Part shown: positions 1 to 64,000 of the stretch, in pieces
How positions within the stretch are numbered: position 1 is the first letter of the stretch
How the letters are laid out: every line of letters begins with the position of its first letter
From: Shigella phage KRT47
Length of the DNA stretch: 64,000 nt
Strand: one strand, 5' to 3'
Sequence record: MN781580
Made by a program: the position numbers and the translations under genes
The notes under the pieces: model-generated
Seen by the model: only the letters and a program-made list of their open reading frames with translations
What the model was told of the DNA's origin: nothing
Database searches by the model: none

Positions 1-2178
1 TTAGGCCGCAAGGGCCTTCATAGTTTTAGCGATTTGGGAAACTTCATCATCACTTAAAGAGTTGCGATAACCGATGAAGTCGGAAACAATACGGAATTTC
101 TTGGTAAACTCAGCAACCATTTTATCACTGTTTTTTGAAGCATTATTTGATAATACATCAAAAAGATTAGTTACTGTCCAGATGTCATGACCGATGGTAC
201 CTTTTCCACCGTTGAAATATACGCCCCGCAATGAACTAACTATATTAGCGAGTCGTGTATATTCTTCAGAAACTTCATCTGTACTGAAGTACTTCATCAT
301 AAAATCTAGTTCAGGATACTTGATAATTTTATCAATATATCGTTGAGCTGAACTTGAATAACCTACATACTTATCATAATCTACATCATCAAAAGCATCT
401 ACATATAAATCACGCAAAGCTTCAAAAATACATTGGCACTGACCGAGTTCTTTTACCTTTTTCTGTAAAAGCGGACGAATAACATAAAATTCATTAATGC
501 CAATAAGATTAGCCATACGAATCAAAATATTCATAGATGGATGACAAAGTGATGTAGTACCATCCATAGAGAAAATATCAGAACGATGCATATACGCTAC
601 ATAACCAGTAATTTCATCTGCTTCTGACGTAAGTGTAAATAATTCCTCTTTTTCCCAACGCCCATCTTTAATTTCAAACTTAAATGCTGTAGCAGCTTTA
701 GGACGAGGAGCTTTACTTTTAACTACCTTTGGAATATAGCTTTTAACTAAAGCTTCAATTTCTGACAAATAATGAATGTTAACTTCATCACTTTCAAACA
801 TTGCCATAATATCAGGAAGCAAATCAATCTGCGATTCTACTTCTGGATTAATAAACAGAAGCCGCTCATTGTGATGAATATTCAAAGTGTTATTAAATTC
901 ACTATCATCTAACGCGCGTGCTAATCCACGGACAATATTAACACGATTTTTAGTATTATCAATAACAATATTAATTTTTGTCGTATTAATACCAAACAGA
1001 CGATAGCTTGACGCAACGGCTGAAGTTTCATGGCTTTGCTTAATGCGTTTCAGTCGAGGGTCAAGATTTACTTCATACACAACCCCTGCATTGCATAACT
1101 TACTGTCAGGTTCAAACATGCTCTGCATCTTTTTATATGACAGATTTTTAGTCGTAAATTTGACTGAATTGCTAATCATATAATCTCGAGCAGAATATCC
1201 CATCTTCATCAATTCACGGTATGTATGACGAGGAGATGTAGATTCTTTAAATCGTTTTACATCTTCATTAAATGCCTGCTCACTGAGCTCTTTAACACGC
1301 TCAATAATATTTTTACGAGTACGATCATCTAGTGAAAGGGCTTCGCGTGATGGAGCAATATCAAGTGAACCCATTGGAAACTTAATGTAATTCACTTCAT
1401 TGCGGATGCTTAACCAGTTACGGTCTCTAATAACACCATCAATAGGATAAACAATACCACCGTAGATAGCATACAATCCACCACGATCTGGCCAATATCT
1501 TTCTGGATTTACGCCGTAATAGTCATCAAAATCCGGAAAATAGTCAATTTCTCGGTCAAGACCATTAATGATAGCCAAATCTTTGAATGGTCGCATGATA
1601 TAAGAAACTTCATAAGCAAAGTTTCTAAAGTCTTTTTCTTCAACTGGAACTACGATTTCAATACCAGTTTTATCATTTGGACCCATTTCTTTTACGAATG
1701 TAGGTTTAATTTGTGGACCATCGCCATCCATGTAAGCTACATAACCACGAATTTCGCCTTTATGATATGAAGTAATACTAAATGTATCAGTATAACTAAA
1801 CGGAGATTTAGAACCTAAACCAAATCCGCCAATAAAGTCATTAGATTCAGCCTTAGATGAACTAAAGTATGAATTATACAACCCAGGAGAATTATCATCA
1901 CCTTGAATATCAAAATCGCTCATACCCGGACCAAAATCTCGACAAACAAATCGTGGATCTAATCGTCCTGGAACTTGAATGATAAATTTTTCAGGATTTC
2001 CATTAAGTGCATGAGCATCAATCATGTTAGTAATCAATTCACGGACTACTGCGCGAATCTTGTTTGTATACAAATCAGATGACAGAATTTTAAATACTTT
2101 AGGATTTGCTGCGATGCTAAATGCTTTTGATTTAGAACCATTGCCAAGAATTGTTTCTTTTTCAGTGGTGATAATCAT
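1..2178 (-). CDS. rIIA: rIIA protein, 725 aa; window begins at its stop codon
   Basis: Full ORF, ATG at 2176-2178 preceded by GAGGA; length and sequence match T4 rIIA as recalled. Confidence 0.9.
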
Positions 2179-2188
2179 AATTTCCTCA

Positions 2189-2392
2189 TTAATTCATATT
2201 ACGCTTAATAACTTCAGCAACTTCTAGTAGTTCATCTTTAGTTGCAGTGTCGGATTGAATTTTATCTCTAATATCTTTAAAGCGGTTTTTAAATTCTTCG
2301 GCTTCTCCCATATCGAAAAAGCGTTGAATGATTCTATATTCTCGATGAACTGCTTTATCAAAAAGTTCTAAATTTACTCTATATGATTTCAT
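2189..2392 (-). CDS. Small hypothetical protein, 67 aa (rIIA.1-like position)
   Basis: ATG at 2390-2392 with GAGG upstream; sits directly downstream of an early promoter. Confidence 0.55.
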
Positions 2393-2417
2393 TTCAATAT
2401 CCTCATTTGCCCAATTA

Positions 2418-2447
2418 ATTATACCACATCCTTGTGGTAAAGTAAAC
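2418..2447 (-). promoter_or_regulatory. Early promoter, sigma70-like (-35 GTTTAC, 18-nt spacer, -10 TATAAT)
   Basis: Minus-strand GTTTAC at 2442-2447 and TATAAT at 2418-2423; overlaps the gene 39 stop. Confidence 0.6.
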
Positions 2448-4264
2448 TACTGGCTCATCCATTCTTTACGAAGGTCAGCATTATCTCCCATGAGCATTTC
2501 AAAAAGCTCTTTCCAATTCTCAGGAAGTTTAACAACATCATATACTGGATTTTGAATCATCTCACGATATTCAGATTTTTCCAAAGAGCCAAGTCCTTTA
2601 ATATAACGGATGCTATGTTTAGGTAGAGCATCTTTGGCACTCTCATATTCAGCGACTGTATAAAACCATTCTTGTTTTTTACCGACCTGAGCGATGATTA
2701 CAGGAGTTTTGACAAAGCGAATTCGTCCTTGCTCAAACAGTTCTGGCCAATTACTAAAAAATCCAAGAAGAGAAGGATAAATGCTTCCTAAACCATCATG
2801 GTCAGCATCGGTCATAATAGCAATATTATGATAATTCAAGTTTTCAGCTTTTTCACCAAGAACTAATCCAGTGATTGCGCAAATATCAAATAGTTCTTTG
2901 TTTTTAAGCATATCAGCATATGACATACCCCAACTGTTGAGAACTTTACCACGCAATGGATAACCACCGTGAAGTTCTTTATCACGAACATCAATAAGAT
3001 ATCCGATAGCCGAATCACCCTCGGTTAAGAACAATGTAGTATCAGCATCTTTACCGCACAGATTAGCTTTAATATGTTTATGAACCTTTGCCTTAGAAGC
3101 CTTTTTAGCTGCTTTAGTTTCAGCTGCTTTTTCTGCTGCCAATTTACGAGCTAGTGCAGCTTCAATAATTGGCATTAAAATTGCTTCATTATTTAAAATA
3201 GCGCGTGAAATCTTTTTAGCGTCAAGTTGAATATGACTACGGATTTCACCAAATGGAGAAGTCAAACGCTCTTTAGTTTGAGAATCAAATCGCATGTTTT
3301 TCATATCACGGACAAACATAACGATAGTCAAACATTCTTTGACACGTGCTTTAGTTACATCAATTTTGAACTTACGTTTGATTTGTGGAATAAGGTCTTC
3401 ACAAATATCATCCATAACACAGTCAATGTGATGGCCACCATTCTTAGTGTGAATGTTATTCACATAAGTTAATTGGCGAAATCCATCCGGTGAACGACCA
3501 ACCGCAATAGAACAATTTTCTTGTTCTTGAACAATAGCATGTTCATCATACTGTCGTGCATATTTCTTAAAATTGCCCTGAACCTTTTTACCATTAAAGG
3601 TAAATTGAATATCAGGATAAACAACAGCAAGTGTCTGGAGACGATCTAGTGTAATGTCAAGATAAACTTGGGACAGCTCATTAGTTTCAAATGACATAAA
3701 ATCTGGAATGAAAGTAACACGAGTTCCTTTCCATTTTCCAGGAATAGTTTCCCAGGATTTATTTTCCATGCCATTTGAACAACGAACTACAATATTATTT
3801 TGACCATCGCCAGTTTCACCGACAAACATCACAGAAAAAATGTTAGTTAAACTAGAACCAACACCATTCATACCACCGGTGACACGTTCTTTATCATCAC
3901 CAAAGTTACCACCCGCTTTTGGAATAGTCCAAGCAGCAACTGGACCAGGAATTTCTTCACCGGTAGGTGTTTTAACCATCGCTTGTGGAATACCGCGACC
4001 GTTATCTTCAACTGTTACCTGATTATTTTTAATGGTAACATTAATTTTATTCGCGAATTTAAACTTAGTACGAATACCTTCATCGACTGAGTTATCGATA
4101 ATTTCATCAATAAGCTTAACAAGACCAGGTACATACTGAACACTTTCCCATTTACCAAACAGAAAGCGCTCATGCATTTCATTAGCAGAAGAGCCAATGT
4201 ACATGCCACTACGCTTTTTGATATGTTCAATATCGCTCAGAATTTTAATTTCATTCTTAATCAT
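2447..4264 (-). CDS. 39: DNA topoisomerase II large subunit, uninterrupted GyrB-like protein (GHKL ATPase + TOPRIM), 605 aa
   Basis: GHKL ATPase motifs N-terminal, TOPRIM-like EGDSA motif C-terminal; ATG at 4262-4264 (track start is an upstream GTG). Confidence 0.9.
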   Translation of the reverse strand: MIKNEIKILSDIEHIKKRSGMYIGSSANEMHERFLFGKWESVQYVPGLVKLIDEIIDNSVDEGIRTKFKFANKINVTIKNNQVTVEDNGRGIPQAMVKTPTGEEIPGPVAAWTIPKAGGNFGDDKERVTGGMNGVGSSLTNIFSVMFVGETGDGQNNIVVRCSNGMENKSWETIPGKWKGTRVTFIPDFMSFETNELSQVYLDITLDRLQTLAVVYPDIQFTFNGKKVQGNFKKYARQYDEHAIVQEQENCSIAVGRSPDGFRQLTYVNNIHTKNGGHHIDCVMDDICEDLIPQIKRKFKIDVTKARVKECLTIVMFVRDMKNMRFDSQTKERLTSPFGEIRSHIQLDAKKISRAILNNEAILMPIIEAALARKLAAEKAAETKAAKKASKAKVHKHIKANLCGKDADTTLFLTEGDSAIGYLIDVRDKELHGGYPLRGKVLNSWGMSYADMLKNKELFDICAITGLVLGEKAENLNYHNIAIMTDADHDGLGSIYPSLLGFFSNWPELFEQGRIRFVKTPVIIAQVGKKQEWFYTVAEYESAKDALPKHSIRYIKGLGSLEKSEYREMIQNPVYDVVKLPENWKELFEMLMGDNADLRKEWMSQ

Positions 4265-4316
4265 CACTTATCCTCGTTTGGTTTCGGGAATATTATACTC
4301 CGGTAATCATAAAGCT

Positions 4317-4334
4317 AAAGGCCCGAAGGCCTTT
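4317..4334 (-). terminator. Stem-loop with UUCG tetraloop on minus-strand RNA
   Basis: Plus-strand aaaggcc-cgaa-ggccttt followed by T/A run, between the lipoprotein ORF and gene 39. Confidence 0.5.
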
Positions 4335-4594
4335 TATTTAAAACGAATAGTTGAATCCTTAAAGAACAGCCCAGAACATACTGTTCCTTCTACTTTCTGC
4401 CCGGTAGGTCCAATAGCACGAAATCCAGTATGTTGGAAATCATTTTCAGAGCAACCGAACCAGTTATATCCAGTGATTTCAATATTCGTAAAACCACTTG
4501 ATGATAAAATTTTAGTTGCATTATCAGCATCAGTACATCCTGCTAAAGACACTGCTAATACTAATGCTGCGATAGAACGATTAATATATTTCAT
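4334..4594 (-). CDS. Putative lipoprotein, 86 aa
   Basis: N-terminus MKYINRSIAALVLAVSLAGC has signal peptide plus lipobox (LAGC); ATG at 4592-4594. Confidence 0.55.
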   Translation of the reverse strand: MKYINRSIAALVLAVSLAGCTDADNATKILSSSGFTNIEITGYNWFGCSENDFQHTGFRAIGPTGQKVEGTVCSGLFFKDSTIRFK

Positions 4595-4598
4595 AATT

Positions 4599-4970
4599 TC
4601 ACTCAAATTTAATGGCTTGAAGAAGACTAATAATTCTCAAGCGACTTCTTTCATCTTTAACTGTAAAAGAAAGAGGGTCACCAGATTTCATAGTAATAGT
4701 ACATTCAAAATCAAAATCTTCTGTGACTTCTTCGAAGAAGTCAAATTCTTCAGCATAAATTAGAACATTACTCTGCATACTGTGAAGAATTTTTCCGTTA
4801 TTTCCAGACGCTGTACTAATCATCGTAACATTATGACCTTTCATATCTTCAACGATAAATTCGCTTGTAGATATTACAGCATTAATAGAACCATTCCTAT
4901 AAATAGCAGACATTAGATATTTCTTTTCTTCGCCTTCGCGAATACGATATTTCTTACCGATTTTAAACAT
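4599..4970 (-). CDS. Hypothetical protein, 123 aa
   Basis: ORF with ATG at 4968-4970 immediately after the stop of the upstream zinc-ribbon ORF. Confidence 0.5.
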   Translation of the reverse strand: MFKIGKKYRIREGEEKKYLMSAIYRNGSINAVISTSEFIVEDMKGHNVTMISTASGNNGKILHSMQSNVLIYAEEFDFFEEVTEDFDFECTITMKSGDPLSFTVKDERSRLRIISLLQAIKFE

Positions 4971-4972
4971 AA

Positions 4973-5149
4973 TCACCCTTTAAGTAAGTCGTAAAATCCG
5001 CCATTCACATGCTTAGGAGCAGAAGCCCGACGAGTAGACAAACGATGACATTTAGGGCAAACATCATTTTCTCGTTCAGAAATCTTTTTAATTTTTTCAT
5101 ATTCATGCCCGCAATCTTCGGATTGGCATTTATAATCATACATTGGCAT
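4973..5149 (-). CDS. Small zinc-ribbon protein, 58 aa (not in ORF track)
   Basis: Hand-translated MPMYDYKCQSEDCGH...CPKCHRLS with two Cys pairs; AAGGA SD before ATG at 5147-5149. Confidence 0.5.
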   Translation of the reverse strand: MPMYDYKCQSEDCGHEYEKIKKISERENDVCPKCHRLSTRRASAPKHVNGGFYDLLKG

Positions 5150-5151
5150 AA

Positions 5152-5577
5152 TTATTCCTTAAAATGAGCTTTCAGCATCTGATACAAGGACCATGCCTGT
5201 TCATTATTTTCAATAGTAACTTTCATGACAGGAAATTCTGTGAAATCTTCTATTTGTTCTTGCTCTTGCTCTTCCTGCTCTTGCTCTTCAGCTGCCTGAT
5301 ATGGATTTTCCACTTCATCAAAGAACTCAGCTTCGTTAGTAGAGAGCCAGATAAAGTTTTCGTCAAGGATATCACCATGTGTTGCATATCCAATTGTGCC
5401 AGTAAATGACATAATTTTAGTAGGACGACCAAGATGGTCAACATCTAAAATTTTAAAAGGATGCATACCTAAACGTCGTGCATAAATTCCGTTATCAGTA
5501 TGGTCTTTAATAAAAGCTTCTTGAGCTTGTTTATTTTTAAATTGATACCATTTATTAACTTCAAATTTAATAGCCAT
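5152..5577 (-). CDS. Hypothetical protein with acidic EQ-repeat tract, 141 aa (possibly goF-like by size and position)
   Basis: ATG at 5575-5577 overlapping upstream stop; identity to T4 goF not verified. Confidence 0.55.
5257..5289. repeat. Imperfect hexanucleotide repeat (CTCTTG/CTGCTC) encoding the [12 protein letters not shown] tract
   Basis: ttcttgctcttgctcttcctgctcttgctcttc read directly from the sequence. Confidence 0.6.
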
Positions 5578-5792
5578 TAATAAATTTCCTTCCAGTAAGT
5601 TGTGCCATCTTCAGTAATTTCACGAAATACACCGTAAATTGGTTGTTTATCACCAACCTTTTCATACACATAAACCGAAGTCAAGTGAGTAAACTTGATG
5701 GTGTGTTCCTTTTGAACCACTACCAAATCTGGGTCAAATAATACATCTTCAAATTCGTCATTAGTGCAATTCTGAACAATTTTACGTTTCAT
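5577..5792 (-). CDS. Small hypothetical protein, 71 aa (cef-like size and position)
   Basis: ATG at 5790-5792 with GAGGAAA SD. Confidence 0.5.
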
Positions 5793-5805
5793 TACAATTT
5801 CCTCA

Positions 5806-6075
5806 TTAATTGAACAGTGGAGCGATGCGTTTCAGAAGAGTAGCAGCACCTTTGGCGAATTTTACATCATGAAAAACAGTTTCTTCTTCCGTTACAACAC
5901 GAGCTTTAATGTTTTCACAATCCCAATTTTTGCGAACAATCTTCAAAAGCTGCAGTAAATCTTTACATTCAGCAATATCGATAACACATCCACGAGAATC
6001 TTCCATTATCGCACGATAACCGTAAGCCATACCATAATCATTGAAAGATTGCTCGATGATAATTAAATTTTCCAT
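5806..6075 (-). CDS. Hypothetical protein, 89 aa
   Basis: ATG at 6073-6075 with GGAG SD (track extends to an upstream TTG). Confidence 0.5.
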   Translation of the reverse strand: MENLIIIEQSFNDYGMAYGYRAIMEDSRGCVIDIAECKDLLQLLKIVRKNWDCENIKARVVTEEETVFHDVKFAKGAATLLKRIAPLFN

Positions 6076-6182
6076 TTTATTCTCCAAGTTGTTTTCTGTA
6101 TCAGTAGTTGATATTGATATAGTACCATAATCAACTACTGATGTATATAGTTTTATGAAAAAATTTTAAACTTTATGCAAAT

Positions 6183-6602
6183 TTATGCTAAAGCTGCTTC
6201 GCACCATTTTTTAATTTGGAATTCAGGAACTACCATGAACTGGCCTGCAAAAACAATATTGTAGAGCTTGACACCATCTTCTACCCAACGGTCCGAAATA
6301 AAACCAGCGACTTGATTCGTTGTCCATGGAGTTCCATCTGTTGCCGCCGCAATTGTGAATTTATGGTCTTTTACAACTAAAACTGAAGAACAAAGTTTCC
6401 ATTTAAATGCGCTTTCTTCTGGCTCAATGAACTGACTTGAGACATAACCGATGTTACCATCAGCGTCACGAACTTTAACCTCGTTACGACCAAAAACTGG
6501 ATCACTTACAGAAAGAACTTCAACCAGCTTTCCTGCAACTTTAGAACGAGAAGCAACGGATACATATACGTAATCACCAGTAGAGAGATTTACAATATTC
6601 AT
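6183..6602 (-). CDS. Hypothetical protein, 139 aa; member of a tandem paralog trio
   Basis: ATG at 6600-6602 with AAGGA SD; C-terminal motif shared with the 6612 and 7158 ORFs. Confidence 0.6.
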   Translation of the reverse strand: MNIVNLSTGDYVYVSVASRSKVAGKLVEVLSVSDPVFGRNEVKVRDADGNIGYVSSQFIEPEESAFKWKLCSSVLVVKDHKFTIAAATDGTPWTTNQVAGFISDRWVEDGVKLYNIVFAGQFMVVPEFQIKKWCEAALA

Positions 6603-6611
6603 AATAATTCC

Positions 6612-7085
6612 TTAAGCTTTACGAGGAGAAGCATAACGAGTGATTTCAGATTCTTCAACAACCCGGAAGTCACCTAAGAATACGATATTGTAGAGCTTTT
6701 CACCATCTTCAACCCATTGGTCTGTGATGAAGCCACACATCCTATCAGTTTTACTTGGACCAGCGAAATCATCAATATAATCGAATTCTTCATCAGTTAC
6801 AAATTCAACGCCTTTACACAACGCCCATTTAAATTGTGCATTAGACTCAGTGGATTCAACTTCTTCAACAGAAGCAAAATGAGAGCTAACACGAGTTTCC
6901 AGAAATTTAGGACTTACGTAAGCGTACTGAGTTTCAGTTTTTCCAGAACTAGGAATGATTCGAACTTTAACTTCTATAACACGACCAGTACCATTAGTAC
7001 GAAGTCCTACCACTTCAACTAGACGACCTGCAGCTTTAGAACGAGATGCAGACGATACACGCTTAATTTCACCGATAGTAATCAT
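6612..7085 (-). CDS. Hypothetical protein, 157 aa; paralog of the 6183 and 7158 ORFs
   Basis: ATG at 7083-7085; shares N-terminal SRSK.AG.LVEV and C-terminal TDQWVEDG..LYNIVF motifs. Confidence 0.6.
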   Translation of the reverse strand: MITIGEIKRVSSASRSKAAGRLVEVVGLRTNGTGRVIEVKVRIIPSSGKTETQYAYVSPKFLETRVSSHFASVEEVESTESNAQFKWALCKGVEFVTDEEFDYIDDFAGPSKTDRMCGFITDQWVEDGEKLYNIVFLGDFRVVEESEITRYASPRKA

Positions 7086-7157
7086 AATTTTTCTCTCTTT
7101 GTTGTTAAGATTTATTCTCCATGAGAGCCATTATAACAGGCTCTCTATAAAGTAAAC

Positions 7158-7652
7158 TTAATTAAGGATATTAATTACTGCACTACGTGGAACTACACTA
7201 AAATCACCTGCATGAACAACGTTCAGAAGTTCAACACCGTCTTCAATCCACTGATCAGTTACCCATCCACTCACTGGACCTGCGAACGGACGTCGAATTG
7301 AAACAGCTTTACACAACAAATCAGTAGGCTCAATAGGCTTAACCAGAGTACCGTACATACAAGCGATATCCATATCAATACAGATGTCTTTAACGGGTTC
7401 TACTTCTTCAATCAACAGTTCAAAGTCGGTGCTTGGAAGGGCGGTAGTAGAAATTGTACCGTATGAATTTTTAATTTCTAAGAATAACCAAGGGCCTTCA
7501 GCTTGTTTGATGAAGTTAACAATAGTGAAACTATTACCTTGAGTGGCGCCTAAAATTTCACAAAACTTTTCATAAGCTCGCACTGAAGCACCATACCAGT
7601 TGATTTGCTTTTCGTCTTTCAGGATGTAAGTAGCTGTAGTACTGATATTCAT
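7158..7652 (-). CDS. Hypothetical protein, 164 aa; paralog of the 6183 and 6612 ORFs
   Basis: ATG at 7650-7652 with AAGGGG SD; C-terminal WVTDQWIEDGVELLNVVHAGDF motif. Confidence 0.6.
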   Translation of the reverse strand: MNISTTATYILKDEKQINWYGASVRAYEKFCEILGATQGNSFTIVNFIKQAEGPWLFLEIKNSYGTISTTALPSTDFELLIEEVEPVKDICIDMDIACMYGTLVKPIEPTDLLCKAVSIRRPFAGPVSGWVTDQWIEDGVELLNVVHAGDFSVVPRSAVINILN

Positions 7653-7664
7653 GATGTTTTCCCC

Positions 7665-8168
7665 TTAATCTAAGGTAATAAAGCCTTTTAATTCGGCATG
7701 TGACTTGCGGAACATTACTTGATGACCGCCAATGATAACTTGGTCATCAGGTACTTCGTATACAGCGAGATAAAATCCTTTAGAAGCTAATTCTTCACGC
7801 TCTTCTCGTGTGAACCATCTCATCATATCATATTCGCTAGCGAAAGCAAAATGATAAAGAGCTATAAACCATCCTGGAATATAGTGATCTACGCCTACAT
7901 ATTCTTCTTTCTCAAAATTAGTATTAATTGCTATATTAGCATTTTTAACTAATAATTTGTCTTCGCGCGGAAGAGGAATTCTTTTGTTATCATTACTATG
8001 ATGCATAAAATTAGGTCTATCATAACCTACGTGTAATAACCACTCTTCGCTCCATGAATCTATTATACTCCTGTATGGCGTTATTTGAACACAAAGATTT
8101 CGACGTATTGTTATAGCATCTTCACAATTAAGAATACTAAAAGATGATTCAACACGATAAATTTTCAT
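7665..8168 (-). CDS. Hypothetical protein, 167 aa
   Basis: ATG at 8166-8168 with GAGGAT SD, downstream of an early promoter; track start is an upstream TTG. Confidence 0.55.
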   Translation of the reverse strand: MKIYRVESSFSILNCEDAITIRRNLCVQITPYRSIIDSWSEEWLLHVGYDRPNFMHHSNDNKRIPLPREDKLLVKNANIAINTNFEKEEYVGVDHYIPGWFIALYHFAFASEYDMMRWFTREEREELASKGFYLAVYEVPDDQVIIGGHQVMFRKSHAELKGFITLD

Positions 8169-8195
8169 TTTATTATCCTCAGTAGCTATGGTGTT

Positions 8196-8225
8196 ATAAT
8201 ACCACAACTAACCGAGGAAGTAAAC
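8196..8225 (-). promoter_or_regulatory. Early promoter (-35 GTTTAC, -10 TATTAT)
   Basis: Minus-strand GTTTAC at 8220-8225, 18-nt spacer, TATTAT at 8196-8201. Confidence 0.5.
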
Positions 8226-8231
8226 AACTTT

Positions 8232-8915
8232 TTATCGTTTTGTTGGAAGAGACAGAGGATCGCACTCTTCCTCTGACGGAGCATCTTCAAGACCCATAGC
8301 ATAGCGCAAAGCATACTTCATCATCAGGATGTCTTTCGCACAGTCATGAATAGAATCATGTGCAACGAATCCATCTAAAGTTCCCTTTGGAAGAGGACAT
8401 GTAGTCATATCACGAACAAGCAGAAGTGCTTCAATTCTGGTACGAATATCACGCTGATTCCAGAATTTACAAGGTTCTAACTTAAATGTATCAAGCTCAT
8501 TCTCGGAAACGCCGTTAAGACGTTGAATATCGCGAATGAGATCAACTAAAATAGGAAAATCAAACGACATTCCACGGCACCAACCTTGAGATTTCCAAGG
8601 ATCGATGTTATGTGCATTGATGTAATCATTAAATTTTGCAATACCATCGATAATGCTTACATCTTCATCGGATGGTGCAATATTTTTTCGAGCTTCAGGA
8701 GACTGATTTTTCCACCATTCGATAGTGCTTTTAGTAAAAAGACGATGTCCTTTTTGGCTTTTTAAATCAAATTTGATTTTAATGCCACGTGAAACTAATT
8801 CATCAAATGTTTCAACTACTTCTGGGTTAGGGTCAAAAGCAATTACAGCCAAATCAATAACAGCTGCTTTTTCACCGCTTCCCATTGTTTCAAAATCTAT
8901 AATAAAATCAAACAT
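8232..8915 (-). CDS. dexA: Exonuclease A (DnaQ-like 3'-5' exonuclease), 227 aa
   Basis: N-terminal DFET exonuclease motif; size and synteny match T4 dexA. Confidence 0.8.
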   Translation of the reverse strand: MFDFIIDFETMGSGEKAAVIDLAVIAFDPNPEVVETFDELVSRGIKIKFDLKSQKGHRLFTKSTIEWWKNQSPEARKNIAPSDEDVSIIDGIAKFNDYINAHNIDPWKSQGWCRGMSFDFPILVDLIRDIQRLNGVSENELDTFKLEPCKFWNQRDIRTRIEALLLVRDMTTCPLPKGTLDGFVAHDSIHDCAKDILMMKYALRYAMGLEDAPSEEECDPLSLPTKR

Positions 8916-9157
8916 TAAATTTTCCTCGCTAAATCACGAATTTGACCTACAGTATAGTCTTGAATATAAACTTTATTGATAGGCTCATCAATAAATTTTG
9001 CCATAGATTCAATGTCTTTTTGTATTTCTTCAAGACTGTATACTATCTTTAAAGCTTTTTCGCGAATAGTAATATTTTCAGGACCCTGATTTTCTTCAAT
9101 GACAGCTTTAACATTTGTCATAAGAGATTTAAATTGGTACCAACTTAATTCAATCAT
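8915..9157 (-). CDS. Small hypothetical protein, about 80 aa
   Basis: ATG at 9155-9157 has a GAGG SD (track ATG at 9172 has none); paralogous to the next ORF. Confidence 0.45.
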   Translation of the reverse strand: MIELSWYQFKSLMTNVKAVIEENQGPENITIREKALKIVYSLEEIQKDIESMAKFIDEPINKVYIQDYTVGQIRDLARKI

Positions 9158-9395
9158 TAATAATCGCCTCATAAAGATAGCTAATTTCGCCTAAAACATA
9201 ATCACTGATTGTGACAGTTTTCACTTCACCGCAAAAGAATTCTAACGCAATTAAATCTCGTTCAATTTCTTCTAATTGAAGCATCAACTTACTAGATTCA
9301 ATTTTTACAGTTTCACGATTTTTACCATGAGCAATTTCATAAATTTCACTCACTTTATCTTGAAGCAGATAAAACTGGTCTTTAGTTATTTCCAC
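9150..9395 (-). CDS. Small hypothetical protein, about 81 aa, probable GTG start
   Basis: GTG at 9393-9395 preceded by GAGGAAG; shares LEEI..D and DY..G motifs with the 8915 ORF. Confidence 0.45.
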   Translation of the reverse strand: MEITKDQFYLLQDKVSEIYEIAHGKNRETVKIESSKLMLQLEEIERDLIALEFFCGEVKTVTISDYVLGEISYLYEAIIND

Positions 9396-9642
9396 GAATA
9401 GCTTCCTCAAATTTAATCAGCAGCTTACAGACACTTTCATCTAGCGTAATTACCGTGTCTGTATTACTGTGATATGATTGTTTTTCAATTCGTTTAATTG
9501 CTAGTATAGTATCACTTATAAGATTAAGCTTATAAAGGAGCTCAGCTCCTGTTATCATAACACTGAGGTTATCTTGCTTATCAGTATGCTTCTTTATACC
9601 ATCTATTAGACGATTTAAATATTTTGAATTGATGTTAATCAT
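9382..9642 (-). CDS. Small hypothetical protein, 86 aa
   Basis: ATG at 9640-9642 with GAGGA SD. Confidence 0.5.
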   Translation of the reverse strand: MININSKYLNRLIDGIKKHTDKQDNLSVMITGAELLYKLNLISDTILAIKRIEKQSYHSNTDTVITLDESVCKLLIKFEEAIRGNN

Positions 9643-9648
9643 ATATCC

Positions 9649-10968
9649 TCACACATAAAACACATCATAACGACCACGAGTGACACCAACATAAAGAAGC
9701 TGCTGAGCCAATTCAGCATCTGCATAATGAATACAAGGCGTATAGATGAAAGCACGGTCTACAGACATACCCTGAGCTTTATGGAATGTTGATGCAGGAA
9801 GTGCTTTCACTTTACTAAACTGTGATTTAGCATCCCAAAAATCACTCCACGGAGCTTTTCCGCCTTTGTTCCAATTTTTATAAGTTTCTGCCGTTTTACC
9901 TAAAAATAGGTTAAACTTATATAGCTCTTCATCAGATGAAATTATTTTAATCTTTTCACGATAATATTCATCATCGCCGTAAGTTTCTACTGTTAAATCC
10001 CAATGACGAATTAGATATTCTCCAGAAATACCGCGAGCTTTAACAAACGTTGATGTATACTCTGCTTCTATAATACGAACTAATTGTCCGTTATTAAAAA
10101 TAATTTCTGACACAGGCTTTCCATCAATTTTATATGTTTTAATTAATGGTTCCTGCATTACAATAATTTCACCAACGATAAAATCTTTATCAGTTTCAAA
10201 AATCTTTTTGCGAATAATGCTATTTAACTTGTCGACAGATTTATTCGTAAATGCCATTACGCGATTTTCAAACAAATCATCTAGTGATTTGACGATTGAA
10301 AAATAATTTACCATAAAATCGCGTAAAGCGGTATCACCAGTAAATCCACGTACTCCATGCCCGTCAACAACTTTATCATAAATCCACTTACCGTTGCGAA
10401 CATCAGTAGCTACATCAATAATAGGAGCATTACTGCGTTTAACTTCAGTAAGTTCACACTGATAAAAATCTTTGTGTGTAAAGAATGGACTGATATAAGC
10501 AGTATTTTCTCCTGGATCAACAGGTCTAATTTGCTTATTATCACCTATTCCAATTATAGTACACCAAGGTGGAATAGTTGAAAGCAGAATTTTAAATAGC
10601 TTTCTATCATACATTGACACTTCGTCGCAGATTAATACCCTGCATTTAGCTAAATCTGGTACTTCCTTCTGTTCAAAAAGAACGTTTTCTTCATACGTAA
10701 CTGGGTTAATTTTAAGAATACTGTGAATAGTACTTGCTTCTTTCCCCGACAGTTTTGAAAGAATCTTTTTAGCTGCATGTGTAGGAGCTGCCAAAATGAT
10801 ACCAGTTTCGCCTGTTGATATTAAAGCTTCAATGATGAACTTAGTAAGAGTAGTCTTACCGGTACCAGCAGGTCCATTAATAGTTACATGATGTTTCTTT
10901 TCTTTAATAGCCTTCATAACAATGTTAAAGGCATTTTTCTGGCCTTCGGTCAAATCATCAAATGTCAT
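9649..10968 (-). CDS. dda: Dda DNA helicase (SF1), 439 aa
   Basis: Walker A GPAGTGKT, Walker B-like LICDEVSM; length matches T4 Dda. Confidence 0.9.
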   Translation of the reverse strand: MTFDDLTEGQKNAFNIVMKAIKEKKHHVTINGPAGTGKTTLTKFIIEALISTGETGIILAAPTHAAKKILSKLSGKEASTIHSILKINPVTYEENVLFEQKEVPDLAKCRVLICDEVSMYDRKLFKILLSTIPPWCTIIGIGDNKQIRPVDPGENTAYISPFFTHKDFYQCELTEVKRSNAPIIDVATDVRNGKWIYDKVVDGHGVRGFTGDTALRDFMVNYFSIVKSLDDLFENRVMAFTNKSVDKLNSIIRKKIFETDKDFIVGEIIVMQEPLIKTYKIDGKPVSEIIFNNGQLVRIIEAEYTSTFVKARGISGEYLIRHWDLTVETYGDDEYYREKIKIISSDEELYKFNLFLGKTAETYKNWNKGGKAPWSDFWDAKSQFSKVKALPASTFHKAQGMSVDRAFIYTPCIHYADAELAQQLLYVGVTRGRYDVFYV

Positions 10969-11276
10969 CGGAAAGTCCCTGCAATTGGAATACTAACAAT
11001 ACGCCCAGTATCTAAAATTCGCTGATATAATCTTTGTGTGTCTACGTCAGGCTTAACATGTTTAACTTCTATTTTATTAAACCAAAACTTGCGTGGAGTC
11101 TCAATTAGTCTTGGAATTCCCATACCTAAAGCTAGTTTATATTGGTCTTTGAGAGTAGTAAAAACTCTATCAGCAATATCTCTTTCAAAAAACACAGCAG
11201 GACGATGTTCATCAAGTGGAACTGGCGCCGTAAATCCGTCTTTGTCTCGGTAAACTATCGCATATACATAAACCAT
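10965..11276 (-). CDS. Hypothetical protein, 103 aa (dda.1 position)
   Basis: ATG at 11274-11276; ATGA overlap with the dda start. Confidence 0.55.
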   Translation of the reverse strand: MVYVYAIVYRDKDGFTAPVPLDEHRPAVFFERDIADRVFTTLKDQYKLALGMGIPRLIETPRKFWFNKIEVKHVKPDVDTQRLYQRILDTGRIVSIPIAGTFR

Positions 11277-11277
11277 A

Positions 11278-12024
11278 TTATCCTCGGATAAGTTTAAAAA
11301 TTGAACAATTTAGCGGGTATCCTCTTTTCAGTTTAAGTTTATCAATAAAAGACAAGTTTTGATACCGCTCTACACCTTGAATAATTTTATCACACATATC
11401 ATATTGCATTTCTGCTTCTGACAACTTTTTCACAATTTTCCAATCCGAGCCTTTAAGAAGAACGTTCAGTTTAACAACTTCAGCGCCTTCTGCTATGCGA
11501 GAACCATCAATACGAGCTTTAAGTGCTATAATCCTTAGCTTAATGTCAGAGGTCTGTTTTGATTTAGAAAGCTGAGAAATGTGTTCAATTCGGTTTTCAC
11601 GTTTTTTCTGTATAGCTTTAATTTGATTATAAGTCTTTTTGATTTTAGCCCATTTCTTTTCATCTAAATTTAGTTTATGAACTTTTTTCGCAGATGAACG
11701 ACCAATTCGCAAAGCAAATAAATCACGCTTTTCAATCAACTCTTCTAAAGTATAATCAGAACGAAATGTATTATACTTTTTCTTTACTGCAATAACATTC
11801 CCTTTAATGTATCCAATGTTATTATCAAAACGTTCTAATGATAATTTCTCTCCTTCAATACGATTATCAAAAGGTTCTCCCGAGTAAGCGCAAACTTTCT
11901 GATCTAAAATGTTCTTAATGTAATTGAAGTCTAAGTTAAAATCTTTAGAACGTCTTTTTGCAGATGCCTGAGTATGCTCTAAACGACGTTTAATTTTACG
12001 AATTTGATTATTAGACAGTTTCAT
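11278..12024 (-). CDS. Basic protein, 248 aa, with degenerate HNH-like segment (srd-like size and position)
   Basis: ATG at 12022-12024; CAYSGEPFD...LERFDNNIGYIKGNVIAV resembles an HNH core lacking the catalytic His. Confidence 0.55.
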   Translation of the reverse strand: MKLSNNQIRKIKRRLEHTQASAKRRSKDFNLDFNYIKNILDQKVCAYSGEPFDNRIEGEKLSLERFDNNIGYIKGNVIAVKKKYNTFRSDYTLEELIEKRDLFALRIGRSSAKKVHKLNLDEKKWAKIKKTYNQIKAIQKKRENRIEHISQLSKSKQTSDIKLRIIALKARIDGSRIAEGAEVVKLNVLLKGSDWKIVKKLSEAEMQYDMCDKIIQGVERYQNLSFIDKLKLKRGYPLNCSIFKLIRG

Positions 12025-12059
12025 ATTTTTCTCACATCTTACGGACGATTGACTACTAT

Positions 12060-12089
12060 ACTATAACATTTTTACTTTAACTTGTAAAC
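12060..12089 (-). promoter_or_regulatory. Early promoter (-35 GTTTAC, -10 TATAGT)
   Basis: Minus-strand GTTTAC at 12084-12089 and TATAGT at 12060-12065. Confidence 0.5.
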
Positions 12090-12146
12090 AACTTTATGTA
12101 AAAATGCTTTAAAAATTTCATGGTATAATGAATCTAAGTCCTTCCA

Positions 12147-12749
12147 TTATAGATTAAATCCTTCAAAATCAAGAGTATAGATAGTGTATGTTGAATACTT
12201 TTTGTACTCATATCTATCTGCAATTCTAAATACACTTCCAGCTGGTATCATTACTTCTTGTTCATCTGAAACTAATTCCATATTACGATAACGATGGCTA
12301 TCCGGAAACTTAAAGTTTGGATTGTATTCTTTACAGCGTAGAGCTTTTATAGCATACTCCTGGAAATTGAATACCATAGGAGCTTTGAATTCAAAAATAA
12401 CTTGTGTGTTATACTCTAAACCGGAAGCAAAATGTAGAGCTATATTTTTATCATATGAAGCTGATACTACTTTATCAAATGTAATAATATCAATTCCTTG
12501 ATTTAATATTTGTTTAGTCTCAACTGGAACACCTCTCCAAAGAGGTTTATCGTTTGGAACCAAACGAGATTTGATTATTTCATTTAACCAAGTATGGTCA
12601 TCTGGTTTGTTGGTAATACAATGAATTAAAAGTTCAATTTCAGATAAATTAAACCCTTCAGAAAGTAATTCTTCACGAATAGAAGCACGCACCGATGCAT
12701 CCATTGATTTTATTTTAAAATCTTTTAGTTGCATTACTGAGTATTTCAT
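12147..12749 (-). CDS. modA: ADP-ribosyltransferase ModA, 200 aa
   Basis: R / STNR-like / EQE (R-S-EXE type) motifs; 200 aa as T4 ModA. Confidence 0.75.
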   Translation of the reverse strand: MKYSVMQLKDFKIKSMDASVRASIREELLSEGFNLSEIELLIHCITNKPDDHTWLNEIIKSRLVPNDKPLWRGVPVETKQILNQGIDIITFDKVVSASYDKNIALHFASGLEYNTQVIFEFKAPMVFNFQEYAIKALRCKEYNPNFKFPDSHRYRNMELVSDEQEVMIPAGSVFRIADRYEYKKYSTYTIYTLDFEGFNL

Positions 12750-13369
12750 TCAATTACCTCAATATCATAAACTTTAAATGTTCCAAATGAATCGTGTAAT
12801 TTTTCTTTTGAAATAGAAGTTATTTTATACTTTCCAATTGGAATCATCCATTCTTGTTCATGTACAATCATCATTAAGTTATCAGTTCTTTCTGAATCTA
12901 ACCCATCAGTATCTTCATACGTGTACTTAAACTCAGTGTTAGGAGAAGAAAGTATAATATCGCTGATATGGTCAGAATAATTAAAAGCTTTATCAGTTTT
13001 TAAACGAAGTATTGTTTCAGTGAAATATTCAGCATAAGAAAAAGAACACGCTGTATGCAAACTAGTAGTAAATGAATCTACCCTGTTCGTTGAAAACACT
13101 TCTCCAACTTGTAAATCTTTAATAAGTTCTTTTGTCGATTTTGATATACCACGATATAATTGATAAGGCGATTTAGTTAAATGCTTTTTAATGATTTTAT
13201 TCAACTGCCTATGAATAGCTTCATTCTTTTTGGCTTCCATACATTGCCAAAGAACAGACTGCTCAAAGTCAGTAAATTTTTCACAGACTTTTTTATACAT
13301 ATCATATTGAAAATCAACGCTTTCAGCTTTTATAGATAACTGTTCAACATCTGCAGGATTAATAATCAT
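12746..13369 (-). CDS. modB: ADP-ribosyltransferase ModB, 207 aa
   Basis: LYRG, STNRV and EQEW motifs; ATG at 13367-13369 with GGAGG SD; ATGA overlap with modA. Confidence 0.75.
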   Translation of the reverse strand: MIINPADVEQLSIKAESVDFQYDMYKKVCEKFTDFEQSVLWQCMEAKKNEAIHRQLNKIIKKHLTKSPYQLYRGISKSTKELIKDLQVGEVFSTNRVDSFTTSLHTACSFSYAEYFTETILRLKTDKAFNYSDHISDIILSSPNTEFKYTYEDTDGLDSERTDNLMMIVHEQEWMIPIGKYKITSISKEKLHDSFGTFKVYDIEVIE

Positions 13370-13395
13370 GATAGCCTCCGTATACTTCAGAAGCT

Positions 13396-13425
13396 ATCAT
13401 ATCATCGTTAGAAAGGAAAGTAAAC
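13396..13425 (-). promoter_or_regulatory. Early promoter (-35 GTTTAC, -10 TATGAT)
   Basis: Minus-strand GTTTAC at 13420-13425, 18-nt spacer. Confidence 0.5.
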
Positions 13426-13436
13426 AACTTTTTGAA

Positions 13437-13619
13437 TTATTTTGCCCAGGGAGCCCAAGGCGGAGGGTCAAGATGGTATGAAGCTAGTTCTTCTAGAAGA
13501 GCATCTGGGGCTTCAATTCCATAATTCTGTAATACTATACGGTACTCTTTCTTATAATCACTAGAATCATTCTGGTTATTCGTAGAATGATTATCTTCTA
13601 ACATCTCAAATAAATCCAT
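13437..13619 (-). CDS. Small hypothetical protein, 60 aa
   Basis: ATG at 13617-13619. Confidence 0.45.
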   Translation of the reverse strand: MDLFEMLEDNHSTNNQNDSSDYKKEYRIVLQNYGIEAPDALLEELASYHLDPPPWAPWAK

Positions 13620-13627
13620 ATTAATTC

Positions 13628-14098
13628 CTAGCGATAAAAACCAAAGTGACGATTAGCTTCAACAATCTTTCTTTCTTCTTCGGACATTCTCCAGCGTAGT
13701 CCAACATCAAAATGAGCCCAGACCATCTTAACAAATGCATTTATATCTTTAATATCTTCAATAATGAATGTTTTACTTTTAGAAGGTTGACTCGCTAATT
13801 TAACTTTATCGTCTTCAAACATGTCAAAAAGACCATATTCATGAGCTCTTTTATAGCCTTTAATAGTTAAAGCTTCAGAAGAAGAAAATGGTGAATCTGT
13901 ATTCTGCAAAATATCTTCAGTATGCTTTATAATTAGAATAACATTTTCTGGATATTTTCTTTCTTTTATATCTTTAATTAAAATATCCGGATTTTCTGCT
14001 AAAGGAATAATTAACGAGCATTTTTTATCAAGTGTATTTACTGATTTACCTTCTTTAGACATAAATTCTATTGAATATAATTTTGCTACTTCAATCAT
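13628..14098 (-). CDS. Hypothetical protein, 156 aa
   Basis: ATG at 14096-14098 overlapping the stop of the upstream small ORF. Confidence 0.55.
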
Positions 14099-14255
14099 GT
14101 GATTTCCTCTTGCCTACTAATGGACCATCAGGAATTTTGTTTTCCTGAATGTATTTCTCATTTTCTTCCATCATTTTACTACCGATTTTAAGAAGCAAAT
14201 CTAAGGCTTCATTTGCTTTAGCTTTAGCCTCTTCTAACGTCATGTTCTTGTTCAT
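14091..14255 (-). CDS. Small hypothetical protein, 54 aa (not in ORF track)
   Basis: Hand-translated [25 protein letters not shown]...; ATGA overlap with upstream stop at 14252-14255. Confidence 0.4.
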
Positions 14256-14455
14256 GATTTATCCCCATAGATGTCTCTCATCAATTTAAGTGCTGAGCGT
14301 TCTAATTTCTTTTCTTTCTCAGCACTAATCATTGATTTCATCCATTCTTCCGATTCGTTCTGCATTTCTTTATTTGCCTGTTCAACCCAACCATCGTCAA
14401 TATACATTGAGTTTGGTCTATTGAACCATTCAAGCATTTTCTTCAGAACTTTCAT
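14252..14455 (-). CDS. Small hypothetical protein, 67 aa
   Basis: ATG at 14453-14455. Confidence 0.45.
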
Positions 14456-14915
14456 TTGTTTTACCTAAAACAATAGTAGGAGCATCGTCAAATTCATGAA
14501 TTTTTAGCAATTTTGGATTTAAATTATTCCATACATAATAAATAAAGTATGATAAAGCATCTTCACTCGCAATTATAAATTTATTTCCTTCATTTATTTT
14601 CCAGTCATATACTGAATCGTACGAATAAAAAGATAAAGGATTACCATTATATTGTTCTGCGCTAACATTAATGTATTCGGATTTAGTAAATGCTTCAATT
14701 GCTCTAAACGGACTATTTGGCACAGTTTCAATAATTCCGATCTTTTTAAGTTTTATTTCAACATCTTCTGGAACTGGCATTGAAACGAAATTTTCTACGA
14801 GATACATAGGGTTACAATAACCCTTATCAATCACTACGGCTACAGTAATTGGAACATCTTTAGCAAACGACATGCTATTACTGCTAATATACATTTCAAA
14901 CAAAATCGCTTCCAT
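14430..14915 (-). CDS. Hypothetical protein, 161 aa
   Basis: ATG at 14913-14915 with GAGGA SD; track start is further upstream. Confidence 0.5.
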
Positions 14916-14923
14916 AATTTTCC

Positions 14924-15418
14924 TCAATCGCAAGATGTAGATGAACAACCAGAATCACAAGAACTTCCACATGAATCACCAGTCCAAGAACTAACAGCCG
15001 TGACTGTTATAATAGGAGCGGTATCGATATAGCTTTCTGAACGTCTTGAATCTAAATGTTCTTTTAACTTTTTAGAATTCAATGGAAGCGCACCTGCACC
15101 AACATTACCAGCTTTTTCTGGTTGACGAATAATTTCTTCCATCGTATCGTCGCTCGCATAAACATTAGTATCATATGAATCAGAACTAGACTGTGTATTA
15201 GATGATGTAGTAGGTGTTGACCAGCGCCAAGGATTTTTATAATATTCTTGGGCTTCTTCATAAGTCATAGTAACTGCTTCTACTGTTCCATCTCCCATAT
15301 AAACATATTCAACTACAGTTAAAGGAAGGTAGTCATTTGAAATAGGAACTACACCTTCTCCGGGAGTTGTAGAGAAAAAATCCGTAAAGAAACTTTTAAA
15401 CCAATTAAAGATAAACAT
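14924..15418 (-). CDS. Hypothetical protein, 164 aa, with Ser/Thr-rich linker and Cys-rich C-terminal tail
   Basis: C-terminus [21 protein letters not shown]; ATG at 15416-15418. Confidence 0.5.
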
Positions 15419-15624
15419 TACAAAAAGCCTCTTTTGAATTCGACTTGCTTTTCACCATAATCATATCGAATCTCTGCATTAAATTCGACAGAACCATCTG
15501 CGTACATCATAAATGAATGCACAACAACTTCTGTAGACCATGGTTGCAATTCATATTTCTTCATTACATGCCGTGAAATGATAATATCTAAATCTTCATT
15601 TGGTTTAATCCAGCGATTTAACAT
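15418..15624 (-). CDS. Small hypothetical protein, 68 aa
   Basis: ATG at 15622-15624 with GAGGAG SD, downstream of an early promoter. Confidence 0.55.
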   Translation of the reverse strand: MLNRWIKPNEDLDIIISRHVMKKYELQPWSTEVVVHSFMMYADGSVEFNAEIRYDYGEKQVEFKRGFL

Positions 15625-15650
15625 AGTGCTCTCCTCTATAAGATAATTCT

Positions 15651-15680
15651 ATTATACCATACTCATTTTGGAAAGTAAAC
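15651..15680 (-). promoter_or_regulatory. Early promoter (-35 GTTTAC, -10 TATAAT)
   Basis: Minus-strand GTTTAC at 15675-15680 and TATAAT at 15651-15656. Confidence 0.6.
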
Positions 15681-15694
15681 CATTTAAATGAAAA

Positions 15695-15714
15695 AGGACT
15701 CCCGAAGGAGTCCT
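15695..15714 (-). terminator. Stem-loop with UUCG tetraloop on minus-strand RNA, directly after soc
   Basis: Plus-strand aggactcc-cgaa-ggagtcct. Confidence 0.55.
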
Positions 15715-15719
15715 TGAAT

Positions 15720-15965
15720 TTATTCACCAGTTACTTTCCACAAATCTTCATTTGCAGCAATCCATTCAGTACGTTGATTTTCTTCATATACTGTAGAATA
15801 TGCTGCTTTTTCTGAAGGGAATGTCTGATAATGAGCACCAGAAATTTTGTGAACGTCAGAATAAAGAGGGAAAGCTACAGAAATTTCCTTTCCTTCAATT
15901 TTCTTATTTCCATCTAATTTCTGCTCAAATGTTTTGATATTAACATAACCGCGAGTACTAGCCAT
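15720..15965 (-). CDS. soc: Small outer capsid protein Soc, 81 aa
   Basis: Sequence MASTRGYVNIKTFEQKLDG... matches T4 Soc as recalled; GGAG SD. Confidence 0.85.
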   Translation of the reverse strand: MASTRGYVNIKTFEQKLDGNKKIEGKEISVAFPLYSDVHKISGAHYQTFPSEKAAYSTVYEENQRTEWIAANEDLWKVTGE

Positions 15966-15981
15966 GTAATTCTCCTTTTAT

Positions 15982-16191
15982 TTAAATTACATGATTATTT
16001 ATAATAAATTCTCGCGGAACGTTAAAATACCCAATTTTAGTTAATATAACAATATCGCCGTTAATAATTACCGGAGAATAATCGGCTGGAGCATTAAATT
16101 TCCAATGGGCTCTAATATTATATCCATCAGAACCAAATGCTCGACTAGCCGGTCTCCCGGCTTTTTGCCATGCATAAAAATCAAATTTCAT
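15982..16191 (-). CDS. Small hypothetical protein, 69 aa
   Basis: ATG at 16189-16191. Confidence 0.45.
   Translation of the reverse strand: MKFDFYAWQKAGRPASRAFGSDGYNIRAHWKFNAPADYSPVIINGDIVILTKIGYFNVPREFIINNHVI
15996..16003 (-). promoter_or_regulatory. Late promoter box TATAAATA upstream of soc
   Basis: Plus-strand tatttata about 31 nt upstream of the soc ATG. Confidence 0.5.
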
Positions 16192-16382
16192 TTTGAATGC
16201 TCTATAATTAATTTTAAGGCTTCTTCACTGACAAAAATTTCGTCAGGACCTTCTATAACTTCAACCATACGAAGTTGATTAGTTAAGAGCTCACATACGA
16301 GCTCCTTGTTATAATCTTTAAATAGCTGGTCAATACGTTTCTTATGGGCTTTCTTGAGCTGACGCTTATTTAAACGAGCCAT
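16188..16382 (-). CDS. Small basic hypothetical protein, 64 aa
   Basis: ATG at 16380-16382, TAATG overlap with gene 56 stop. Confidence 0.45.
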   Translation of the reverse strand: MARLNKRQLKKAHKKRIDQLFKDYNKELVCELLTNQLRMVEVIEGPDEIFVSEEALKLIIEHSK

Positions 16383-16900
16383 TAATAACCTCGGTCTTGA
16401 CGAGCGAAGTTTTCAGCATTTTTCAGGTAATAAAGTTTAAATATTTCTTCAGCTGACATTCCAAGAGCAATAAATTTATTCATGAAAAAGTGAAATTGGT
16501 CAATCAGTTCAAATTTAATTTCAAGCTGATCTTCAGGAGATAAATCTTGAATTTTCTTGGATTGCATTTCAGAATAACGTTTCTTCCAAGGTTTCCATAC
16601 AGCAGAAGCTTCTTTTTCACCATTACTCATACCACCAAGAGAAGTATATAGCTCGCGAGTTTCATCTGCGATATAATCGTCTTGGTTTCGCAACCAAGCA
16701 AGAACTTCTCCTGCAGTTTCAAGTGAATCAGGATGACGATTTGTTTCTGGTTTATCATTAGCCAAACGAATCTGTAAATGCCGCTGCATGTCAAGCATAA
16801 CCTGCAGTGGGTCAATATTGTGCATAATATTCTCAGCATATGCACGATTTGCTTTATCAACACCTTCGATCAAATGAGCACATTCATTAAAGTAAGCCAT
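16382..16900 (-). CDS. 56: dCTPase / dCTP pyrophosphatase (MazG-like), about 172 aa
   Basis: MAYFNECAHLIEGVDKA... matches T4 gp56 N-terminus as recalled; ATG at 16898-16900 with AAAGGA SD; track ORF extends further upstream. Confidence 0.8.
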   Translation of the reverse strand: MAYFNECAHLIEGVDKANRAYAENIMHNIDPLQVMLDMQRHLQIRLANDKPETNRHPDSLETAGEVLAWLRNQDDYIADETRELYTSLGGMSNGEKEASAVWKPWKKRYSEMQSKKIQDLSPEDQLEIKFELIDQFHFFMNKFIALGMSAEEIFKLYYLKNAENFARQDRGY

Positions 16901-16934
16901 TATTTTTCCTTTCAATTCATGGGTTAGTAGATTA

Positions 16935-16958
16935 ATTATACAATAAATATATAAAGCA
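16935..16958 (-). promoter_or_regulatory. Possible MotA-dependent middle promoter for gene 56
   Basis: Minus-strand TGCTTTA (plus taaagca, 16952-16958) about 11 nt upstream of TATAAT (16935-16940). Confidence 0.3.
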
Positions 16959-16971
16959 ATAAGGAGGACAT

Positions 16972-17172
16972 ATGGTACAAAAATTAATGGCACTTGTTAA
17001 TGCCATCAAAGGTAATAAAAAGCGTATAGCTTTTACTATTTCTGCTATGGTAGGAATTTTACTCTGGAACTTTATTTTATCACCTGTTGCAATTGCACAT
17101 GGTATTAATATTCCAGTAGTTACTCTTGATACATTCGTAGATTTAGCATTTGCTTTAGTTGGGTTAATTTAA
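16972..17172 (+). CDS. Small hydrophobic protein, 66 aa, on the plus strand
   Basis: AAGGAGG SD 4 nt before ATG at 16972; hydrophobic segments; stop overlaps gene 61 stop (convergent). Confidence 0.5.
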   Translation: MVQKLMALVNAIKGNKKRIAFTISAMVGILLWNFILSPVAIAHGINIPVVTLDTFVDLAFALVGLI

Positions 17173-18197
17173 ATCTTAGCATATTTAGATAGCCGCATTT
17201 TAGCCATCAACCCCTGGGCAATATTATTTTTCATATATTCCATAATTTGTTCAGGGGTTGCACCTTCCTTTCTAATCATATCATTAACATCTTTTGATTT
17301 CCAGGGAGATTTATCCCAAAACATAACCCTTTCTCCTGCATCAACTAATTTAGTCATTCGCTTAATAGTGTCAGGATGACGAGGTTCATTATCTAAAACC
17401 CACACACGTCTATCTTTAAATGGAACAACTTCTAGGTCTAATTGACCACCCGTAATAGCTATACCATTTTCAATAAAAAGTGAATCTATAGGTCCTTCTA
17501 GAACATATACATCACCATCTTTAACTCGTTCGACTCCATAGATTTTTGTTGCTTCAGGATAAGCTTTGATGGTGATATATTTTTGGGGAGCATCTTTCTT
17601 TAATGCACGTCCTTGAAAAGACTCAGCTTTTCCATTAGCATTATAAATTGGAATAACAAGACGAGGCTCAGGTATTTCCTTTTTATATGTTCCCGGTGCT
17701 ATGCTATTAACTAATTTAGGCCATTCAGTTGTAAACCAAAGATATTTCCATTTATCCTTTGGAATACAACGAGCTTTTACATATTTTATAATTGCATGGT
17801 CTTCCGCCAGTTTATCTAATCGAACACATGACGGAAGAGATTTAATTATTTTCTTCTCAGGTTGTTTAGGAAGTTCTTTAGGTTTTTCTACTGGACGACT
17901 TTTACCTTTTTCTTTTCTTATTTCAAAGATATACTCACGATATAAATCAGGTTCAAACTCCTTTAAATATATTCCGATTGGTGCATGATAGTTACAGTTA
18001 TAACAATGAATATTTCCTTCATTATTATCACCATAATACCATCCACGAGCTTTATTCTGGTCGGTTTTTGAATCTCCACAAACAGGACATCTAAACCGTA
18101 ATTTAAAAGTTGAACTATTATTTACTTGTGTGAATTTAGGTAAATGAGCTAATGCACGGTATGCAAACTCATTATCAATCCAAGGTATTGATGACAT
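17169..18197 (-). CDS. 61: DNA primase, 342 aa
   Basis: N-terminal zinc-binding CPVCGD...CYNC and TOPRIM-like core; size matches T4 gp61. Confidence 0.9.
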   Translation of the reverse strand: MSSIPWIDNEFAYRALAHLPKFTQVNNSSTFKLRFRCPVCGDSKTDQNKARGWYYGDNNEGNIHCYNCNYHAPIGIYLKEFEPDLYREYIFEIRKEKGKSRPVEKPKELPKQPEKKIIKSLPSCVRLDKLAEDHAIIKYVKARCIPKDKWKYLWFTTEWPKLVNSIAPGTYKKEIPEPRLVIPIYNANGKAESFQGRALKKDAPQKYITIKAYPEATKIYGVERVKDGDVYVLEGPIDSLFIENGIAITGGQLDLEVVPFKDRRVWVLDNEPRHPDTIKRMTKLVDAGERVMFWDKSPWKSKDVNDMIRKEGATPEQIMEYMKNNIAQGLMAKMRLSKYAKI

Positions 18198-18199
18198 TT

Positions 18200-18364
18200 T
18201 TACTCTTCTTTTTCTTTAGATTCCTCTTTTTTCTTTTTAGGAATCTGTTCAGGGCCTTTATTTACTACAGCGCCTGACGTTGTTCCAGTAGAGATATTTT
18301 CAGGATTACCACCTGAATCTCCAGCGACCATATCTTCTTTGATAAATTCTTTATATGTTTTCAT
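18200..18364 (-). CDS. Small protein, 54 aa, with capsid-targeting-sequence-like N-terminus MKTYKEFIKE (not in ORF track)
   Basis: Hand-translated; GAGGT SD; N-terminus parallels the MKTY(Q/K)EFI(A/T)E start of the two internal-protein genes at 61845-62652. Confidence 0.5.
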   Translation of the reverse strand: MKTYKEFIKEDMVAGDSGGNPENISTGTTSGAVVNKGPEQIPKKKKEESKEKEE

Positions 18365-18365
18365 A

Positions 18366-18992
18366 TTAACCTCTATTCATAAAAGCATTAAAAATTTGGT
18401 CATCAATAGAAACATTTACTTTAGACTGTTTTTCAGATGGCAATTCATATCCACATATTACAATTTTATGATCAATATTAAAATACACAGAAGCAATATG
18501 ATTAATGATATTTTCAGTGAAGTCTAAATCGACATCAATATCTTTTTGACCAAAGCCCAAAGGATAAATAATGCGAGTAATTCGATTATCTTTAACAAAG
18601 ATTCCACCGACATACTCTGTACTGCGTTTAAAGTCTACACGCCGACGAAATGAAAAATATTCAGGCTCTCTATGAGCTCGGCTCATAGGACACAACGAGT
18701 AACTAGAATAAGAGATGTCAAATCCTACGCCTTCGATATGAGCCAAAGTGTTATGATTAAACCAATTATAATCGTACGCCAAATCCATTAGATTATAATA
18801 TGTAAAAGGCACCGGATTAACATCATTAGTCACAAGCATATAATTAGCAACTGCTATAATTTCATTGTTTTTAACGAATACAAACCGTGATTGATGCGAA
18901 TGACCTGGACCCGCGTTTTCACGATTAATGATATAACACTGGGCACCTTTATATTTGTATGTATCTTTGCACTTGTGCATTTGATAGAGCAT
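18366..18992 (-). CDS. Hypothetical protein, 208 aa
   Basis: ATG at 18990-18992, overlapping stop of the upstream gene. Confidence 0.55.
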   Translation of the reverse strand: MLYQMHKCKDTYKYKGAQCYIINRENAGPGHSHQSRFVFVKNNEIIAVANYMLVTNDVNPVPFTYYNLMDLAYDYNWFNHNTLAHIEGVGFDISYSSYSLCPMSRAHREPEYFSFRRRVDFKRSTEYVGGIFVKDNRITRIIYPLGFGQKDIDVDLDFTENIINHIASVYFNIDHKIVICGYELPSEKQSKVNVSIDDQIFNAFMNRG

Positions 18993-19285
18993 TATTCACC
19001 TACCACTTCAGCGATGATATTTTTGTTATTAAAGTTTTTATCGCAATACAGAACATAATTATACTGCATTACACCACCAGACTTAAGTTGTTTTTGCACT
19101 TCAGCTTTCATTTCAGGACGATCGCGCTCAACGATATTCATAATATCCGCTTCAATTTGAGTTTCAACTTCAGTCTGATCCGCAGTCATAGACCATTCAC
19201 ACAAATCTTTATCATAACCTGCCATAGCAGGCTGAGCAGCACAAGAAGCTAAAGCAAAAATTGTGGCAAAGATAAATTTTTTCAT
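18992..19285 (-). CDS. sp: Periplasmic Spackle-like protein, 97 aa
   Basis: Signal peptide MKKFIFATIFALASCAAQPAMA; size and position match T4 sp as recalled. Confidence 0.65.
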   Translation of the reverse strand: MKKFIFATIFALASCAAQPAMAGYDKDLCEWSMTADQTEVETQIEADIMNIVERDRPEMKAEVQKQLKSGGVMQYNYVLYCDKNFNNKNIIAEVVGE

Positions 19286-19345
19286 GATAATCTCCTCAGT
19301 AGTTTATGTTTATATAGTATCTCAATTTCCAACAAAAGTAAACAG

Positions 19346-19642
19346 TTATTTTAAAACTTCTGCGTAATCACATGTTACAAACTGTTTCTCTAGCTTGACG
19401 ATTTTACGAAAGTATCTTTTGCATTGGCGAATCTGTCGCTTCGTAGGACGTACAGCAAACTTAATAAATTCCACTCGACCAAATGGAGGACTTTCTTCTG
19501 CTGGAATATCTAACACCAATTCCCACGTATCTGCAATAAGTGCTTTGAATTGAGTATTTTTCCTGATGTTATACGGTGTAGGTTTAAATAAAACAATATG
19601 CATATTATCCTCGGCAATCCACTTCACATACTTTCTTGTCAT
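19346..19642 (-). CDS. Hypothetical protein, 98 aa
   Basis: ATG at 19640-19642 (track starts at TTG one codon upstream). Confidence 0.5.
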   Translation of the reverse strand: MTRKYVKWIAEDNMHIVLFKPTPYNIRKNTQFKALIADTWELVLDIPAEESPPFGRVEFIKFAVRPTKRQIRQCKRYFRKIVKLEKQFVTCDYAEVLK

Positions 19643-19787
19643 CAATGAAAGCTTTAACTAATGCTTTATTAACTTCAGCATATTGAGTAGTAGCCCATTG
19701 AACGTCATCTTTCATCATTGTGATTTCTTTAGTAAACATGCTTTCATTCTTAAACCACCCCATAAAAACTACCTTTACCAATTCCAT
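19605..19787 (-). CDS. dmd: Dmd-like small protein, 60 aa
   Basis: MELVKVVFMGWFKNESMF... recalled as T4 Dmd; strong SD; first gene after an early promoter. Confidence 0.6.
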   Translation of the reverse strand: MELVKVVFMGWFKNESMFTKEITMMKDDVQWATTQYAEVNKALVKAFIDDKKVCEVDCRG

Positions 19788-19816
19788 AACAATCTCCTCA
19801 TTTAACCAACAAGACT

Positions 19817-19846
19817 ACTATACCATAGTCTTGTCAGCTTGTAAAC
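19817..19846 (-). promoter_or_regulatory. Early promoter (-35 GTTTAC, -10 TATAGT)
   Basis: Minus-strand GTTTAC at 19841-19846 overlapping the gene 41 stop. Confidence 0.5.
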
Positions 19847-21273
19847 TAAAATTTTAATTCATTTGCCAAAGCATCTAACTGAGCTCGAGTGGATTCATTT
19901 CTTTGATAGCGATTCTGCTCAGCCTGAATCTGTTGTGAACCTGCTACTTCGTTCACTTCAGTTGGAGTAGAATCTTGTTCAATTTCTACCCATTTCTGAT
20001 TTCCCTTTTGAACACCCATCAAAAACTTATTCCACTTATTCTTATCGCCATATCGTGATTTGATTTGCTTAATGAGTTGTTGTTCAGCAGCTGCTAGCTC
20101 CTCGGTTTCAATGACCGCAAGCATAAAATCAGCTGTTGCTGGAAGACCAGCAGATTCTGCAATATCGCTCATGTTAACATCGGAAGAGTCCCAAGCTTGT
20201 TTACCGACCTGTGCTGCAGTCCAAAGAACAGTTTCGGTTTCAACAGCCAGAGCACGCAATTCCTCTGCAATAGCTTTAACAGTTGTGTAACTATTTTCTG
20301 AATAAACTCTGATGCGGCAAGATTTACAAATACCTAGATAGTCGACAATAATGATTGTTGGAACAAAATTCTTCTTGAGCTTCAATTCATTCAAGAGAGA
20401 CCTGAATGTGTTAGCGTCTGCTCCACCAGTAGGATACTGTTTAACGATTAAACGACCAAGGGTAGATTTCTCACGCCATTTTTCCATTTTTCCTTTATAT
20501 TCAGCGTAAGAAATATGCCCATCATCAATGTCATCAAGAGAAACATCAAGCATGTTAGCGTCAATACGCTTAGCACAGACTTCTTCTGCCATTTCCATGG
20601 AAATGTAAAGAACATTATGTCCGAGCTGTAAATAATCTGCTGCTAATGAACACAGACCTAATGATTTACCAACGTTAACGCCAGCCATTAAAACGTTCAG
20701 TGTTCCAGTCTCAGCTCCGCCTTTAGTAATTTTGTTTAGAATTCTGAGTTTAAATGGAACTTTACGAGCTTTATTCATATAAGATAGCCAACGTGCTTCA
20801 TAGTCATCCATCCAATCATGACCAACGTAACTATCAAATGAAATAGATAATGCTTGCCGCATGATGTCAGGAATAGCACCAACATCCGGCATTTTCTTAT
20901 TTCGTTTTTCCGGAGGAAGCTCAGCATTAGTTTGAATTTCGATTATTTTAGACGTAGCATTAAACATCGCCCTTTGCTGAACATATTTTTCTGTTTCTTT
21001 TACTAACCAGCTGTGGTCTTCTGGAGAATCAGCCAGTTTTGAAATAAGTGTTTTTACACCAGAATATTCTGTTTCAGTAAATGAACTATTTTCTAATGCA
21101 ACATTTAACGCATTAATAGATGGAACGCTATGATACTCATTGACATGAGATTTAATTAATTTGAATGTATTTTTAGCTGGACCACTTTCAAAATATTCTG
21201 AATCCATATATGGCCAAACTTTTGAAAAATAAGCTTGATCAAATATAAGATGAGAAAGAATAATTTCTACCAC
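19846..21273 (-). CDS. 41: Replicative DNA helicase (DnaB-like), 475 aa, GTG start
   Basis: Walker A GVNVGKS and RecA-like core; AAGGAG SD 4 nt before GTG at 21271-21273. Confidence 0.9.
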   Translation of the reverse strand: MVEIILSHLIFDQAYFSKVWPYMDSEYFESGPAKNTFKLIKSHVNEYHSVPSINALNVALENSSFTETEYSGVKTLISKLADSPEDHSWLVKETEKYVQQRAMFNATSKIIEIQTNAELPPEKRNKKMPDVGAIPDIMRQALSISFDSYVGHDWMDDYEARWLSYMNKARKVPFKLRILNKITKGGAETGTLNVLMAGVNVGKSLGLCSLAADYLQLGHNVLYISMEMAEEVCAKRIDANMLDVSLDDIDDGHISYAEYKGKMEKWREKSTLGRLIVKQYPTGGADANTFRSLLNELKLKKNFVPTIIIVDYLGICKSCRIRVYSENSYTTVKAIAEELRALAVETETVLWTAAQVGKQAWDSSDVNMSDIAESAGLPATADFMLAVIETEELAAAEQQLIKQIKSRYGDKNKWNKFLMGVQKGNQKWVEIEQDSTPTEVNEVAGSQQIQAEQNRYQRNESTRAQLDALANELKF

Positions 21274-21282
21274 ACTTACTCC

Positions 21283-21627
21283 TTAAAAGAATTTAAACTT
21301 TTTCTTTGACCTTTTATTAAATGCATCTTGTAGTTGCATTGTAATACATTTTTCTACATGAGGAGCTAACTCAGCTTTTCTTTCTTGGTCAAGAACAGCA
21401 AAGTCCATTACAACCTTTCCATCAACCCAATCCAGTTTAGTTACATACACTATATGTGTAGAACCATCTTCTAGTTTAATGACAATCTCCTGGATAACAT
21501 TTTCCATGGCAGATTTAATTATCTTAAGAGACTCGTTAAAAAGACGTTCTTTTCTTTCTTCTTCCCCCTCCGAAGAGGGGGATTCATCGATAATTTCTAG
21601 ATCTAAATCTAAATCATCTTTATTCAT
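21283..21627 (-). CDS. 40: Hypothetical protein, about 114 aa (gene 40 position)
   Basis: ATG at 21625-21627 overlapping the uvsX stop; identity by synteny only. Confidence 0.5.
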   Translation of the reverse strand: MNKDDLDLDLEIIDESPSSEGEEERKERLFNESLKIIKSAMENVIQEIVIKLEDGSTHIVYVTKLDWVDGKVVMDFAVLDQERKAELAPHVEKCITMQLQDAFNKRSKKKFKFF

Positions 21628-22801
21628 TAAATTCTTCCATATCACTTAACTGTTCGAGGTCAGTTTCTAAATCAGCTGCTGATTTACTTTTACTTTCTGG
21701 AGATTTAAATTTTTCAACCTTTGAGTTAATCAATTCATCAACTTCAGCTTCAACAATTTCATTACTATCAATAGCACCTAACTGATAAGCACGTTTAATA
21801 GCATCTCGGAATGGTTGATGCTTAAATAAAGGACCCCAGAATGTAGTGCAGTTGGTATCTTTTGCACGCCAAGATTTTTCTTCGCGAATCATCTCGCCGG
21901 TTTCTTCGTCAAGAAATTCACGAGCATACCAGCCATTTTTAGGTTTTACTACAAATCCTAATTCTAGAGCCATATCTAACAATCCAGAATAAGGATCGAT
22001 ACCACCGTCAAATTTAACATCAATAAAGAATTTACTTTTTTCTTTAACGGTACGAGATTTTTCTACATTTAGAACAAATTGATACCCCTGAAGATCAGAA
22101 CCATCTTTAATCTGGCGTTTACCGATAATGAATACAGTATCAGCCGAATACATTACGCCTGTACCACCTGTCATCACGGTTTTACTAAACATTTCAATTG
22201 TTTCAATTGTATGGTTAACCGCAACACATGGAATATTTTTAATGCTAAAATAAGGAGTAACAATACGGAATAATGACTTCAGTGATTTAGCACGAGTCAT
22301 ATCTGCCACAGATTTTTCATTCAAGGCATCTTCCGTTTCTTTCTTAGAAGCCATATTACCGATTGAGTCGATGAATACAATAACCTTTTCACCACGCTCA
22401 ATAGCTTCAAGCTGATTCACCATATCAATTTTCAGCTGTTCAACTGACTGGATTGGCGTATGAATTACTCGTTCCGGGTCAACTCCCATGGATCGCAAAT
22501 AAGCTGGAGTAATACCAAATTCGCTATCATAGAATAGACAAACCGCGTCAGGATATTTGTTCAAATACGCCGCAACCATAGTCAAAGACATATTTGATTT
22601 AAAGTGTTTAGAAGGACCTGCAAAAATAGTTAAACCAGACTGCATGCCGCCATCAATCGCACCAGAAATAGCAATATTAAGCATTGGAATTTTTGTACGA
22701 ATTACATCCTTTTCATTAAAGAATTTAGATGTAGTCAGTTCAGCAGTCATTTTAGAAGTGGAAGCTTTAATCAAACGGGATTTTAAATCTGCAATAGACA
22801 T
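21620..22801 (-). CDS. uvsX: UvsX recombinase (RecA-like), 393 aa
   Basis: N-terminus close to T4 UvsX as recalled; Walker A GPSKHFKS. Confidence 0.9.
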   Translation of the reverse strand: MSIADLKSRLIKASTSKMTAELTTSKFFNEKDVIRTKIPMLNIAISGAIDGGMQSGLTIFAGPSKHFKSNMSLTMVAAYLNKYPDAVCLFYDSEFGITPAYLRSMGVDPERVIHTPIQSVEQLKIDMVNQLEAIERGEKVIVFIDSIGNMASKKETEDALNEKSVADMTRAKSLKSLFRIVTPYFSIKNIPCVAVNHTIETIEMFSKTVMTGGTGVMYSADTVFIIGKRQIKDGSDLQGYQFVLNVEKSRTVKEKSKFFIDVKFDGGIDPYSGLLDMALELGFVVKPKNGWYAREFLDEETGEMIREEKSWRAKDTNCTTFWGPLFKHQPFRDAIKRAYQLGAIDSNEIVEAEVDELINSKVEKFKSPESKSKSAADLETDLEQLSDMEEFNE

Positions 22802-22878
22802 TCATTTTTTCCATAGGCATCATTATATTTTCCTCACTGGTTAAAGATAGAGTAATTATAACACAATAAATTTAGGCA

Positions 22879-23721
22879 TTAATCAACTGCTATTGGATGA
22901 ATAGCATTAAACTTATGAAATGCTTCTGATTTTTCTTTACGCGAAACACACATGCGAAGAACCTTTAGTGGTTCATCTTCTTCACCCAACGATTTTCGTT
23001 TTTCAATATTAGAAGTTTTCCAACGAGCTTGCTCTGGAAACTCTCTATTGATTTGCTCAAGCGCTCTATTATGTTTAGAATTACTGCGAATTGAACTGCA
23101 CCCGCCAGGAGCTTGTGCTTTTCCAGATACAACCAGATATTTGAACAAGGCCAAATGCGGATAACCTTGATTAATTAAATTGAGAAATGCATACATATCT
23201 TCGCATAAATCAATTTTTCCATACCCAATTTGTTCTGTCGTAAGTTTTCCAAGGTCATACCATGTATTCGTGAATCCATATGAATTTTCACGATAATTAC
23301 CCCAAGATGAAGTAATTTTAAAAATAGGTAGACGAGCATGGCCATGATAATACCCACAATCCATGGCATCCTCAACATATTGAATCAATTCATAGAACTG
23401 TTCACGAGTCAATTGATTGACTTTATCCACACAACGACGATCATCTCTTTTTCGCATTGAACTCATACGAATAGTAGTATCATCGTCAATCATCCAGATT
23501 CGTTGACCTGCATACATATCAGTAATTGCTTTACGAGTACCAGCAATTCCATTTACATCATCAGGAATAGTTATAATTTTAGCTCTAGACCCATAGGCAT
23601 CATAATAAGCTTTTTCTTCATGTTCACGCACTACAATATGGGGTTCATAATCAGTCGGAAACATATCAAGGGCAGAAACTGCCCCGACACGCTGATAACT
23701 TGGAATTACGAATTGAATCAT
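22879..23721 (-). CDS. GT-A glycosyltransferase, 280 aa; likely HMC-glucose glucosyltransferase of the T2/T6 beta-alpha type
   Basis: DxD-type motif IDDDTTI; occupies the locus where T4 has the 351-aa beta-gt; ATGA overlap with gene 42. Confidence 0.55.
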   Translation of the reverse strand: MIQFVIPSYQRVGAVSALDMFPTDYEPHIVVREHEEKAYYDAYGSRAKIITIPDDVNGIAGTRKAITDMYAGQRIWMIDDDTTIRMSSMRKRDDRRCVDKVNQLTREQFYELIQYVEDAMDCGYYHGHARLPIFKITSSWGNYRENSYGFTNTWYDLGKLTTEQIGYGKIDLCEDMYAFLNLINQGYPHLALFKYLVVSGKAQAPGGCSSIRSNSKHNRALEQINREFPEQARWKTSNIEKRKSLGEEDEPLKVLRMCVSRKEKSEAFHKFNAIHPIAVD

Positions 23722-24458
23722 TTCCACTCACCTTTATAGTCTTTTTTCACAATATGAGTTTCGCCAGTATTCCACCAATGATCAACCAAGTAAAAATGAC
23801 GAGAATATACATGAAGACTTCCAACATTCCATATAATAGAACCTGCTTTATACTGACGAGTTGAATCGCCTGCATTCAAATCAGATACTAATTTATCTAA
23901 TACGTATTTTTGCCATGCATAATCATTACGGAATCCGAAGACCACGTCATTTGAGCGCATGCTTACTACTGCATTGACTTTCTTATCACGAATCAGGTAC
24001 TGTACTGTATTAGTACACATGAAATCTGACATACCATCTTTATTGTAGTCAAATTGCATGGATGGACGAGTATAAATCATGATACCACGTCGAGAATCAG
24101 GATTTTGACCAAGTTCAGCTAAACACATATCATACTGGGCATAGTTATCTTCTGACCAAATAGCCCAACCATAATTCGAGTTAATTTCGCCTTTAGAAGA
24201 TGCTACCTGCTGCCAAATCTTTGGTGTTTCGCCTGGAATATCTTTAACAAACAAGCTCTTAGATTTATACCATTCAAGTTCACGCTGAATGTATTCATCA
24301 TTAAGAGCGCCAAAAATAAAGGGTTCATCTGCTACAAATGATGCGCCAATAATTTCAATAGTTTTAACGCCAGTTTTATCAACTACGAAATCTTTTTCCT
24401 TTAATGCAGTTCCCAAATAAAAACGGATTTCTTCAACTGTCATAGAGTCATTAATCAT
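23718..24458 (-). CDS. 42: dCMP hydroxymethylase, 246 aa
   Basis: Length and sequence consistent with T4 gp42; ATG at 24456-24458 with GAGGT SD. Confidence 0.85.
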   Translation of the reverse strand: MINDSMTVEEIRFYLGTALKEKDFVVDKTGVKTIEIIGASFVADEPFIFGALNDEYIQRELEWYKSKSLFVKDIPGETPKIWQQVASSKGEINSNYGWAIWSEDNYAQYDMCLAELGQNPDSRRGIMIYTRPSMQFDYNKDGMSDFMCTNTVQYLIRDKKVNAVVSMRSNDVVFGFRNDYAWQKYVLDKLVSDLNAGDSTRQYKAGSIIWNVGSLHVYSRHFYLVDHWWNTGETHIVKKDYKGEWK

Positions 24459-24465
24459 TTAAACC

Positions 24466-24615
24466 TCAATTGATACATTCATATTTAACTTGTAACAGTA
24501 ATAAACCCCAACCTAAAATAATAGTCGGAATCATAAGAGGAACCGTTACACTATAGTATATACTTATTATAATCATCAAGATTAAAAGCAACACTTCTAT
24601 AATTTTGCTTTTCAT
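24466..24615 (-). CDS. Small membrane peptide, 49 aa (not in ORF track)
   Basis: Hand-translated MKSKIIEVLLLILMIIISIYY...; ATGA overlap with imm stop. Confidence 0.4.
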   Translation of the reverse strand: MKSKIIEVLLLILMIIISIYYSVTVPLMIPTIILGWGLLLLQVKYECIN

Positions 24616-24863
24616 TCCTTCTCTCTGATGATAATTACTTGATTTGGCTGTGCAGACTTTTTAGTTTCACCCGCAATTGACCAAATAAATGTAATAAACC
24701 AACCAATAATTGACCAGTTAAACAGCAAAGACGTGAAAAAGATTCCTACTGTCGATTTTGACCCACGCATCAAGGCGATAAACCATGGAAGCATGTATAT
24801 AATAATAGCCAACACACCTGAAACTAAAACCATAAAAATTGAACCTGCTACTAAAGTTTCCAT
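24612..24863 (-). CDS. imm: Immunity (superinfection exclusion) membrane protein, 83 aa
   Basis: Two hydrophobic helices; 83 aa at the T4 imm position. Confidence 0.65.
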   Translation of the reverse strand: METLVAGSIFMVLVSGVLAIIIYMLPWFIALMRGSKSTVGIFFTSLLFNWSIIGWFITFIWSIAGETKKSAQPNQVIIIREKE

Positions 24864-24870
24864 GTTTTCC

Positions 24871-25251
24871 TCACTTAGTCAAATTTTTTACGCATGAATT
24901 ATAAGAATTCACTACATACTCCATCGGAGCATTTTTACCGGTACGCCATTGGTAATTATTAGCCCAATTTGCCCAAAGCTCGGCGCAGTAGTTTTCAATT
25001 TTTTCTTCGCGTGTAATTACATCCGAATTACGATATGCTTGAGCAGATTCATCTGGACGAATAGCTTCGTCAAAATTTGCCTGCATTTGTTCTACTGTTT
25101 TCTTTGGAGCTTCTTTATAACACTTGACATTAGGATTATAAAACTTGCTTGAACAGTTTACAATTTTTCCTACATCAGACTGATTTACTACCGGTCCTTG
25201 AGCCACACAACCAGTAAGACCTAATGCAATAACCAAAATAGCGATTTTCAT
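24871..25251 (-). CDS. Putative lipoprotein, 126 aa
   Basis: Signal peptide with lipobox LTGC. Confidence 0.55.
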   Translation of the reverse strand: MKIAILVIALGLTGCVAQGPVVNQSDVGKIVNCSSKFYNPNVKCYKEAPKKTVEQMQANFDEAIRPDESAQAYRNSDVITREEKIENYCAELWANWANNYQWRTGKNAPMEYVVNSYNSCVKNLTK

Positions 25252-25261
25252 AATAATTTCC

Positions 25262-25498
25262 TCAAATGCAAGTAGTAATTACTCCAGTAGTGCTTATGCA
25301 GGTATTACCCATTTGCACACCTAAAGATCCATTTGTATTCACATGAAGATTATCATCAATTTTAACTGATATTTTACCATTAGTGTGAATAACGGTGCTA
25401 GATTTAATCACAGGTTGAGTATCATTTTCAACACTAATAAATGGAACTGCTACTAATGCAACTAAACAAACTGCTAAGCATCCCATAACAATTTTCAT
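25262..25498 (-). CDS. Small secreted or membrane protein, 78 aa
   Basis: ATG at 25496-25498 with GGAG SD; N-terminal hydrophobic signal. Confidence 0.5.
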   Translation of the reverse strand: MKIVMGCLAVCLVALVAVPFISVENDTQPVIKSSTVIHTNGKISVKIDDNLHVNTNGSLGVQMGNTCISTTGVITTCI

Positions 25499-25536
25499 TT
25501 TATTCTCCAAATCTGTATCAGTAGTTGATAGTTGTA

Positions 25537-25566
25537 TAGTACCACAGAAGAACAGTCTTGTAAACA
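25537..25566 (-). promoter_or_regulatory. Early promoter (-35 GTTTAC, -10 TACTAT) inside a repeated promoter cassette
   Basis: Minus-strand GTTTAC at 25561-25566, 18-nt spacer. Confidence 0.5.
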
Positions 25567-25652
25567 GTTTTGTGAAAATTTTTTTAGGGAATTCTAAAGG
25601 TCCAGAATCATCTGTTTTTCATAAGTATAGATTTATATTACTTGTATGAAAA

Positions 25653-25670
25653 AGGGACCCGGAGGTCCCT
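25653..25670 (-). terminator. GC stem-loop (UCCG loop) directly after gene 43
   Basis: Plus-strand agggacc-cgga-ggtccct. Confidence 0.5.
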
Positions 25671-25682
25671 AGATTTATTCTA

Positions 25683-28379
25683 TCAGCCAAACAGGAAGTC
25701 TAACGAAGCTTTTTCTTCATAGTCCATACCAGCCGATTCACACATGCCTGCAAGCGGTTTAACAAACGATTTTTGGAACAAAGTTGAGTAGTCAATCCAA
25801 GATAGTACATCAGAACGAATTTCTTTTGGAAGTTCTGTACCCGACGGCCAAGCAATGCACTTGTCGCCAAATGGATTTCCTTCACGTAATGGAAGAACCA
25901 TTACCTTATTTCCATCCAAAATTGGAGCTACACCCAGACCACTAACAGCTCGACGATAAGTTAGCACACCACGAATATGGAACGGGCATTTAAATCCTGG
26001 CCAACCTTTATCATCATATTTCGCTATATCGTTCGCAGTTTTTACTTCAGCAATAACTTTATAGTCAAGTTGACGATATTCTTTCTCGAAGTTCTTGTAA
26101 TATTCTTGGACAGACTCTTCACCTTCCTGAAGAATACGACGAATACTTTCTTCAAGAGCTTCTTGAACTGCTTTAGGCGTTGAACTTTGCTGAGTTTCCA
26201 TACCCATGATTTTTAGATGCGGTTCAGCAAAACGCTTATCTTCCATATCATATACGTTCAGAGCATAACGCTTTTTCGCTTTCCAAAATCCACCAACGCC
26301 CTTTGAACCAAGTGGAGGGCAAGAAATAGCTTCACGGTCCATATGCATCAGATGCTCGCGGTTATTCATATAATCACATAACTCACGATATGCAACATCA
26401 ATCATAGGTTCCATCTTTTTCTTACCGAACTGATTCATGAATTCAACTAAATCGTTCTGCTCTTTGAATCGGTCAAGACCAACTTTTTCAATAACTTTAT
26501 CTACACAAACATATACCGAATCAGTATCACCTGCTGCAATGAAATCTTCGCCATTAGTTCCGCACACTTTATTCAGATACTCATTAATTTTACGAGCAAT
26601 CCACTGAATACCAACTTGGCCGAAAATTGTGATAGCAGTAGCATTTCGCAAATCATAGTAACGGAAATGAATATTACCAAGAGCACCGTAAAGGCTGTTA
26701 ATAAGAATTTTACGGTTCAGCTGATTTGTATTAGCAAGTGTAGCCGCTTTTTCACATTCTTCAATCAAACTATTGAGAACAGATTCAGTATAATTCGATA
26801 GTTCATTTAAGAAATCATCACTGAACTTAACATATCGTTCAACTTCTGGTTTAGTTGAACAGGACCCTGCGCCTTTCATAATAATCTTTTTAATAGCTTC
26901 GGCATTCATTTCTTCAGCGAACATTTTCTTTTTCCAATCTTTACGCTGGAAAAATACTTTAGCGATTTCCTTTGGAATGATACCTTCTTGATGCTTATCA
27001 TACATCCATCCATTCGGAGAACAAGAATATTCATCACTCGGTTTAGGAGCTGTTCCTGCGATATATTCATGAATTGGATGAACTTTAAACTGCCCACGAA
27101 TAGTCTCAGGACTAATGTTAACCTGACGAATAATGCTCGGATACAGAGACGTCAAGTCAAAACTCATAATATATCGACGAGCAATTGGTTTAGGTTCAAA
27201 CACAAATGCACCCGGAAAACTCTGTTTAACGTGCGAACCTTGTTGAGGAATAACCTTGTGTTCACCTTTCAATGAGTTAAAAATAATAGCATCCCAAGTT
27301 TTAATAGGACTCATTACACCAGAAAAAGGCATTTTAGCGTAATAAGACATACTTAAAACTAGATCGATAAACCCGCGAATTTTATCAATTGCTTGAACTG
27401 ATTCTACGTCAATGATGTTATAACTAATGTATCGTTGATGATTAGTCTCACGAAGTTTATTAATAGGACCGTCGTATGGTAATTTACCTTTTTTGGTTTC
27501 ATGTTGAGCAACTGATTCCAAAGAGAATGACGGCAAATTAGTAAATGCGAATTTCTTATACAAATCTAAATAATCAAGAATAGATACGCCATCAATAGAA
27601 TAAATTTCTTTGCTACCGTACATATTTTGGATAAGTTTAGATTTTACTCGACCGATTGGAGAGAAGCGTTTCATACTACGTTCACCGAGAACCATTTTAA
27701 CGCGATTCATGATATACGGAACGTCAAATCCCTCAATATTCCAACCAGTAAAAATAGCAGGTCGTTTCTGTTCCCAGAGATTGATATATTCCATGAGCAT
27801 ATCACGCTCATTATCGAATGGCATATAAATTACTCGGTCAAGAATTTCTTGAGGAACTTCATCACCACCTTCACAGTCAAGCTTAGCAGCTAACTTTGCA
27901 TCCCATTTTGATACTGAACCATACATTGAATTCAAAAGGTCGAAAACATAAAAACGATCATCAATTGAATCGTAATGAGTGATAGCATCAATTTCATATT
28001 CAGCTTTCATTGGGTCAGGAAATTTATCACCAGTAACCTCAATGTCACAGTTAGCTACACGAACAAATTTTCGGTCATAAACAATTTCTGAACCGTATGT
28101 ATCACTGATATAAGCGAGTTTAAAATCGTTCATACCGAGAGCTTCGAGACCGATGTCTTCCATTCGTTTCATCCAATCTCGAGCATCTTTCATTGATGAA
28201 AATTTTTGAGGAGCGCAGTTTTTACCATAGATGTCTTTGTACTTTGACTCTTCCTTACAATGCCTAAACATAGTTGGAAGATATTCTACTTCACGAGTAC
28301 GTTCCTTTCCGTTTTCATCAATATAACGTTCAACAATGTTATTTCCGACTGTTTCAATAGAGATATAAAATTCTTTCAT
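25683..28379 (-). CDS. 43: DNA polymerase (family B) with 3'-5' exonuclease, 898 aa
   Basis: Exo and pol motifs (DTDS); 898 aa as T4 gp43. Confidence 0.95.
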   Translation of the reverse strand: MKEFYISIETVGNNIVERYIDENGKERTREVEYLPTMFRHCKEESKYKDIYGKNCAPQKFSSMKDARDWMKRMEDIGLEALGMNDFKLAYISDTYGSEIVYDRKFVRVANCDIEVTGDKFPDPMKAEYEIDAITHYDSIDDRFYVFDLLNSMYGSVSKWDAKLAAKLDCEGGDEVPQEILDRVIYMPFDNERDMLMEYINLWEQKRPAIFTGWNIEGFDVPYIMNRVKMVLGERSMKRFSPIGRVKSKLIQNMYGSKEIYSIDGVSILDYLDLYKKFAFTNLPSFSLESVAQHETKKGKLPYDGPINKLRETNHQRYISYNIIDVESVQAIDKIRGFIDLVLSMSYYAKMPFSGVMSPIKTWDAIIFNSLKGEHKVIPQQGSHVKQSFPGAFVFEPKPIARRYIMSFDLTSLYPSIIRQVNISPETIRGQFKVHPIHEYIAGTAPKPSDEYSCSPNGWMYDKHQEGIIPKEIAKVFFQRKDWKKKMFAEEMNAEAIKKIIMKGAGSCSTKPEVERYVKFSDDFLNELSNYTESVLNSLIEECEKAATLANTNQLNRKILINSLYGALGNIHFRYYDLRNATAITIFGQVGIQWIARKINEYLNKVCGTNGEDFIAAGDTDSVYVCVDKVIEKVGLDRFKEQNDLVEFMNQFGKKKMEPMIDVAYRELCDYMNNREHLMHMDREAISCPPLGSKGVGGFWKAKKRYALNVYDMEDKRFAEPHLKIMGMETQQSSTPKAVQEALEESIRRILQEGEESVQEYYKNFEKEYRQLDYKVIAEVKTANDIAKYDDKGWPGFKCPFHIRGVLTYRRAVSGLGVAPILDGNKVMVLPLREGNPFGDKCIAWPSGTELPKEIRSDVLSWIDYSTLFQKSFVKPLAGMCESAGMDYEEKASLDFLFG

Positions 28380-28397
28380 AGATATTCCTTAGTTTAT

Positions 28398-28415
28398 AGC
28401 CCGAGTTATTAGGCT
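28398..28415 (-). promoter_or_regulatory. Gene 43 translational operator hairpin (autoregulatory gp43 RNA site)
   Basis: Minus-strand RNA AGCCUAAUAACUCGGGCU just upstream of the SD (AAGGAA) and ATG of gene 43; matches the T4 operator as recalled. Confidence 0.7.
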
Positions 28416-28439
28416 CTTGATATATTATACTCCAAATAA

Positions 28440-28453
28440 GGGGCCGAAGCCCC
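28440..28453 (-). terminator. Stem-loop with UUCG tetraloop
   Basis: Plus-strand ggggc-cgaa-gcccc between regA and gene 43. Confidence 0.5.
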
Positions 28454-28705
28454 TTTGCTTTAAATTTCTATTGTACGACGCGATATAACGGACTTGCCAT
28501 CTTTATTTGTGGTTTTGATAATCGCATGAAATGCGCGTTGGCGTGGGTAAACTAATCGTTGGAATTCTTTTTGGAATTCTATTTGTTTATCTTCCGGGAG
28601 GTCAAAACCAGTTGAGTAGAAGACAGACCATATGTTTGTTTTAGATTTTCGAATATTAGAAAAGCTTCGGTAAACTGAATCTCTGATTGTGTCATATAAT
28701 TTACC

Positions 28706-29074
28706 TTAATTACCAATCGTATATTTAGGAACGAGTTTCCATTCATGTTTTTGTTTAAAAGAAATAACTCGGAAGTTATTAGTTAAATCTTTCATAAAAG
28801 TTCTTTGACCAGGAACGATTTCAATCAGTCCCCAATCTTCTAACAGCCATGCAATCGAATCACGACGAACTTCATCTTCTTCTGTCATTTCAACTTGACG
28901 GCCATCCATACGAAGCATTTCTTTAAAATGAACGATATAGTATAGTCCTTTTTTCTGAAGAATATGACAGGACTGATACAGAACTTTATCTTTATTATTA
29001 GCAATTCCCATACGAGTCAAAGTTTCTTTTACTTTCAGAAAATCTTCAGGTTTTTTAAGAGTAATTTCAATCAT
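28706..29074 (-). CDS. regA: RegA translational repressor, 122 aa
   Basis: 122 aa; sequence matches T4 RegA as recalled. Confidence 0.8.
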   Translation of the reverse strand: MIEITLKKPEDFLKVKETLTRMGIANNKDKVLYQSCHILQKKGLYYIVHFKEMLRMDGRQVEMTEEDEVRRDSIAWLLEDWGLIEIVPGQRTFMKDLTNNFRVISFKQKHEWKLVPKYTIGN

Positions 29075-29075
29075 T

Positions 29076-29639
29076 TTACCATTCCAATGCTAGTTTTTTG
29101 AGTTGTTTCTGTTCTTTTACGTTCTTAGTCACTTCTTTTAAAAAATCATCCGTGACTAATCCTTTAAGTTCTTTTAATACTAAAGGTAGTTTTCCATTTT
29201 TAGTAAGAATTGATTTATAGTTAATTGCATCATTTGTATTAACTTGATACCGCTTAGCAAGTAACTTAATAATCAATACTTCGGTGGAATCTTCAACTAG
29301 TTTTGCCCATTTACCATATCTTTTACCACGAGGAACTGCAGCCATTAGATAATTAAAATGAGCTTCATCACTTAAGCCTGATCCAATTAAATTCATAGCA
29401 TATACAGCTGGCATGCACTCTGGAAATTGTGATAATGCATTTTCAACCATGAATTTTGAATAATCTTTTTGAGCAATAGAGCATTTAGTTTTATTATTGA
29501 TAGCTCCAATTATTTCAAAAAATTCATTTTCAGCTTTTTCTTTAAAAGAATCAGCAGCAGATTGGACAGCTGTCCAATCTTTTGAATACCAAGCAACTTG
29601 ATGCTCGTTTAATTGAATATCATCTTCAAATAAGCTCAT
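29076..29639 (-). CDS. 62: Clamp-loader small subunit, 187 aa
   Basis: ATG at 29637-29639 gives [10 protein letters not shown]...; track extends to an upstream start overlapping gene 44. Confidence 0.8.
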
Positions 29640-29640
29640 A

Positions 29641-30600
29641 TCACTTCCACTGCATTTCACATGCTAATTGAATGAAAAGATAAGCTAGATGCAATTCAGT
29701 ATTAGCTGCAATACCATGATACTGATTATTTTCGCCGACAATTTCGTACATACGAATAATACTCTGTGGAGTTACACGTGAATAGATTTCTTCGGCAAGT
29801 TTACCAACAAACCAAGAATAATCTGCTGCATATTTTGGTGCTAAAGCTCTGAGTTGTTTAACATCTTTATTTTTGAGAGACTCAAGAACATCATCAATAG
29901 CACCACGATCGTTAGTAACCAGTGATAAAATACCAGCATCCAAAACACCTTTAGATGAATAACTATCGAGCTCGCCAATAGTTTTACGAAAATCAGGAAA
30001 ATTCTTTTTAACCAAAGCTGCTACAACTTTCATATCAGCTATAGCAATTCCTTCATGCTTGCAGATTTCAGTCAATCGACGAATCATCTGCTTCATCATT
30101 TCAATTTTATCTTCATCGGTCGGTTGACCGAACGTAATAACTCGGCAGCGTGACTGAAGCGGTTTAATAATACCATCAATATTGTTAGCAGTAATAATAA
30201 TACTACAGTTTGAACTATAAGCTTCCATAAAGGAACGAAGATGTCGCTGAGACTCTGCTAATCCTGAGCGGTCAAATTCATCAATAACGATTACTTTTTG
30301 ACGACCATCAAATGAAGCGGCGCTGGCAAAATTAGTCAAAGGACCACGAACGAAATCAATTTTACAATCTGATCCATTCACAAACATCATATCAGCATTT
30401 ACATCATGACACAATGCTTTTGCTACAGTTGTTTTACCTGTTCCTGGAGAAGGAGAATGAAGAATAATATGTGGAATCTTACCTTTACTTGTAATAGATT
30501 TAAAGGTTTCTTTATCAAAGGCGGGAAGAATACATTCATCGATAGTAGATGGACGATATTTCTGTTCAAGAATGTGTTCTTTTTCATTTACGGTAATCAT
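29641..30600 (-). CDS. 44: Clamp-loader ATPase subunit (AAA+), 319 aa
   Basis: Walker [11 protein letters not shown], Walker B VIVIDEFD; ATG at 30598-30600 with GAGGAAA SD. Confidence 0.9.
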
Positions 30601-30634
30601 AATTTCCTCATTCAAGTTTTAGTGTAAATTATAA

Positions 30635-30648
30635 AGGGCCGAAGCCCT
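30635..30648 (-). terminator. Stem-loop with UUCG tetraloop after gene 45
   Basis: Plus-strand agggc-cgaa-gccct. Confidence 0.5.
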
Positions 30649-30651
30649 CTA

Positions 30652-31338
30652 TTAAAAATCGTGGGTAGAATCAGCTTCAAGAGCTACTACATAATTCGCG
30701 TGTTCACCTTCAAATTTAGCAGCGCCTTGTTTACCTTTTGCCCAGAGCAGAAGTTTATAATTTCCTGGTTGCATTTTCATATTTGCCATATTGATAATGA
30801 AATTAAATGTATTTTCACCATCATAATCACCAAGAGTCAAAGAATATTTAACACGGGTAAGAGCAGAATCTTCTACTTTATTAAAACCATTAATTACGAT
30901 TTTACCTTCTTTTACCGTGATAGCAATTGTATCAATTTGCAGACCACGAGATACACGCAACAGCTGTTGAAGGTCTTCAGCTTTAATTTCAGTAACAACA
31001 GATGCTACCGGGAATGGAATTGGTTTATTAGGAGCAACTACTGTACTCGGATCGGCTGCTGGCCAAAAAATTGTTGAACGAGCATCAGCAATTTTAATAT
31101 TTCCATCTTCTGACTGGGAAATTTCTGCATCATCATTAACTAGAGACAGAATACCGAGAAAACCGTTCAAATCGTAAATTGCTACATCGAAATCAATAAC
31201 GTCAGAAATATTTGCTTCCGCATAAGTTGTACCATTAACTGCACGAGTCATAATAAATTGACCTGATTTAAGCATAATGCCAGAGTTAATAGTAGCGAAA
31301 TTTTTAAGCAGAGCAGTAGTATCTTTAGACAGTTTCAT
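30652..31338 (-). CDS. 45: Sliding clamp, 228 aa
   Basis: 228 aa; sequence consistent with T4 gp45. Confidence 0.9.
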   Translation of the reverse strand: MKLSKDTTALLKNFATINSGIMLKSGQFIMTRAVNGTTYAEANISDVIDFDVAIYDLNGFLGILSLVNDDAEISQSEDGNIKIADARSTIFWPAADPSTVVAPNKPIPFPVASVVTEIKAEDLQQLLRVSRGLQIDTIAITVKEGKIVINGFNKVEDSALTRVKYSLTLGDYDGENTFNFIINMANMKMQPGNYKLLLWAKGKQGAAKFEGEHANYVVALEADSTHDF

Positions 31339-31393
31339 GTAATTTCCTTCAATTCAAATGAGATTTAATTTTATAACTAATTTAATAAAGCAA

Positions 31394-31783
31394 TTAACGA
31401 TTAAAATCAGCCGCAATTGTTTCCGCAACAATTTGTGCAGCAACAATTAGACGTTCATCTGCATTACCGCAATAATCATCTTCAAGGCGTTCACCACATG
31501 AAGTCATAATAAATTTAGCACCGGCGTTTAGGGATTCTGTAGTATGTTTGCGCATTAGTTCAATCCATTTATTACTTACTTCACGATCGATAGCTTCATA
31601 ATACGCATGACGAGCAGGTGCAGATTTAATTTTGTTCTGAATAACTTCCATTGCGTTATCAGAAAGAGACAAAACCCATGCTCGACGGATTTTATTTTGG
31701 TTTTGTGGATTTGATTCAGAACGCACGTGTTTTGGCTGAATATCTTTTACATCAACAGTATAATTCACAGTAATTTTAGTCAT
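31394..31783 (-). CDS. RNA polymerase-binding protein RpbA-like, 129 aa
   Basis: 129 aa at the T4 rpbA position; identity by synteny and size. Confidence 0.5.
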
Positions 31784-31792
31784 AATACACCT

Positions 31793-31981
31793 TTAGTCAT
31801 AATAATCAGTAACAGTCCAAGCTTCATTTCTATTGGACATTATTTTTGTATATTCTGCTTTAAATGCATTCCTAAGCATAGATTCAGTAACTATATGCTC
31901 TTCATTAGAAAAATTATTTCTCAGAATATATCGTTTTATTTCAGGAATAGTTAATAGATGCTGTCCAGTTGAATATTCCAT
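31793..31981 (-). CDS. Small hypothetical protein, 62 aa
   Basis: ATG at 31979-31981 with GGAGGA SD. Confidence 0.5.
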   Translation of the reverse strand: MEYSTGQHLLTIPEIKRYILRNNFSNEEHIVTESMLRNAFKAEYTKIMSNRNEAWTVTDYYD

Positions 31982-32036
31982 GTTTTTCCTCCATAGAGAT
32001 TATACTCTAATAAATTAAAGCATAATCTCTTATAAA

Positions 32037-33719
32037 TTAAACCATTACAGTAAATCGACCAACTTTCTTCATTTGAAGGTGCTGACCATATGCTTGTGGG
32101 TCATGGTCTCTATGCGAAATAACAAAAACATTAGTATTTTTTAAACTATCTAAAATAGTTGAAATAGCTTTTACACCTTCAACATCGGTCGCTGAATCAA
32201 AAACTTCGTCAAGAATTAACGTGTTTATTTTAACACCTGAAACTTTTTCAGCAATATCACGCCAAGTAAATAAAAGAGCAATATCAATTCGTGCTTTTTC
32301 ACCTTGACTGAATGAAGCATAACTAAAATCTTCACGACCACGGGATTTAATTGTCTCATTAAATTCTTCATCTAATGTAAACACATAATCCGCTTCCATT
32401 ATTTTAAGATAATGGTTAATCTGCTTATTAAATAATGGAATGTACTTTTTAATAATAGCACCTTTAATACCAGAATCTTTGAGCATATCAGTCAAAATTC
32501 CTCTGTGGTATTTTTCCATTACTAAATTAGTTTTTGTCTTAACAATTTTATCAAGTTCTTCTTGAAGCAGTGCTATTTCATCAGCATGGTCAATAAACTC
32601 AGAAGATGCTTTTTCTATAGCCGCTTTAACTTTTTTAGCTTTATCTACTGTCGTGATTAGAGATTGCTTTTTATTGCGAATATCATTTGCCAACGACTGC
32701 TGTGTTTTAATATTATCTCTGTATTCATCAACAAGAACTTTTAAATTATCACGATGTGTTGAAAGCTGTTCAAACGAATGCGTACATTCAGAAACTTTAT
32801 CTTTAATTTTAGAAACAACTTTATCACCTGAACTTAATTGTGACAAGCAGGTTGGACATAATCCACCTTCGTGATACATATTAATGACTTTATTATACGA
32901 GTCAATTTTTGATTTAATTAAAACTGCTTCTTGACCGATTTTATTAAATGCATCAGTCGGGTCTTCATCTAAAACAATATTAACTAATCTTTCGTTAGCT
33001 TCTTCTATTTCCGATTTTAGCGTTCTAGCTTCTTTTGCCAAATCATCATACATATTTTGCAGACGAGTAAGGTTGTCACCAGTTAATTTTTTCTGGCGTT
33101 CAACGTTATCATTATATATTTTAATTTGTTGGATAATACTATCTTTTTTAACATCAAGCACTTGGTTTTGTGAATTTAATTCACGTATTAGCGCTTTATT
33201 AAGCTTATCCATTTCAGCTAATGTTCCTACCTCAAGCAGGTCTTCCACAAGCTTTCTTCGTGCAGGGGTCGACAAACCCATGAAAGGGGTATACCCTGCT
33301 GTACCAAGGACAACAATCTGCTTGAAACTGGCATATGACATTCCGATAAGCTGTTCAAATTCTGCTTGGAAATCTTTACTGCTGGCAGATTCATTAAGAC
33401 GTGTACCGTTAACGGTGATTTCGAAAACGTTTGGTTTTTGTCCTCTTTTGATATAATACTTTTTCTCATCATATTCCATCCACAGTTCAACTAAAAGTTC
33501 TTTCTTATTTGTGCTGTTTATTAATTGACCTTTCTTTACATCACGAAATGGCTTGCCAAAAAGCCCAAATGTGATGGCTTCTAACATAGTAGACTTACCA
33601 CCGCCATTTCGGCCAGTAATAAGAGTTTTTTGAACCTTATCTAATTGAATGTCAATAGGATTTCCACCTACTGACATTATATTTTGATACCTAACTCGGT
33701 TTAGTTTAAAATTCTTCAC
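32037..33719 (-). CDS. 46: Recombination nuclease ATPase subunit (Rad50/SbcC-like), 560 aa, GTG start
   Basis: Walker A GRNGGGKST, coiled-coil middle with CPTC hook, signature/Walker B at C-terminus; AAGGAA SD before GTG. Confidence 0.9.
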   Translation of the reverse strand: MKNFKLNRVRYQNIMSVGGNPIDIQLDKVQKTLITGRNGGGKSTMLEAITFGLFGKPFRDVKKGQLINSTNKKELLVELWMEYDEKKYYIKRGQKPNVFEITVNGTRLNESASSKDFQAEFEQLIGMSYASFKQIVVLGTAGYTPFMGLSTPARRKLVEDLLEVGTLAEMDKLNKALIRELNSQNQVLDVKKDSIIQQIKIYNDNVERQKKLTGDNLTRLQNMYDDLAKEARTLKSEIEEANERLVNIVLDEDPTDAFNKIGQEAVLIKSKIDSYNKVINMYHEGGLCPTCLSQLSSGDKVVSKIKDKVSECTHSFEQLSTHRDNLKVLVDEYRDNIKTQQSLANDIRNKKQSLITTVDKAKKVKAAIEKASSEFIDHADEIALLQEELDKIVKTKTNLVMEKYHRGILTDMLKDSGIKGAIIKKYIPLFNKQINHYLKIMEADYVFTLDEEFNETIKSRGREDFSYASFSQGEKARIDIALLFTWRDIAEKVSGVKINTLILDEVFDSATDVEGVKAISTILDSLKNTNVFVISHRDHDPQAYGQHLQMKKVGRFTVMV

Positions 33720-33979
33720 AAAAGATTCCTTTTAATGTATCTTTTAGACCATTCTATCATATCATCATAATCTAAAAAGTATTCATCAAATTCAGCCATG
33801 CAAACAACACCTTGTACTGTTTTTGATGTAATATAAATTATTCCAACATATCTGGAATCTTCTTCAGTATAATCAATATTTGCTATGAATTCATCATTAA
33901 TGTCAAATGTCGAAAACTTCACAGTATGCATCCTTAATACAAGATACAGCCATATCTCGTAATGATTTAGGTGTGTCAT
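33716..33979 (-). CDS. Small hypothetical protein, up to 87 aa (start uncertain)
   Basis: ORF between genes 47 and 46; 77-nt overlap with the upstream ORF; no convincing SD. Confidence 0.4.
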   Translation of the reverse strand: MTHLNHYEIWLYLVLRMHTVKFSTFDINDEFIANIDYTEEDSRYVGIIYITSKTVQGVVCMAEFDEYFLDYDDMIEWSKRYIKRNLL

Positions 33980-34166
33980 TATCTAAAATGTTGAAGTTAA
34001 AAGATACAGCCCAGTCAGTGCAGACTGTAACCTTTTTAATACAATTATCTTCAACTTCTAGCGGTTCAAACCAATATTCAATAATTTCTTTATGCCCAAT
34101 ATCATCTTTTACTTCGCATTCAAAATGCTGACTCATCATAACATTTTTAAATTCATCAAAAGTCAT
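33903..34166 (-). CDS. Small hypothetical protein, 87 aa
   Basis: ATG at 34164-34166, ATGA overlap with gene 47 stop. Confidence 0.45.
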   Translation of the reverse strand: MTFDEFKNVMMSQHFECEVKDDIGHKEIIEYWFEPLEVEDNCIKKVTVCTDWAVSFNFNILDNDTPKSLRDMAVSCIKDAYCEVFDI

Positions 34167-35182
34167 TGTGTTGCCTCTACATATAGCTGATTCGCATATT
34201 GAATAAGTGCTTCACGGTCAGAATCAGTGATGTCTGGAATTGCATTAATGTATTCTTCCATTAACGTCTGAAGAGATTGAACTTCAACTTCTTCACTGTC
34301 ATCTGACTCGACAGAGTTATCAATTTTTGACACAACTCGTAATGAATGCACAACTTTTTCTAGTTCAGATTCGAACTTCGTCAGATTTTTGTCTACCTCA
34401 GTTACTATAACACGTACTGATAGATTTGTAAAATCTTTATAGTCAATTTTTCCTTTAAATGGATAATGAATTCTACGATGCCAGGTAGTATTGTTTGGAA
34501 TAAATTCCATTCGTTCTGTTTCTGTATCAAACATCCAGAACCCGCGAGGGTCATTCTCGTCACCTGCAGTTAGTGTCCATGGTGTCCCAATATATCTGAC
34601 GTTTGCAGCCTCAGAAATAGTATGGAAGTGACCAGACCACACCTCTTTATAAGTCTTAAGGAAATCAGGTTCAAGACCGTGAGATTTCATTCCTTTATAA
34701 AAATAAAATCCATTCAGTTCCCAGTGACCAACACAAAAAGAAGCAGAAGAAGTTTTTATGTGCTCGAGAATTTCACCAGTATTTTCTTCACACATCCAAG
34801 GAATTAAATCAATTAAACATCCGTCAAAATCTACTGTAGTAGGCTTATCATATACTTTAACATTAGGATATTTAGCCAAAAGCTCAGTAGAGGCATTTGG
34901 AGTTAAAGTATTTTTAAAGTGCATATCATGGTTTCCTACAACAGTATGCAGGGTAATACCAGCATCATCAAGCATTTGAACTATTTCACGAGCGAACTCC
35001 ATAGTTTTATGTGTGATTGCTTTTCGCACATCAAAAATATCACCATATTGAATCCAGGTAGTAATTCCATTTTTCTTAGAATATTCTATTGCTTGTTTAA
35101 TTCCATCTAACTGAATGGATTGAACCCACTCATCATCGGCTTTAACGCCTAAATGCCAATCACCTAAATTTAAAATTTTCAT
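34163..35182 (-). CDS. 47: Recombination nuclease subunit (Mre11/SbcD-like phosphoesterase), 339 aa
   Basis: GDWHLG and GNHD metallophosphatase motifs; 339 aa. Confidence 0.9.
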   Translation of the reverse strand: MKILNLGDWHLGVKADDEWVQSIQLDGIKQAIEYSKKNGITTWIQYGDIFDVRKAITHKTMEFAREIVQMLDDAGITLHTVVGNHDMHFKNTLTPNASTELLAKYPNVKVYDKPTTVDFDGCLIDLIPWMCEENTGEILEHIKTSSASFCVGHWELNGFYFYKGMKSHGLEPDFLKTYKEVWSGHFHTISEAANVRYIGTPWTLTAGDENDPRGFWMFDTETERMEFIPNNTTWHRRIHYPFKGKIDYKDFTNLSVRVIVTEVDKNLTKFESELEKVVHSLRVVSKIDNSVESDDSEEVEVQSLQTLMEEYINAIPDITDSDREALIQYANQLYVEATQ

Positions 35183-35319
35183 ATATCAAGAACCGTCATT
35201 GAAATGCAAAATAAAATTATTGAAATAAATCCATCTGGAGTGCTAAAGAACCCAATCCAGCATGCTCTAGTGAATAGATAAAATGCAAGAAAAAGTATCA
35301 CATATCCAAGAAATATCAT
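35179..35319 (-). CDS. Small membrane peptide, 46 aa (not in ORF track)
   Basis: Hand-translated MIFLGYVILFLAFYLF...; GGAG SD; ATGA overlap with gene 47 start. Confidence 0.4.
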   Translation of the reverse strand: MIFLGYVILFLAFYLFTRACWIGFFSTPDGFISIILFCISMTVLDI

Positions 35320-35342
35320 TATATCAAACTCCGTATAAAGCT

Positions 35343-35360
35343 AAAGGGCCGAAGCCCTTT
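35343..35360 (-). terminator. Stem-loop with UUCG tetraloop at the alpha-gt stop
   Basis: Plus-strand aaagggc-cgaa-gcccttt. Confidence 0.5.
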
Positions 35361-36561
35361 ATTTTGTAATAATGTCAAACTGTTCTTTAAAGCAGAAGCT
35401 TGAATCTTGATGCTGATACAAAAATTCATATGCTTTTTCTCGCTCACGGTCATAAAGAGTTCGGTCAGATGACAGTTCTTTAATACGTTCAAATGTTGAT
35501 TCCATATCATTTTCATCAAACCAAATGATACCGCTATCATGCGAGGTCAAAGGAGTATTATCAACACGGAATTTTAAATTTTCGCCAGTAGATTTCCAAA
35601 ATACCGGAATTGTTCCACATGCACCAAGCTCGAGATGAGTATATTCTAAAGAACGTTGTAGATATTTTTTATCCAACTTACTCAGCTGATAACCAAATCC
35701 GGATTTACTCATGCGTTCAAGCATTTCGCTATTTACATAACGGTCGAGAATTTGCGTTGGCAAATTAGGAGCAATTTTAATTTGGTCTACTTGATGAAGA
35801 CGATAATACTCGTATGGAATTCCTTTTTCTTTAATAGGAATGAACGCTGGAGAACGTTCCAGACCTTCCATAATAGTACTTAGTCCTGCAGGTTTAAGAT
35901 GTTTTTCGTGAAAATCAAACATCTGATAAAAACCTTTCCATGTAGTCGTACGACCAATCCAACGGTTGATATTCATGTTAATTTCAGAAACATCTTTCCA
36001 GTAGGTTGATCGAACCTTCGCAATATCCATAGGAGGCTGAAAGTTATATATGGTCGGTGCTTCTTCAATATCATCAAACAGAGAAACAGTTTCTGGATAC
36101 CACTCTTTCATCAGAACTTTATTAAAATCACCATTATCAGAATGGCTAAAAATAACATCAGCTCGACGAACAGTTTCTTCTAATCCCAAATTTCGACGCA
36201 AAGAAAGAGAAGAATGGTCATGCTGATAAACTACAACACGAACCGAAGGTTTAATGTTATCAATAATTTTTTTATAGTTATTAATAGTGTCTTCTTCAAC
36301 CGAAGTAGCAGGAACTGAATTGATAATTAGAATATCACAATCATTTACCAGCTTAAGTGTTTTATCATATTCTTTTGCCAATAAAACCGGAATTGAAAAT
36401 GATTTATAATCATGCGCGCAATTACGAGTAAATGATTTATCTTTAGCATAAACCAAAGTCACTTCATGACCATTTTTAATAAACCAATCACGTTGCTCGA
36501 GTGAGAATTTTGTTACACCACAACCTTCAAGACCTCGAGCCATAAAAATACATACTTTCAT
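35359..36561 (-). CDS. a-gt: DNA alpha-glucosyltransferase, 400 aa
   Basis: 400 aa; N-terminus MKVCIFMARGLEGCGVTKF... close to T4 alpha-gt as recalled. Confidence 0.85.
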   Translation of the reverse strand: MKVCIFMARGLEGCGVTKFSLEQRDWFIKNGHEVTLVYAKDKSFTRNCAHDYKSFSIPVLLAKEYDKTLKLVNDCDILIINSVPATSVEEDTINNYKKIIDNIKPSVRVVVYQHDHSSLSLRRNLGLEETVRRADVIFSHSDNGDFNKVLMKEWYPETVSLFDDIEEAPTIYNFQPPMDIAKVRSTYWKDVSEINMNINRWIGRTTTWKGFYQMFDFHEKHLKPAGLSTIMEGLERSPAFIPIKEKGIPYEYYRLHQVDQIKIAPNLPTQILDRYVNSEMLERMSKSGFGYQLSKLDKKYLQRSLEYTHLELGACGTIPVFWKSTGENLKFRVDNTPLTSHDSGIIWFDENDMESTFERIKELSSDRTLYDREREKAYEFLYQHQDSSFCFKEQFDIITK

Positions 36562-36612
36562 TTAATATCCTCTTTGTTTTGGTTTATTTTACCAAAAATT
36601 TATAAAGCAATA

Positions 36613-36630
36613 TAGGAGCCGAAGCTCCTA
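36613..36630 (-). terminator. Stem-loop with UUCG tetraloop
   Basis: Plus-strand taggagc-cgaa-gctccta upstream of alpha-gt. Confidence 0.45.
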
Positions 36631-36804
36631 TCCGCATAATACGCCATACAGAGGCTCGTTAGAACTTTTAAATTTTATGCGCTTATATTTTATAGTTCCT
36701 TCTGCTTTAGCTTTATCATGAGACTCTTTAAAGCGTCTCATCATTTCTACTTTAGAGGAACGAATTTTATTATAATCTATTTCAGAAGTCTGGGTGTTCA
36801 TCTT

Positions 36805-37008
36805 TCATAACTGCCACCATTTTTTGACTTGATAAGAATCAACCCACACTTTCATATTAGGGTCTGCTCTTACAATAGGAGGATTAACTTCTTTAATTGA
36901 ACTATCATGGTATTCTTTTTCAGAAATTTTCACACAAAGATGACCATTCAAAGATTCAGTAAATCCTGCATTAATTTTAAGACGCTTGAATTTTACGTGT
37001 GTAAGCAT
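36805..37008 (-). CDS. Small hypothetical protein, 67 aa
   Basis: ATG at 37006-37008. Confidence 0.45.
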   Translation of the reverse strand: MLTHVKFKRLKINAGFTESLNGHLCVKISEKEYHDSSIKEVNPPIVRADPNMKVWVDSYQVKKWWQL

Positions 37009-37294
37009 CAATCATATCCTCAATTTGCGATCTAGTAGTCTTCCAAAGAATACTGATGAGTTCATCGTTATATGGCTGTTTTAGAATATCCCGACTTTTC
37101 TTGATAGCATATTCGTATTGAGCAAAATTATTATTTTCAGCTGCGATCTGAGCGTGCTTATAAAGACGATTCAGTTCGCGTTTGTTTTTAGACAATAACT
37201 TATTTGCTTTTCTTTCTGCTTCAAGACGGTTCTTTTCTTCAATAGAAGAAATAAGCTTTTCCACTTCATCATTAATTTCGGGTTTATCAGTCAT
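36977..37294 (-). CDS. Hypothetical helical protein, 105 aa
   Basis: ATG at 37292-37294. Confidence 0.5.
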   Translation of the reverse strand: MTDKPEINDEVEKLISSIEEKNRLEAERKANKLLSKNKRELNRLYKHAQIAAENNNFAQYEYAIKKSRDILKQPYNDELISILWKTTRSQIEDMIDAYTRKIQAS

Positions 37295-37295
37295 A

Positions 37296-37514
37296 TTATT
37301 TCTCTAATATAAAATAAAAATCATCATCTGTTAAATGATACCGATAGTTTAATTCTACACCATTAGATTTAAAAGCGGTATCATACGGATTTTCTGGATC
37401 AATATCAATGTCAAGAGCTAAAACTTCCCTGAGATACATTTTAAGTAAATAGGGAATAGCTTCAACTTCAGGTATTTCTTCCAAGAATCCGGAGAGGTTA
37501 ATCGTTAGCCTCAT
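37296..37514 (-). CDS. Small acidic hypothetical protein, 72 aa
   Basis: ATG at 37512-37514. Confidence 0.45.
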
Positions 37515-38055
37515 ATAAAAAATCCAAACTAGGAGAATCGTCTACAACACTTTTCTTTTCAGCCCCCGGTGTTCTATAGGTTGATTCTTCGTAATGCGTC
37601 ATTTTATCATAGATGTCTTGAATAAAAGTTTCATCTACTAACGCAACCATATCGTCGTCACGACTGTCATAGACATTGTGAACGAAGTAACTATATTTCT
37701 TTGCAACTTCCTTACGTTCTTTTTTAATACGTTGGACGAATGCATTAAAACAAGCTTGAGTTATATACGCATGTGGGTTTTTATATTTCGTTTCATCAAA
37801 ATTATGAAGCCCCTTAATAGAAGCTTCTATACCATCTGCAATCATTTCTTGTTTCCAAGACTGGGTGTATCCTGAAAAGTTGAAACGTTTAGATAAGCCT
37901 TCTGCAATAAGCATAATGGCTAATCCGATAGTATCATTCTGACGAACTACTTTATTTGGGTCTTTATTATTTGCTAATTCTGTTTTCCAATCAATAATAG
38001 CTTGTAAAAGCTCTTTATTGTTTACGTAATTATATTTAGGCTTAGTTTCTGACAT
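37498..38055 (-). CDS. 55: Late-transcription sigma factor, 185 aa
   Basis: [24 protein letters not shown]... matches T4 gp55 as recalled; AAGAGGTGA SD before ATG at 38053-38055. Confidence 0.85.
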
Positions 38056-38133
38056 TTTCACCTCTTAGCTCAATTCATAGATCTATTATATCATAATATT
38101 TGAAGATCTATCTTAAAGCATAGAGGATATCAG

Positions 38134-38403
38134 TTATCTAAGTAAACAGTATGCTTGGAACACTTTCTCCATCATCTTTTTAAATTCATGAATATCTATG
38201 TAATGACTAGTTAAATCAGCATGATATAAAAAGTCTAAAAACTTTTCATGTGTGCTAACATATTCGCTTTCATTTAATTCAGAAACATGGCTTTCCCAAT
38301 ATCCAACACCAGTCTTATTTGGGAAAAATGAAATTTTCATGTATTGGTCAACATAGAAAATGCCATAATTTTCAATAGTAATAGAAATATTAATAAATTT
38401 CAT
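38134..38403 (-). CDS. Hypothetical protein, 89 aa
   Basis: ATG at 38401-38403. Confidence 0.45.
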   Translation of the reverse strand: MKFINISITIENYGIFYVDQYMKISFFPNKTGVGYWESHVSELNESEYVSTHEKFLDFLYHADLTSHYIDIHEFKKMMEKVFQAYCLLR

Positions 38404-38621
38404 ACATTCATCAACTTAGCCGCTCCAAGAGCTGCATCTAGTGAATCAAATTGATCAACATATTCAATCAATTCGCCGTAATTGGCATATAACCACCATT
38501 GGCTAAATTCATACTCAAGGATGAATCCATTTCCTTCAATTTGAGTTAAACCAATGCCATTTGTATTTACTTCATACCCAGCAAGACGTAAATCGTTAAT
38601 AAGAGCTTCGTTCATATTCAT
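38400..38621 (-). CDS. Hypothetical protein, 73 aa
   Basis: ATG at 38619-38621. Confidence 0.45.
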   Translation of the reverse strand: MNMNEALINDLRLAGYEVNTNGIGLTQIEGNGFILEYEFSQWWLYANYGELIEYVDQFDSLDAALGAAKLMNV

Positions 38622-38944
38622 ACCTTAGCAATTTTCAGGTCAGCAAATTTTTTCTTGCGTTGGTTTTTCATACGACGAATAGTTTTATCGGAAATTTCAT
38701 GCTTTTGATAAGCTTTAGATTCTACACCAAAAGCTTTAACATCAAATTCTGACAAGATATATTGAACCAACAATTCACGGACAGTATTGCGCCCAATTTT
38801 CTGATCATTCTGTTTCATCGTCTGATGAAGCTCTTTTTCCCATTTATCCAAAATTTGAGGAGTTACAATATCGCCTTTTTCTAGCAAAGAAACTACTTTA
38901 TCATATGCATAAGAATTGATGGCGTTTTTAATTTGAATAGTCAT
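38618..38944 (-). CDS. Hypothetical basic protein, 108 aa
   Basis: ATG at 38942-38944. Confidence 0.5.
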   Translation of the reverse strand: MTIQIKNAINSYAYDKVVSLLEKGDIVTPQILDKWEKELHQTMKQNDQKIGRNTVRELLVQYILSEFDVKAFGVESKAYQKHEISDKTIRRMKNQRKKKFADLKIAKV

Positions 38945-38982
38945 ACATTATCCTCAATTACATTAAAATTTTATTATCCAAA

Positions 38983-38998
38983 AAGGGCCGAAGCCCTT
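38983..38998 (-). terminator. Stem-loop with UUCG tetraloop
   Basis: Plus-strand aagggc-cgaa-gccctt. Confidence 0.45.
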
Positions 38999-39197
38999 AG
39001 CTAAACTGTTTGGCACCCTTCCAGCCTTCGTACATCATTGCGGCTGATATTAATATTGCTCCTGCGCATTTTGAATATTTGTGATTCCAAAACCAGTTTA
39101 GAAAAACTTCGTCATCAATACCTTGGGCTATCATATTTTCAAAGAACTGACGACGAGCTTCAGCAATTCGTTGCGATAATTTAGATTCGGGATTCAT
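38997..39197 (-). CDS. Small hypothetical protein, 66 aa
   Basis: ATG at 39195-39197. Confidence 0.45.
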   Translation of the reverse strand: MNPESKLSQRIAEARRQFFENMIAQGIDDEVFLNWFWNHKYSKCAGAILISAAMMYEGWKGAKQFS

Positions 39198-39329
39198 TTA
39201 AATTTTCCAGTTACCGTTTTCATCAATAAATTTAATCCAGTCATTTACTGACCACTTAGTCGTATCGCCTTTTGGAGCAACATTTAAAGTGTATAACCCC
39301 TGCTTAAAAAGCATTCGTTTGATATTCAT
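39198..39329 (-). CDS. Small hypothetical protein, about 43 aa
   Basis: ATG at 39327-39329 with SD; track ORF extends upstream into the neighbouring gene. Confidence 0.4.
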   Translation of the reverse strand: MNIKRMLFKQGLYTLNVAPKGDTTKWSVNDWIKFIDENGNWKI

Positions 39330-39336
39330 ATTTTCC

Positions 39337-39630
39337 TCAGCTGTAACGATAACACTCGTTTGATTTACGTTTAGCAACTCGTTGAGAAGTATTATAATCA
39401 AAATCATCGTCAATGTAAACTGATTTTTTCAACTTTCTTACTTCACCACGTAATTGGCGATTTAGCTCATCTTTAACTTCTGAATCAATGCCTTTCATTC
39501 TACGCCATTTATCTGAGCGAAAAATGTTTTCAACCATATCTTTATGACTTACCCCATCAGGGGCTTTACGCTTTCCGAAATAGTCATAATCACGAACTTT
39601 CAAGTCTTTACGACGATACGTTTTACCCAT
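39337..39630 (-). CDS. Small basic hypothetical protein, about 97 aa
   Basis: ATG at 39628-39630; Lys/Arg-rich. Confidence 0.45.
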   Translation of the reverse strand: MGKTYRRKDLKVRDYDYFGKRKAPDGVSHKDMVENIFRSDKWRRMKGIDSEVKDELNRQLRGEVRKLKKSVYIDDDFDYNTSQRVAKRKSNECYRYS

Positions 39631-39805
39631 GGAGTTTAATTTCCTTAGCAACTGAACTAAATGCAGCACGATCGCAAATCATGCGTTTATGTAACTTGAG
39701 TATAATATAGCAAACTTCAAAACTATTTACATGAGTAACACGAACAGCATTACCATTAATGAGATAATACTGTCCCTTTTTAATTTCTTTATCAACCACA
39801 ACCAT
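39623..39805 (-). CDS. Small hypothetical protein, 60 aa
   Basis: ATG at 39803-39805 with SD, downstream of an early promoter. Confidence 0.45.
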   Translation of the reverse strand: MVVVDKEIKKGQYYLINGNAVRVTHVNSFEVCYIILKLHKRMICDRAAFSSVAKEIKLHG

Positions 39806-39835
39806 ATCAATTCCTCAAAGGTAATTCATGTGTTA

Positions 39836-39865
39836 ATAATACCACGGTTTGAACTTGTTGTAAAC
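39836..39865 (-). promoter_or_regulatory. Early promoter (-35 GTTTAC, -10 TATTAT)
   Basis: Minus-strand GTTTAC at 39860-39865, 18-nt spacer. Confidence 0.5.
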
Positions 39866-39945
39866 AACTTTGTGAAAATTATTTTAGGGAATGATAAGAA
39901 GGGAACGATAGCTTAGAATGGTAATATACAGAATGTAAGAAAGAA

Positions 39946-39961
39946 AGGCCCAGAGGGCCCG
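39946..39961 (-). terminator. GC-rich palindromic stem-loop directly after nrdH
   Basis: Plus-strand aggccc-aga-gggccc. Confidence 0.4.
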
Positions 39962-39963
39962 TC

Positions 39964-40272
39964 TTAGTCTTCTATGATATCTCTATCATATCCAAGTGAA
40001 ATGAGAGTTTCTTTGAAGTGTTTAATGTTCTTTTGTCTAGAATCATTAATGAAAATGACTGGATAACGAATGTTAAGAGATGTGAATCCAGCGCGTTTAG
40101 CAAGAGATACAATCAGCGGACGATCATACTCAATCTTACCATTATTTGTAAGAACTTTATAGAAAGTAAAAGGAGCATTGAGCTCCTTTAGAAGTTTTGT
40201 AACTGATTGACATCCAGGACAACGACCTACTTCATCTGGAATTCCATAGACTTCAATCTTATTTTGTTTCAC
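39964..40272 (-). CDS. nrdH: Glutaredoxin-like protein (NrdH-type), 102 aa, probable GTG start
   Basis: CPGC redox motif; AAGGA SD 6 nt before GTG at 40270-40272. Confidence 0.65.
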   Translation of the reverse strand: MKQNKIEVYGIPDEVGRCPGCQSVTKLLKELNAPFTFYKVLTNNGKIEYDRPLIVSLAKRAGFTSLNIRYPVIFINDSRQKNIKHFKETLISLGYDRDIIED

Positions 40273-40274
40273 AA

Positions 40275-40487
40275 CTATTCCTTACTAAGAGCAGCATTCA
40301 GCTTGTTAGTAATTTTATCCAGACGCTTATTGAACTCACTAGAAGATAAGCCCTTTTCTGGAGAAATCAAACTAATCACGAAAAATATAGCAATAAAAGG
40401 AATAAGGAAAATAGCTCCAACTGCCATAAACAGAAAGAATGTTACAGTTGTAAGAAAATCAGCTAAACCTTTACGAAATTTATACAT
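40275..40487 (-). CDS. Small membrane protein, 70 aa
   Basis: ATG at 40485-40487; one long hydrophobic segment. Confidence 0.5.
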   Translation of the reverse strand: MYKFRKGLADFLTTVTFFLFMAVGAIFLIPFIAIFFVISLISPEKGLSSSEFNKRLDKITNKLNAALSKE

Positions 40488-40602
40488 ATTTTACCCTTAA
40501 TTGATTAACCAAGCATTGATAAGCACTAAACTATATTGCGAATAAAATTCTGGACCAAAATGAAAAATCATATCATTTATAGTATCCATAATGTAATTCA
40601 AT

Positions 40603-41073
40603 TTAATCATGTGTCCACACCCCATCGGTATTTGACCAAAGTCGCTGATTATCTGATCCTCGCCACAGCTTTTTAGTCGGAAGATTTTTCTCATACTTCC
40701 CATCAATAATAACATCAACATATTTAAGCATTTCTAGTTGTTTAATATCTTCAAACTTATATCCTGTCCACAACCAAATGCTTTTATTGGGATAAAGATT
40801 TTTAATAGTTTGAACCACAGAGTGAATCACGTCTCTGTTATCAGGATAAAGAGGGTCACCTCCGGTTATAGTTAATCCTTCTATATAATCATTATTCAAA
40901 CACTGAATCAGTTTTTCTAATGTCTCTCCGGTGAATGGAACGCCATTTCTAGCGTTCCATGTTGATTTATTATAACACCCTTCACATTTATGCAAACAAC
41001 CTGTAACGAAAAGAACGACCCTGCAACCAGGGCCATTCACAAAATCACAGGGATAAAATCTATCGTAATTCAT
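40603..41073 (-). CDS. nrdG: Anaerobic ribonucleotide reductase activating protein (radical SAM), 156 aa
   Basis: Radical-SAM cysteine cluster CLHKCEGC; ATGA overlap with nrdD. Confidence 0.85.
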   Translation of the reverse strand: MNYDRFYPCDFVNGPGCRVVLFVTGCLHKCEGCYNKSTWNARNGVPFTGETLEKLIQCLNNDYIEGLTITGGDPLYPDNRDVIHSVVQTIKNLYPNKSIWLWTGYKFEDIKQLEMLKYVDVIIDGKYEKNLPTKKLWRGSDNQRLWSNTDGVWTHD

Positions 41074-42887
41074 TGGTGTTTAACCCTATGCATGATTTCT
41101 TTATTTTTACCGAGATTAAATCCGCGCTCGTTCGGATTTCCCAAATAACCACATGTTCTTCTTATGGTATTCATCTTTTTAGGATCAGTTTCTCCACAAA
41201 TAGAACAAACAAATCCGTTTTCAGTAGGAGTCATTTCATGGGTACTTCCACATGTAAAACATTTATCTACTGGCATATTAACACCAAAATAATCTAAATG
41301 TTGTGCAGCATAATCCCATACGGCCTCAAGACCTTTTAAGTTATTTTTCATATCAGGAAGTTCAACATAAGAAATGTGACCACCTGTCGCAATGAAATGA
41401 TATGGCGCTTCACGAGAAATCTTTTCAAACGGAGTAATATTTTCTTCTACTGAAACATGGAAACTGTTAGTGTACCAGCCTTTATCGGTAACATCTTTTA
41501 CACTTCCATATTTTTCTGTATCAAGTTTACAGAAGCGATAACAAAGGTTTTCAGCAGGAGTCGAATATAAACTAAAAGCAAATCCAGTTCTTTCAGTCCA
41601 CTGTTTAAGATGAGCATTCATTTTAGTTAAAATTTCTCGTCCAATATCACGACCGACAAGAATATTCAATTCGTGAATACCAATGTATCCTAAAGACACT
41701 GAACTTCTACCGTTTTTAAATAACTCAATTATGTCGTCATCAGGTTTAAGACGAACCCCGAATGCACCTTCTTGGTAAAGAATAGGAGCAACAGTAGCTT
41801 TAACTCCTTTTAAGGAACTAATTCTACACATCAAAGCTTCAAAACATAAATCCATTCGTTCATTGAATAATTCAGCAAATTTCTGTTCATTGAACTGTGT
41901 TCCAATATAAGAATCTAACGCGATGCGAGGAAGATTCAGTGTTACAACACCAAGATTATTACGTCCATCAAGAATTTCATTACCAGTCGAATCTTTCCAT
42001 ACGCTCAAGAAACTACGGCATCCCATCGGAGAAACAGGAACAGATGAACCAGTGATAGCTTTATTGTTCTTAGCTGAAATAATATCAGGATACATCCTTT
42101 TGCTTGCACACTCTAGAGCAAGTTGCTTAATGTCGTAATTCGGATCGTCTTTATAAAGATTAACGCCTTCTTCAACGAACATAACAAGCTTAGGGAAAAT
42201 AGGAGTTATTCCATCACGACCAAGACCTTTAATACGATTTTTCAGAATTGCTTTCTGAATCATTCGTTCAGTCCAGTCAGTTCCCGTACCAAATGTAATT
42301 GTTACAAAAGGCGTTTGTCCGTTTGAACTAAAGAGAGTATTTACTTCATATTCATAAGCTTGGAATGCATCGTATACGTCTTTTTCTGTTTTAGATTGAG
42401 CATAATTCAACGCATCAGCGATTTGCCATTTTTCTGCATCCTCAATATGTTTTGCATAGGTGCGTTTAACATAAGGAGAAAGTACTTTATCTACATTCGC
42501 AAAAGTCGTTCCGCCATATTGATGGGAAGCAACTTGCGCAGTAATTTGTGCCATAATTGCAGTAGCAACGCCAATTGATTTAGGAGTTTCAATCTGTGCA
42601 TTACCAAGCTTAAATCCGTTCTCAAGCATTCCTTTTAAATCTACTAAACAGCAATTAGTAAATGGAAGAGCAGGGGAATAATCAATATCATGGAAATGAA
42701 TAATTCCGCTTTCATGCGCTTTCATAATAAAAGACGGGACCATATTTTTGGCAATGTGTTTAGACACAATACCAGCCATAAGGTCCCGTTGAGTTGGAAA
42801 AACACGAGAATCTTTATTAGCATTCTCGTTTAAAAGGTCTTTATTAGTTTTATGAATCAATCCTTCAATTTCTTTTTCAATTGTCAT
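41070..42887 (-). CDS. nrdD: Anaerobic ribonucleotide reductase (glycyl radical enzyme), 605 aa, intron-free
   Basis: Single 605-aa ORF with C-terminal zinc ribbon and glycyl-radical region (CGYLG). Confidence 0.9.
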   Translation of the reverse strand: MTIEKEIEGLIHKTNKDLLNENANKDSRVFPTQRDLMAGIVSKHIAKNMVPSFIMKAHESGIIHFHDIDYSPALPFTNCCLVDLKGMLENGFKLGNAQIETPKSIGVATAIMAQITAQVASHQYGGTTFANVDKVLSPYVKRTYAKHIEDAEKWQIADALNYAQSKTEKDVYDAFQAYEYEVNTLFSSNGQTPFVTITFGTGTDWTERMIQKAILKNRIKGLGRDGITPIFPKLVMFVEEGVNLYKDDPNYDIKQLALECASKRMYPDIISAKNNKAITGSSVPVSPMGCRSFLSVWKDSTGNEILDGRNNLGVVTLNLPRIALDSYIGTQFNEQKFAELFNERMDLCFEALMCRISSLKGVKATVAPILYQEGAFGVRLKPDDDIIELFKNGRSSVSLGYIGIHELNILVGRDIGREILTKMNAHLKQWTERTGFAFSLYSTPAENLCYRFCKLDTEKYGSVKDVTDKGWYTNSFHVSVEENITPFEKISREAPYHFIATGGHISYVELPDMKNNLKGLEAVWDYAAQHLDYFGVNMPVDKCFTCGSTHEMTPTENGFVCSICGETDPKKMNTIRRTCGYLGNPNERGFNLGKNKEIMHRVKHQ

Positions 42888-43357
42888 TTTAAACTCTTTC
42901 TAAGCTGCTTCTTAAATGAAGCTATTAATTGTGTTTTAGTGTCAGATTCATTATATTCAAATCCTCTTTGAAGCATCTCAGCCATCATTTCCTCTTTTCC
43001 TAAACGAGAAAATTCCTTTGATTTATCTCCAACGAAGTTAGGGTGAATATTATTTTGGGTGTAATCGGATTTTAAATAAGTAAGTAAATTTTCTAGCCAT
43101 TCAAGATAATCAACGCCTTGTCCCTTTAAGCCAGAACGATTAAATTTATGCTTCATTTGACCTTCCGCAGCATTGCAGAGATTACAGAGCAATCCACGTA
43201 CCTTTCCTGCTTTTGGTCCATTTAATTCATGGTCATGGTCAAGGTGATTAGCTTGAACATCAGGATTTAGTTCTCGTTGGCAAATTAAGCATTTACCGTT
43301 TTGTGCATTATAAAATTTTTGTTTTTCTTCTTTATATAATTTGCCAGTCAATAACAT
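42884..43357 (-). CDS. 49: Endonuclease VII (Holliday junction resolvase), 157 aa
   Basis: Zinc-binding CLICQ...HLDHDH...CNLCN motifs; 157 aa as T4 gp49. Confidence 0.85.
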   Translation of the reverse strand: MLLTGKLYKEEKQKFYNAQNGKCLICQRELNPDVQANHLDHDHELNGPKAGKVRGLLCNLCNAAEGQMKHKFNRSGLKGQGVDYLEWLENLLTYLKSDYTQNNIHPNFVGDKSKEFSRLGKEEMMAEMLQRGFEYNESDTKTQLIASFKKQLRKSLK

Positions 43358-43406
43358 AATAAAACCCTTACCTTAAATAGATAAGGGTATTTATTATTTT
43401 CAAGTA

Positions 43407-43853
43407 TTAAAACGCTCGGTCAGAAAAAGAAATTTGAGTTTCAAGCCATTCAATATATTCTGCCGCGGCTTGCATTAAATTTCCTTCATAATCATCAATA
43501 TCTTTTTTCAACGCCGATTTAGATAATGCATATGAAATTCGTTCACCCTGAAATCCAGCTTTAGGTTTATGAAGAACTTGATCAATTCGTTCTACAACTT
43601 CTTCAATTTCGCCATTTTCTGCGGATTCAGTATTCCACAAGCACCAATACGTAATTGGCTTATCATAGATGTTAATAATCTTTCCATCAGAAAGTTCAAT
43701 TTCAATAATTCCAGTATCAGGTTCTATATCATCTTCGCATTCTTTTGCAAGTTCACGAACTTTAAAGACAGTACCTGCACTAAGTTCCGGCCAGTAATTA
43801 CACAGCCCTTTATCAGCACGATTAATTCTAAACCACTTATCTACTGCAATCAT
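43407..43853 (-). CDS. Hypothetical protein, about 148 aa
   Basis: ATG at 43851-43853; track starts at an upstream TTG. Confidence 0.5.
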   Translation of the reverse strand: MIAVDKWFRINRADKGLCNYWPELSAGTVFKVRELAKECEDDIEPDTGIIEIELSDGKIINIYDKPITYWCLWNTESAENGEIEEVVERIDQVLHKPKAGFQGERISYALSKSALKKDIDDYEGNLMQAAAEYIEWLETQISFSDRAF

Positions 43854-43976
43854 GTCCCATCTCCATATCAATTAAGTCATTTATTGTTGGTTCATTATAT
43901 ACTGTTTCTTCATCAGTGTAAACCGGTTCTTCCGGCTCTGGCTCTACAGTTTCCCATCTAGCCGCCCACCAGGGTT

Positions 43977-44297
43977 TTATAGCGTAATCCATTCTCGTAC
44001 TGTCTGAGTTACTACACGTTCATGGGGCTCGACTAGTTCAACAGTCGGAACTGCATAATACCAGTCAGAATGATAAGAACCTGACCGAGATTCATTTACA
44101 GCCACATGTACATTATGTTTTGGACTAAAGTAAACACACTGACGATATTGACATTTACCATCTTGCACCCAGTCTTCTATTTCGACAGGTTTAAGATAAT
44201 CGGAAAAATCGAAATCATAGTTTTCCGAAAATGCATCATGGTCTTCAATGATTTCGCTCAGAACTGCATCAACATCTAATTTATTTTCAATAGTCAT
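43977..44297 (-). CDS. Hypothetical acidic protein, 106 aa
   Basis: ATG at 44295-44297. Confidence 0.5.
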   Translation of the reverse strand: MTIENKLDVDAVLSEIIEDHDAFSENYDFDFSDYLKPVEIEDWVQDGKCQYRQCVYFSPKHNVHVAVNESRSGSYHSDWYYAVPTVELVEPHERVVTQTVREWITL

Positions 44298-44307
44298 TTT
44301 TCACCAA

Positions 44308-44478
44308 TTAATTTCGCAATTTATTAAGTTCTTCATAATCAATCCAGGATTCTAATCCTGATGGCAAATCAGATTCAATTTCCCAAAGAAGTTCTTCAAT
44401 TTTATGAAGACGATCTAGTTCTTCAGCAGAAATAGTAACCATTGACGGAGCTCTTGCTGCATTAATATCGTAAATCAT
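44308..44478 (-). CDS. Small hypothetical protein, about 56 aa
   Basis: ATG at 44476-44478 just after the upstream stop; track starts at an upstream GTG. Confidence 0.4.
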   Translation of the reverse strand: MIYDINAARAPSMVTISAEELDRLHKIEELLWEIESDLPSGLESWIDYEELNKLRN

Positions 44479-44480
44479 AT

Positions 44481-44696
44481 TTACCCCAGTTTGACCATGC
44501 AATCGCCGTATTTCCACTTAGAAATAGACTTTTCACCATTAGAATAATAAACTTCGAGTTTAGCGCGGCCATTTTTAATTTGAATAACCTTTGCTGTCAT
44601 CAAAGTTCCATACCCATAATAAACTGCAACCTCATCACCTACATATACCGCGCTTCCACGATAATCATGGATATAATCAGTTCCTTCGAGCATCAT
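44481..44696 (-). CDS. Small hypothetical protein, 71 aa
   Basis: ATG at 44694-44696, overlapping the nrdC stop. Confidence 0.45.
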   Translation of the reverse strand: MMLEGTDYIHDYRGSAVYVGDEVAVYYGYGTLMTAKVIQIKNGRAKLEVYYSNGEKSISKWKYGDCMVKLG

Positions 44697-44956
44697 TTAA
44701 AGTATTCCCGCAATTGGTCAAAGCCGCCAATATGACTTCCATCAGGAGCAAATACCTGAGGCATTGTCAAGCCAATTTGAGTATCACGACCTAGTTTAGT
44801 CAGAAGCTCAGCGATTTTCTCATCATCAAAAACACCTTTTTCCGGCATAATGTTGATAAATTCAAACGGCTGTTTCTTCACGGTCAAAAGACGTTTTGCA
44901 TTATCACAATACACACATTTGTGGATGTTGCTATCATAACCATATACTTTAAACAT
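44693..44956 (-). CDS. nrdC: Thioredoxin/glutaredoxin, 87 aa
   Basis: Active-site CVYC; 87 aa as T4 NrdC. Confidence 0.8.
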   Translation of the reverse strand: MFKVYGYDSNIHKCVYCDNAKRLLTVKKQPFEFINIMPEKGVFDDEKIAELLTKLGRDTQIGLTMPQVFAPDGSHIGGFDQLREYFK

Positions 44957-44957
44957 A

Positions 44958-45200
44958 TTATTCCTTAATTCCTAGTACTTGTTTAAAAGTCTCGTCGTAA
45001 TCAAGACTTTGGCCCGTTTGTTCTTTATGTTTGTATATAATATCACTTACTTCTGATAGCATATTTTTATATGAACGAGTTAAAGCAGATTTAAGCACGC
45101 TGTATCTATCAGGAAATTTACTATGTTCATTATAATAAGCTATTGCTAATTCACGGACTGCCTTTTCAGCAGTCTCCATATATTCTTTACGCTTGGTCAT
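44958..45200 (-). CDS. Hypothetical protein, about 80 aa
   Basis: ATG at 45198-45200; track N-terminus overlaps the upstream ORF in another frame. Confidence 0.4.
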
Positions 45201-45483
45201 TTTCTTCTCGGTCAAATCGGTGTTTACAATGGCGACATTTATAACGAAGATTATTAGTCTGCCAATGGACCAATTGCACCTGTTCAGTTCCACATTCAGG
45301 GCAATTAGGAACGTTTTTAGAAGCCCTTTCGCGACGTTTAACCATAGCCATAATGGCATCCCATGCTGGAGGTTTAAAATCTAAATCGTCAGTAACTAGC
45401 AGTCCTTTATCAAACCCAACGCATGGAGTCCATTCAGGAAAATCTGAAGCTTCGGCAATATCTTCTAATAAACGCTTTTTCAT
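45187..45483 (-). CDS. Zinc-ribbon protein, 98 aa
   Basis: CPECG...CRHCKH motif; ATG at 45481-45483. Confidence 0.5.
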
Positions 45484-46406
45484 TTCAGTACCTCAATAGC
45501 ATCACGTAAACCATTTGCTTTGGCGGTTAAAGCCTTAAGAACTTTAGTATGCTCTTCAATTTGTTTTTCAACTTCAATCAAACGGGCACTGAGATATTCG
45601 CGTTCTTCTTTCATAGTATCATTCCCATGATTGGGCTTTGGCGTAGATTTAAATTTACTAGGGTCCTTTAACTTAATAACAACTTTAGTTTCAAACAGTG
45701 AAAGACCATAATTCGTATTATCATCAAAGGATTCAACTACGTCCATTTTAGACAATAACGTGCGAAGATTATAAGTCAAAGAACGAATCGTTTTATTATG
45801 TTTATTAGCTTCACATGGTTTCATATATGGAAGATTTTTATATATTTCATGTGGAGCACAAACAATAATTGACAATTCAAATGGTCCATTCTGTGATGAT
45901 GGAATGAATTTAGCCGTAACCCAATCTTTTACATTTACATTAATAGTACGGTCATCGCCATGACAAAACAGTCTACGAGAATGCTTAAAAAGCATATTCA
46001 CATTATTATTAAATTCATGTGAAAACTCACTAGCAAATTTTTCTTTACTATTTTTAGAAAACCATTCTTCTAAATAAGTTCTTTTCACGTCATTAATAAT
46101 ATTAAATGTAACAACATTAGCATTTGATACATTAGTCTCAATGTAGCTTGGATACATAAATTTTTTAACATTATTAACAGCTATCACAGAAGATAGTAAT
46201 CGGGAACGTTTGAACCACTCGAGCAAAGAACCAAGAGAATGTGAATACGCATTTTGTGTATCTTTACAAATATGGTTTTCCCATCCAATATAGTCTAAAA
46301 AATCACGAAGAATATTATTGATTACTGCTCTGTGTCCTATCTGATAATTACGATGTTTAGTAATAAGACTGTCAAAATAATCAATATAATGTTTACGAGT
46401 TTTCAT
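45480..46406 (-). CDS. Paralog family protein A, 308 aa, C-terminal coiled coil
   Basis: ATG at 46404-46406; heptad-repeat tail; motifs RSRLLS and MDVV shared with neighbours. Confidence 0.6.
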   Translation of the reverse strand: MKTRKHYIDYFDSLITKHRNYQIGHRAVINNILRDFLDYIGWENHICKDTQNAYSHSLGSLLEWFKRSRLLSSVIAVNNVKKFMYPSYIETNVSNANVVTFNIINDVKRTYLEEWFSKNSKEKFASEFSHEFNNNVNMLFKHSRRLFCHGDDRTINVNVKDWVTAKFIPSSQNGPFELSIIVCAPHEIYKNLPYMKPCEANKHNKTIRSLTYNLRTLLSKMDVVESFDDNTNYGLSLFETKVVIKLKDPSKFKSTPKPNHGNDTMKEEREYLSARLIEVEKQIEEHTKVLKALTAKANGLRDAIEVLK

Positions 46407-46439
46407 GTTCTTCTCACTTGGTTAATGGTTTATACTCCG

Positions 46440-46453
46440 AGCCATCCTTGGCT
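46440..46453 (-). terminator. Short stem-loop (agcca-tcct-tggct) between paralogs B and A
   Basis: Inverted repeat read in sequence; weak terminator or processing site. Confidence 0.3.
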
Positions 46454-46458
46454 TTAAA

Positions 46459-47460
46459 TTACTTAATTAACTGTAAAGCTTGTTCAAGACGATCAAGACG
46501 ATTAACGGATTCTTCCCAAATCTTTTTAGCCTGCTCATATTCTTTCTGCGCTTTATTAGAAATTTCTAGAACTTCTTTATAAGCTTTTTCTAATGCAATA
46601 ACTTCTGGACGAATTTCTATCGGTTCAGGTGAATCATCAAGACATTCCATTAGTTCCTCAAGAGTAGTTTCTTCTTTAGGAGTATTCACAATTTCCTCAC
46701 ATTTTTGTTGATAAATTTCTTTATCAGTAGGTGAATAAGCACATTTCACTTCACGAAGACTAATTACAATTTTATATCCTTCCCATCCGCATATATTCTT
46801 AAAAGGATATGTATGAATATTTTCTACTGTTTCCATACAAAGTAATGCAGTCTCTAACTGACGAGTTATAGTGCTAGCAATTGAGAAAAATTTATTAATA
46901 TTCTTTTGGTTAGCGTTTGGTGTAAAAAATCCATAATTCACAAAAATAGCTACTTTATTTTCATCAAGCTCATATTCTTTTACGATAATCATATCAGAAG
47001 CCAAAGGATGAATTTGACGATAATCGCCATAACATAATTTAGAAGCTGATTTTAGAATTTGTCCTTTGAAAAGTCTGAAATTACTAATCCAACGACGAGT
47101 AAAAATATTCTCAGGGTCTTCTTTATTATTAAGATGATAAGAATTAACATCACCGAACCAATTATATCCTACTACATCTTTAGTTCGTTTAATTTCTTTC
47201 CCAAAATTACCAAGAATATCCCGATTAACCAAATATGAAAGAAGACGAGACTCTTTAAAGGTTTTCTTGATATTATCTTTATCTACACGGCTAGAAATTT
47301 TACGAATTTCATGAATAAATTTAGTAGAAGAAACAATACTTGCATCAACACTATTGAGCCATTGATTGATAATGGAAAGAACGATATTTTGACCAAACAT
47401 CGGTATAGCTTTATCATCAATAACGCTATTGAATGATTTGATATATTCGTTACGAGTCAT
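46459..47460 (-). CDS. Paralog family protein B, about 333 aa, C-terminal coiled coil
   Basis: ATG at 47458-47460 with GAGGAG SD; own early promoter upstream; ESRLLS motif. Confidence 0.6.
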   Translation of the reverse strand: MTRNEYIKSFNSVIDDKAIPMFGQNIVLSIINQWLNSVDASIVSSTKFIHEIRKISSRVDKDNIKKTFKESRLLSYLVNRDILGNFGKEIKRTKDVVGYNWFGDVNSYHLNNKEDPENIFTRRWISNFRLFKGQILKSASKLCYGDYRQIHPLASDMIIVKEYELDENKVAIFVNYGFFTPNANQKNINKFFSIASTITRQLETALLCMETVENIHTYPFKNICGWEGYKIVISLREVKCAYSPTDKEIYQQKCEEIVNTPKEETTLEELMECLDDSPEPIEIRPEVIALEKAYKEVLEISNKAQKEYEQAKKIWEESVNRLDRLEQALQLIK

Positions 47461-47488
47461 ATTAATCTCCTCAGTAGAAAGTAAGAAC

Positions 47489-47518
47489 ATTATACCACAT
47501 CCTTGTGGCAAAGTAAAC
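47489..47518 (-). promoter_or_regulatory. Early promoter (-35 GTTTAC, -10 TATAAT), near-identical to the one at 2418-2447
   Basis: Minus-strand GTTTAC at 47513-47518, TATAAT at 47489-47494. Confidence 0.6.
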
Positions 47519-48537
47519 TAGTTCAGTGCATTTAGTGCATTGTTCAGTTTAGAACGTTGCTTCGTGAGATTTTTGACTTTTTCTTGTGCTTTTTCTAGCA
47601 TCTTTTCAGCTTCTAACACTTCATTGGTCGCTTTAACGAGTTCATCATCTACTGCCTTAAGGGACTTCTCAATCGCATCCGCGTGCCATTTTTCAACAGG
47701 TTTAAGACTCGGATTTTCAATAGGAAGAAAATTCACTTTATTGAATTTCCATGCATCTTTATTACCTGAACTATACATCCAAAATTTAGGATCATTTGAC
47801 GAGTAATTAGATAAATTTAAGTTATCTTGCACTTCCTGCTTTTTCTCTTGCGGGACTTCGTCCTTTCTCAAAAAATCGTATTTAAATGAAACGATCATAT
47901 CAAGTTCATATGATGTTGTATCTAACTTAAATCGTTCAAAACGAGGTAAAATCTTAGATTGAACAGCAGCAACAACATCCATATACTTAAATGCTTCTGT
48001 CAACTGTGATTTAAGACATTCACAAATTGAAAGAGAATTTTTAGTATTAGGCTTAAAGCTGATTCGCGCAGTTCGATTATTTTCTTTAGATGGTCTTACT
48101 TCCATTTGAAGAGTATAACCATCAAATTTCAGATTCTTTAAGTTAATATCAGAACCTTTTAATCGACTAGCCGTAGACAAAATTTGCTTTAATTGTTTAC
48201 GGAATAAAGCAATAAATCTCCATTCAAGACGATAATGATTTGGATTATAAAATCCCGTTGATAGATCAACTTTACTTTGACCAACGCCTTGAACAAGTAG
48301 AGGATTTTTATAATCAACAGTTTTACAGAAATCCATGAGCTGTTCACGGGCAGTCATTTGCGTAATATATCCAGCTTTATCAAAATGCCGCAACCATTCA
48401 GCGCTATTCAATGAGTTAAAGTGAATATTACGTGTAACTTTATCAGGGTCTAAATTATTTTCACATAAAAATGTTATGACATTACGAGTATAACTAGCAT
48501 TACGAACCATATCTTCAATTTGAGAACGAGTTTTCAT
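47518..48537 (-). CDS. Paralog family protein C, 339 aa, C-terminal coiled coil
   Basis: ATG at 48535-48537 with AAGGA SD; YMDVV motif; heptad tail. Confidence 0.6.
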   Translation of the reverse strand: MKTRSQIEDMVRNASYTRNVITFLCENNLDPDKVTRNIHFNSLNSAEWLRHFDKAGYITQMTAREQLMDFCKTVDYKNPLLVQGVGQSKVDLSTGFYNPNHYRLEWRFIALFRKQLKQILSTASRLKGSDINLKNLKFDGYTLQMEVRPSKENNRTARISFKPNTKNSLSICECLKSQLTEAFKYMDVVAAVQSKILPRFERFKLDTTSYELDMIVSFKYDFLRKDEVPQEKKQEVQDNLNLSNYSSNDPKFWMYSSGNKDAWKFNKVNFLPIENPSLKPVEKWHADAIEKSLKAVDDELVKATNEVLEAEKMLEKAQEKVKNLTKQRSKLNNALNALN

Positions 48538-48545
48538 AGTATTCC

Positions 48546-49439
48546 TTAAAATTTAAGTAAATCGATAATTTTAATTAAATTTTCACGCTCAGATTTAGCT
48601 TTACTGCTTAATCCAGACAATCTAAAAATTTCATCATCGTATTGCTGAATAGAAATATTTAGCTCTTCTATTTGTTTACTGAAATAATCAATCTGCTCGG
48701 AATATTTTTCATTACTACGAACTGGAACGGGTTTTGTTGGCAAGTCAATCTTATTCTCATTGACTTCAACCGGACGATAAATTAAAATACAATTTGAACC
48801 AATTGGGCATTTTGCTCCAGATACATATTCTAGTGTTCCGGCTTTCTTTAAAACCTCAAAAGCTAAGCATAGATGGTATCCCATATTAGCATAATCGGTT
48901 GAATGCGCCCTGATGTAATAATCATCTTGACGAATACTAAACTTGAAGCATTTAAGTTCTTCTGTATTATTCGTTTTAAAGATCATTTGTTTATCTAGGC
49001 CTGTAGCTAATCGAGCTCCTAATGCCAACAATCGACGCTGATTTTCCCACAAATCAGTAATCATTTGATCAAATGATAGTTTTGGCATTGGACGACCGTA
49101 AAGATCATAGCCTTTGTTATAATTGCGAAGAATTTCACTTGCATTAATACGTGATAACGCTCCAATTTTATTAAGCGCTTTCATAATACGATTAGACCAC
49201 CCCATCCCAGACCCATTAGTTCGTCGCAAGTGTTTTTCTAATCTAAAGCCAATATCAATATTAAACGTATCTAAAATTTCATTACGAACATCTTGTTCAA
49301 TGATACTAAAATTAAATGTTGGGTTAAGTCTATAAAAGAGCTGATCTGCTTTATCGTGATTAAGTACAGTCCATTCATTTAATTTTTTATTAACTAAAGA
49401 TTTAATTACTGCATTAACATTATTAATTATTACTGACAT
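48546..49439 (-). CDS. Paralog family protein D, about 297 aa, C-terminal coiled coil
   Basis: ATG at 49437-49439 with GAGGAAA SD; heptad tail. Confidence 0.6.
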   Translation of the reverse strand: MSVIINNVNAVIKSLVNKKLNEWTVLNHDKADQLFYRLNPTFNFSIIEQDVRNEILDTFNIDIGFRLEKHLRRTNGSGMGWSNRIMKALNKIGALSRINASEILRNYNKGYDLYGRPMPKLSFDQMITDLWENQRRLLALGARLATGLDKQMIFKTNNTEELKCFKFSIRQDDYYIRAHSTDYANMGYHLCLAFEVLKKAGTLEYVSGAKCPIGSNCILIYRPVEVNENKIDLPTKPVPVRSNEKYSEQIDYFSKQIEELNISIQQYDDEIFRLSGLSSKAKSERENLIKIIDLLKF

Positions 49440-49449
49440 ATTATTTTCC

Positions 49450-49863
49450 TCACTCAATTTCGGTTTCAATTAATTTTGCTAGTCTAAATATAATATAACA
49501 ACAAATATAAGCACCACACACAGATTGAACTAATACCATTCCAAAGAACCAAACAATATTATCAAACAATGTCTGTTTTACGTCGAAAGGACGTAAACTT
49601 ACAGTAATATTATCGCCTTTTTCTATTGATGAATACATCTCTGGTGAAATATATTCGCTAAATCTATAACCGTCTTTGAGTTCATATACAGCAATAAACG
49701 ATAAACTAGACCCCTTTCCTTGAGTTCCTGTAAGGGTATTAACTACAGTAACATCATAATCTTTATAATGCATATAATCATTAATTGCGTAATAACCATA
49801 TGCAACTACTACACATAAACAGCATATCAATAAATTCAATCTTTTAATTATCAACTGTTTCAT
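49450..49863 (-). CDS. Membrane protein, 137 aa
   Basis: N- and C-terminal hydrophobic helices with Cys-rich segments; ATG at 49861-49863. Confidence 0.55.
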   Translation of the reverse strand: MKQLIIKRLNLLICCLCVVVAYGYYAINDYMHYKDYDVTVVNTLTGTQGKGSSLSFIAVYELKDGYRFSEYISPEMYSSIEKGDNITVSLRPFDVKQTLFDNIVWFFGMVLVQSVCGAYICCYIIFRLAKLIETEIE

Positions 49864-49895
49864 AATAATCTCAATTAAAAGGGCTTAGAACCATT

Positions 49896-49911
49896 ATACC
49901 ATCCTTGGTAT
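49896..49911 (-). terminator. Short stem-loop (atacca-tcct-tggtat)
   Basis: Inverted repeat read in sequence, upstream of the membrane protein gene. Confidence 0.3.
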
Positions 49912-49918
49912 AAAGCGG

Positions 49919-50446
49919 TTATGCGAGTACCGTCTTTAACCGTTCTTCAAATTTCCGAAGAGTGTTCTGGCGTTCAGCTCTTTGCTTTTTGTAAGTTTCA
50001 ATACGCTCTGAAATGAGAGTGTATCGTTCATTTACTGATTCTTTCATAAAATCAGGAATTTCACGAGAAGCTTTAATCTCGTCAAATTTATCAATAACTG
50101 CTTGCTCTTCAGCAATTAAGTTATCATACATCAAAATATCCTTTTTGATGAACTCAATATCTTCTTGAGTTACACGAGATAATTTAGATGCTTTATCCTT
50201 TTTGTACTGTTCGTTAGTATCACGAGACCAGTGTAATGTACGATTTTTATTCGTATTCTTGTAAATTTCTACAATACCAATCTCATCGATAATAACGATC
50301 CAATTCCAACGAGATTTGTAAATTTGTCCTCCGTCAACCGTGATTTCACCTCCGATTGAGATGTCATTAAAGAACTTGCTTTGTGCTTCAGATTTAAATT
50401 TACCATCATTGTAGTTTACCAAGTTGAAAATATCTTTAGCATTCAT
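49919..50446 (-). CDS. Hypothetical protein, about 175 aa
   Basis: ATG at 50444-50446 with GGAGGAAC SD, downstream of an early promoter. Confidence 0.55.
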   Translation of the reverse strand: MNAKDIFNLVNYNDGKFKSEAQSKFFNDISIGGEITVDGGQIYKSRWNWIVIIDEIGIVEIYKNTNKNRTLHWSRDTNEQYKKDKASKLSRVTQEDIEFIKKDILMYDNLIAEEQAVIDKFDEIKASREIPDFMKESVNERYTLISERIETYKKQRAERQNTLRKFEERLKTVLA

Positions 50447-50473
50447 TTTTGTTCCTCCGTAGTTGATAGTTGT

Positions 50474-50503
50474 ATAGTACCACAGAGGAATGGTCTTGTA
50501 AAC
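50474..50503 (-). promoter_or_regulatory. Early promoter (-35 GTTTAC, -10 TACTAT) in a repeated cassette
   Basis: Minus-strand GTTTAC at 50498-50503. Confidence 0.5.
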
Positions 50504-50505
50504 CA

Positions 50506-50808
50506 CTAAAAGAAACTTCTTTCACAATTTTTTCCACTGAACCAAGCGCTCACTGCTTTCTTAGTCTCAGGAGCAGTGTTATCCATAAACCATTCAAAAG
50601 CAGCCTTTTTATGATTCTGGAGGGCTTCTCGGGCTTTAATCTGCTCACGGTCTATTAACACTAACATATGAGCCTTTCTTGTCACCAAGGGCTTCTTATG
50701 ATTCTTGGAGTATTCCCAGTCATTTGTCCAACGCATTGTCGTTGCGAACTGATGAACCGCGTCTTTAATTTTAGTTTCGTAAATTTCACGAGCCTTTGAG
50801 TATAACAT
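50506..50808 (-). CDS. Hypothetical basic protein, about 100 aa
   Basis: ATG at 50806-50808 preceded by GGAGGT. Confidence 0.5.
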   Translation of the reverse strand: MLYSKAREIYETKIKDAVHQFATTMRWTNDWEYSKNHKKPLVTRKAHMLVLIDREQIKAREALQNHKKAAFEWFMDNTAPETKKAVSAWFSGKNCERSFF

Positions 50809-50909
50809 CACTACCTCCATTTACCAGTTTAATTCTAGTCATCTTTTTGATGGCAGTCCATATAATCTATTTCTGAACTGCCTTTTTATCTTAGAAGGCC
50901 TCTTATGAA

Positions 50910-51878
50910 TTATTTCAGAAGAGTAACCTCAGCGATTTCTTCCCAACCGTTTTTGTCGGTCATAATAAAGTCAGCAAGATAAAGAGCAGTACGCAGTGAA
51001 ACATTGCGTAAACGATTAACATTGACTTTCATCCATGATAATGCTTTATAAGTTTCTTCATCAGAAAGACCGCGCTTTTGCATCATGTCAGTTGAAAGAA
51101 TAACATCTTCAACCCTGACCATAATTTCTTCATTAGTGTGAACACCCAAATCCAAATAAACTGAGCGGGACACTAATGCTTGTAAGTGTGGGGCAAGTTT
51201 AGTACCACGGTCTAATTCGCGGTCAATGTCAACGTTTGTGATAAAAACAATCGTTCCTTTAAATTCAAACTCACGCTCAATGCCTTTTTCTTCTAAGTAA
51301 GAAGATGCAGTGCTCCAGCAGACTTTGCGGGTCTCTCCGGTGTCCAGAGCAGCTTTCAGAAGATTAAGAATGTCCATATCAGAGAAAACATCCACATCAT
51401 CAATCAAAAGGACAGAATTCTCTTCACGATTATTCCAAAGCTGCTCATAAAGACCGATACCAGAGATTTTACCGTTAATGCTTTTATACTCAATGTATCC
51501 AATATCATTTGCTTTATTTAAAGCTTTATCTAAAGAATACGTTTTACCAATACCTGCTGCTCCCGAGATAATTAATGAACGAATGTTTCCGTTAATAATA
51601 CCATTCGTCATCATTCCCATAACATTAAATCTTTTATTAATGCGGGTTTTCATATCTTCATATGATTCTTTAACTTCTTCAACTTTTACACCATCATATG
51701 AAATGTCTGATTTGTAAACCCAAACACCGCGACGTTTACCGTCAATTTCAACAAAAACTTTACCATCTCCTTGTGCATCTACTGGAGCATTATCTGGGAA
51801 CCATTCGCCTAAGAGCTCAAAAGTTCCAGAGATTTCTTTACCGAAGTAGATACCCTTATTGATAGTTACAGTTTTCAT
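50910..51878 (-). CDS. P-loop NTPase, about 322 aa, with N-terminal beta-rich domain
   Basis: Walker A GAAGIGKT, Walker B LLIDDVD; ATG at 51876-51878 with GGAG SD and own early promoter. Confidence 0.65.
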   Translation of the reverse strand: MKTVTINKGIYFGKEISGTFELLGEWFPDNAPVDAQGDGKVFVEIDGKRRGVWVYKSDISYDGVKVEEVKESYEDMKTRINKRFNVMGMMTNGIINGNIRSLIISGAAGIGKTYSLDKALNKANDIGYIEYKSINGKISGIGLYEQLWNNREENSVLLIDDVDVFSDMDILNLLKAALDTGETRKVCWSTASSYLEEKGIEREFEFKGTIVFITNVDIDRELDRGTKLAPHLQALVSRSVYLDLGVHTNEEIMVRVEDVILSTDMMQKRGLSDEETYKALSWMKVNVNRLRNVSLRTALYLADFIMTDKNGWEEIAEVTLLK

Positions 51879-51912
51879 TTTATTCTCCAAATCCGTATCA
51901 GTTGATAGTTGT

Positions 51913-51942
51913 ATAGTACCATAAAGCTTTATGCTTGTAAAC
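51913..51942 (-). promoter_or_regulatory. Early promoter (-35 GTTTAC, -10 TACTAT)
   Basis: Minus-strand GTTTAC at 51937-51942, 18-nt spacer. Confidence 0.5.
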
Positions 51943-51972
51943 AACTTTGTGAAAAATTTTTGAAATAAAAAA

Positions 51973-51992
51973 AGGGAGCCCGAAGGCTCCCT
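51973..51992 (-). terminator. Stem-loop with UUCG tetraloop directly after the nucleotidyltransferase gene
   Basis: Plus-strand agggagcc-cgaa-ggctccct. Confidence 0.55.
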
Positions 51993-51993
51993 A

Positions 51994-53007
51994 TCATTTA
52001 TAATAACTTCGGTGGTTTTCAAGATAAACCTTCTCAAGGAAGTCATCCCAGAAACTCATGTCTACTTTTTGCTGCATACCGTTCTTAGAAGCTTCAGTAG
52101 ATGCTGCTTCTACTTGATCAACCACATCTTCCAAAAACTCTTGAACCGTTTTAAATGGATGTTTACCTAACTTCACGTCGAGAATAAAGGGAGCATCTTT
52201 GAGTGGATAAATCAAGTCGCCAGTTTTGTAAATTTCCAATAGTTGAAGTCCACCACGACAAGCATGACTCAGAGCTTTCCAATCAATACCTTCATTAGCT
52301 TCGGCTTTACGAGCACGTTCACCATATTCAGCATCTAATTTGTTCAGTGACTGCTTAAGCTCAATAAGAGAAAGCGTTGTCTGATATTTACGACCCAATA
52401 CAGTGTAGAACGTTTGTGGACCTGTTTTCTCATGATTATGGAACACCCATTCACAGAATTCGTTTTCTGGAAGACGATGCTTAATATCTTCAACTTTAGT
52501 GCGACGCTGCTTAATAGAACCATCTTCTTGGTAATCAACCCATTGCTCAGGGATTTGATTAACTACTTTCAATACATCGCGTAATGCAGCCAAACGAGAA
52601 CCCTTGACACCGTATTTAGAAGCTTGCTTGCGAACATATCCTAAATAGGATTTCATGTTAGTCGTATAAAAACGAGAACGGTTGTCTTGAATAAACTTCC
52701 ACACGTCAGGCAAATCAGATTTAACCACTAGTTCAGGTGGAGTGTGAAGCATATCCAATGCTACAGTTTCACCATCTGCTGCTAATTTAAAGAAATATTT
52801 AAGACTGTATAGTTCATGGTCAATATCATCTTTAGTGTTTTTAGATGATGTGTTATTAGTGTTTTTACTCATGTGCTCTTTGACATTTCCGATAAGAATA
52901 TCACGAGCAGGAGGAACAAAAATTTCTTTAAAATCTACATCAGATTCTGGGGTAGAAGTTCCATAAAGATGACTACCAAAATAGCTTTTCATTACTGTTT
53001 TCATCAT
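51994..53007 (-). CDS. Pol-beta superfamily nucleotidyltransferase, 337 aa
   Basis: N-terminal FGSHLYGTSTPESDVDF (GS-x10-DxD); ATGATGA overlap with the upstream membrane-protein stop. Confidence 0.6.
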   Translation of the reverse strand: MMKTVMKSYFGSHLYGTSTPESDVDFKEIFVPPARDILIGNVKEHMSKNTNNTSSKNTKDDIDHELYSLKYFFKLAADGETVALDMLHTPPELVVKSDLPDVWKFIQDNRSRFYTTNMKSYLGYVRKQASKYGVKGSRLAALRDVLKVVNQIPEQWVDYQEDGSIKQRRTKVEDIKHRLPENEFCEWVFHNHEKTGPQTFYTVLGRKYQTTLSLIELKQSLNKLDAEYGERARKAEANEGIDWKALSHACRGGLQLLEIYKTGDLIYPLKDAPFILDVKLGKHPFKTVQEFLEDVVDQVEAASTEASKNGMQQKVDMSFWDDFLEKVYLENHRSYYK

Positions 53008-53465
53008 TCAGCCTTATATTCAATAACAGGACATACTTTAGCTTTACGAGCTTTTAAAAATTCAACGATAATCGATTTCTTGGGTTGAATAGGAGGTAAA
53101 CCTTTATACGCCCTATCAATATTTTCTATGTGTAAAGCATAATCCTTTTTCCATTTATAATCTTTATATTTTTCATGCAAATGTGCAGGAATAACAAATG
53201 AACCAATAATAAGTAAAACAAGCAAAATGGCAAGTATAAATGCTGATGGAATAAGAGTCCATAAACTACCAAAAATAAGCCATTTCTGTATGATTTCTGC
53301 ACAGATAATAGTTAGACCTGCGAGTATAGTACATCCGAAAAAAGAAACGAAAAATGTAGGAATAACAACAGACCAAAAATATGCACACAGTGTCTTAGGT
53401 CGTTTCCATTCATCATTAAACATTTTGAATAATTTATAGTGCCAAGAGTTTTCATTAATAATCAT
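53004..53465 (-). CDS. Membrane protein, 153 aa
   Basis: Three hydrophobic helices; ATG at 53463-53465. Confidence 0.55.
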   Translation of the reverse strand: MIINENSWHYKLFKMFNDEWKRPKTLCAYFWSVVIPTFFVSFFGCTILAGLTIICAEIIQKWLIFGSLWTLIPSAFILAILLVLLIIGSFVIPAHLHEKYKDYKWKKDYALHIENIDRAYKGLPPIQPKKSIIVEFLKARKAKVCPVIEYKAE

Positions 53466-53467
53466 AA

Positions 53468-53989
53468 TTATCCTTTCATTGAAGGTGTAACAGTTGTTAA
53501 ATACTTAATCATAGCTTCAGCTTCTGATTTTGATAATGAAATTTCTCCATTGTTTTGACGAATAGAAATAAAATCCGGATGACGGTCACCACCAGCTTTT
53601 AAAATACACATATAAGTATCAGTTTCATCTTCAATATCTGAAATGATTGAAGCAGTTCCGCATGAATGTGGTTTTTGATAAATCAATGCAGCTTTTCTTC
53701 CACCGTTTGACTGTTCATAAACTTTTAACACATCAAACAAATCACTTCTTTTATCAATAGCTAAGATGTTGTTTTCATCTTCAATGTTAAATCCTTCGGA
53801 TACTTCATAAAGTGTCACCCATAAATCACCGATGTCAATAACAGCATTTCCTTTTCCACGACTTTCAAGAATATGACAAATTTTCTTGATTTCGTCATAA
53901 CTCATTTTAATAATATCATCTCCTTGAATAAGGAAGATGTCATTTTTAAATTTAACGCGAATTAAACCACTTCCACTTGAAATAAACAT
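53468..53989 (-). CDS. Hypothetical protein, 173 aa; paralog of the next ORF
   Basis: ATG at 53987-53989 with SD; C-terminal SEAEAMIKYLTTVTPSM shared with the 53996 ORF. Confidence 0.55.
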   Translation of the reverse strand: MFISSGSGLIRVKFKNDIFLIQGDDIIKMSYDEIKKICHILESRGKGNAVIDIGDLWVTLYEVSEGFNIEDENNILAIDKRSDLFDVLKVYEQSNGGRKAALIYQKPHSCGTASIISDIEDETDTYMCILKAGGDRHPDFISIRQNNGEISLSKSEAEAMIKYLTTVTPSMKG

Positions 53990-53995
53990 ATTTCC

Positions 53996-54553
53996 TCACT
54001 TTGAAATCATAGTTGGAATGACAGAATCAAGATAAGTCTTTAGCGCAATGGCTTCGTCTTTGGTAAATGTGACAATATGTGATCGAAAATCGTCAATTTG
54101 GCGAATAGTTAAGACATCTCCCTCTTCATAACATTTTGATACATTTAAAAGAGTTTCATCATTCTGATTGCAATCGTTAGTAATAATAGCATTGCAATTT
54201 TTGAGCCATTTTAAACTATGTTTTCTTTCATTAGAATAATAAAAATATTTAATCTTAGCTATAAAACTATCCCAATGAATAACTGATAAACACATTGACT
54301 CACTTTTAATATTAAATCCTGGGCATGAAGAATAAAAATGAATTTTGTGCTCATCATTGATGCTTACTATTTTATCAGTATAAGGATATTCAATTTGGGT
54401 TAAATGAATGATTTCATTAGGCGTAAAATACAGCATATCGTCTTCTTGCGTCAAACGATACATGTTATTTACTTTTTCTATAGCCAATTCACCAAAAAGC
54501 GGACTAACTTCTAATACTAATCGTTTCATATTGATTCTCTTCGACTCACTCAT
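53996..54553 (-). CDS. Hypothetical protein, 185 aa; paralog of the previous ORF
   Basis: ATG at 54551-54553 with AAGGAG; C-terminal TKDEAIALKTYLDSVIPTM. Confidence 0.55.
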   Translation of the reverse strand: MSESKRINMKRLVLEVSPLFGELAIEKVNNMYRLTQEDDMLYFTPNEIIHLTQIEYPYTDKIVSINDEHKIHFYSSCPGFNIKSESMCLSVIHWDSFIAKIKYFYYSNERKHSLKWLKNCNAIITNDCNQNDETLLNVSKCYEEGDVLTIRQIDDFRSHIVTFTKDEAIALKTYLDSVIPTMISK

Positions 54554-54678
54554 AATTACATACTCCTTTGAATAATATCAATAATGTTGTTCACCAGATT
54601 ATAAGTAAACATCGGGTGATAATATTGAATCATCACATACACAACAAACAAAATTTTCATTCTCTTCTCCTTGGCAGT

Positions 54679-54708
54679 TGACAAGATTACTATACCATAA
54701 CCTTGCCA
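54679..54708 (-). promoter_or_regulatory. Early promoter (-35 GTTTAC, -10 TATAGT)
   Basis: Minus-strand GTTTAC at 54703-54708. Confidence 0.5.
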
Positions 54709-54720
54709 ACTTGTAAACCA

Positions 54721-54894
54721 TTAAATGACGTTTTCAATAAAATTCTGAAGCTTTGTGTGAGCATCAACCATGATTTTCATTTCTTCCTTTGCGAAAGCTG
54801 TACCTCTTTCTCGAGCAGAATACTCATAGTCAGAAACTGCATTAGCATATTCTTCAATTAGCTTCATTAAAAACATCTGCTTTTCAGTTTTCAT
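54721..54894 (-). CDS. Small hypothetical protein, 57 aa (not in ORF track)
   Basis: Hand-translated MKTEKQMFLMKLIEEYANAV...; ATG at 54892-54894. Confidence 0.4.
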   Translation of the reverse strand: MKTEKQMFLMKLIEEYANAVSDYEYSARERGTAFAKEEMKIMVDAHTKLQNFIENVI

Positions 54895-55078
54895 TATTCC
54901 ACCTAATCATTTCAAGATATTGAACTAACTTAGCTTTGGATTTATCCAAATCTCTTTTAGCTGCTTCTATACCATCGTATGAGTATCCTTCACAATGCTC
55001 AACTGCCAATTGGTATGAATCTATTTCAATATCACGTGCTAATTTAATGATTTTTTCAAACTGTTCGCGTGTTAACAT
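54884..55078 (-). CDS. Small hypothetical protein, 64 aa
   Basis: ATG at 55076-55078. Confidence 0.45.
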   Translation of the reverse strand: MLTREQFEKIIKLARDIEIDSYQLAVEHCEGYSYDGIEAAKRDLDKSKAKLVQYLEMIRWNNEN

Positions 55079-55080
55079 AC

Positions 55081-55263
55081 TTAAACTCTCGTATTATGAT
55101 CGATAATTTCATCAAGAAACATATCTAAAGCTTCTAAAGCATTATCAACTTTAGCTTCAAATTCTTCAATACCTGATAAGGCAAAGTTAACGCGTTCCTC
55201 ATCTGCTTTGCGAATTAAAGCTACCAATTCTTTAATTTTATCTGCTTGTTCGATACTAATCAT
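55081..55263 (-). CDS. Small hypothetical protein, about 60 aa
   Basis: ATG at 55261-55263 (TAATG overlap); track extends upstream. Confidence 0.4.
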   Translation of the reverse strand: MISIEQADKIKELVALIRKADEERVNFALSGIEEFEAKVDNALEALDMFLDEIIDHNTRV

Positions 55264-55451
55264 TATTCCACCACATATGAAAGAGAGAATATTGCACACG
55301 CCATGTGAGTTGCAACTTCATCACACATATTATAACGTTTCTTAAGAAATTCTACAAGTTCTTCACTAGTAACTTCATCCATGTCGACGAAAAAATCACC
55401 ATTAATGATGACGTAGATATTTCCTTCTTGATTGAGTGCTTCAATTTTCAT
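55263..55451 (-). CDS. Small hypothetical protein, about 62 aa
   Basis: ATG at 55449-55451 with GAGGAG SD. Confidence 0.45.
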
Positions 55452-55479
55452 GATGTTCTCCTCTTTATCCGATAGTTGT

Positions 55480-55509
55480 ATAGTACCACAGCTCAAACGG
55501 AAAGTAAAC
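55480..55509 (-). promoter_or_regulatory. Early promoter (-35 GTTTAC, -10 TACTAT)
   Basis: Minus-strand GTTTAC at 55504-55509. Confidence 0.5.
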
Positions 55510-55524
55510 CGGTAAAATGAAAAA

Positions 55525-55542
55525 AGTCTCCCGAAGGAGACT
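55525..55542 (-). terminator. Stem-loop with UUCG tetraloop directly after the rI.-1-like gene
   Basis: Plus-strand agtctcc-cgaa-ggagact. Confidence 0.5.
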
Positions 55543-55546
55543 AATG

Positions 55547-55933
55547 TTATTCGAGGGAAAGAAGATACTTACTCTGGTAAAACATTCCAGTAATATCATC
55601 TATCGTGCTTTGGATGGCTGGAGGCATTTCTTTATAAATGCTGTTAGATTGGTCTAGTATGTGATCAATCATTTTAATTGTGTCGGTAGGAAGTTTACTG
55701 GCATCTGGAATTGAAGGCGTGTATTTTCTACCAGAATACCCCAAATATTGCTCACCAAATTTATCAATCAAATCTGGCAACTCGGAGAAAATAAAATCGT
55801 ATGCTTTGTGTCTAGCATAACTTTTAGTTTCAAAATGCGCAGAATGAAAATAAGCTTGTGCAGCCATTAATAAACCTAAGTATTCATCTGCCTTTGAAGG
55901 TTTTCCACTTTGTGAAAAGTCGCTGAATTTCAT
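55547..55933 (-). CDS. Hypothetical protein, 128 aa (rI.-1 position)
   Basis: ATG at 55931-55933; immediately downstream of rI. Confidence 0.55.
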
Positions 55934-56223
55934 TCAGTCTCCAATTTAATGTTCATAATTCTAGCGTATGATTGTGCCATCTCCGCGCCTCGCTCTATAC
56001 ATTCAAAATCGGAAGAGCACGGGTCATTTTTATAAGTCGTTCGCATAAAACTATAGAACTGTTCAGATGATTCTACGCTTTTATTTTCAAAAAGCATATA
56101 AACGTGTCTAATACCAGATTCCATAAATTTATCAAAATGAGGATCGACATTCGCTTCAATCGGTGGAGATAAAGCAAACGCTAATCCTAGCATGGCAAAT
56201 AGTGCCGTTGCTTTTAAGGCCAT
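55930..56223 (-). CDS. rI: Lysis-inhibition protein RI (antiholin), 97 aa
   Basis: Signal-anchor MALKATALFAMLGLAFALS and periplasmic domain; matches T4 RI as recalled; AGGAGG SD. Confidence 0.8.
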   Translation of the reverse strand: MALKATALFAMLGLAFALSPPIEANVDPHFDKFMESGIRHVYMLFENKSVESSEQFYSFMRTTYKNDPCSSDFECIERGAEMAQSYARIMNIKLETE

Positions 56224-56235
56224 AAAGGCCTCCTA

Positions 56236-56448
56236 TCATTTTTGTCCTGTATTTACTTTATGCCGATGCACGGCCTTAACTTTATCAAGGTATTTTTCAA
56301 AATTTCGCAATCTAGTATAGTCTGCCGGAGATTGGTTGAGTGATACTTCTCGACGCAAAGCTGAAATGATATTTCCAACTTCCCTACGAATTTCATCTAA
56401 TTGAAGAACAGTAAGATTGCGAAGTTGCTTTTCAGTTAATTGTAGCAT
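56236..56448 (-). CDS. Small hypothetical protein, 70 aa (rI.1 position)
   Basis: ATG at 56446-56448. Confidence 0.5.
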
Positions 56449-56473
56449 ATATACCCCTTTAGTTAGATAAACC

Positions 56474-56481
56474 TATTTATA
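56474..56481 (-). promoter_or_regulatory. Late promoter box TATAAATA upstream of the rI.1/rI unit
   Basis: Plus-strand tatttata about 26 nt upstream of the 56448 ATG. Confidence 0.45.
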
Positions 56482-56490
56482 ACTTTTGCA

Positions 56491-57072
56491 CTAACCGAGC
56501 TTTTTAGTTAATTCATTCCAATGTTTTCTGCACAAAGAAACATAAATTTCATCACCAATACAGATTTGATTACCTTCTTTAACTGGTGTTCCATCTTCCA
56601 TTAATCGAGCTGTCATAATAGCTTTTTTACCACAATGACAAACTGCTTTTAGTTCAATAAGTTTATCTGCAATCGCCAAAAGTTCTTTAGAACCTTCAAA
56701 TAATTTTCCAGCGAAATCAGTCCTTAGTCCATAAGCCATAACAGGAACATTATATGTATCAACAATTCGGCTTAATTGATGCACCTGTTCAGTTTTTAAA
56801 AACTGAGCTTCATCTACAAATACACAATGAATATCTTTTTGTGCTTCAGCCCATTTATAGAACTCAAAAATATCCATATCATCCGTAATAATATTCGCTT
56901 CCTGCTTAATTCCAATGCGAGAAACGACTTCACAGACAGAATCGCGAGTATCAATAGCAGGTTTAAGAACTAATACACCCATTCCGCGTTCTTTATAATT
57001 ATGCGCAGCAGTCAAAAGAGAAGCAGATTTTCCAGCATTCATTGCTGCATAAGTAAAAATTAAACTCGCCAT
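56491..57072 (-). CDS. tk: Thymidine kinase, 193 aa
   Basis: P-loop AAMNAGKS and C-terminal zinc ribbon CHCGKKA...C. Confidence 0.9.
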   Translation of the reverse strand: MASLIFTYAAMNAGKSASLLTAAHNYKERGMGVLVLKPAIDTRDSVCEVVSRIGIKQEANIITDDMDIFEFYKWAEAQKDIHCVFVDEAQFLKTEQVHQLSRIVDTYNVPVMAYGLRTDFAGKLFEGSKELLAIADKLIELKAVCHCGKKAIMTARLMEDGTPVKEGNQICIGDEIYVSLCRKHWNELTKKLG

Positions 57073-57081
57073 ATCACCTTC

Positions 57082-57267
57082 TTAAAGCGTATTCACATAA
57101 GCTATTAATTCGTTTTCTTTCTTATCAAACCGGTCAGCAAATTCTTCTTGCTGTTCGGGAGATAGCGGGCCGTATTCATCATAAAAGGTGTTTGCTTCTG
57201 TATGCTCATCTAGAAGTTCATGGATAAGCTCAAACAATTTATCTTTTTGTTCTTTGCTTAGGCTCAC
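57082..57267 (-). CDS. Small acidic hypothetical protein, 61 aa, GTG start
   Basis: ORF only; no in-frame ATG near the start. Confidence 0.4.
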   Translation of the reverse strand: MSLSKEQKDKLFELIHELLDEHTEANTFYDEYGPLSPEQQEEFADRFDKKENELIAYVNTL

Positions 57268-57436
57268 AGTATGTCAATCCCCAAAAGTTTTAAAATGACT
57301 CGTTTCTGATTCATAACCGCTACGATTGAATGACCGTTGGGGTCTTTTTGACCTGATCCAATTATAAATCCTTTTTGCGCAGAAAGTTTAATCAAAACAT
57401 CAAGTTCACGTAATAATTGATATTTTAAATCATCAT

Positions 57437-57649
57437 TCATTTTGGTTTACCTTCTTTAACGAAATCAGGATAAGGATAAAATCCTGAATAAAATCCTTCA
57501 CCTTTATGATTGATGCATCCTTTATTAGAACAATAGCACCAATAATCGAAATCACAAGCCATTTCATCGTTGCATAAAGCAAAAACAACCGGCCACTTAC
57601 ACTTTTCACAGTGGGCATTTTTAAGAATACTAGTTTGGCTCATAACCAT
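57437..57649 (-). CDS. Small Cys-rich protein, about 70 aa
   Basis: ATG at 57647-57649; about 10 Cys including CEKC and CYC pairs. Confidence 0.45.
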   Translation of the reverse strand: MVMSQTSILKNAHCEKCKWPVVFALCNDEMACDFDYWCYCSNKGCINHKGEGFYSGFYPYPDFVKEGKPK

Positions 57650-57852
57650 GTAACCTTTAAGCAATATTCTTCTACATGTTGTTTACGACCTTTCTTATCA
57701 ATAAAGGTATATTCAACGAATGTTCCAATGTAGTCTTTATCTACATCATGTGGACTATTAATTGGGCATTTAGTACGGCAAATGCGTTCCCATTGACGAA
57801 TAATTTCTGCTTTGTTTTTAGGATCAAACGGATGCGGGTAATGTACTTTCAT
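57640..57852 (-). CDS. Small hypothetical protein, 70 aa
   Basis: ATG at 57850-57852. Confidence 0.45.
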   Translation of the reverse strand: MKVHYPHPFDPKNKAEIIRQWERICRTKCPINSPHDVDKDYIGTFVEYTFIDKKGRKQHVEEYCLKVTWL

Positions 57853-58303
57853 AATCCACCACTATTAAATCAATATCAGGAGTAAACATGTCGATTAATT
57901 TAGAAACCTTATCCCAATCACCGCCAGCAATACCGCAACCTATGCGTGGAATGTAAATTACCGGTTTAAACAAAAGGGTTTCTGCCTGTAGATTTAATTC
58001 TATCATGCAGTTTACTAAAGCACCATAATCAAGATTAGGACCTGGTTCGTATTGCGTATACAGGTTATAGCATATACCAAATCCTGTAGGACTATGTTTA
58101 AAAACAATAGACATATCGCCTAATTTATCACGAGAACCGTACTCGGTAGTGGTTTTATCTATTTCTAAAATTTTGGGATAGGCTCTTGCTAATTGACCTG
58201 CTACGCCAGAGCCCATTGTGTGGAAGCAATTACACCCGTGTGCAATAATATTACCTTGAAGAAATAGGGCGACAATATCGCCCTTGATATATTTTACAAT
58301 CAT
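57824..58303 (-). CDS. Macro-domain-like protein (putative ADP-ribose binding/hydrolase), 159 aa
   Basis: KGDIVAL...NIIAHGCNC...MGSGVAGQLA...IGCGIAGG parallels macro motifs GDIT/VNAAN/GGGVxGAI/IST-G. Confidence 0.55.
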   Translation of the reverse strand: MIVKYIKGDIVALFLQGNIIAHGCNCFHTMGSGVAGQLARAYPKILEIDKTTTEYGSRDKLGDMSIVFKHSPTGFGICYNLYTQYEPGPNLDYGALVNCMIELNLQAETLLFKPVIYIPRIGCGIAGGDWDKVSKLIDMFTPDIDLIVVDYESTLPASV

Positions 58304-58641
58304 CTAGTACTCAATCCTCGATTATAAGAATCTACTAAACGGTCAACCATTGAATGACAAGCGGCTTTATCTTTCTCCTCCGCAACTGAACATTCTAAGG
58401 TATTCCACTTTTTAGCATATCGTTTTAACAATGTATCATTTTTGTATCTGCTTGATTTATCTCTTTCTCCGTCTTTATATGCATATATTAATTTCTGTGC
58501 AAATTCAGCTTGGCATGCTTTATTTTTCCCGCAATAATCCGCTGCAGTACGGTTTACATACTCTCTAATTTCAGTATATGATGTATCTGCTAACGCAGAA
58601 AATGAAATTAATCCTATACATAAAACCAAAATTTTAGTCAT
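58300..58641 (-). CDS. Secreted Cys-containing protein, 113 aa
   Basis: Signal peptide MTKILVLCIGLISFSALA; four Cys. Confidence 0.5.
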   Translation of the reverse strand: MTKILVLCIGLISFSALADTSYTEIREYVNRTAADYCGKNKACQAEFAQKLIYAYKDGERDKSSRYKNDTLLKRYAKKWNTLECSVAEEKDKAACHSMVDRLVDSYNRGLSTR

Positions 58642-59179
58642 TTACTATTTCCAAAAGTTTATTATTTTTAAGGTAATTAGCCTTTTCTAGGACTTCAGAA
58701 GCATATTTAGAACCTGCTTTAACATTCCATCCCGAATTATAAGAGGATATTGCTTTTCTTATATCGCCCTTATGTATATTTAACCAATAAGAAAGTTCAA
58801 TGTACGCCCAGGAAGCTGAATTGGACCGTTTATTCAACATTCTTTTTATTTCAGCATCGGTCATATTATAACCAAGTTCCTTAACTCTTGCTCGCATAGT
58901 AGGCAAATAATTTTGGAACATTCCGTAGGCGTGATGCTTTGGTTTAGATTTTAAATTAACTCCGCCAGAGCTTTCTTGCCATAAAATGGCTGCCATTATA
59001 TGACCTAATCCGCTCTTGTGGATATTTTTGTGTGTTTTATATTTTCCATCCTTAGAAAATTGTTCCCCGAATTGATACGCGTAACGCATGTTATCGAGTT
59101 GGACATTACTGAAAGTATGCTCGGAGCTATGTGCCATCATTGAAATGGCCAATAGACCAGCGAGTAGTGCTTTTCTCAT
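58634..59179 (-). CDS. Secreted lytic transglycosylase-like (SLT domain) protein, 181 aa
   Basis: Signal peptide; SLT-like motifs ILWQESSG, YGMFQ and SSYNSG. Confidence 0.6.
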   Translation of the reverse strand: MRKALLAGLLAISMMAHSSEHTFSNVQLDNMRYAYQFGEQFSKDGKYKTHKNIHKSGLGHIMAAILWQESSGGVNLKSKPKHHAYGMFQNYLPTMRARVKELGYNMTDAEIKRMLNKRSNSASWAYIELSYWLNIHKGDIRKAISSYNSGWNVKAGSKYASEVLEKANYLKNNKLLEIVND

Positions 59180-59186
59180 GCTTACC

Positions 59187-59648
59187 TCATTGAGTTTTAA
59201 TTACTGCTTTAGAAGCCTTTCCTGGTAAACGACGACTGTTGATAATTGCCATCCTGCATTGAAGCGACGGGTCTTTGAACTTCGCATTAGGTTTACAAAC
59301 TGTAAATCCAAGCCAAAGATTTCCATCTGTGATTTCTAAACGCCCAGGACGATATTCAACCCCATCAATAAAATCCTCGTCAATGTCCGGACGCGGAGGC
59401 ATACTCAGGAATTCATTAACTTCTAAAACATGGTCTTTTATTTTGTGGAATAATTCAAAAACATATGTCTCATCAATCTCCCGTTGAATTGCACGGTCAA
59501 GAAGATGCTGAGAATATTTTAGATGAAACGATGAGACCCCTGCTGCTTTTGATGCCTCACGAATCTCATTGTTAATTTGACGAAACTCCGACTCAAAGTG
59601 ACGACGGAGCTTATTTCGACGGATAAAAACTTCTGTGTTGATAGTCAT
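59187..59648 (-). CDS. regB: RegB endoribonuclease, 153 aa
   Basis: 153 aa; sequence consistent with T4 RegB as recalled; early promoter upstream. Confidence 0.7.
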   Translation of the reverse strand: MTINTEVFIRRNKLRRHFESEFRQINNEIREASKAAGVSSFHLKYSQHLLDRAIQREIDETYVFELFHKIKDHVLEVNEFLSMPPRPDIDEDFIDGVEYRPGRLEITDGNLWLGFTVCKPNAKFKDPSLQCRMAIINSRRLPGKASKAVIKTQ

Positions 59649-59675
59649 GTTATTCTCCTCTTAACTGATAGAAAA

Positions 59676-59705
59676 ATTATACCACAGTCAAGAGGAAAAG
59701 TAAAC
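59676..59705 (-). promoter_or_regulatory. Early promoter (-35 GTTTAC, -10 TATAAT)
   Basis: Minus-strand GTTTAC at 59700-59705, TATAAT at 59676-59681. Confidence 0.55.
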
Positions 59706-59707
59706 AG

Positions 59708-59986
59708 TTATTCTTTAAATCTAATCAATTTATTCATAGACTTTGAAACTTCTGCACGAACCTCATGTAGGTTTTTGAGCTGTTCAAGACGCTGCTCATA
59801 GTAAGCAATTTCATCTTCTTCGAGACAGTCCTGTGAATCTTCTTTAAGATAACGTGCATAGTCCTGGAAAGCTTTACGGACTACTTCCTGGAAGTCATCA
59901 AGACTTTGAATTTTCTTAGGAGCAACAGATACACGACGAGGGGCAGTATAATACTCATAACCAAACCCTGCGCTTAATTGAGCCAT
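59708..59986 (-). CDS. Hypothetical protein, about 92 aa
   Basis: ATG at 59984-59986 with GAGGAAAAA SD (TAATG overlap); track extends upstream. Confidence 0.45.
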
Positions 59987-60252
59987 TAATATTTTTCCTC
60001 TGGTTGGAACACAGCACGACAAGCCCACATACTGGCTTCTTTGAGTTTCGTTTTAGCAATAGTTAACTGATCGAGGCTTTCAGCATAATTCTTTGCGAAT
60101 TCACAGTCTTCACAATTATTTAGTGCTTCCCAGAATTCATCATATAAAGCATCAAAGATAAGTCCCAAACGAACTTCAGCGTCTTTGATAGCATTCACTT
60201 TACCGATTTTCTCTTCAGTGTGCGGCTTATAACCTTTAATGTCTTCAATCAT
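59986..60252 (-). CDS. Hypothetical protein, about 88 aa
   Basis: ATG at 60250-60252 with GAGGAAG SD; track extends upstream. Confidence 0.45.
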
Positions 60253-60466
60253 ATTTGACTTCCTCACCAGTACATAAATCATATTCAACTAAACGAATAG
60301 GTTCATGAATGCCATATCCTTGAACAGAAATTTCTGTCGTAGGATAAATTCCATCAATATCACCCATATTCCATGCTTCATTAAATTGTTGTTCGCCTGA
60401 ATTACTAAACCATTCGGCGAAAGCATTTAGCACATCTTTAGAACCTTCAATAATTATCTTTGCCAT
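60245..60466 (-). CDS. Small hypothetical protein, 73 aa
   Basis: ATG at 60464-60466. Confidence 0.45.
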   Translation of the reverse strand: MAKIIIEGSKDVLNAFAEWFSNSGEQQFNEAWNMGDIDGIYPTTEISVQGYGIHEPIRLVEYDLCTGEEVKYD

Positions 60467-60828
60467 TACAAACTCTCAGTAAAGGTACGAGCGATAACGT
60501 CGCGCTGCTGTTCCGGAGTCAGAGAGTTAAAGCGAACTGCATAACCGGATACACGGATGGTCAGCTGCGGATATTTTTCCGGATGCTTAACTGCATCTTC
60601 CAGAGTTTCGCGACGCAGAACGTTAACGTTCAGGTGTTGACCACCTTCAATTTTAACTGTAGGCTGTGGTTCAATTTCAATTTCACGGGCATGCAAACCG
60701 TAGAAAATTTCTGGGTCTACAAAAGAGTCCTCTTTAAAGGTTTTAGAGACAATAATTCGTGCTTGAATACCATCTTCAAAATAAATAGTACCTTTATGCG
60801 TGCCTTCAAGAATTTGATATGCTTTCAT
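60466..60828 (-). CDS. Autonomous glycyl-radical cofactor (GrcA/YfiD-like), 120 aa
   Basis: C-terminus ...[39 protein letters not shown]... matches enterobacterial GrcA as recalled; coding DNA there is visibly GC-richer. Confidence 0.8.
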
Positions 60829-60835
60829 ATAAACC

Positions 60836-61165
60836 TCAATTAGAAAATAAATTTATCCAAGATTGTTCTTTAATTAAAAATGGCTCAGAATCATATGCCA
60901 TTAAACTTTGGGTGATTAGTCCTTTAAAAGGTCCATCAATAAATTCCATGGTAAAATATGGAATTTTATTCATTAATCTTGCATTAGGAGCAGTGCACAA
61001 AACTCTGCATCCTTTGAATACGCCTTTTTGTAATTTGTATTGCTTGGGATAAAATTCGCTCAAAATGTTATTATTTGCCAAAATTTCAAAATGATTCACC
61101 AATTTATTTTTAATAGTTTTTGGCGAAAAATAAAGATATTCGAAAAGCTGTGTGTCTGTCATCAT
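60836..61165 (-). CDS. Hypothetical protein, 109 aa
   Basis: ATG at 61163-61165, ATGA overlap. Confidence 0.5.
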
Positions 61166-61704
61166 TGCATTCCAATCACAAAAAATTGAGGACGAACTGT
61201 TTCACCTGTTTCAGCATTATAGCTTCGACAACAGTGTTGCACAGTTTCAATATGAATATCGTAAATTTTATCCATATCAGGAGATTTGACAGGCTCATCA
61301 ATTATATACAAAATTCGCGAAAGCGATAAACCTCTGAACTTGCTTCCTTTATTACCAATAAAACTGCGCACAGAATCAGTAAATAAACGAAAACGTATAT
61401 CATCATTAGAATAACGCGAAAATTCCTTTTTAATGTTATTTGCAGAAATTTTAGCGTAAGCTGAAGTATTAGAAAGAACGATAACTGTTCCGCCATCATA
61501 CAACCAATTAGCAGCAAAGTTAGTCACAGCAATTGATTTACCGGATTGACGTCCACCATCTAGTCGAAGTGTGCAATACTGTTTAAGTAATTCTTCAAAT
61601 GGCGGGATATATTCGTTTTTACAAATTTCTTCTACTCTAGCATCAGAATGGTGTGTAAAAGCATTCATCAGGGATAGATAAGGACCAGTTAAAAATGTTC
61701 TCAT
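61162..61704 (-). CDS. Small P-loop NTPase, 180 aa
   Basis: Walker A GGRQSGKS; ATG at 61702-61704. Confidence 0.55.
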   Translation of the reverse strand: MRTFLTGPYLSLMNAFTHHSDARVEEICKNEYIPPFEELLKQYCTLRLDGGRQSGKSIAVTNFAANWLYDGGTVIVLSNTSAYAKISANNIKKEFSRYSNDDIRFRLFTDSVRSFIGNKGSKFRGLSLSRILYIIDEPVKSPDMDKIYDIHIETVQHCCRSYNAETGETVRPQFFVIGMQ

Positions 61705-61844
61705 TTCTTCTCTCTAAGTTTGGGCCATTCCATGGCGCATGAATTGTCCATTTCTGTATTTACCCATTACCGCACTCAGGCTCGACCTTATTACAGGTTG
61801 GCGGGAATCCCTCACAGAATCATGAGGTCCAGGTTGTTCCCATA

Positions 61845-62318
61845 TTATTTGAACGATTTAACGTACTGAATAGAACCTTTACTATTTACAAAGGCAATTT
61901 TACCATTTTTATTATACATGGTAGCAGTACGTTGATAGCCATAAGTTTGTTTACCAGATTGATAACCAACTAATGCAAAATTATCTTCACCCATTTTATT
62001 CTGTTTAGCGCGAATGCGTTCATGACCATGTGCCATAAGAACCTTAGCGTCGCCAGTTGCAATGGATCTACGAGTTTTTTCATCTTCAACTGTATTAACA
62101 AAGTCGTCAAATGAATCAAATTTAGCATGAGATTTATTATACAGTTTTCCATCTACTGCATAATTATATCCCTGTACATCCATCTCAACTTCTGTACCAT
62201 CATCCAATACAGCAGTGATTTTTTGACCTTTTTTAAATTTCAAAAGATCAGTAAAAGATTCAGCAATAATTTGAGAATTAATAGCTGCTTCAGTAATAAA
62301 TTCTTGATATGTTTTCAT
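61845..62318 (-). CDS. Internal (capsid-packaged) protein with capsid-targeting sequence, 157 aa
   Basis: N-terminus MKTYQEFITE matches the T4 internal-protein targeting sequence; position next to e. Confidence 0.65.
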   Translation of the reverse strand: MKTYQEFITEAAINSQIIAESFTDLLKFKKGQKITAVLDDGTEVEMDVQGYNYAVDGKLYNKSHAKFDSFDDFVNTVEDEKTRRSIATGDAKVLMAHGHERIRAKQNKMGEDNFALVGYQSGKQTYGYQRTATMYNKNGKIAFVNSKGSIQYVKSFK

Positions 62319-62334
62319 GTGTATCCTTTAATTT

Positions 62335-62652
62335 TTATTCTTTAGGGAAGTTTTTAGAATATGCATCATAAAGCTTATTTCCAATACGGCGGAAAACTCT
62401 AGCAGCAAAACGATTTTCTGGGTTTTTAATCATGATTTGCATCATATAAGTACCCGCGTCAGAAAGAGCTTCTTCATAGTACCCGTTAATTTCTTTAAGA
62501 GTCCTACGTTTACCACCAGGACCATCAACAGTGATTTTCCATTTACCTGTAGAAGTGCGACTTGGCGGCTCAACTTGTTCAATCCAGATATAACCGCCTT
62601 CTACACGTTGTCCTGCAGCAGATTCTGCAATAAATTCTTTATACGTTTTCAT
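62335..62652 (-). CDS. Internal (capsid-packaged) protein with capsid-targeting sequence, 105 aa
   Basis: N-terminus MKTYKEFIAE; basic protein. Confidence 0.65.
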   Translation of the reverse strand: MKTYKEFIAESAAGQRVEGGYIWIEQVEPPSRTSTGKWKITVDGPGGKRRTLKEINGYYEEALSDAGTYMMQIMIKNPENRFAARVFRRIGNKLYDAYSKNFPKE

Positions 62653-62706
62653 GTGTTTCCTTTAAATATTTTAATTAGTAATTTATCTATTCAAGTAACT
62701 GTGAAT

Positions 62707-62736
62707 ATACTATCACAATTCCAAGAGAAAGTAAAC
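62707..62736 (-). promoter_or_regulatory. Possible early promoter (-35 GTTTAC, weak -10)
   Basis: Minus-strand GTTTAC at 62731-62736; -10 region TAGTAT/TATATT is imperfect. Confidence 0.35.
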
Positions 62737-62740
62737 AACT

Positions 62741-63709
<969 letters not shown>

Positions 63710-63728
<19 letters not shown>

Positions 63729-63940
63729 TCAGTGATAAAATTATTTAAATTTTGAGTATATTTCTTTTCATCAAAAATCTTTTGCTGCCTACGTAACCGC
63801 CATGGCATTTCAATGAACACGCACCATATTCCTGATAGTACTGCTGCTGTAAAAATATTAACAAGTATAATTAAAAGAATCCAATCTTCCGTTCTGCCTA
63901 CTGGACTTTCTCCAAAGAAGCAAAATACAAATGATGTCAC
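63710..63940 (-). CDS. Small membrane protein, up to 76 aa (start uncertain)
   Basis: Hydrophobic helix WILLIILVNIFTAAVLSGIW; track start is a GTG. Confidence 0.4.
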
Positions 63941-64000
63941 AGGAAAACTAATAATATACCACAGAATAACCTTCTTATCTGTGAACCAATCAGCGTTCGT

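Follow-up and report, generated by a model that had tools for sequence, protein, structure and literature searches.

The window analysed here, the whole 64-kb stretch of phage DNA, carries a small open reading frame (ORF) whose protein product is 100% identical to Vs.6 (Y06I) of phage T4 and whose DNA is 98.3% identical to the T4 vs.6 gene (Table 1). The ORF starts with ATG, and its TAA stop codon shares bases with the ATG that starts vs.5, the 73-aa gene downstream, in the arrangement TAATG. The order of the surrounding genes (e, ip, vs.8, vs.7, vs.6, vs.5, vs.4, vs.3, regB, vs.1, vs) is that of annotated relatives, phage AR1 included. The 2.1 kb around vs.6 are 96-97% identical to many T4-like phages of Escherichia, Shigella and Yersinia, and 489 phage records span at least 80% of this neighborhood. 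Judged by sequence, the ORF is the orthologue of T4 vs.6 and the genome is that of a Tequatrovirus. The initial annotation had stated that T4 is known to carry a comparable gene; T4 does carry one, but it is more than comparable, as the gene in the window is T4's vs.6 itself. The two phages share the neighborhood vs.8-vs.7-vs.6-vs.5-vs.4-vs.3-regB as well as the identical protein and differ in their alleles: in the T4 record the allele is CGT and codon 118 reads GAA, whereas the window has the K-12-type allele, with CGC at the polymorphic Arg codon.

Table 1. Features of the vs.6 locus, and the two nrd genes of the same window.
Feature	Position	Strand	Description	Basis
vs.6 ORF	60466..60828	(-)	120 aa + stop; GrcA/YfiD-type autonomous glycyl radical cofactor	Sequence and homology
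Ribosome-binding site of vs.6, GAGG	60834..60837	(-)	5 nt 5' of the vs.6 ATG; overlaps the vs.7 stop codon	Sequence
Phage-type 5' half	60651..60828	(-)	GC 0.34, GC3 0.22; residues 1-60, diverged GrcA N-terminal region	Profile comparison
Host-identical tract	60476..60650	(-)	Gene nt 179-353; identical to E. coli grcA over all 175 nt	DNA comparison
Codon GGT for Gly95	60544..60546	(-)	Predicted glycyl-radical site in RVSG95YAV; corresponds to GrcA G102 and PflB G734	
3' junction	60464..60475	(-)	Last sense codons GAG AGT TTG; E. coli GAA AGC CTG	
nrdG	40603-41073			
nrdD	41070-42887			

The gene is bounded by its neighbors on both sides and codes for a small standalone protein of the ~14 kDa class, without the catalytic barrel of pyruvate formate-lyase (PFL). 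The Pfam model Gly_radical (PF01228) aligns with residues 61-101 (E=2.8e-18). Residues 61-120, including the radical loop RVSG95YAV, are identical to residues 68-127 of E. coli GrcA, which bears out the initial reading of the last ~60 residues as a GrcA/YfiD C-terminus. Among solved structures, the best match is YfiD (PDB 6OWR, E=8.6e-42), followed by residues 697-759 of PFL (E=5e-26). Vs.6 thus has the same small standalone architecture as E. coli GrcA/YfiD, with 60 identical C-terminal amino acids encoded over 175 identical nucleotides and a homologous N-terminal half, but it is 7 aa shorter and its N-terminal half is only ~30% identical. With the C-terminal domain of PflB (697-759), the part that is lost when oxygen cleaves the enzyme, Vs.6 shares fold and motif over its residues 58-120 (~80% amino-acid and 79.5% DNA identity there; 57% in an alignment of 106 aa with the PflB C-terminus), the difference being that Vs.6 has no barrel. 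On the NCBIfam equivalog model for GrcA (TIGR04365) it scores 153.3 bits, under the cutoff of 170 and against 234 for E. coli GrcA, because its N-terminus has diverged; despite this score, GrcA is the name that RefSeq gives to the phage proteins. The domain with its radical loop, the small standalone size and the homology of the N-terminal half (see below) are all those of the GrcA/YfiD family (IPR011140, TIGR04365).

A promoter and terminator scan of 59900-61900 gave counts no higher than the shuffled expectation. vs.6 belongs to a phage early transcription unit and is not expressed from a regulated promoter such as that of host grcA. At the other end of the gene, the GAGAG formed by the last codons may act as a putative ribosome-binding site for vs.5. 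The three differences from E. coli grcA at this 3' junction are all synonymous, and the same sites are variable among phages.

The host-identical tract and its source

The tract that matches E. coli grcA codes for the whole PFL-like glycyl-radical domain, from part of I60 through E61 to E118; over the last 185 nt of vs.6, 182 are those of the K-12-type allele of grcA. A match was found in each of the 5,426 complete genomes of E. coli, with an identity of at least 99% in 3,686 and of 100% in some. The gene for PFL itself, pflB, was considered as a donor and rejected, its DNA being 79.5% identical to the tract vs 100% for grcA. The claim that the radical-domain DNA is host-derived is upheld, with grcA as its source. 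The 3' half of vs.6 is 98.4% identical to E. coli grcA. For grcA from 80 other species of Enterobacterales and Pasteurellaceae the median identity is 84%; this sample consists of the 80 loci nearest to E. coli GrcA among the matches listed and is thin as a survey of donors outside Escherichia.

Identity at the level of codons leads to the same source. Where the amino acid is the same and the codon degenerate, vs.6 and E. coli grcA use the same codon in 57 of 60 cases; the corresponding figure is 35-58% for other phage lineages that code for nearly the same peptide and 57-77% for grcA of Citrobacter, Salmonella and Klebsiella (57-72% for the last two alone), which excludes a chance identity. 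By DNA comparison, the donor of the glycyl-radical-domain DNA in vs.6 is E. coli grcA.

Base composition changes along with identity. The GC content rises from 0.344 in the 5' half to 0.500 in the 3' half, and GC3 from 0.217 to 0.45. Positions 60469-60648 form the GC-richest 180-nt window of the entire 64 kb (180-nt windows: mean 0.345, sd 0.040). The GC shift described at the outset is thus real, but the limits proposed for it, ~60470-60680, reach ~30 nt beyond the tract at its 5' edge. When the 64 kb were compared with the 5,426 E. coli genomes by megablast, only this tract and a weak match to its paralogue pflB were returned. What lies in vs.6 is a discrete patch of host composition, nearly identical to an extant host allele, between stretches of the gene that are of phage type. 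Low identity to host grcA and uniform composition across the gene, which the initial annotation had named as arguments against its claim, were both absent on checking.

The N-terminal half and the age of the phage gene

The N-terminal region of Vs.6 (residues 1-60) is conserved among T4-like phages, and vs.6 was listed in 2006 among the few ORFs of unknown function that are conserved in all six T4-like genomes compared (PMC1524935). Profiles of the N-terminal halves alone, built from 18 T4-like phage sequences and 67 bacterial GrcA, were aligned with hhalign with a probability of 92.4% (E 5e-7, score 35.6, 47 columns, 30% identity); 50 column-shuffled controls scored 10.0 +/- 2.0 and at most 14.1. 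The motifs AR..V.K, ED..V and RE(V/I) are common to both sets.

Full-length grcA homologues are also present in Karamvirus of the CC31 type, in the Pseudotevenvirus RB43, RB16 and EC-F1, in Slopekvirus, and in KP15-type, jumbo and T5-like phages. Those of the CC31-type Karamvirus, RB43/KP15-type, T5-like and jumbo phages have the same length and architecture as vs.6 and a related N-terminal half. The C-terminal halves of the homologues are written in phage codons, with an identity of 70-84% to any of the bacterial grcA sampled, the longest exact run being 29 nt or less in most of them; on these grounds, and unlike vs.6, they carry no recent host patch. The coliphage lineages RB43/RB16 and RB49/JSE are among the lineages that have not been converted. 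Because related phages join the same N-terminal half to a phage-codon C-terminal half, the full-length gene must be older than the patch. The Glu-Ser-Leu end, which is encoded in codons other than those of E. coli, likewise indicates a patch within an existing homologue and not a fusion. As read from these alignments, vs.6 is an old phage homologue of grcA whose 3' half was overwritten by host grcA.

Direction and probable recurrence of the exchange

Within bacteria, the tract region of E. coli grcA has diverged from that of Citrobacter, Salmonella, Klebsiella and Enterobacter to a degree similar to that of the grcA 5' half, while the phage gene shows an abrupt switch at the junction in base composition as well as in identity to E. 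coli. Since the tract appears native in E. coli and the change is abrupt in the phage, a transfer from host to phage is the economical reading.

In a comparison of the window with RB69-type phages (sequences L007 and L008), the 1.5 kb flanking the gene on each side have an overall identity of 64-68%, which rises to 89.8% in the 5' half of vs.6 and to 98.9-99.4% in the tract. With its identity of ~99%, vs 65-80% in the flanks of T4-type and RB69-type phages, the tract is younger than the split between the T4-type and RB69-type genera, which calls for either a second capture or a spread from phage to phage. Both types share one 5' junction, which a single capture followed by phage-to-phage spread would explain equally well.

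Alleles of the tract also vary among phages. The K-12-type allele of grcA is carried by the window and AR1, the common CGT allele by T4 and by phage sequences L005, L008 and L184, and the allele of E. coli strain 503025 by phage sequence L181, so that whole-tract haplotypes in phages equal three distinct E. coli alleles exactly. Seventeen variant states, all synonymous, were counted across 17 phage tract sequences. The variant states of three other Escherichia alleles all occur (5/5) among these 17, out of 130 possible synonymous states, which has P ~2e-5 under a uniform model that ignores mutational hot spots. Only a small number of polymorphisms are shared, and they occupy degenerate sites, where parallel hot-spot mutation could inflate the allele-sharing signal. 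Some phage alleles have private changes, which implies that conversion is not so frequent as to erase drift.

A corresponding tract of another origin is found in Jiaodavirus. The Klebsiella phages KPV15, JD18 and PSE-D1 have the same phage-type 5' half followed by a tract with a GC content of 0.56-0.58, which is 96-97% identical to Klebsiella grcA over 165 nt. Identity falls to 86-89% when this tract is compared with E. coli or Salmonella, and to 76% with phage relatives that have matching flanks but are unconverted. Five Klebsiella-like alleles, of the K. variicola type or from a metagenome, were available as donors, and the best reached 97%, not 100%. A rare Pro-to-Ser codon is common to JD18 and K. 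variicola alleles, and the 3' junction is not that of the T4 type but ~18 nt upstream of it. About 128 records contain the Jiaodavirus-type sequence at an identity of at least 95%.

The tract does not simply track the host of isolation: a Tequatrovirus isolated on Yersinia has the E. coli tract (99.4%, vs 83% to Yersinia), and a Jiaodavirus isolated on Salmonella has the Klebsiella tract. More than one independent exchange is indicated by the E. coli-type tract of Tequatrovirus and Mosigvirus, the Klebsiella-type tract of Jiaodavirus with its other 3' junction, and the multiple E. coli alleles. From these patterns, it is probable that the tract was re-copied from host to phage more than once.

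Enterobacter phage EC-F1, a Pseudotevenvirus, was tried as a third host-matched case and rejected: against the grcA sampled, seven Enterobacter species included, its tract reaches only 82-84% identity and so is not a recent conversion. In RB43/KP15-type phages, the tract has a raised GC3 and host-like residues (LEDAVKH vs LLDAVEH); no donor was found at the nucleotide level among the grcA sampled. An old, decayed conversion is possible in these phages.

Function, mechanism and competing explanations

The biochemistry of the T4 protein has been described. According to one published account, the radical is installed on Y06I by the PFL-activating enzyme (PFL-AE), and PFL cleaved by oxygen is rescued (PMC8683613, citing Wagner 2001); there, the radical domain of either YfiD or Y06I is said to bind cleaved PFL and thereby restore its activity (PMC8683613). 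As the Vs.6 of the window is Y06I at the protein level, these results apply to it directly, and the suggestion that the gene product rescues oxygen-damaged PFL agrees with what the account reports for a 100% identical protein.

Carried over to the window, the published biochemistry means that host PflA, the PFL-activating enzyme, would put a glycyl radical on Gly95 of Vs.6, and that the C-terminal domain would dock into host PflB cut by oxygen at Gly734, where it would stand in for the lost radical domain and restore the conversion of pyruvate to acetyl-CoA and formate. Residues 1-60 of YfiD are needed for binding and activation, and the poorly conserved N-terminal half of Vs.6 would aid in both. 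The benefit to the phage would be a supply of fermentative energy and acetyl-CoA that is kept up in infected enteric cells when they meet oxygen. Conservation of the domain at the protein level would keep the phage and host genes 75-80% identical in DNA over this region, presumably enough for recombination.

The T4 recombination system acting on fragments of host DNA would be the obvious agent of such an exchange. The phage machinery (UvsX/UvsY/gp32), working on fragments from the breakdown of host DNA, could have copied host sequence into vs.6, in a tract bounded on the 5' side by the collapse of similarity in the diverged half and on the 3' side by the overlapping start signals of vs.5. Once the tract was identical to that of the host, further exchange would be easy and phage copies would keep re-sampling host alleles; the outcome would be concerted evolution across the virus-host boundary. 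We hold it likely that Vs.6 is an old phage GrcA serving as a "spare part" for host PFL, with a host-overwritten 3' half and phage copies that re-sample host alleles.

Two other histories of the gene have to be weighed against this one. The sharp boundary of composition and identity at about gene nt 178/179 could mark a single illegitimate capture of a 3' fragment of grcA, fused in frame to an unrelated phage N-terminus, which is how the initial annotation had seen the gene; the weak BLASTP identity in the N-terminal part and the first ~20 residues, left unaligned by the NCBIfam GrcA model, are in line with such an event. A fusion is nonetheless very unlikely, since residues 1-60, compared alone, show homology with the N-terminal half of bacterial GrcA (hhalign 92.4%, E 5e-7; score 35.6 vs a shuffled maximum of 14.1), the same N-terminal half is joined to a phage-codon C-terminal half in related phages, and the last three codons keep the E. 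coli amino acids in different codons. The other history would have one capture in one T4-like ancestor and a spread through Tequatrovirus and Mosigvirus, with shared polymorphisms that arose in parallel, a Klebsiella tract that was an isolated event and no ongoing exchange. It would suit the identical 5' junctions of T4-type and RB69-type phages, the private phage substitutions, and the location of the shared sites at four-fold or two-fold degenerate positions, and T-even phages are generally known to recombine readily with each other. Against it stand the recovery of 5/5 host variant states among phage alleles (P ~2e-5), the whole-tract haplotypes that equal three E. coli alleles exactly, and the rare Pro-to-Ser codon in both JD18 and K. 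variicola; moreover, the capture of an E. coli-type tract leaves the Klebsiella-type tract unexplained. We consider this history unlikely.

Different questions are whether Vs.6 acts on another enzyme and whether the identity reflects transfer at all. The protein could serve the phage anaerobic ribonucleotide reductase rather than host PFL: it could supply NrdD with a spare radical domain, or it could be a substrate of NrdG or modulate it. The window has nrdD and nrdG in the same early region, NrdD likewise carries a glycyl radical and is cut by oxygen, and a role in nucleotide metabolism was a speculation of the 2006 comparative paper (PMC1524935). The link to nrdD/nrdG drawn in the initial annotation is not supported by similarity, although both genes are present: Vs.6 has no significant match to the NrdD of the window (BLASTP E=2.7), for which reason its candidacy as an NrdD spare part was rejected, and it matches PflB 697-759 instead, with 57% identity where 106 aa align with the PflB C-terminus, besides being identical to GrcA over 60 aa. 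Activation of Y06I by PFL-AE and its rescue of cleaved PFL, as given in the published account (PMC8683613), also argue against this role, to which we give very little credence. Alternatively, it might not be recent transfer but selection on the nucleic acid that has kept up nucleotide identity, for example on an mRNA element, for codon optimization at high expression or on a site of recombination or priming. The codons of the tract are indeed of the E. coli high-expression type (CTG, CGT, CCG, GGT), and the tract is retained in hundreds of phage genomes. Yet RB43/RB16, RB49/JSE and T5-like phages code for almost the same peptide with 43-58% of codons shared, grcA even of Salmonella and Klebsiella has only 57-72% of its codons in common with E. 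coli, and codon optimization cannot explain exact matches to the alleles of strains; selection of this kind is the least credible of the explanations considered.

Overwriting of an old phage grcA homologue by host DNA, the reading that we prefer, has a reported counterpart. Intragenic recombination between host and phage, with mosaic GC patches, is said to occur in cyanophage psbA, in work attributed to Zeidner in 2005 and Sullivan in 2006. The likeness lies in a phage copy of a host metabolic gene with patches of host-like composition and sequence, implying homologous exchange. vs.6 differs from psbA in the gene, host group and phage involved, in a patch that consists of exact alleles of extant strains and covers one protein domain, and in being carried by a phage that is strictly lytic and breaks down the DNA of its host.

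Knowledge of vs.6 and of what its product does biochemically dates from 2001, and the finding in its first form therefore adds little. In the literature searched, which lay outside the 2003 T4 genome review, we found no description of a nucleotide mosaic of vs.6 and grcA or of its recurrence, and an earlier remark is possible, that review being its likeliest place; recurrent conversion from host to phage at vs.6 is, modestly, a new angle. It seems somewhat more plausible than otherwise that vs.6 is a standing hot spot, at which the radical half is continually re-copied from the grcA of the main host of the lineage, E. coli for Tequatrovirus and Mosigvirus and Klebsiella for Jiaodavirus. If so, host and phage copies would evolve in concert and the tract would record recent host history, with potential use as a marker of the habitual host of a phage lineage. 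The match to the host could be an adaptive fit of the spare part to the PflB/PflA pair of the host or a neutral by-product of sequence identity. In either case, the locus, with its parallel in Klebsiella phages, would offer a clean example of recurrent recombination between virulent phages and their hosts at an auxiliary metabolic gene, and a natural system in which the frequency of host-DNA copying by lytic phages could be measured.

The shared repeat of 175 nt also calls for caution in metagenomics, where it can give rise to chimeric phage-host contigs and false host assignments. One likely case was encountered here: in contig L173, OCHD01000040.1 of metagenome OCHD01, the tract continues into the 3'UTR of E. 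coli grcA, eamB and a LysR gene, and this probable assembly chimera was left out of the allele counts.

Naming and family score of vs.6

Annotation of vs.6, the phage counterpart of E. coli grcA, is inconsistent across records. The protein encoded at window 60469-60828 (-) scores 153.3 bits against TIGR04365, the NCBIfam GrcA equivalog, for which the curated cutoff is 170. Despite this sub-cutoff score, the vs.6 orthologues in RefSeq phage records are called "autonomous glycyl radical cofactor GrcA", and other records name them pyruvate formate-lyase, 2-ketobutyrate formate-lyase, acetyltransferase, or ribonucleotide reductase subunit.

Host-like sequence in related phages and in a metagenome contig

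In the genus Jiaodavirus, vs.6 is intact in JD18, in PSE-D1, and in the records with a 369-nt match; in Klebsiella phage KPV15 (L028, about 1500-1862), the frame is broken by a 1-nt deletion in the 5' half. The motif LTSEQQ is present in both JD18 Vs.6 and a K. variicola GrcA allele (P0003), and the remaining Jiaodaviruses and most Klebsiella have LTPEQQ at this position. On these protein sequences, the difference is an amino-acid polymorphism common to phage and host.

In the RB43/RB16/EC-F1 and KP15-type phages (L014-L020, L163), GC3 of the vs.6 C-terminal half is 0.42-0.45 vs. 0.25-0.33 upstream. Host-like residue variants are also found in this half: the coliphages read LEDAVKH, and the Klebsiella phages of the KP15 type read LLDAVEH. 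At the DNA level, identity to any sampled grcA is only ~83%, and these C-terminal halves may represent old, decayed conversions, in which host grcA sequence was copied over the phage gene.

In the metagenome contig L173, which is from an RB69-type phage, the vs.6 tract passes directly into the 3'UTR and terminator of E. coli grcA, followed by eamB and a LysR-type gene, over at least 1.7 kb. In the 786 nt of this stretch that were open to comparison, identity to E. coli is 99%. The contig is probably an assembler chimera, joined via the shared 175-nt repeat, although the junction could also be that of a real recombinant. This case shows that the 175-nt repeat common to phage and host is able to mislead both assembly and host assignment.

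Elsewhere in the window, GC reaches at least 0.47 in 180-nt windows only at 20071-20277 and 43902-44112. Neither had a megablast match in E. coli genomes, and they are therefore not further host patches of the vs.6 kind.

Other genes of the window

Features of the window and of the loci compared
Feature	Location	Strand	Description
vs.4	window 59986-60288	(-)	second gene downstream of vs.6; ORF of 100 aa
ORF	window 61845-62318	(-)	between vs.8 and lysozyme gene e
ORF	window 62335-62652	(-)	between vs.8 and lysozyme gene e
nrdG	window 40603-41073	(-)	TIGR02491, 199 bits
nrdD	window 41070-42887	(-)	Pfam NRDD, E=3e-171
JD18 vs.6	L187 301-663		Klebsiella phage JD18; compared with L164/L165
L173	7577-9670		metagenome contig OCHD01000040.1, 170,927 bp

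Both genes are present, and they overlap at stop and start. The phage thus encodes NrdD together with a radical-SAM activase of its own for this enzyme, but no homologue of PflA, the host PFL-activating enzyme.

The two ORFs between vs.8 and e begin with MKTYQEFITEA and MKTYKEFIAES, respectively, and both starts resemble the conserved N-terminal sequence that targets T4-type internal proteins to the capsid; "Ip4" is annotated at the corresponding position in the related phage AR1. The vs.4 product matches the Pfam Acb2/Tad1 hairpin domain (E=1.2e-19), a family of phage sponges against cyclic-nucleotide immune signals.

Follow-up and report, generated by a model that had tools for sequence, protein, structure and literature searches.

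The interval between the lysozyme gene e and vs.8 of Shigella phage KRT47 holds two adjacent minus-strand reading frames, one of 105 aa followed by one of 157 aa, which are identified here as ip10 and ip4, two alleles of the internal protein (Ip) cassette system of T-even phages. By analogy with characterised members of this system, it is likely that both products are packaged, injected into the host and active there as inhibitors of restriction or of another first-response defence. The analysis covered a stretch of 64,000 nucleotides (the window, Table 1) from what is a Tequatrovirus, and the last 20 kb of it are about 95-96% identical to the closest relatives in the comparison collection. 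A preliminary description of this DNA had pointed to two genes beside e whose products start with MKTYQEFITE and MKTYKEFIAE, and both were recovered as open reading frames next to the 164-aa e. It had also remarked that proteins of 157 and 105 aa do not match the sizes of T4 IPIII and IPII. This is correct, since the T4 reference lists ipIII with 193 aa and ipII with 100 aa, and the mismatch in size is therefore real. The interpretation of the locus as IPIII and IPII differing in size had to be abandoned, as the two genes are other, long-named alleles. Ip4 and Ip10 are already known, named, deposited and widespread.

Table 1. Features of the e-vs.8 locus and related genes in the window, with positions counted from the first nucleotide of the window.
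Feature	Position	Strand	Basis or remark
vs.8 homologue, 180 aa; downstream conserved flank	61162..61704	-	PHROG 1488
Spacer between ip4 and vs.8, 140 nt	61705..61844	-	homologue of the additional 5' part of the longer vs.8 ORF in T4
ip4 (ipIV) gene, 157 aa: capsid-targeting sequence (CTS) MKTYQEFITE and cargo	61845..62318	-	ORF list, DUF7412, PHROG 3155
Ip4 N-terminal 20 codons: CTS (I8-T9-E10) and second predicted gp21 site (I18-A19-E20)	62259..62318	-	L/I-x-E motifs
54-nt direct repeat, copy 1: 5' end of ip4 with its Shine-Dalgarno site and CTS codons	62283..62336	.	repeat search
ip10 gene, 105 aa: CTS MKTYKEFIAE and basic 95-aa cargo	62335..62652	-	ORF list, PHROG 3966
54-nt direct repeat, copy 2: 5' end of ip10 with its Shine-Dalgarno site and CTS codons	62617..62670	.	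repeat search
Ip10 CTS, ten codons; I8-A9-E10 fits the gp21 protease motif L/I-x-E	62623..62652	-	sequence, alignment
e-ip10 spacer	62653..62740	-	common to the T4 e-ipIII spacer; AAAGGA ribosome site; GTTTAC...TAGTAT/TATATT stretch
Lysozyme gene e, 164 aa, T4-type; upstream conserved flank	62741..63235	-	Pfam Phage_lysozyme
Pair of TATAAATA motifs, the T4 late-promoter consensus, close upstream of e	63249..63269	-	exact matches
Glucosylation-related genes, including gp42 and alpha-gt	22879-23727, 23718-24458, 35362-36561	- (all)
beta-glucosyl-HMC-alpha-glucosyltransferase, 282 aa, in the uvsX/gene 42 slot, replacing T4 beta-gt		-	PHROG 842, E 2e-89

The 157-aa protein can be firmly assigned to the catalogued Ip4 (IpIV) of T-even phages. 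It matches Pfam DUF7412 from end to end (residues 1-157, E 5.7e-96) as well as PHROG 3155 'internal virion protein' (E 6e-102). Exactly this sequence is carried by 459 public contigs, phage T2 among them. This exact sequence carries the UniRef name 'IpIV internal head protein' (T2), near members of the cluster go by 'Ip4' or 'Internal head protein 4', and copies annotated Ip4 or ipIV occur in RB51, Shfl2, S16, GiZh and others. With the CTS left out, 470 phage records were found to contain the cargo, at 99% identity or more in 291 cases, and relatives that are about 61-72% identical are present in Salmonella, Klebsiella, Raoultella and Serratia phages. The T2 protein is identical to that of the window over its full length, and the genes differ at 8 nucleotides, all synonymous; across T2, PP01, SH7 and teqsoen there are 8-12 nucleotide differences each, every one of them synonymous. 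The family alignment contains 49 invariant positions, including D47, H64, D79, D90, H99, E111 and D112, and these residues lie in the conserved blocks GYNYAVDGKLYNKSHAKF, LMAHGHERI and NKxGEDNFAL.

With equal firmness, homology assigns the 105-aa protein to the catalogued Ip10, which was first deposited from phage Pol. The match to PHROG 3966 has an E-value of 5.8e-34, and the protein is 98% identical over 97 residues to Ip10 of phage Pol (CAA84455.1). Its exact sequence occurs on 42 public contigs, and in PP01 the equivalent gene is annotated as 'ip10' and its neighbour as ipIV, in the same order. The cargo, 100% identical to that of PP01 ip10, was detected in 189 phage records including RB69, with relatives from Enterobacter and Cronobacter phages about 50% identical; Ip10 of SP18 is 70% identical to the protein of the window, and VR20 is also listed among the Ip10 phages. 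For ip10, the differences amount to 2-12 synonymous changes and only one that alters the protein, K5Q, which lies within the CTS: PP01 and SH7 have Gln at CTS position 5 where the window has Lys, with no other difference in the protein. As the differences in ip4 and ip10 are near-exclusively synonymous, both genes are under purifying selection. The preliminary description had named identity to known internal proteins as the outcome that would overturn it, and this is essentially what was found, Ip4 being T2 IpIV and Ip10 nearly the protein of phage Pol.

Shortened forms of Ip10 were also encountered. RB69 ORF124c (positions 1971-2243 of the compared stretch) encodes a homologue of 90 aa whose tblastn match falls into two pieces, and a metagenomic variant of 68 aa (P0017) diverges past residue ~45, as if frameshifted. 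These two cases suggest that ip10 is decaying in some lineages.

When both proteins were compared with T4 IPII and IPIII by BLASTP, a convincing alignment was obtained only over residues 1-12 or 1-14, with 9-10 residues matching, that is, over the CTS. The longest alignment, between Ip4 and IPII (31% over 77 residues, with 9 gaps), is carried by the common N-terminus, and neither protein was found to have a PHROG or Pfam family in common with IPII or IPIII beyond matches limited to that terminus. With only the CTS aligning, and with blastn homology to T4 stopping at the CTS-coding region, the possibility of size variants of IPIII and IPII was rejected. In the records of SH7 (positions 3146-3953 of the compared stretch) and Sf25 (MF327009), Ip4 and Ip10 are labelled internal head protein II and III or the reverse, and one UniRef cluster of Ip10 is named 'IpII internal head protein'. 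The labels in the SH7 and Sf25 records are, judging from these alignments, mislabels. The practical value of the present analysis lies in correct annotation, as ip10 and ip4 and not as ipIII and ipII, which are the names used in some GenBank records.

The two genes are embedded in conserved flanks. Gene e is 97% identical to T4 e at the nucleotide level, and the vs.8 product is 89.5% identical to T4 Vs.8, the same gene being annotated vs.8 in PP01. In blastn comparisons with T4, homology runs unbroken from vs.8 through the spacer to 61845 and is picked up again at 62613, from where it continues through the e-ip spacer and e. Between these two points only two stretches of ~45 nt match T4, corresponding to the ribosome site and the CTS start of ipII and ipIII. 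The 140-nt gap between ip4 and vs.8, which is G+C-richer, was considered as a small RNA and as a remnant of denV. Both possibilities were rejected: its fold is no better than that of shuffled sequences (z -0.03), no Rfam family matches, and it is homologous to the stretch by which the vs.8 ORF of T4 is longer at its 5' end, not to an element of its own. Within this gap (61705-61815, minus strand), the N-terminal 41 residues annotated in T4 Vs.8 fall outside the open reading frame of the window. Compared with T4, there is a GTG in place of the ATG, a 9-nt deletion and an in-frame TAG, so that vs.8 begins at an internal Met and encodes 180 aa. The 180-aa form is also annotated in PP01, SH7 and teqsoen, and the long T4 form of 219 aa may be either specific to T4 or an over-extended annotation.

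The T4 reference has the gene order e, ipIII, ipII, denV, vs.8. The product of denV is endonuclease V, a pyrimidine-dimer glycosylase. A tblastn search of the whole 64-kb window with T4 DenV found no denV (best E-value 1.5), neither at the two places where it would be expected (61705-61844 and 62653-62740) nor elsewhere, and the gene is likewise missing from the e-vs.8 locus of PP01 and SH7, where the order e, ip10, ip4, vs.8 is found as it is in others. Elsewhere the position of denV varies: it lies between ipII and vs.8 in T4 and between e and ip10 in teqsoen and many others. In RB69 the slot contains denV and the truncated Ip10 homologue along with two further genes annotated 'internal head protein'. 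The interval between e and vs.8 is a variable slot, occupied in T4 by ipIII, ipII and denV and here by ip10 and ip4.

A 54-nt direct repeat covers the start of each ip gene. Its two copies are 83% identical to each other and align with the beginnings of ipII and ipIII in T4, and the breakpoints of homology with both T4 and T2 coincide with it. The T2 locus equals that of the window minus the ip10 cargo between the two repeats; in T2, ip4 directly follows e, whereas in the window ip10 intervenes. The repeat marks recombination breakpoints, and the pattern is that of the exchange of cassettes which earlier work on T-even phages reported at their two variable IP loci. Cassette polymorphism of these loci is treated in a 2010 paper, which cites Repoila et al. 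(1994) and Comeau et al. (2007), and polymorphism of the locus has been described since 1994. The window brings no new allele and no new arrangement.

Both proteins begin with a capsid-targeting decapeptide. All 64 kb were scanned in six frames with the pattern MK-x-[YF]-x-[ED]-F-[ILMV]-x-E, and the three matches obtained all lie at ORF starts, namely those of ip4, ip10 and a 61.1 homologue; the occurrences are not due to chance. The decapeptide, the L/I-x-E motif at residue 10 and the e/denV/vs.8 locus are all present, placing the two proteins in the CTS-bearing T-even Ip family. The motif at Glu10 is conserved in both family alignments, and in that of Ip10 E10 is invariant while position 8 is I or L. 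In Ip4, E20 of the second motif is nearly invariant and lies in an N-terminal helix modelled with low confidence. The only other L/I-x-E motif of Ip10 is at Glu54, where cutting is unlikely because this residue lies in a predicted beta-strand and is replaced by Asp in most homologues.

From established T4 biology, the CTS would direct Ip4 and Ip10 into the scaffolding core of the prohead, where the gp21 prohead protease would cut it off after Glu10 (I-x-E) and, in Ip4, probably cut after Glu20 as well. The predicted mature forms are of 147 or 137 aa for Ip4 (pI 9.1-9.3) and 95 aa for Ip10 (pI 9.6), in a pI range like that of T4 IPII and IPIII (about 9.6). Such basic proteins would be expected to stay with the packaged DNA and to enter the cell alongside it. 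It has been reported that the CTS suffices to package foreign proteins into the phage head (PMC3012670, PMC9391042). A literature search for virion proteomics papers naming Ip4 found none.

The third CTS-like sequence, MKTYKEFIKE, opens a 61.1 homologue of 54 aa (18200-18364, minus strand) located just upstream of the primase gene 61. This protein is 96% identical to T4 61.1, which starts MKTFKEFIKE, and it is conserved in about 1,400 T4-like phage records. Its residues 2-38 align with residues 57-93 of the T4 major capsid protein gp23 (43% identity, pairwise E 4e-9), a region that spans the gp21 cleavage site (LTE|AEIGG). The 61.1 homologue therefore resembles a reduced copy, or a mimic, of the gp23 propeptide junction and N-arm.

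Regarding expression, the e-ip10 spacer has a mean column identity of 96% in an alignment of the window, T4 and PP01, and this conservation extends through the ATG into the first ten codons. The GTTTAC...TAGTAT/TATATT stretch in this spacer, read by eye, resembles a T4 early promoter as a pattern match only, and it was not flagged in a sigma-70 scan. Elements based on T4 early promoters have been described at the IP loci by Arbiol et al. The ip10/ip4 intergenic spacer is 16 nt long and carries an AAGGA ribosome site. Upstream of e, the exact minus-strand matches to TATAAATA are at 63249-63256 and 63262-63269, the motif not being enriched across the window overall, and the pair is a possible source of late read-through transcripts over e, ip10 and ip4. 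No terminator-like sites were found in 61600-62800, and promoter and terminator scans inside the locus gave nothing above shuffle expectation.

AF2 models of the two proteins (pLDDT 73 for Ip4 and 84 for Ip10) depict small alpha+beta domains, suggesting compact folded domains and not disordered polycations. A Foldseek search against BFVD returned the family of Ip10 itself as the sole match and none with an enzyme-like fold, sequence and profile searches of the PDB with Ip4 and Ip10 gave nothing significant, and the model comparisons revealed no link of either protein to T4 Ip1-3, known inhibitors or any enzyme family. As modelled, both folds are orphans. Several weak matches were considered and dismissed. 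Homology to CsgH or filamin was rejected, with the Pfam CsgH match (E 0.089) and the PDB filamin and CsgH matches (E 0.14-0.36) below threshold, as was the NCBIfam name 'curli synthesis inhibitor' for Ip4 (E 0.002, 17 bits against a 300-bit cutoff). In an exhaustive HMMER search, Ip10 further matched repeat units of very large proteins whose Pfam domains include filamin/Ig-like, RTX and CBM60, and these matches were rejected as homology; an Ig-type relationship is discounted because the matches are below threshold and the confident Ip10 model is alpha+beta and not an Ig sandwich.

The basic character of the proteins raises the question of a mainly structural role, in which Ip4 and Ip10 would neutralise charge and help to condense or eject the DNA with no specific host target. 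The pI of 9.1-9.6 of the mature forms would suit such a role, a review describes contacts between internal-protein lysines and DNA phosphates (PMC3012670), and Ip4 is strongly conserved across genera. Furthermore, 'ip4-10' came out of a published test with no GmrSD target: Silas et al. reported no reproducible inhibition by it of GmrSD variants active on T-even phages, where the match to the sequences of the window is by name only. Nonetheless, T4 Ip1, Ip2 and Ip3 are equally basic and yet each has a specific nuclease target, and compact folded domains are predicted for both proteins. The genes also show presence/absence polymorphism, and with T2 devoid of ip10 and T4 of both ip10 and ip4, neither gene can be needed for head function. 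A mainly structural role is consequently considered improbable.

The preferred reading, that of injected inhibitors of restriction or of another first-response defence, draws on what is known of other internal proteins. Each of T4 Ip1, Ip2 and Ip3 blocks a GmrSD type IV nuclease of its own without cross-protection (PMC12373910), and Ip3 is required for infection of strain ECOR17 (PMC9391042). McrBC is inhibited by Bas37_0260, a CTS protein whose gene lies at the ipI locus of Bas37 (bioRxiv 10.1101/2025.11.20.689424). These reports uphold the earlier statement that injected internal proteins are anti-restriction effectors. Host immunity encounters the internal proteins before any other phage product, and since type IV restriction targets are now known for all three T4 examples, every allele without an assignment is a candidate anti-defence factor. 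By analogy, Ip4 and Ip10 would act in the cell as stoichiometric inhibitors of modification-dependent (type IV) nucleases or of another first-response defence. The preliminary description had further proposed that variant cargo at this locus may be directed at different host defences. The cargo does differ from that of IPIII and IPII, and with Ip1-3 blocking GmrSD variants and Bas37_0260 blocking McrBC the idea fits published work; the alleles themselves had already been catalogued. The names Ip4 and Ip10 are decades old, and the proteins are found in hundreds of sequenced phages and have been included in at least one functional screen.

The DNA of the phage would offer a suitable substrate for such nucleases. 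The gp42 (dCMP hydroxymethylase) of the window is 95.5% identical, and its alpha-gt 91% identical, to the T4 counterparts. Together with the beta-alpha-glucosyltransferase, they imply that the DNA should be glucosyl-hmC, a substrate of type IV nucleases. The content of the slot between uvsX and gene 42 indicates DNA glucosylation of the T2/T6 type, and tblastn detected no match to the T4 homing endonucleases segA and mobB in the window.

Two points speak against nuclease inhibition. One is the result of Silas et al. with 'ip4-10', and the other is a conservation of Ip4 (61-71% identity across Salmonella, Klebsiella and Serratia phages) that would be unusual in an inhibitor engaged in an arms race. 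This conservation and the 49 invariant residues could instead reflect a conserved target or a catalytic role. In the catalytic case, Ip4 would be an injected enzyme and not a binding inhibitor, and would modify nucleic acid or some component of the host as infection begins. The invariant positions, which include His, Asp and Glu and persist among homologues that are 61-71% identical, are consistent with this, as are the spread over several genera of T4-like phages and the purely synonymous evolution among Tequatrovirus copies; still, searches of Pfam, NCBIfam and PDB sequences gave no match to any enzyme family and the model is of moderate confidence only (pLDDT 73), and an enzymatic Ip4 is regarded as very improbable. 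A broader alternative, itself rather unlikely, is that Ip4 is no strain-specific nuclease inhibitor of the T4 Ip1-3 kind but an injected effector with either a conserved host target or a catalytic activity, and that Ip10 counters a defence so far unconnected with internal proteins. It was put forward because of the identity of Ip4 across T2, PP01, SH7 and teqsoen, the residues invariant over four genera and the orphan fold. The target of Ip10 would then perhaps be a defence specific for the gentiobiosyl-hmC DNA that this beta-alpha-gt phage should make.

Compared with known systems, the proposed inhibition of a first-response defence by Ip4 and Ip10 has its parallels in the other internal proteins. 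T4 IPIII (Ip3) inhibits GmrSD(ECOR17) and IPII (Ip2) inhibits GmrSD(ECOR21). Ip4 and Ip10 resemble these two in their locus beside e, upstream spacer, CTS with I-x-E motif, size class and basic pI, and presumably follow the same route into the cell. They differ from them in length (105 and 157 aa against 193 and 100 aa) and in cargo, which shows no detectable similarity past residue 14. T4 IPI* (Ip1), the inhibitor of GmrSD(CT596) with an NMR structure, is similar in having a CTS, in being processed and injected, and in forming a small compact alpha+beta domain. Bas37_0260 is a non-T4 Ip allele with only the N-terminal signal in common that blocks a type IV system other than GmrSD, and it is encoded at the ipI locus, whereas Ip4 and Ip10 are encoded at the e-vs.8 locus.
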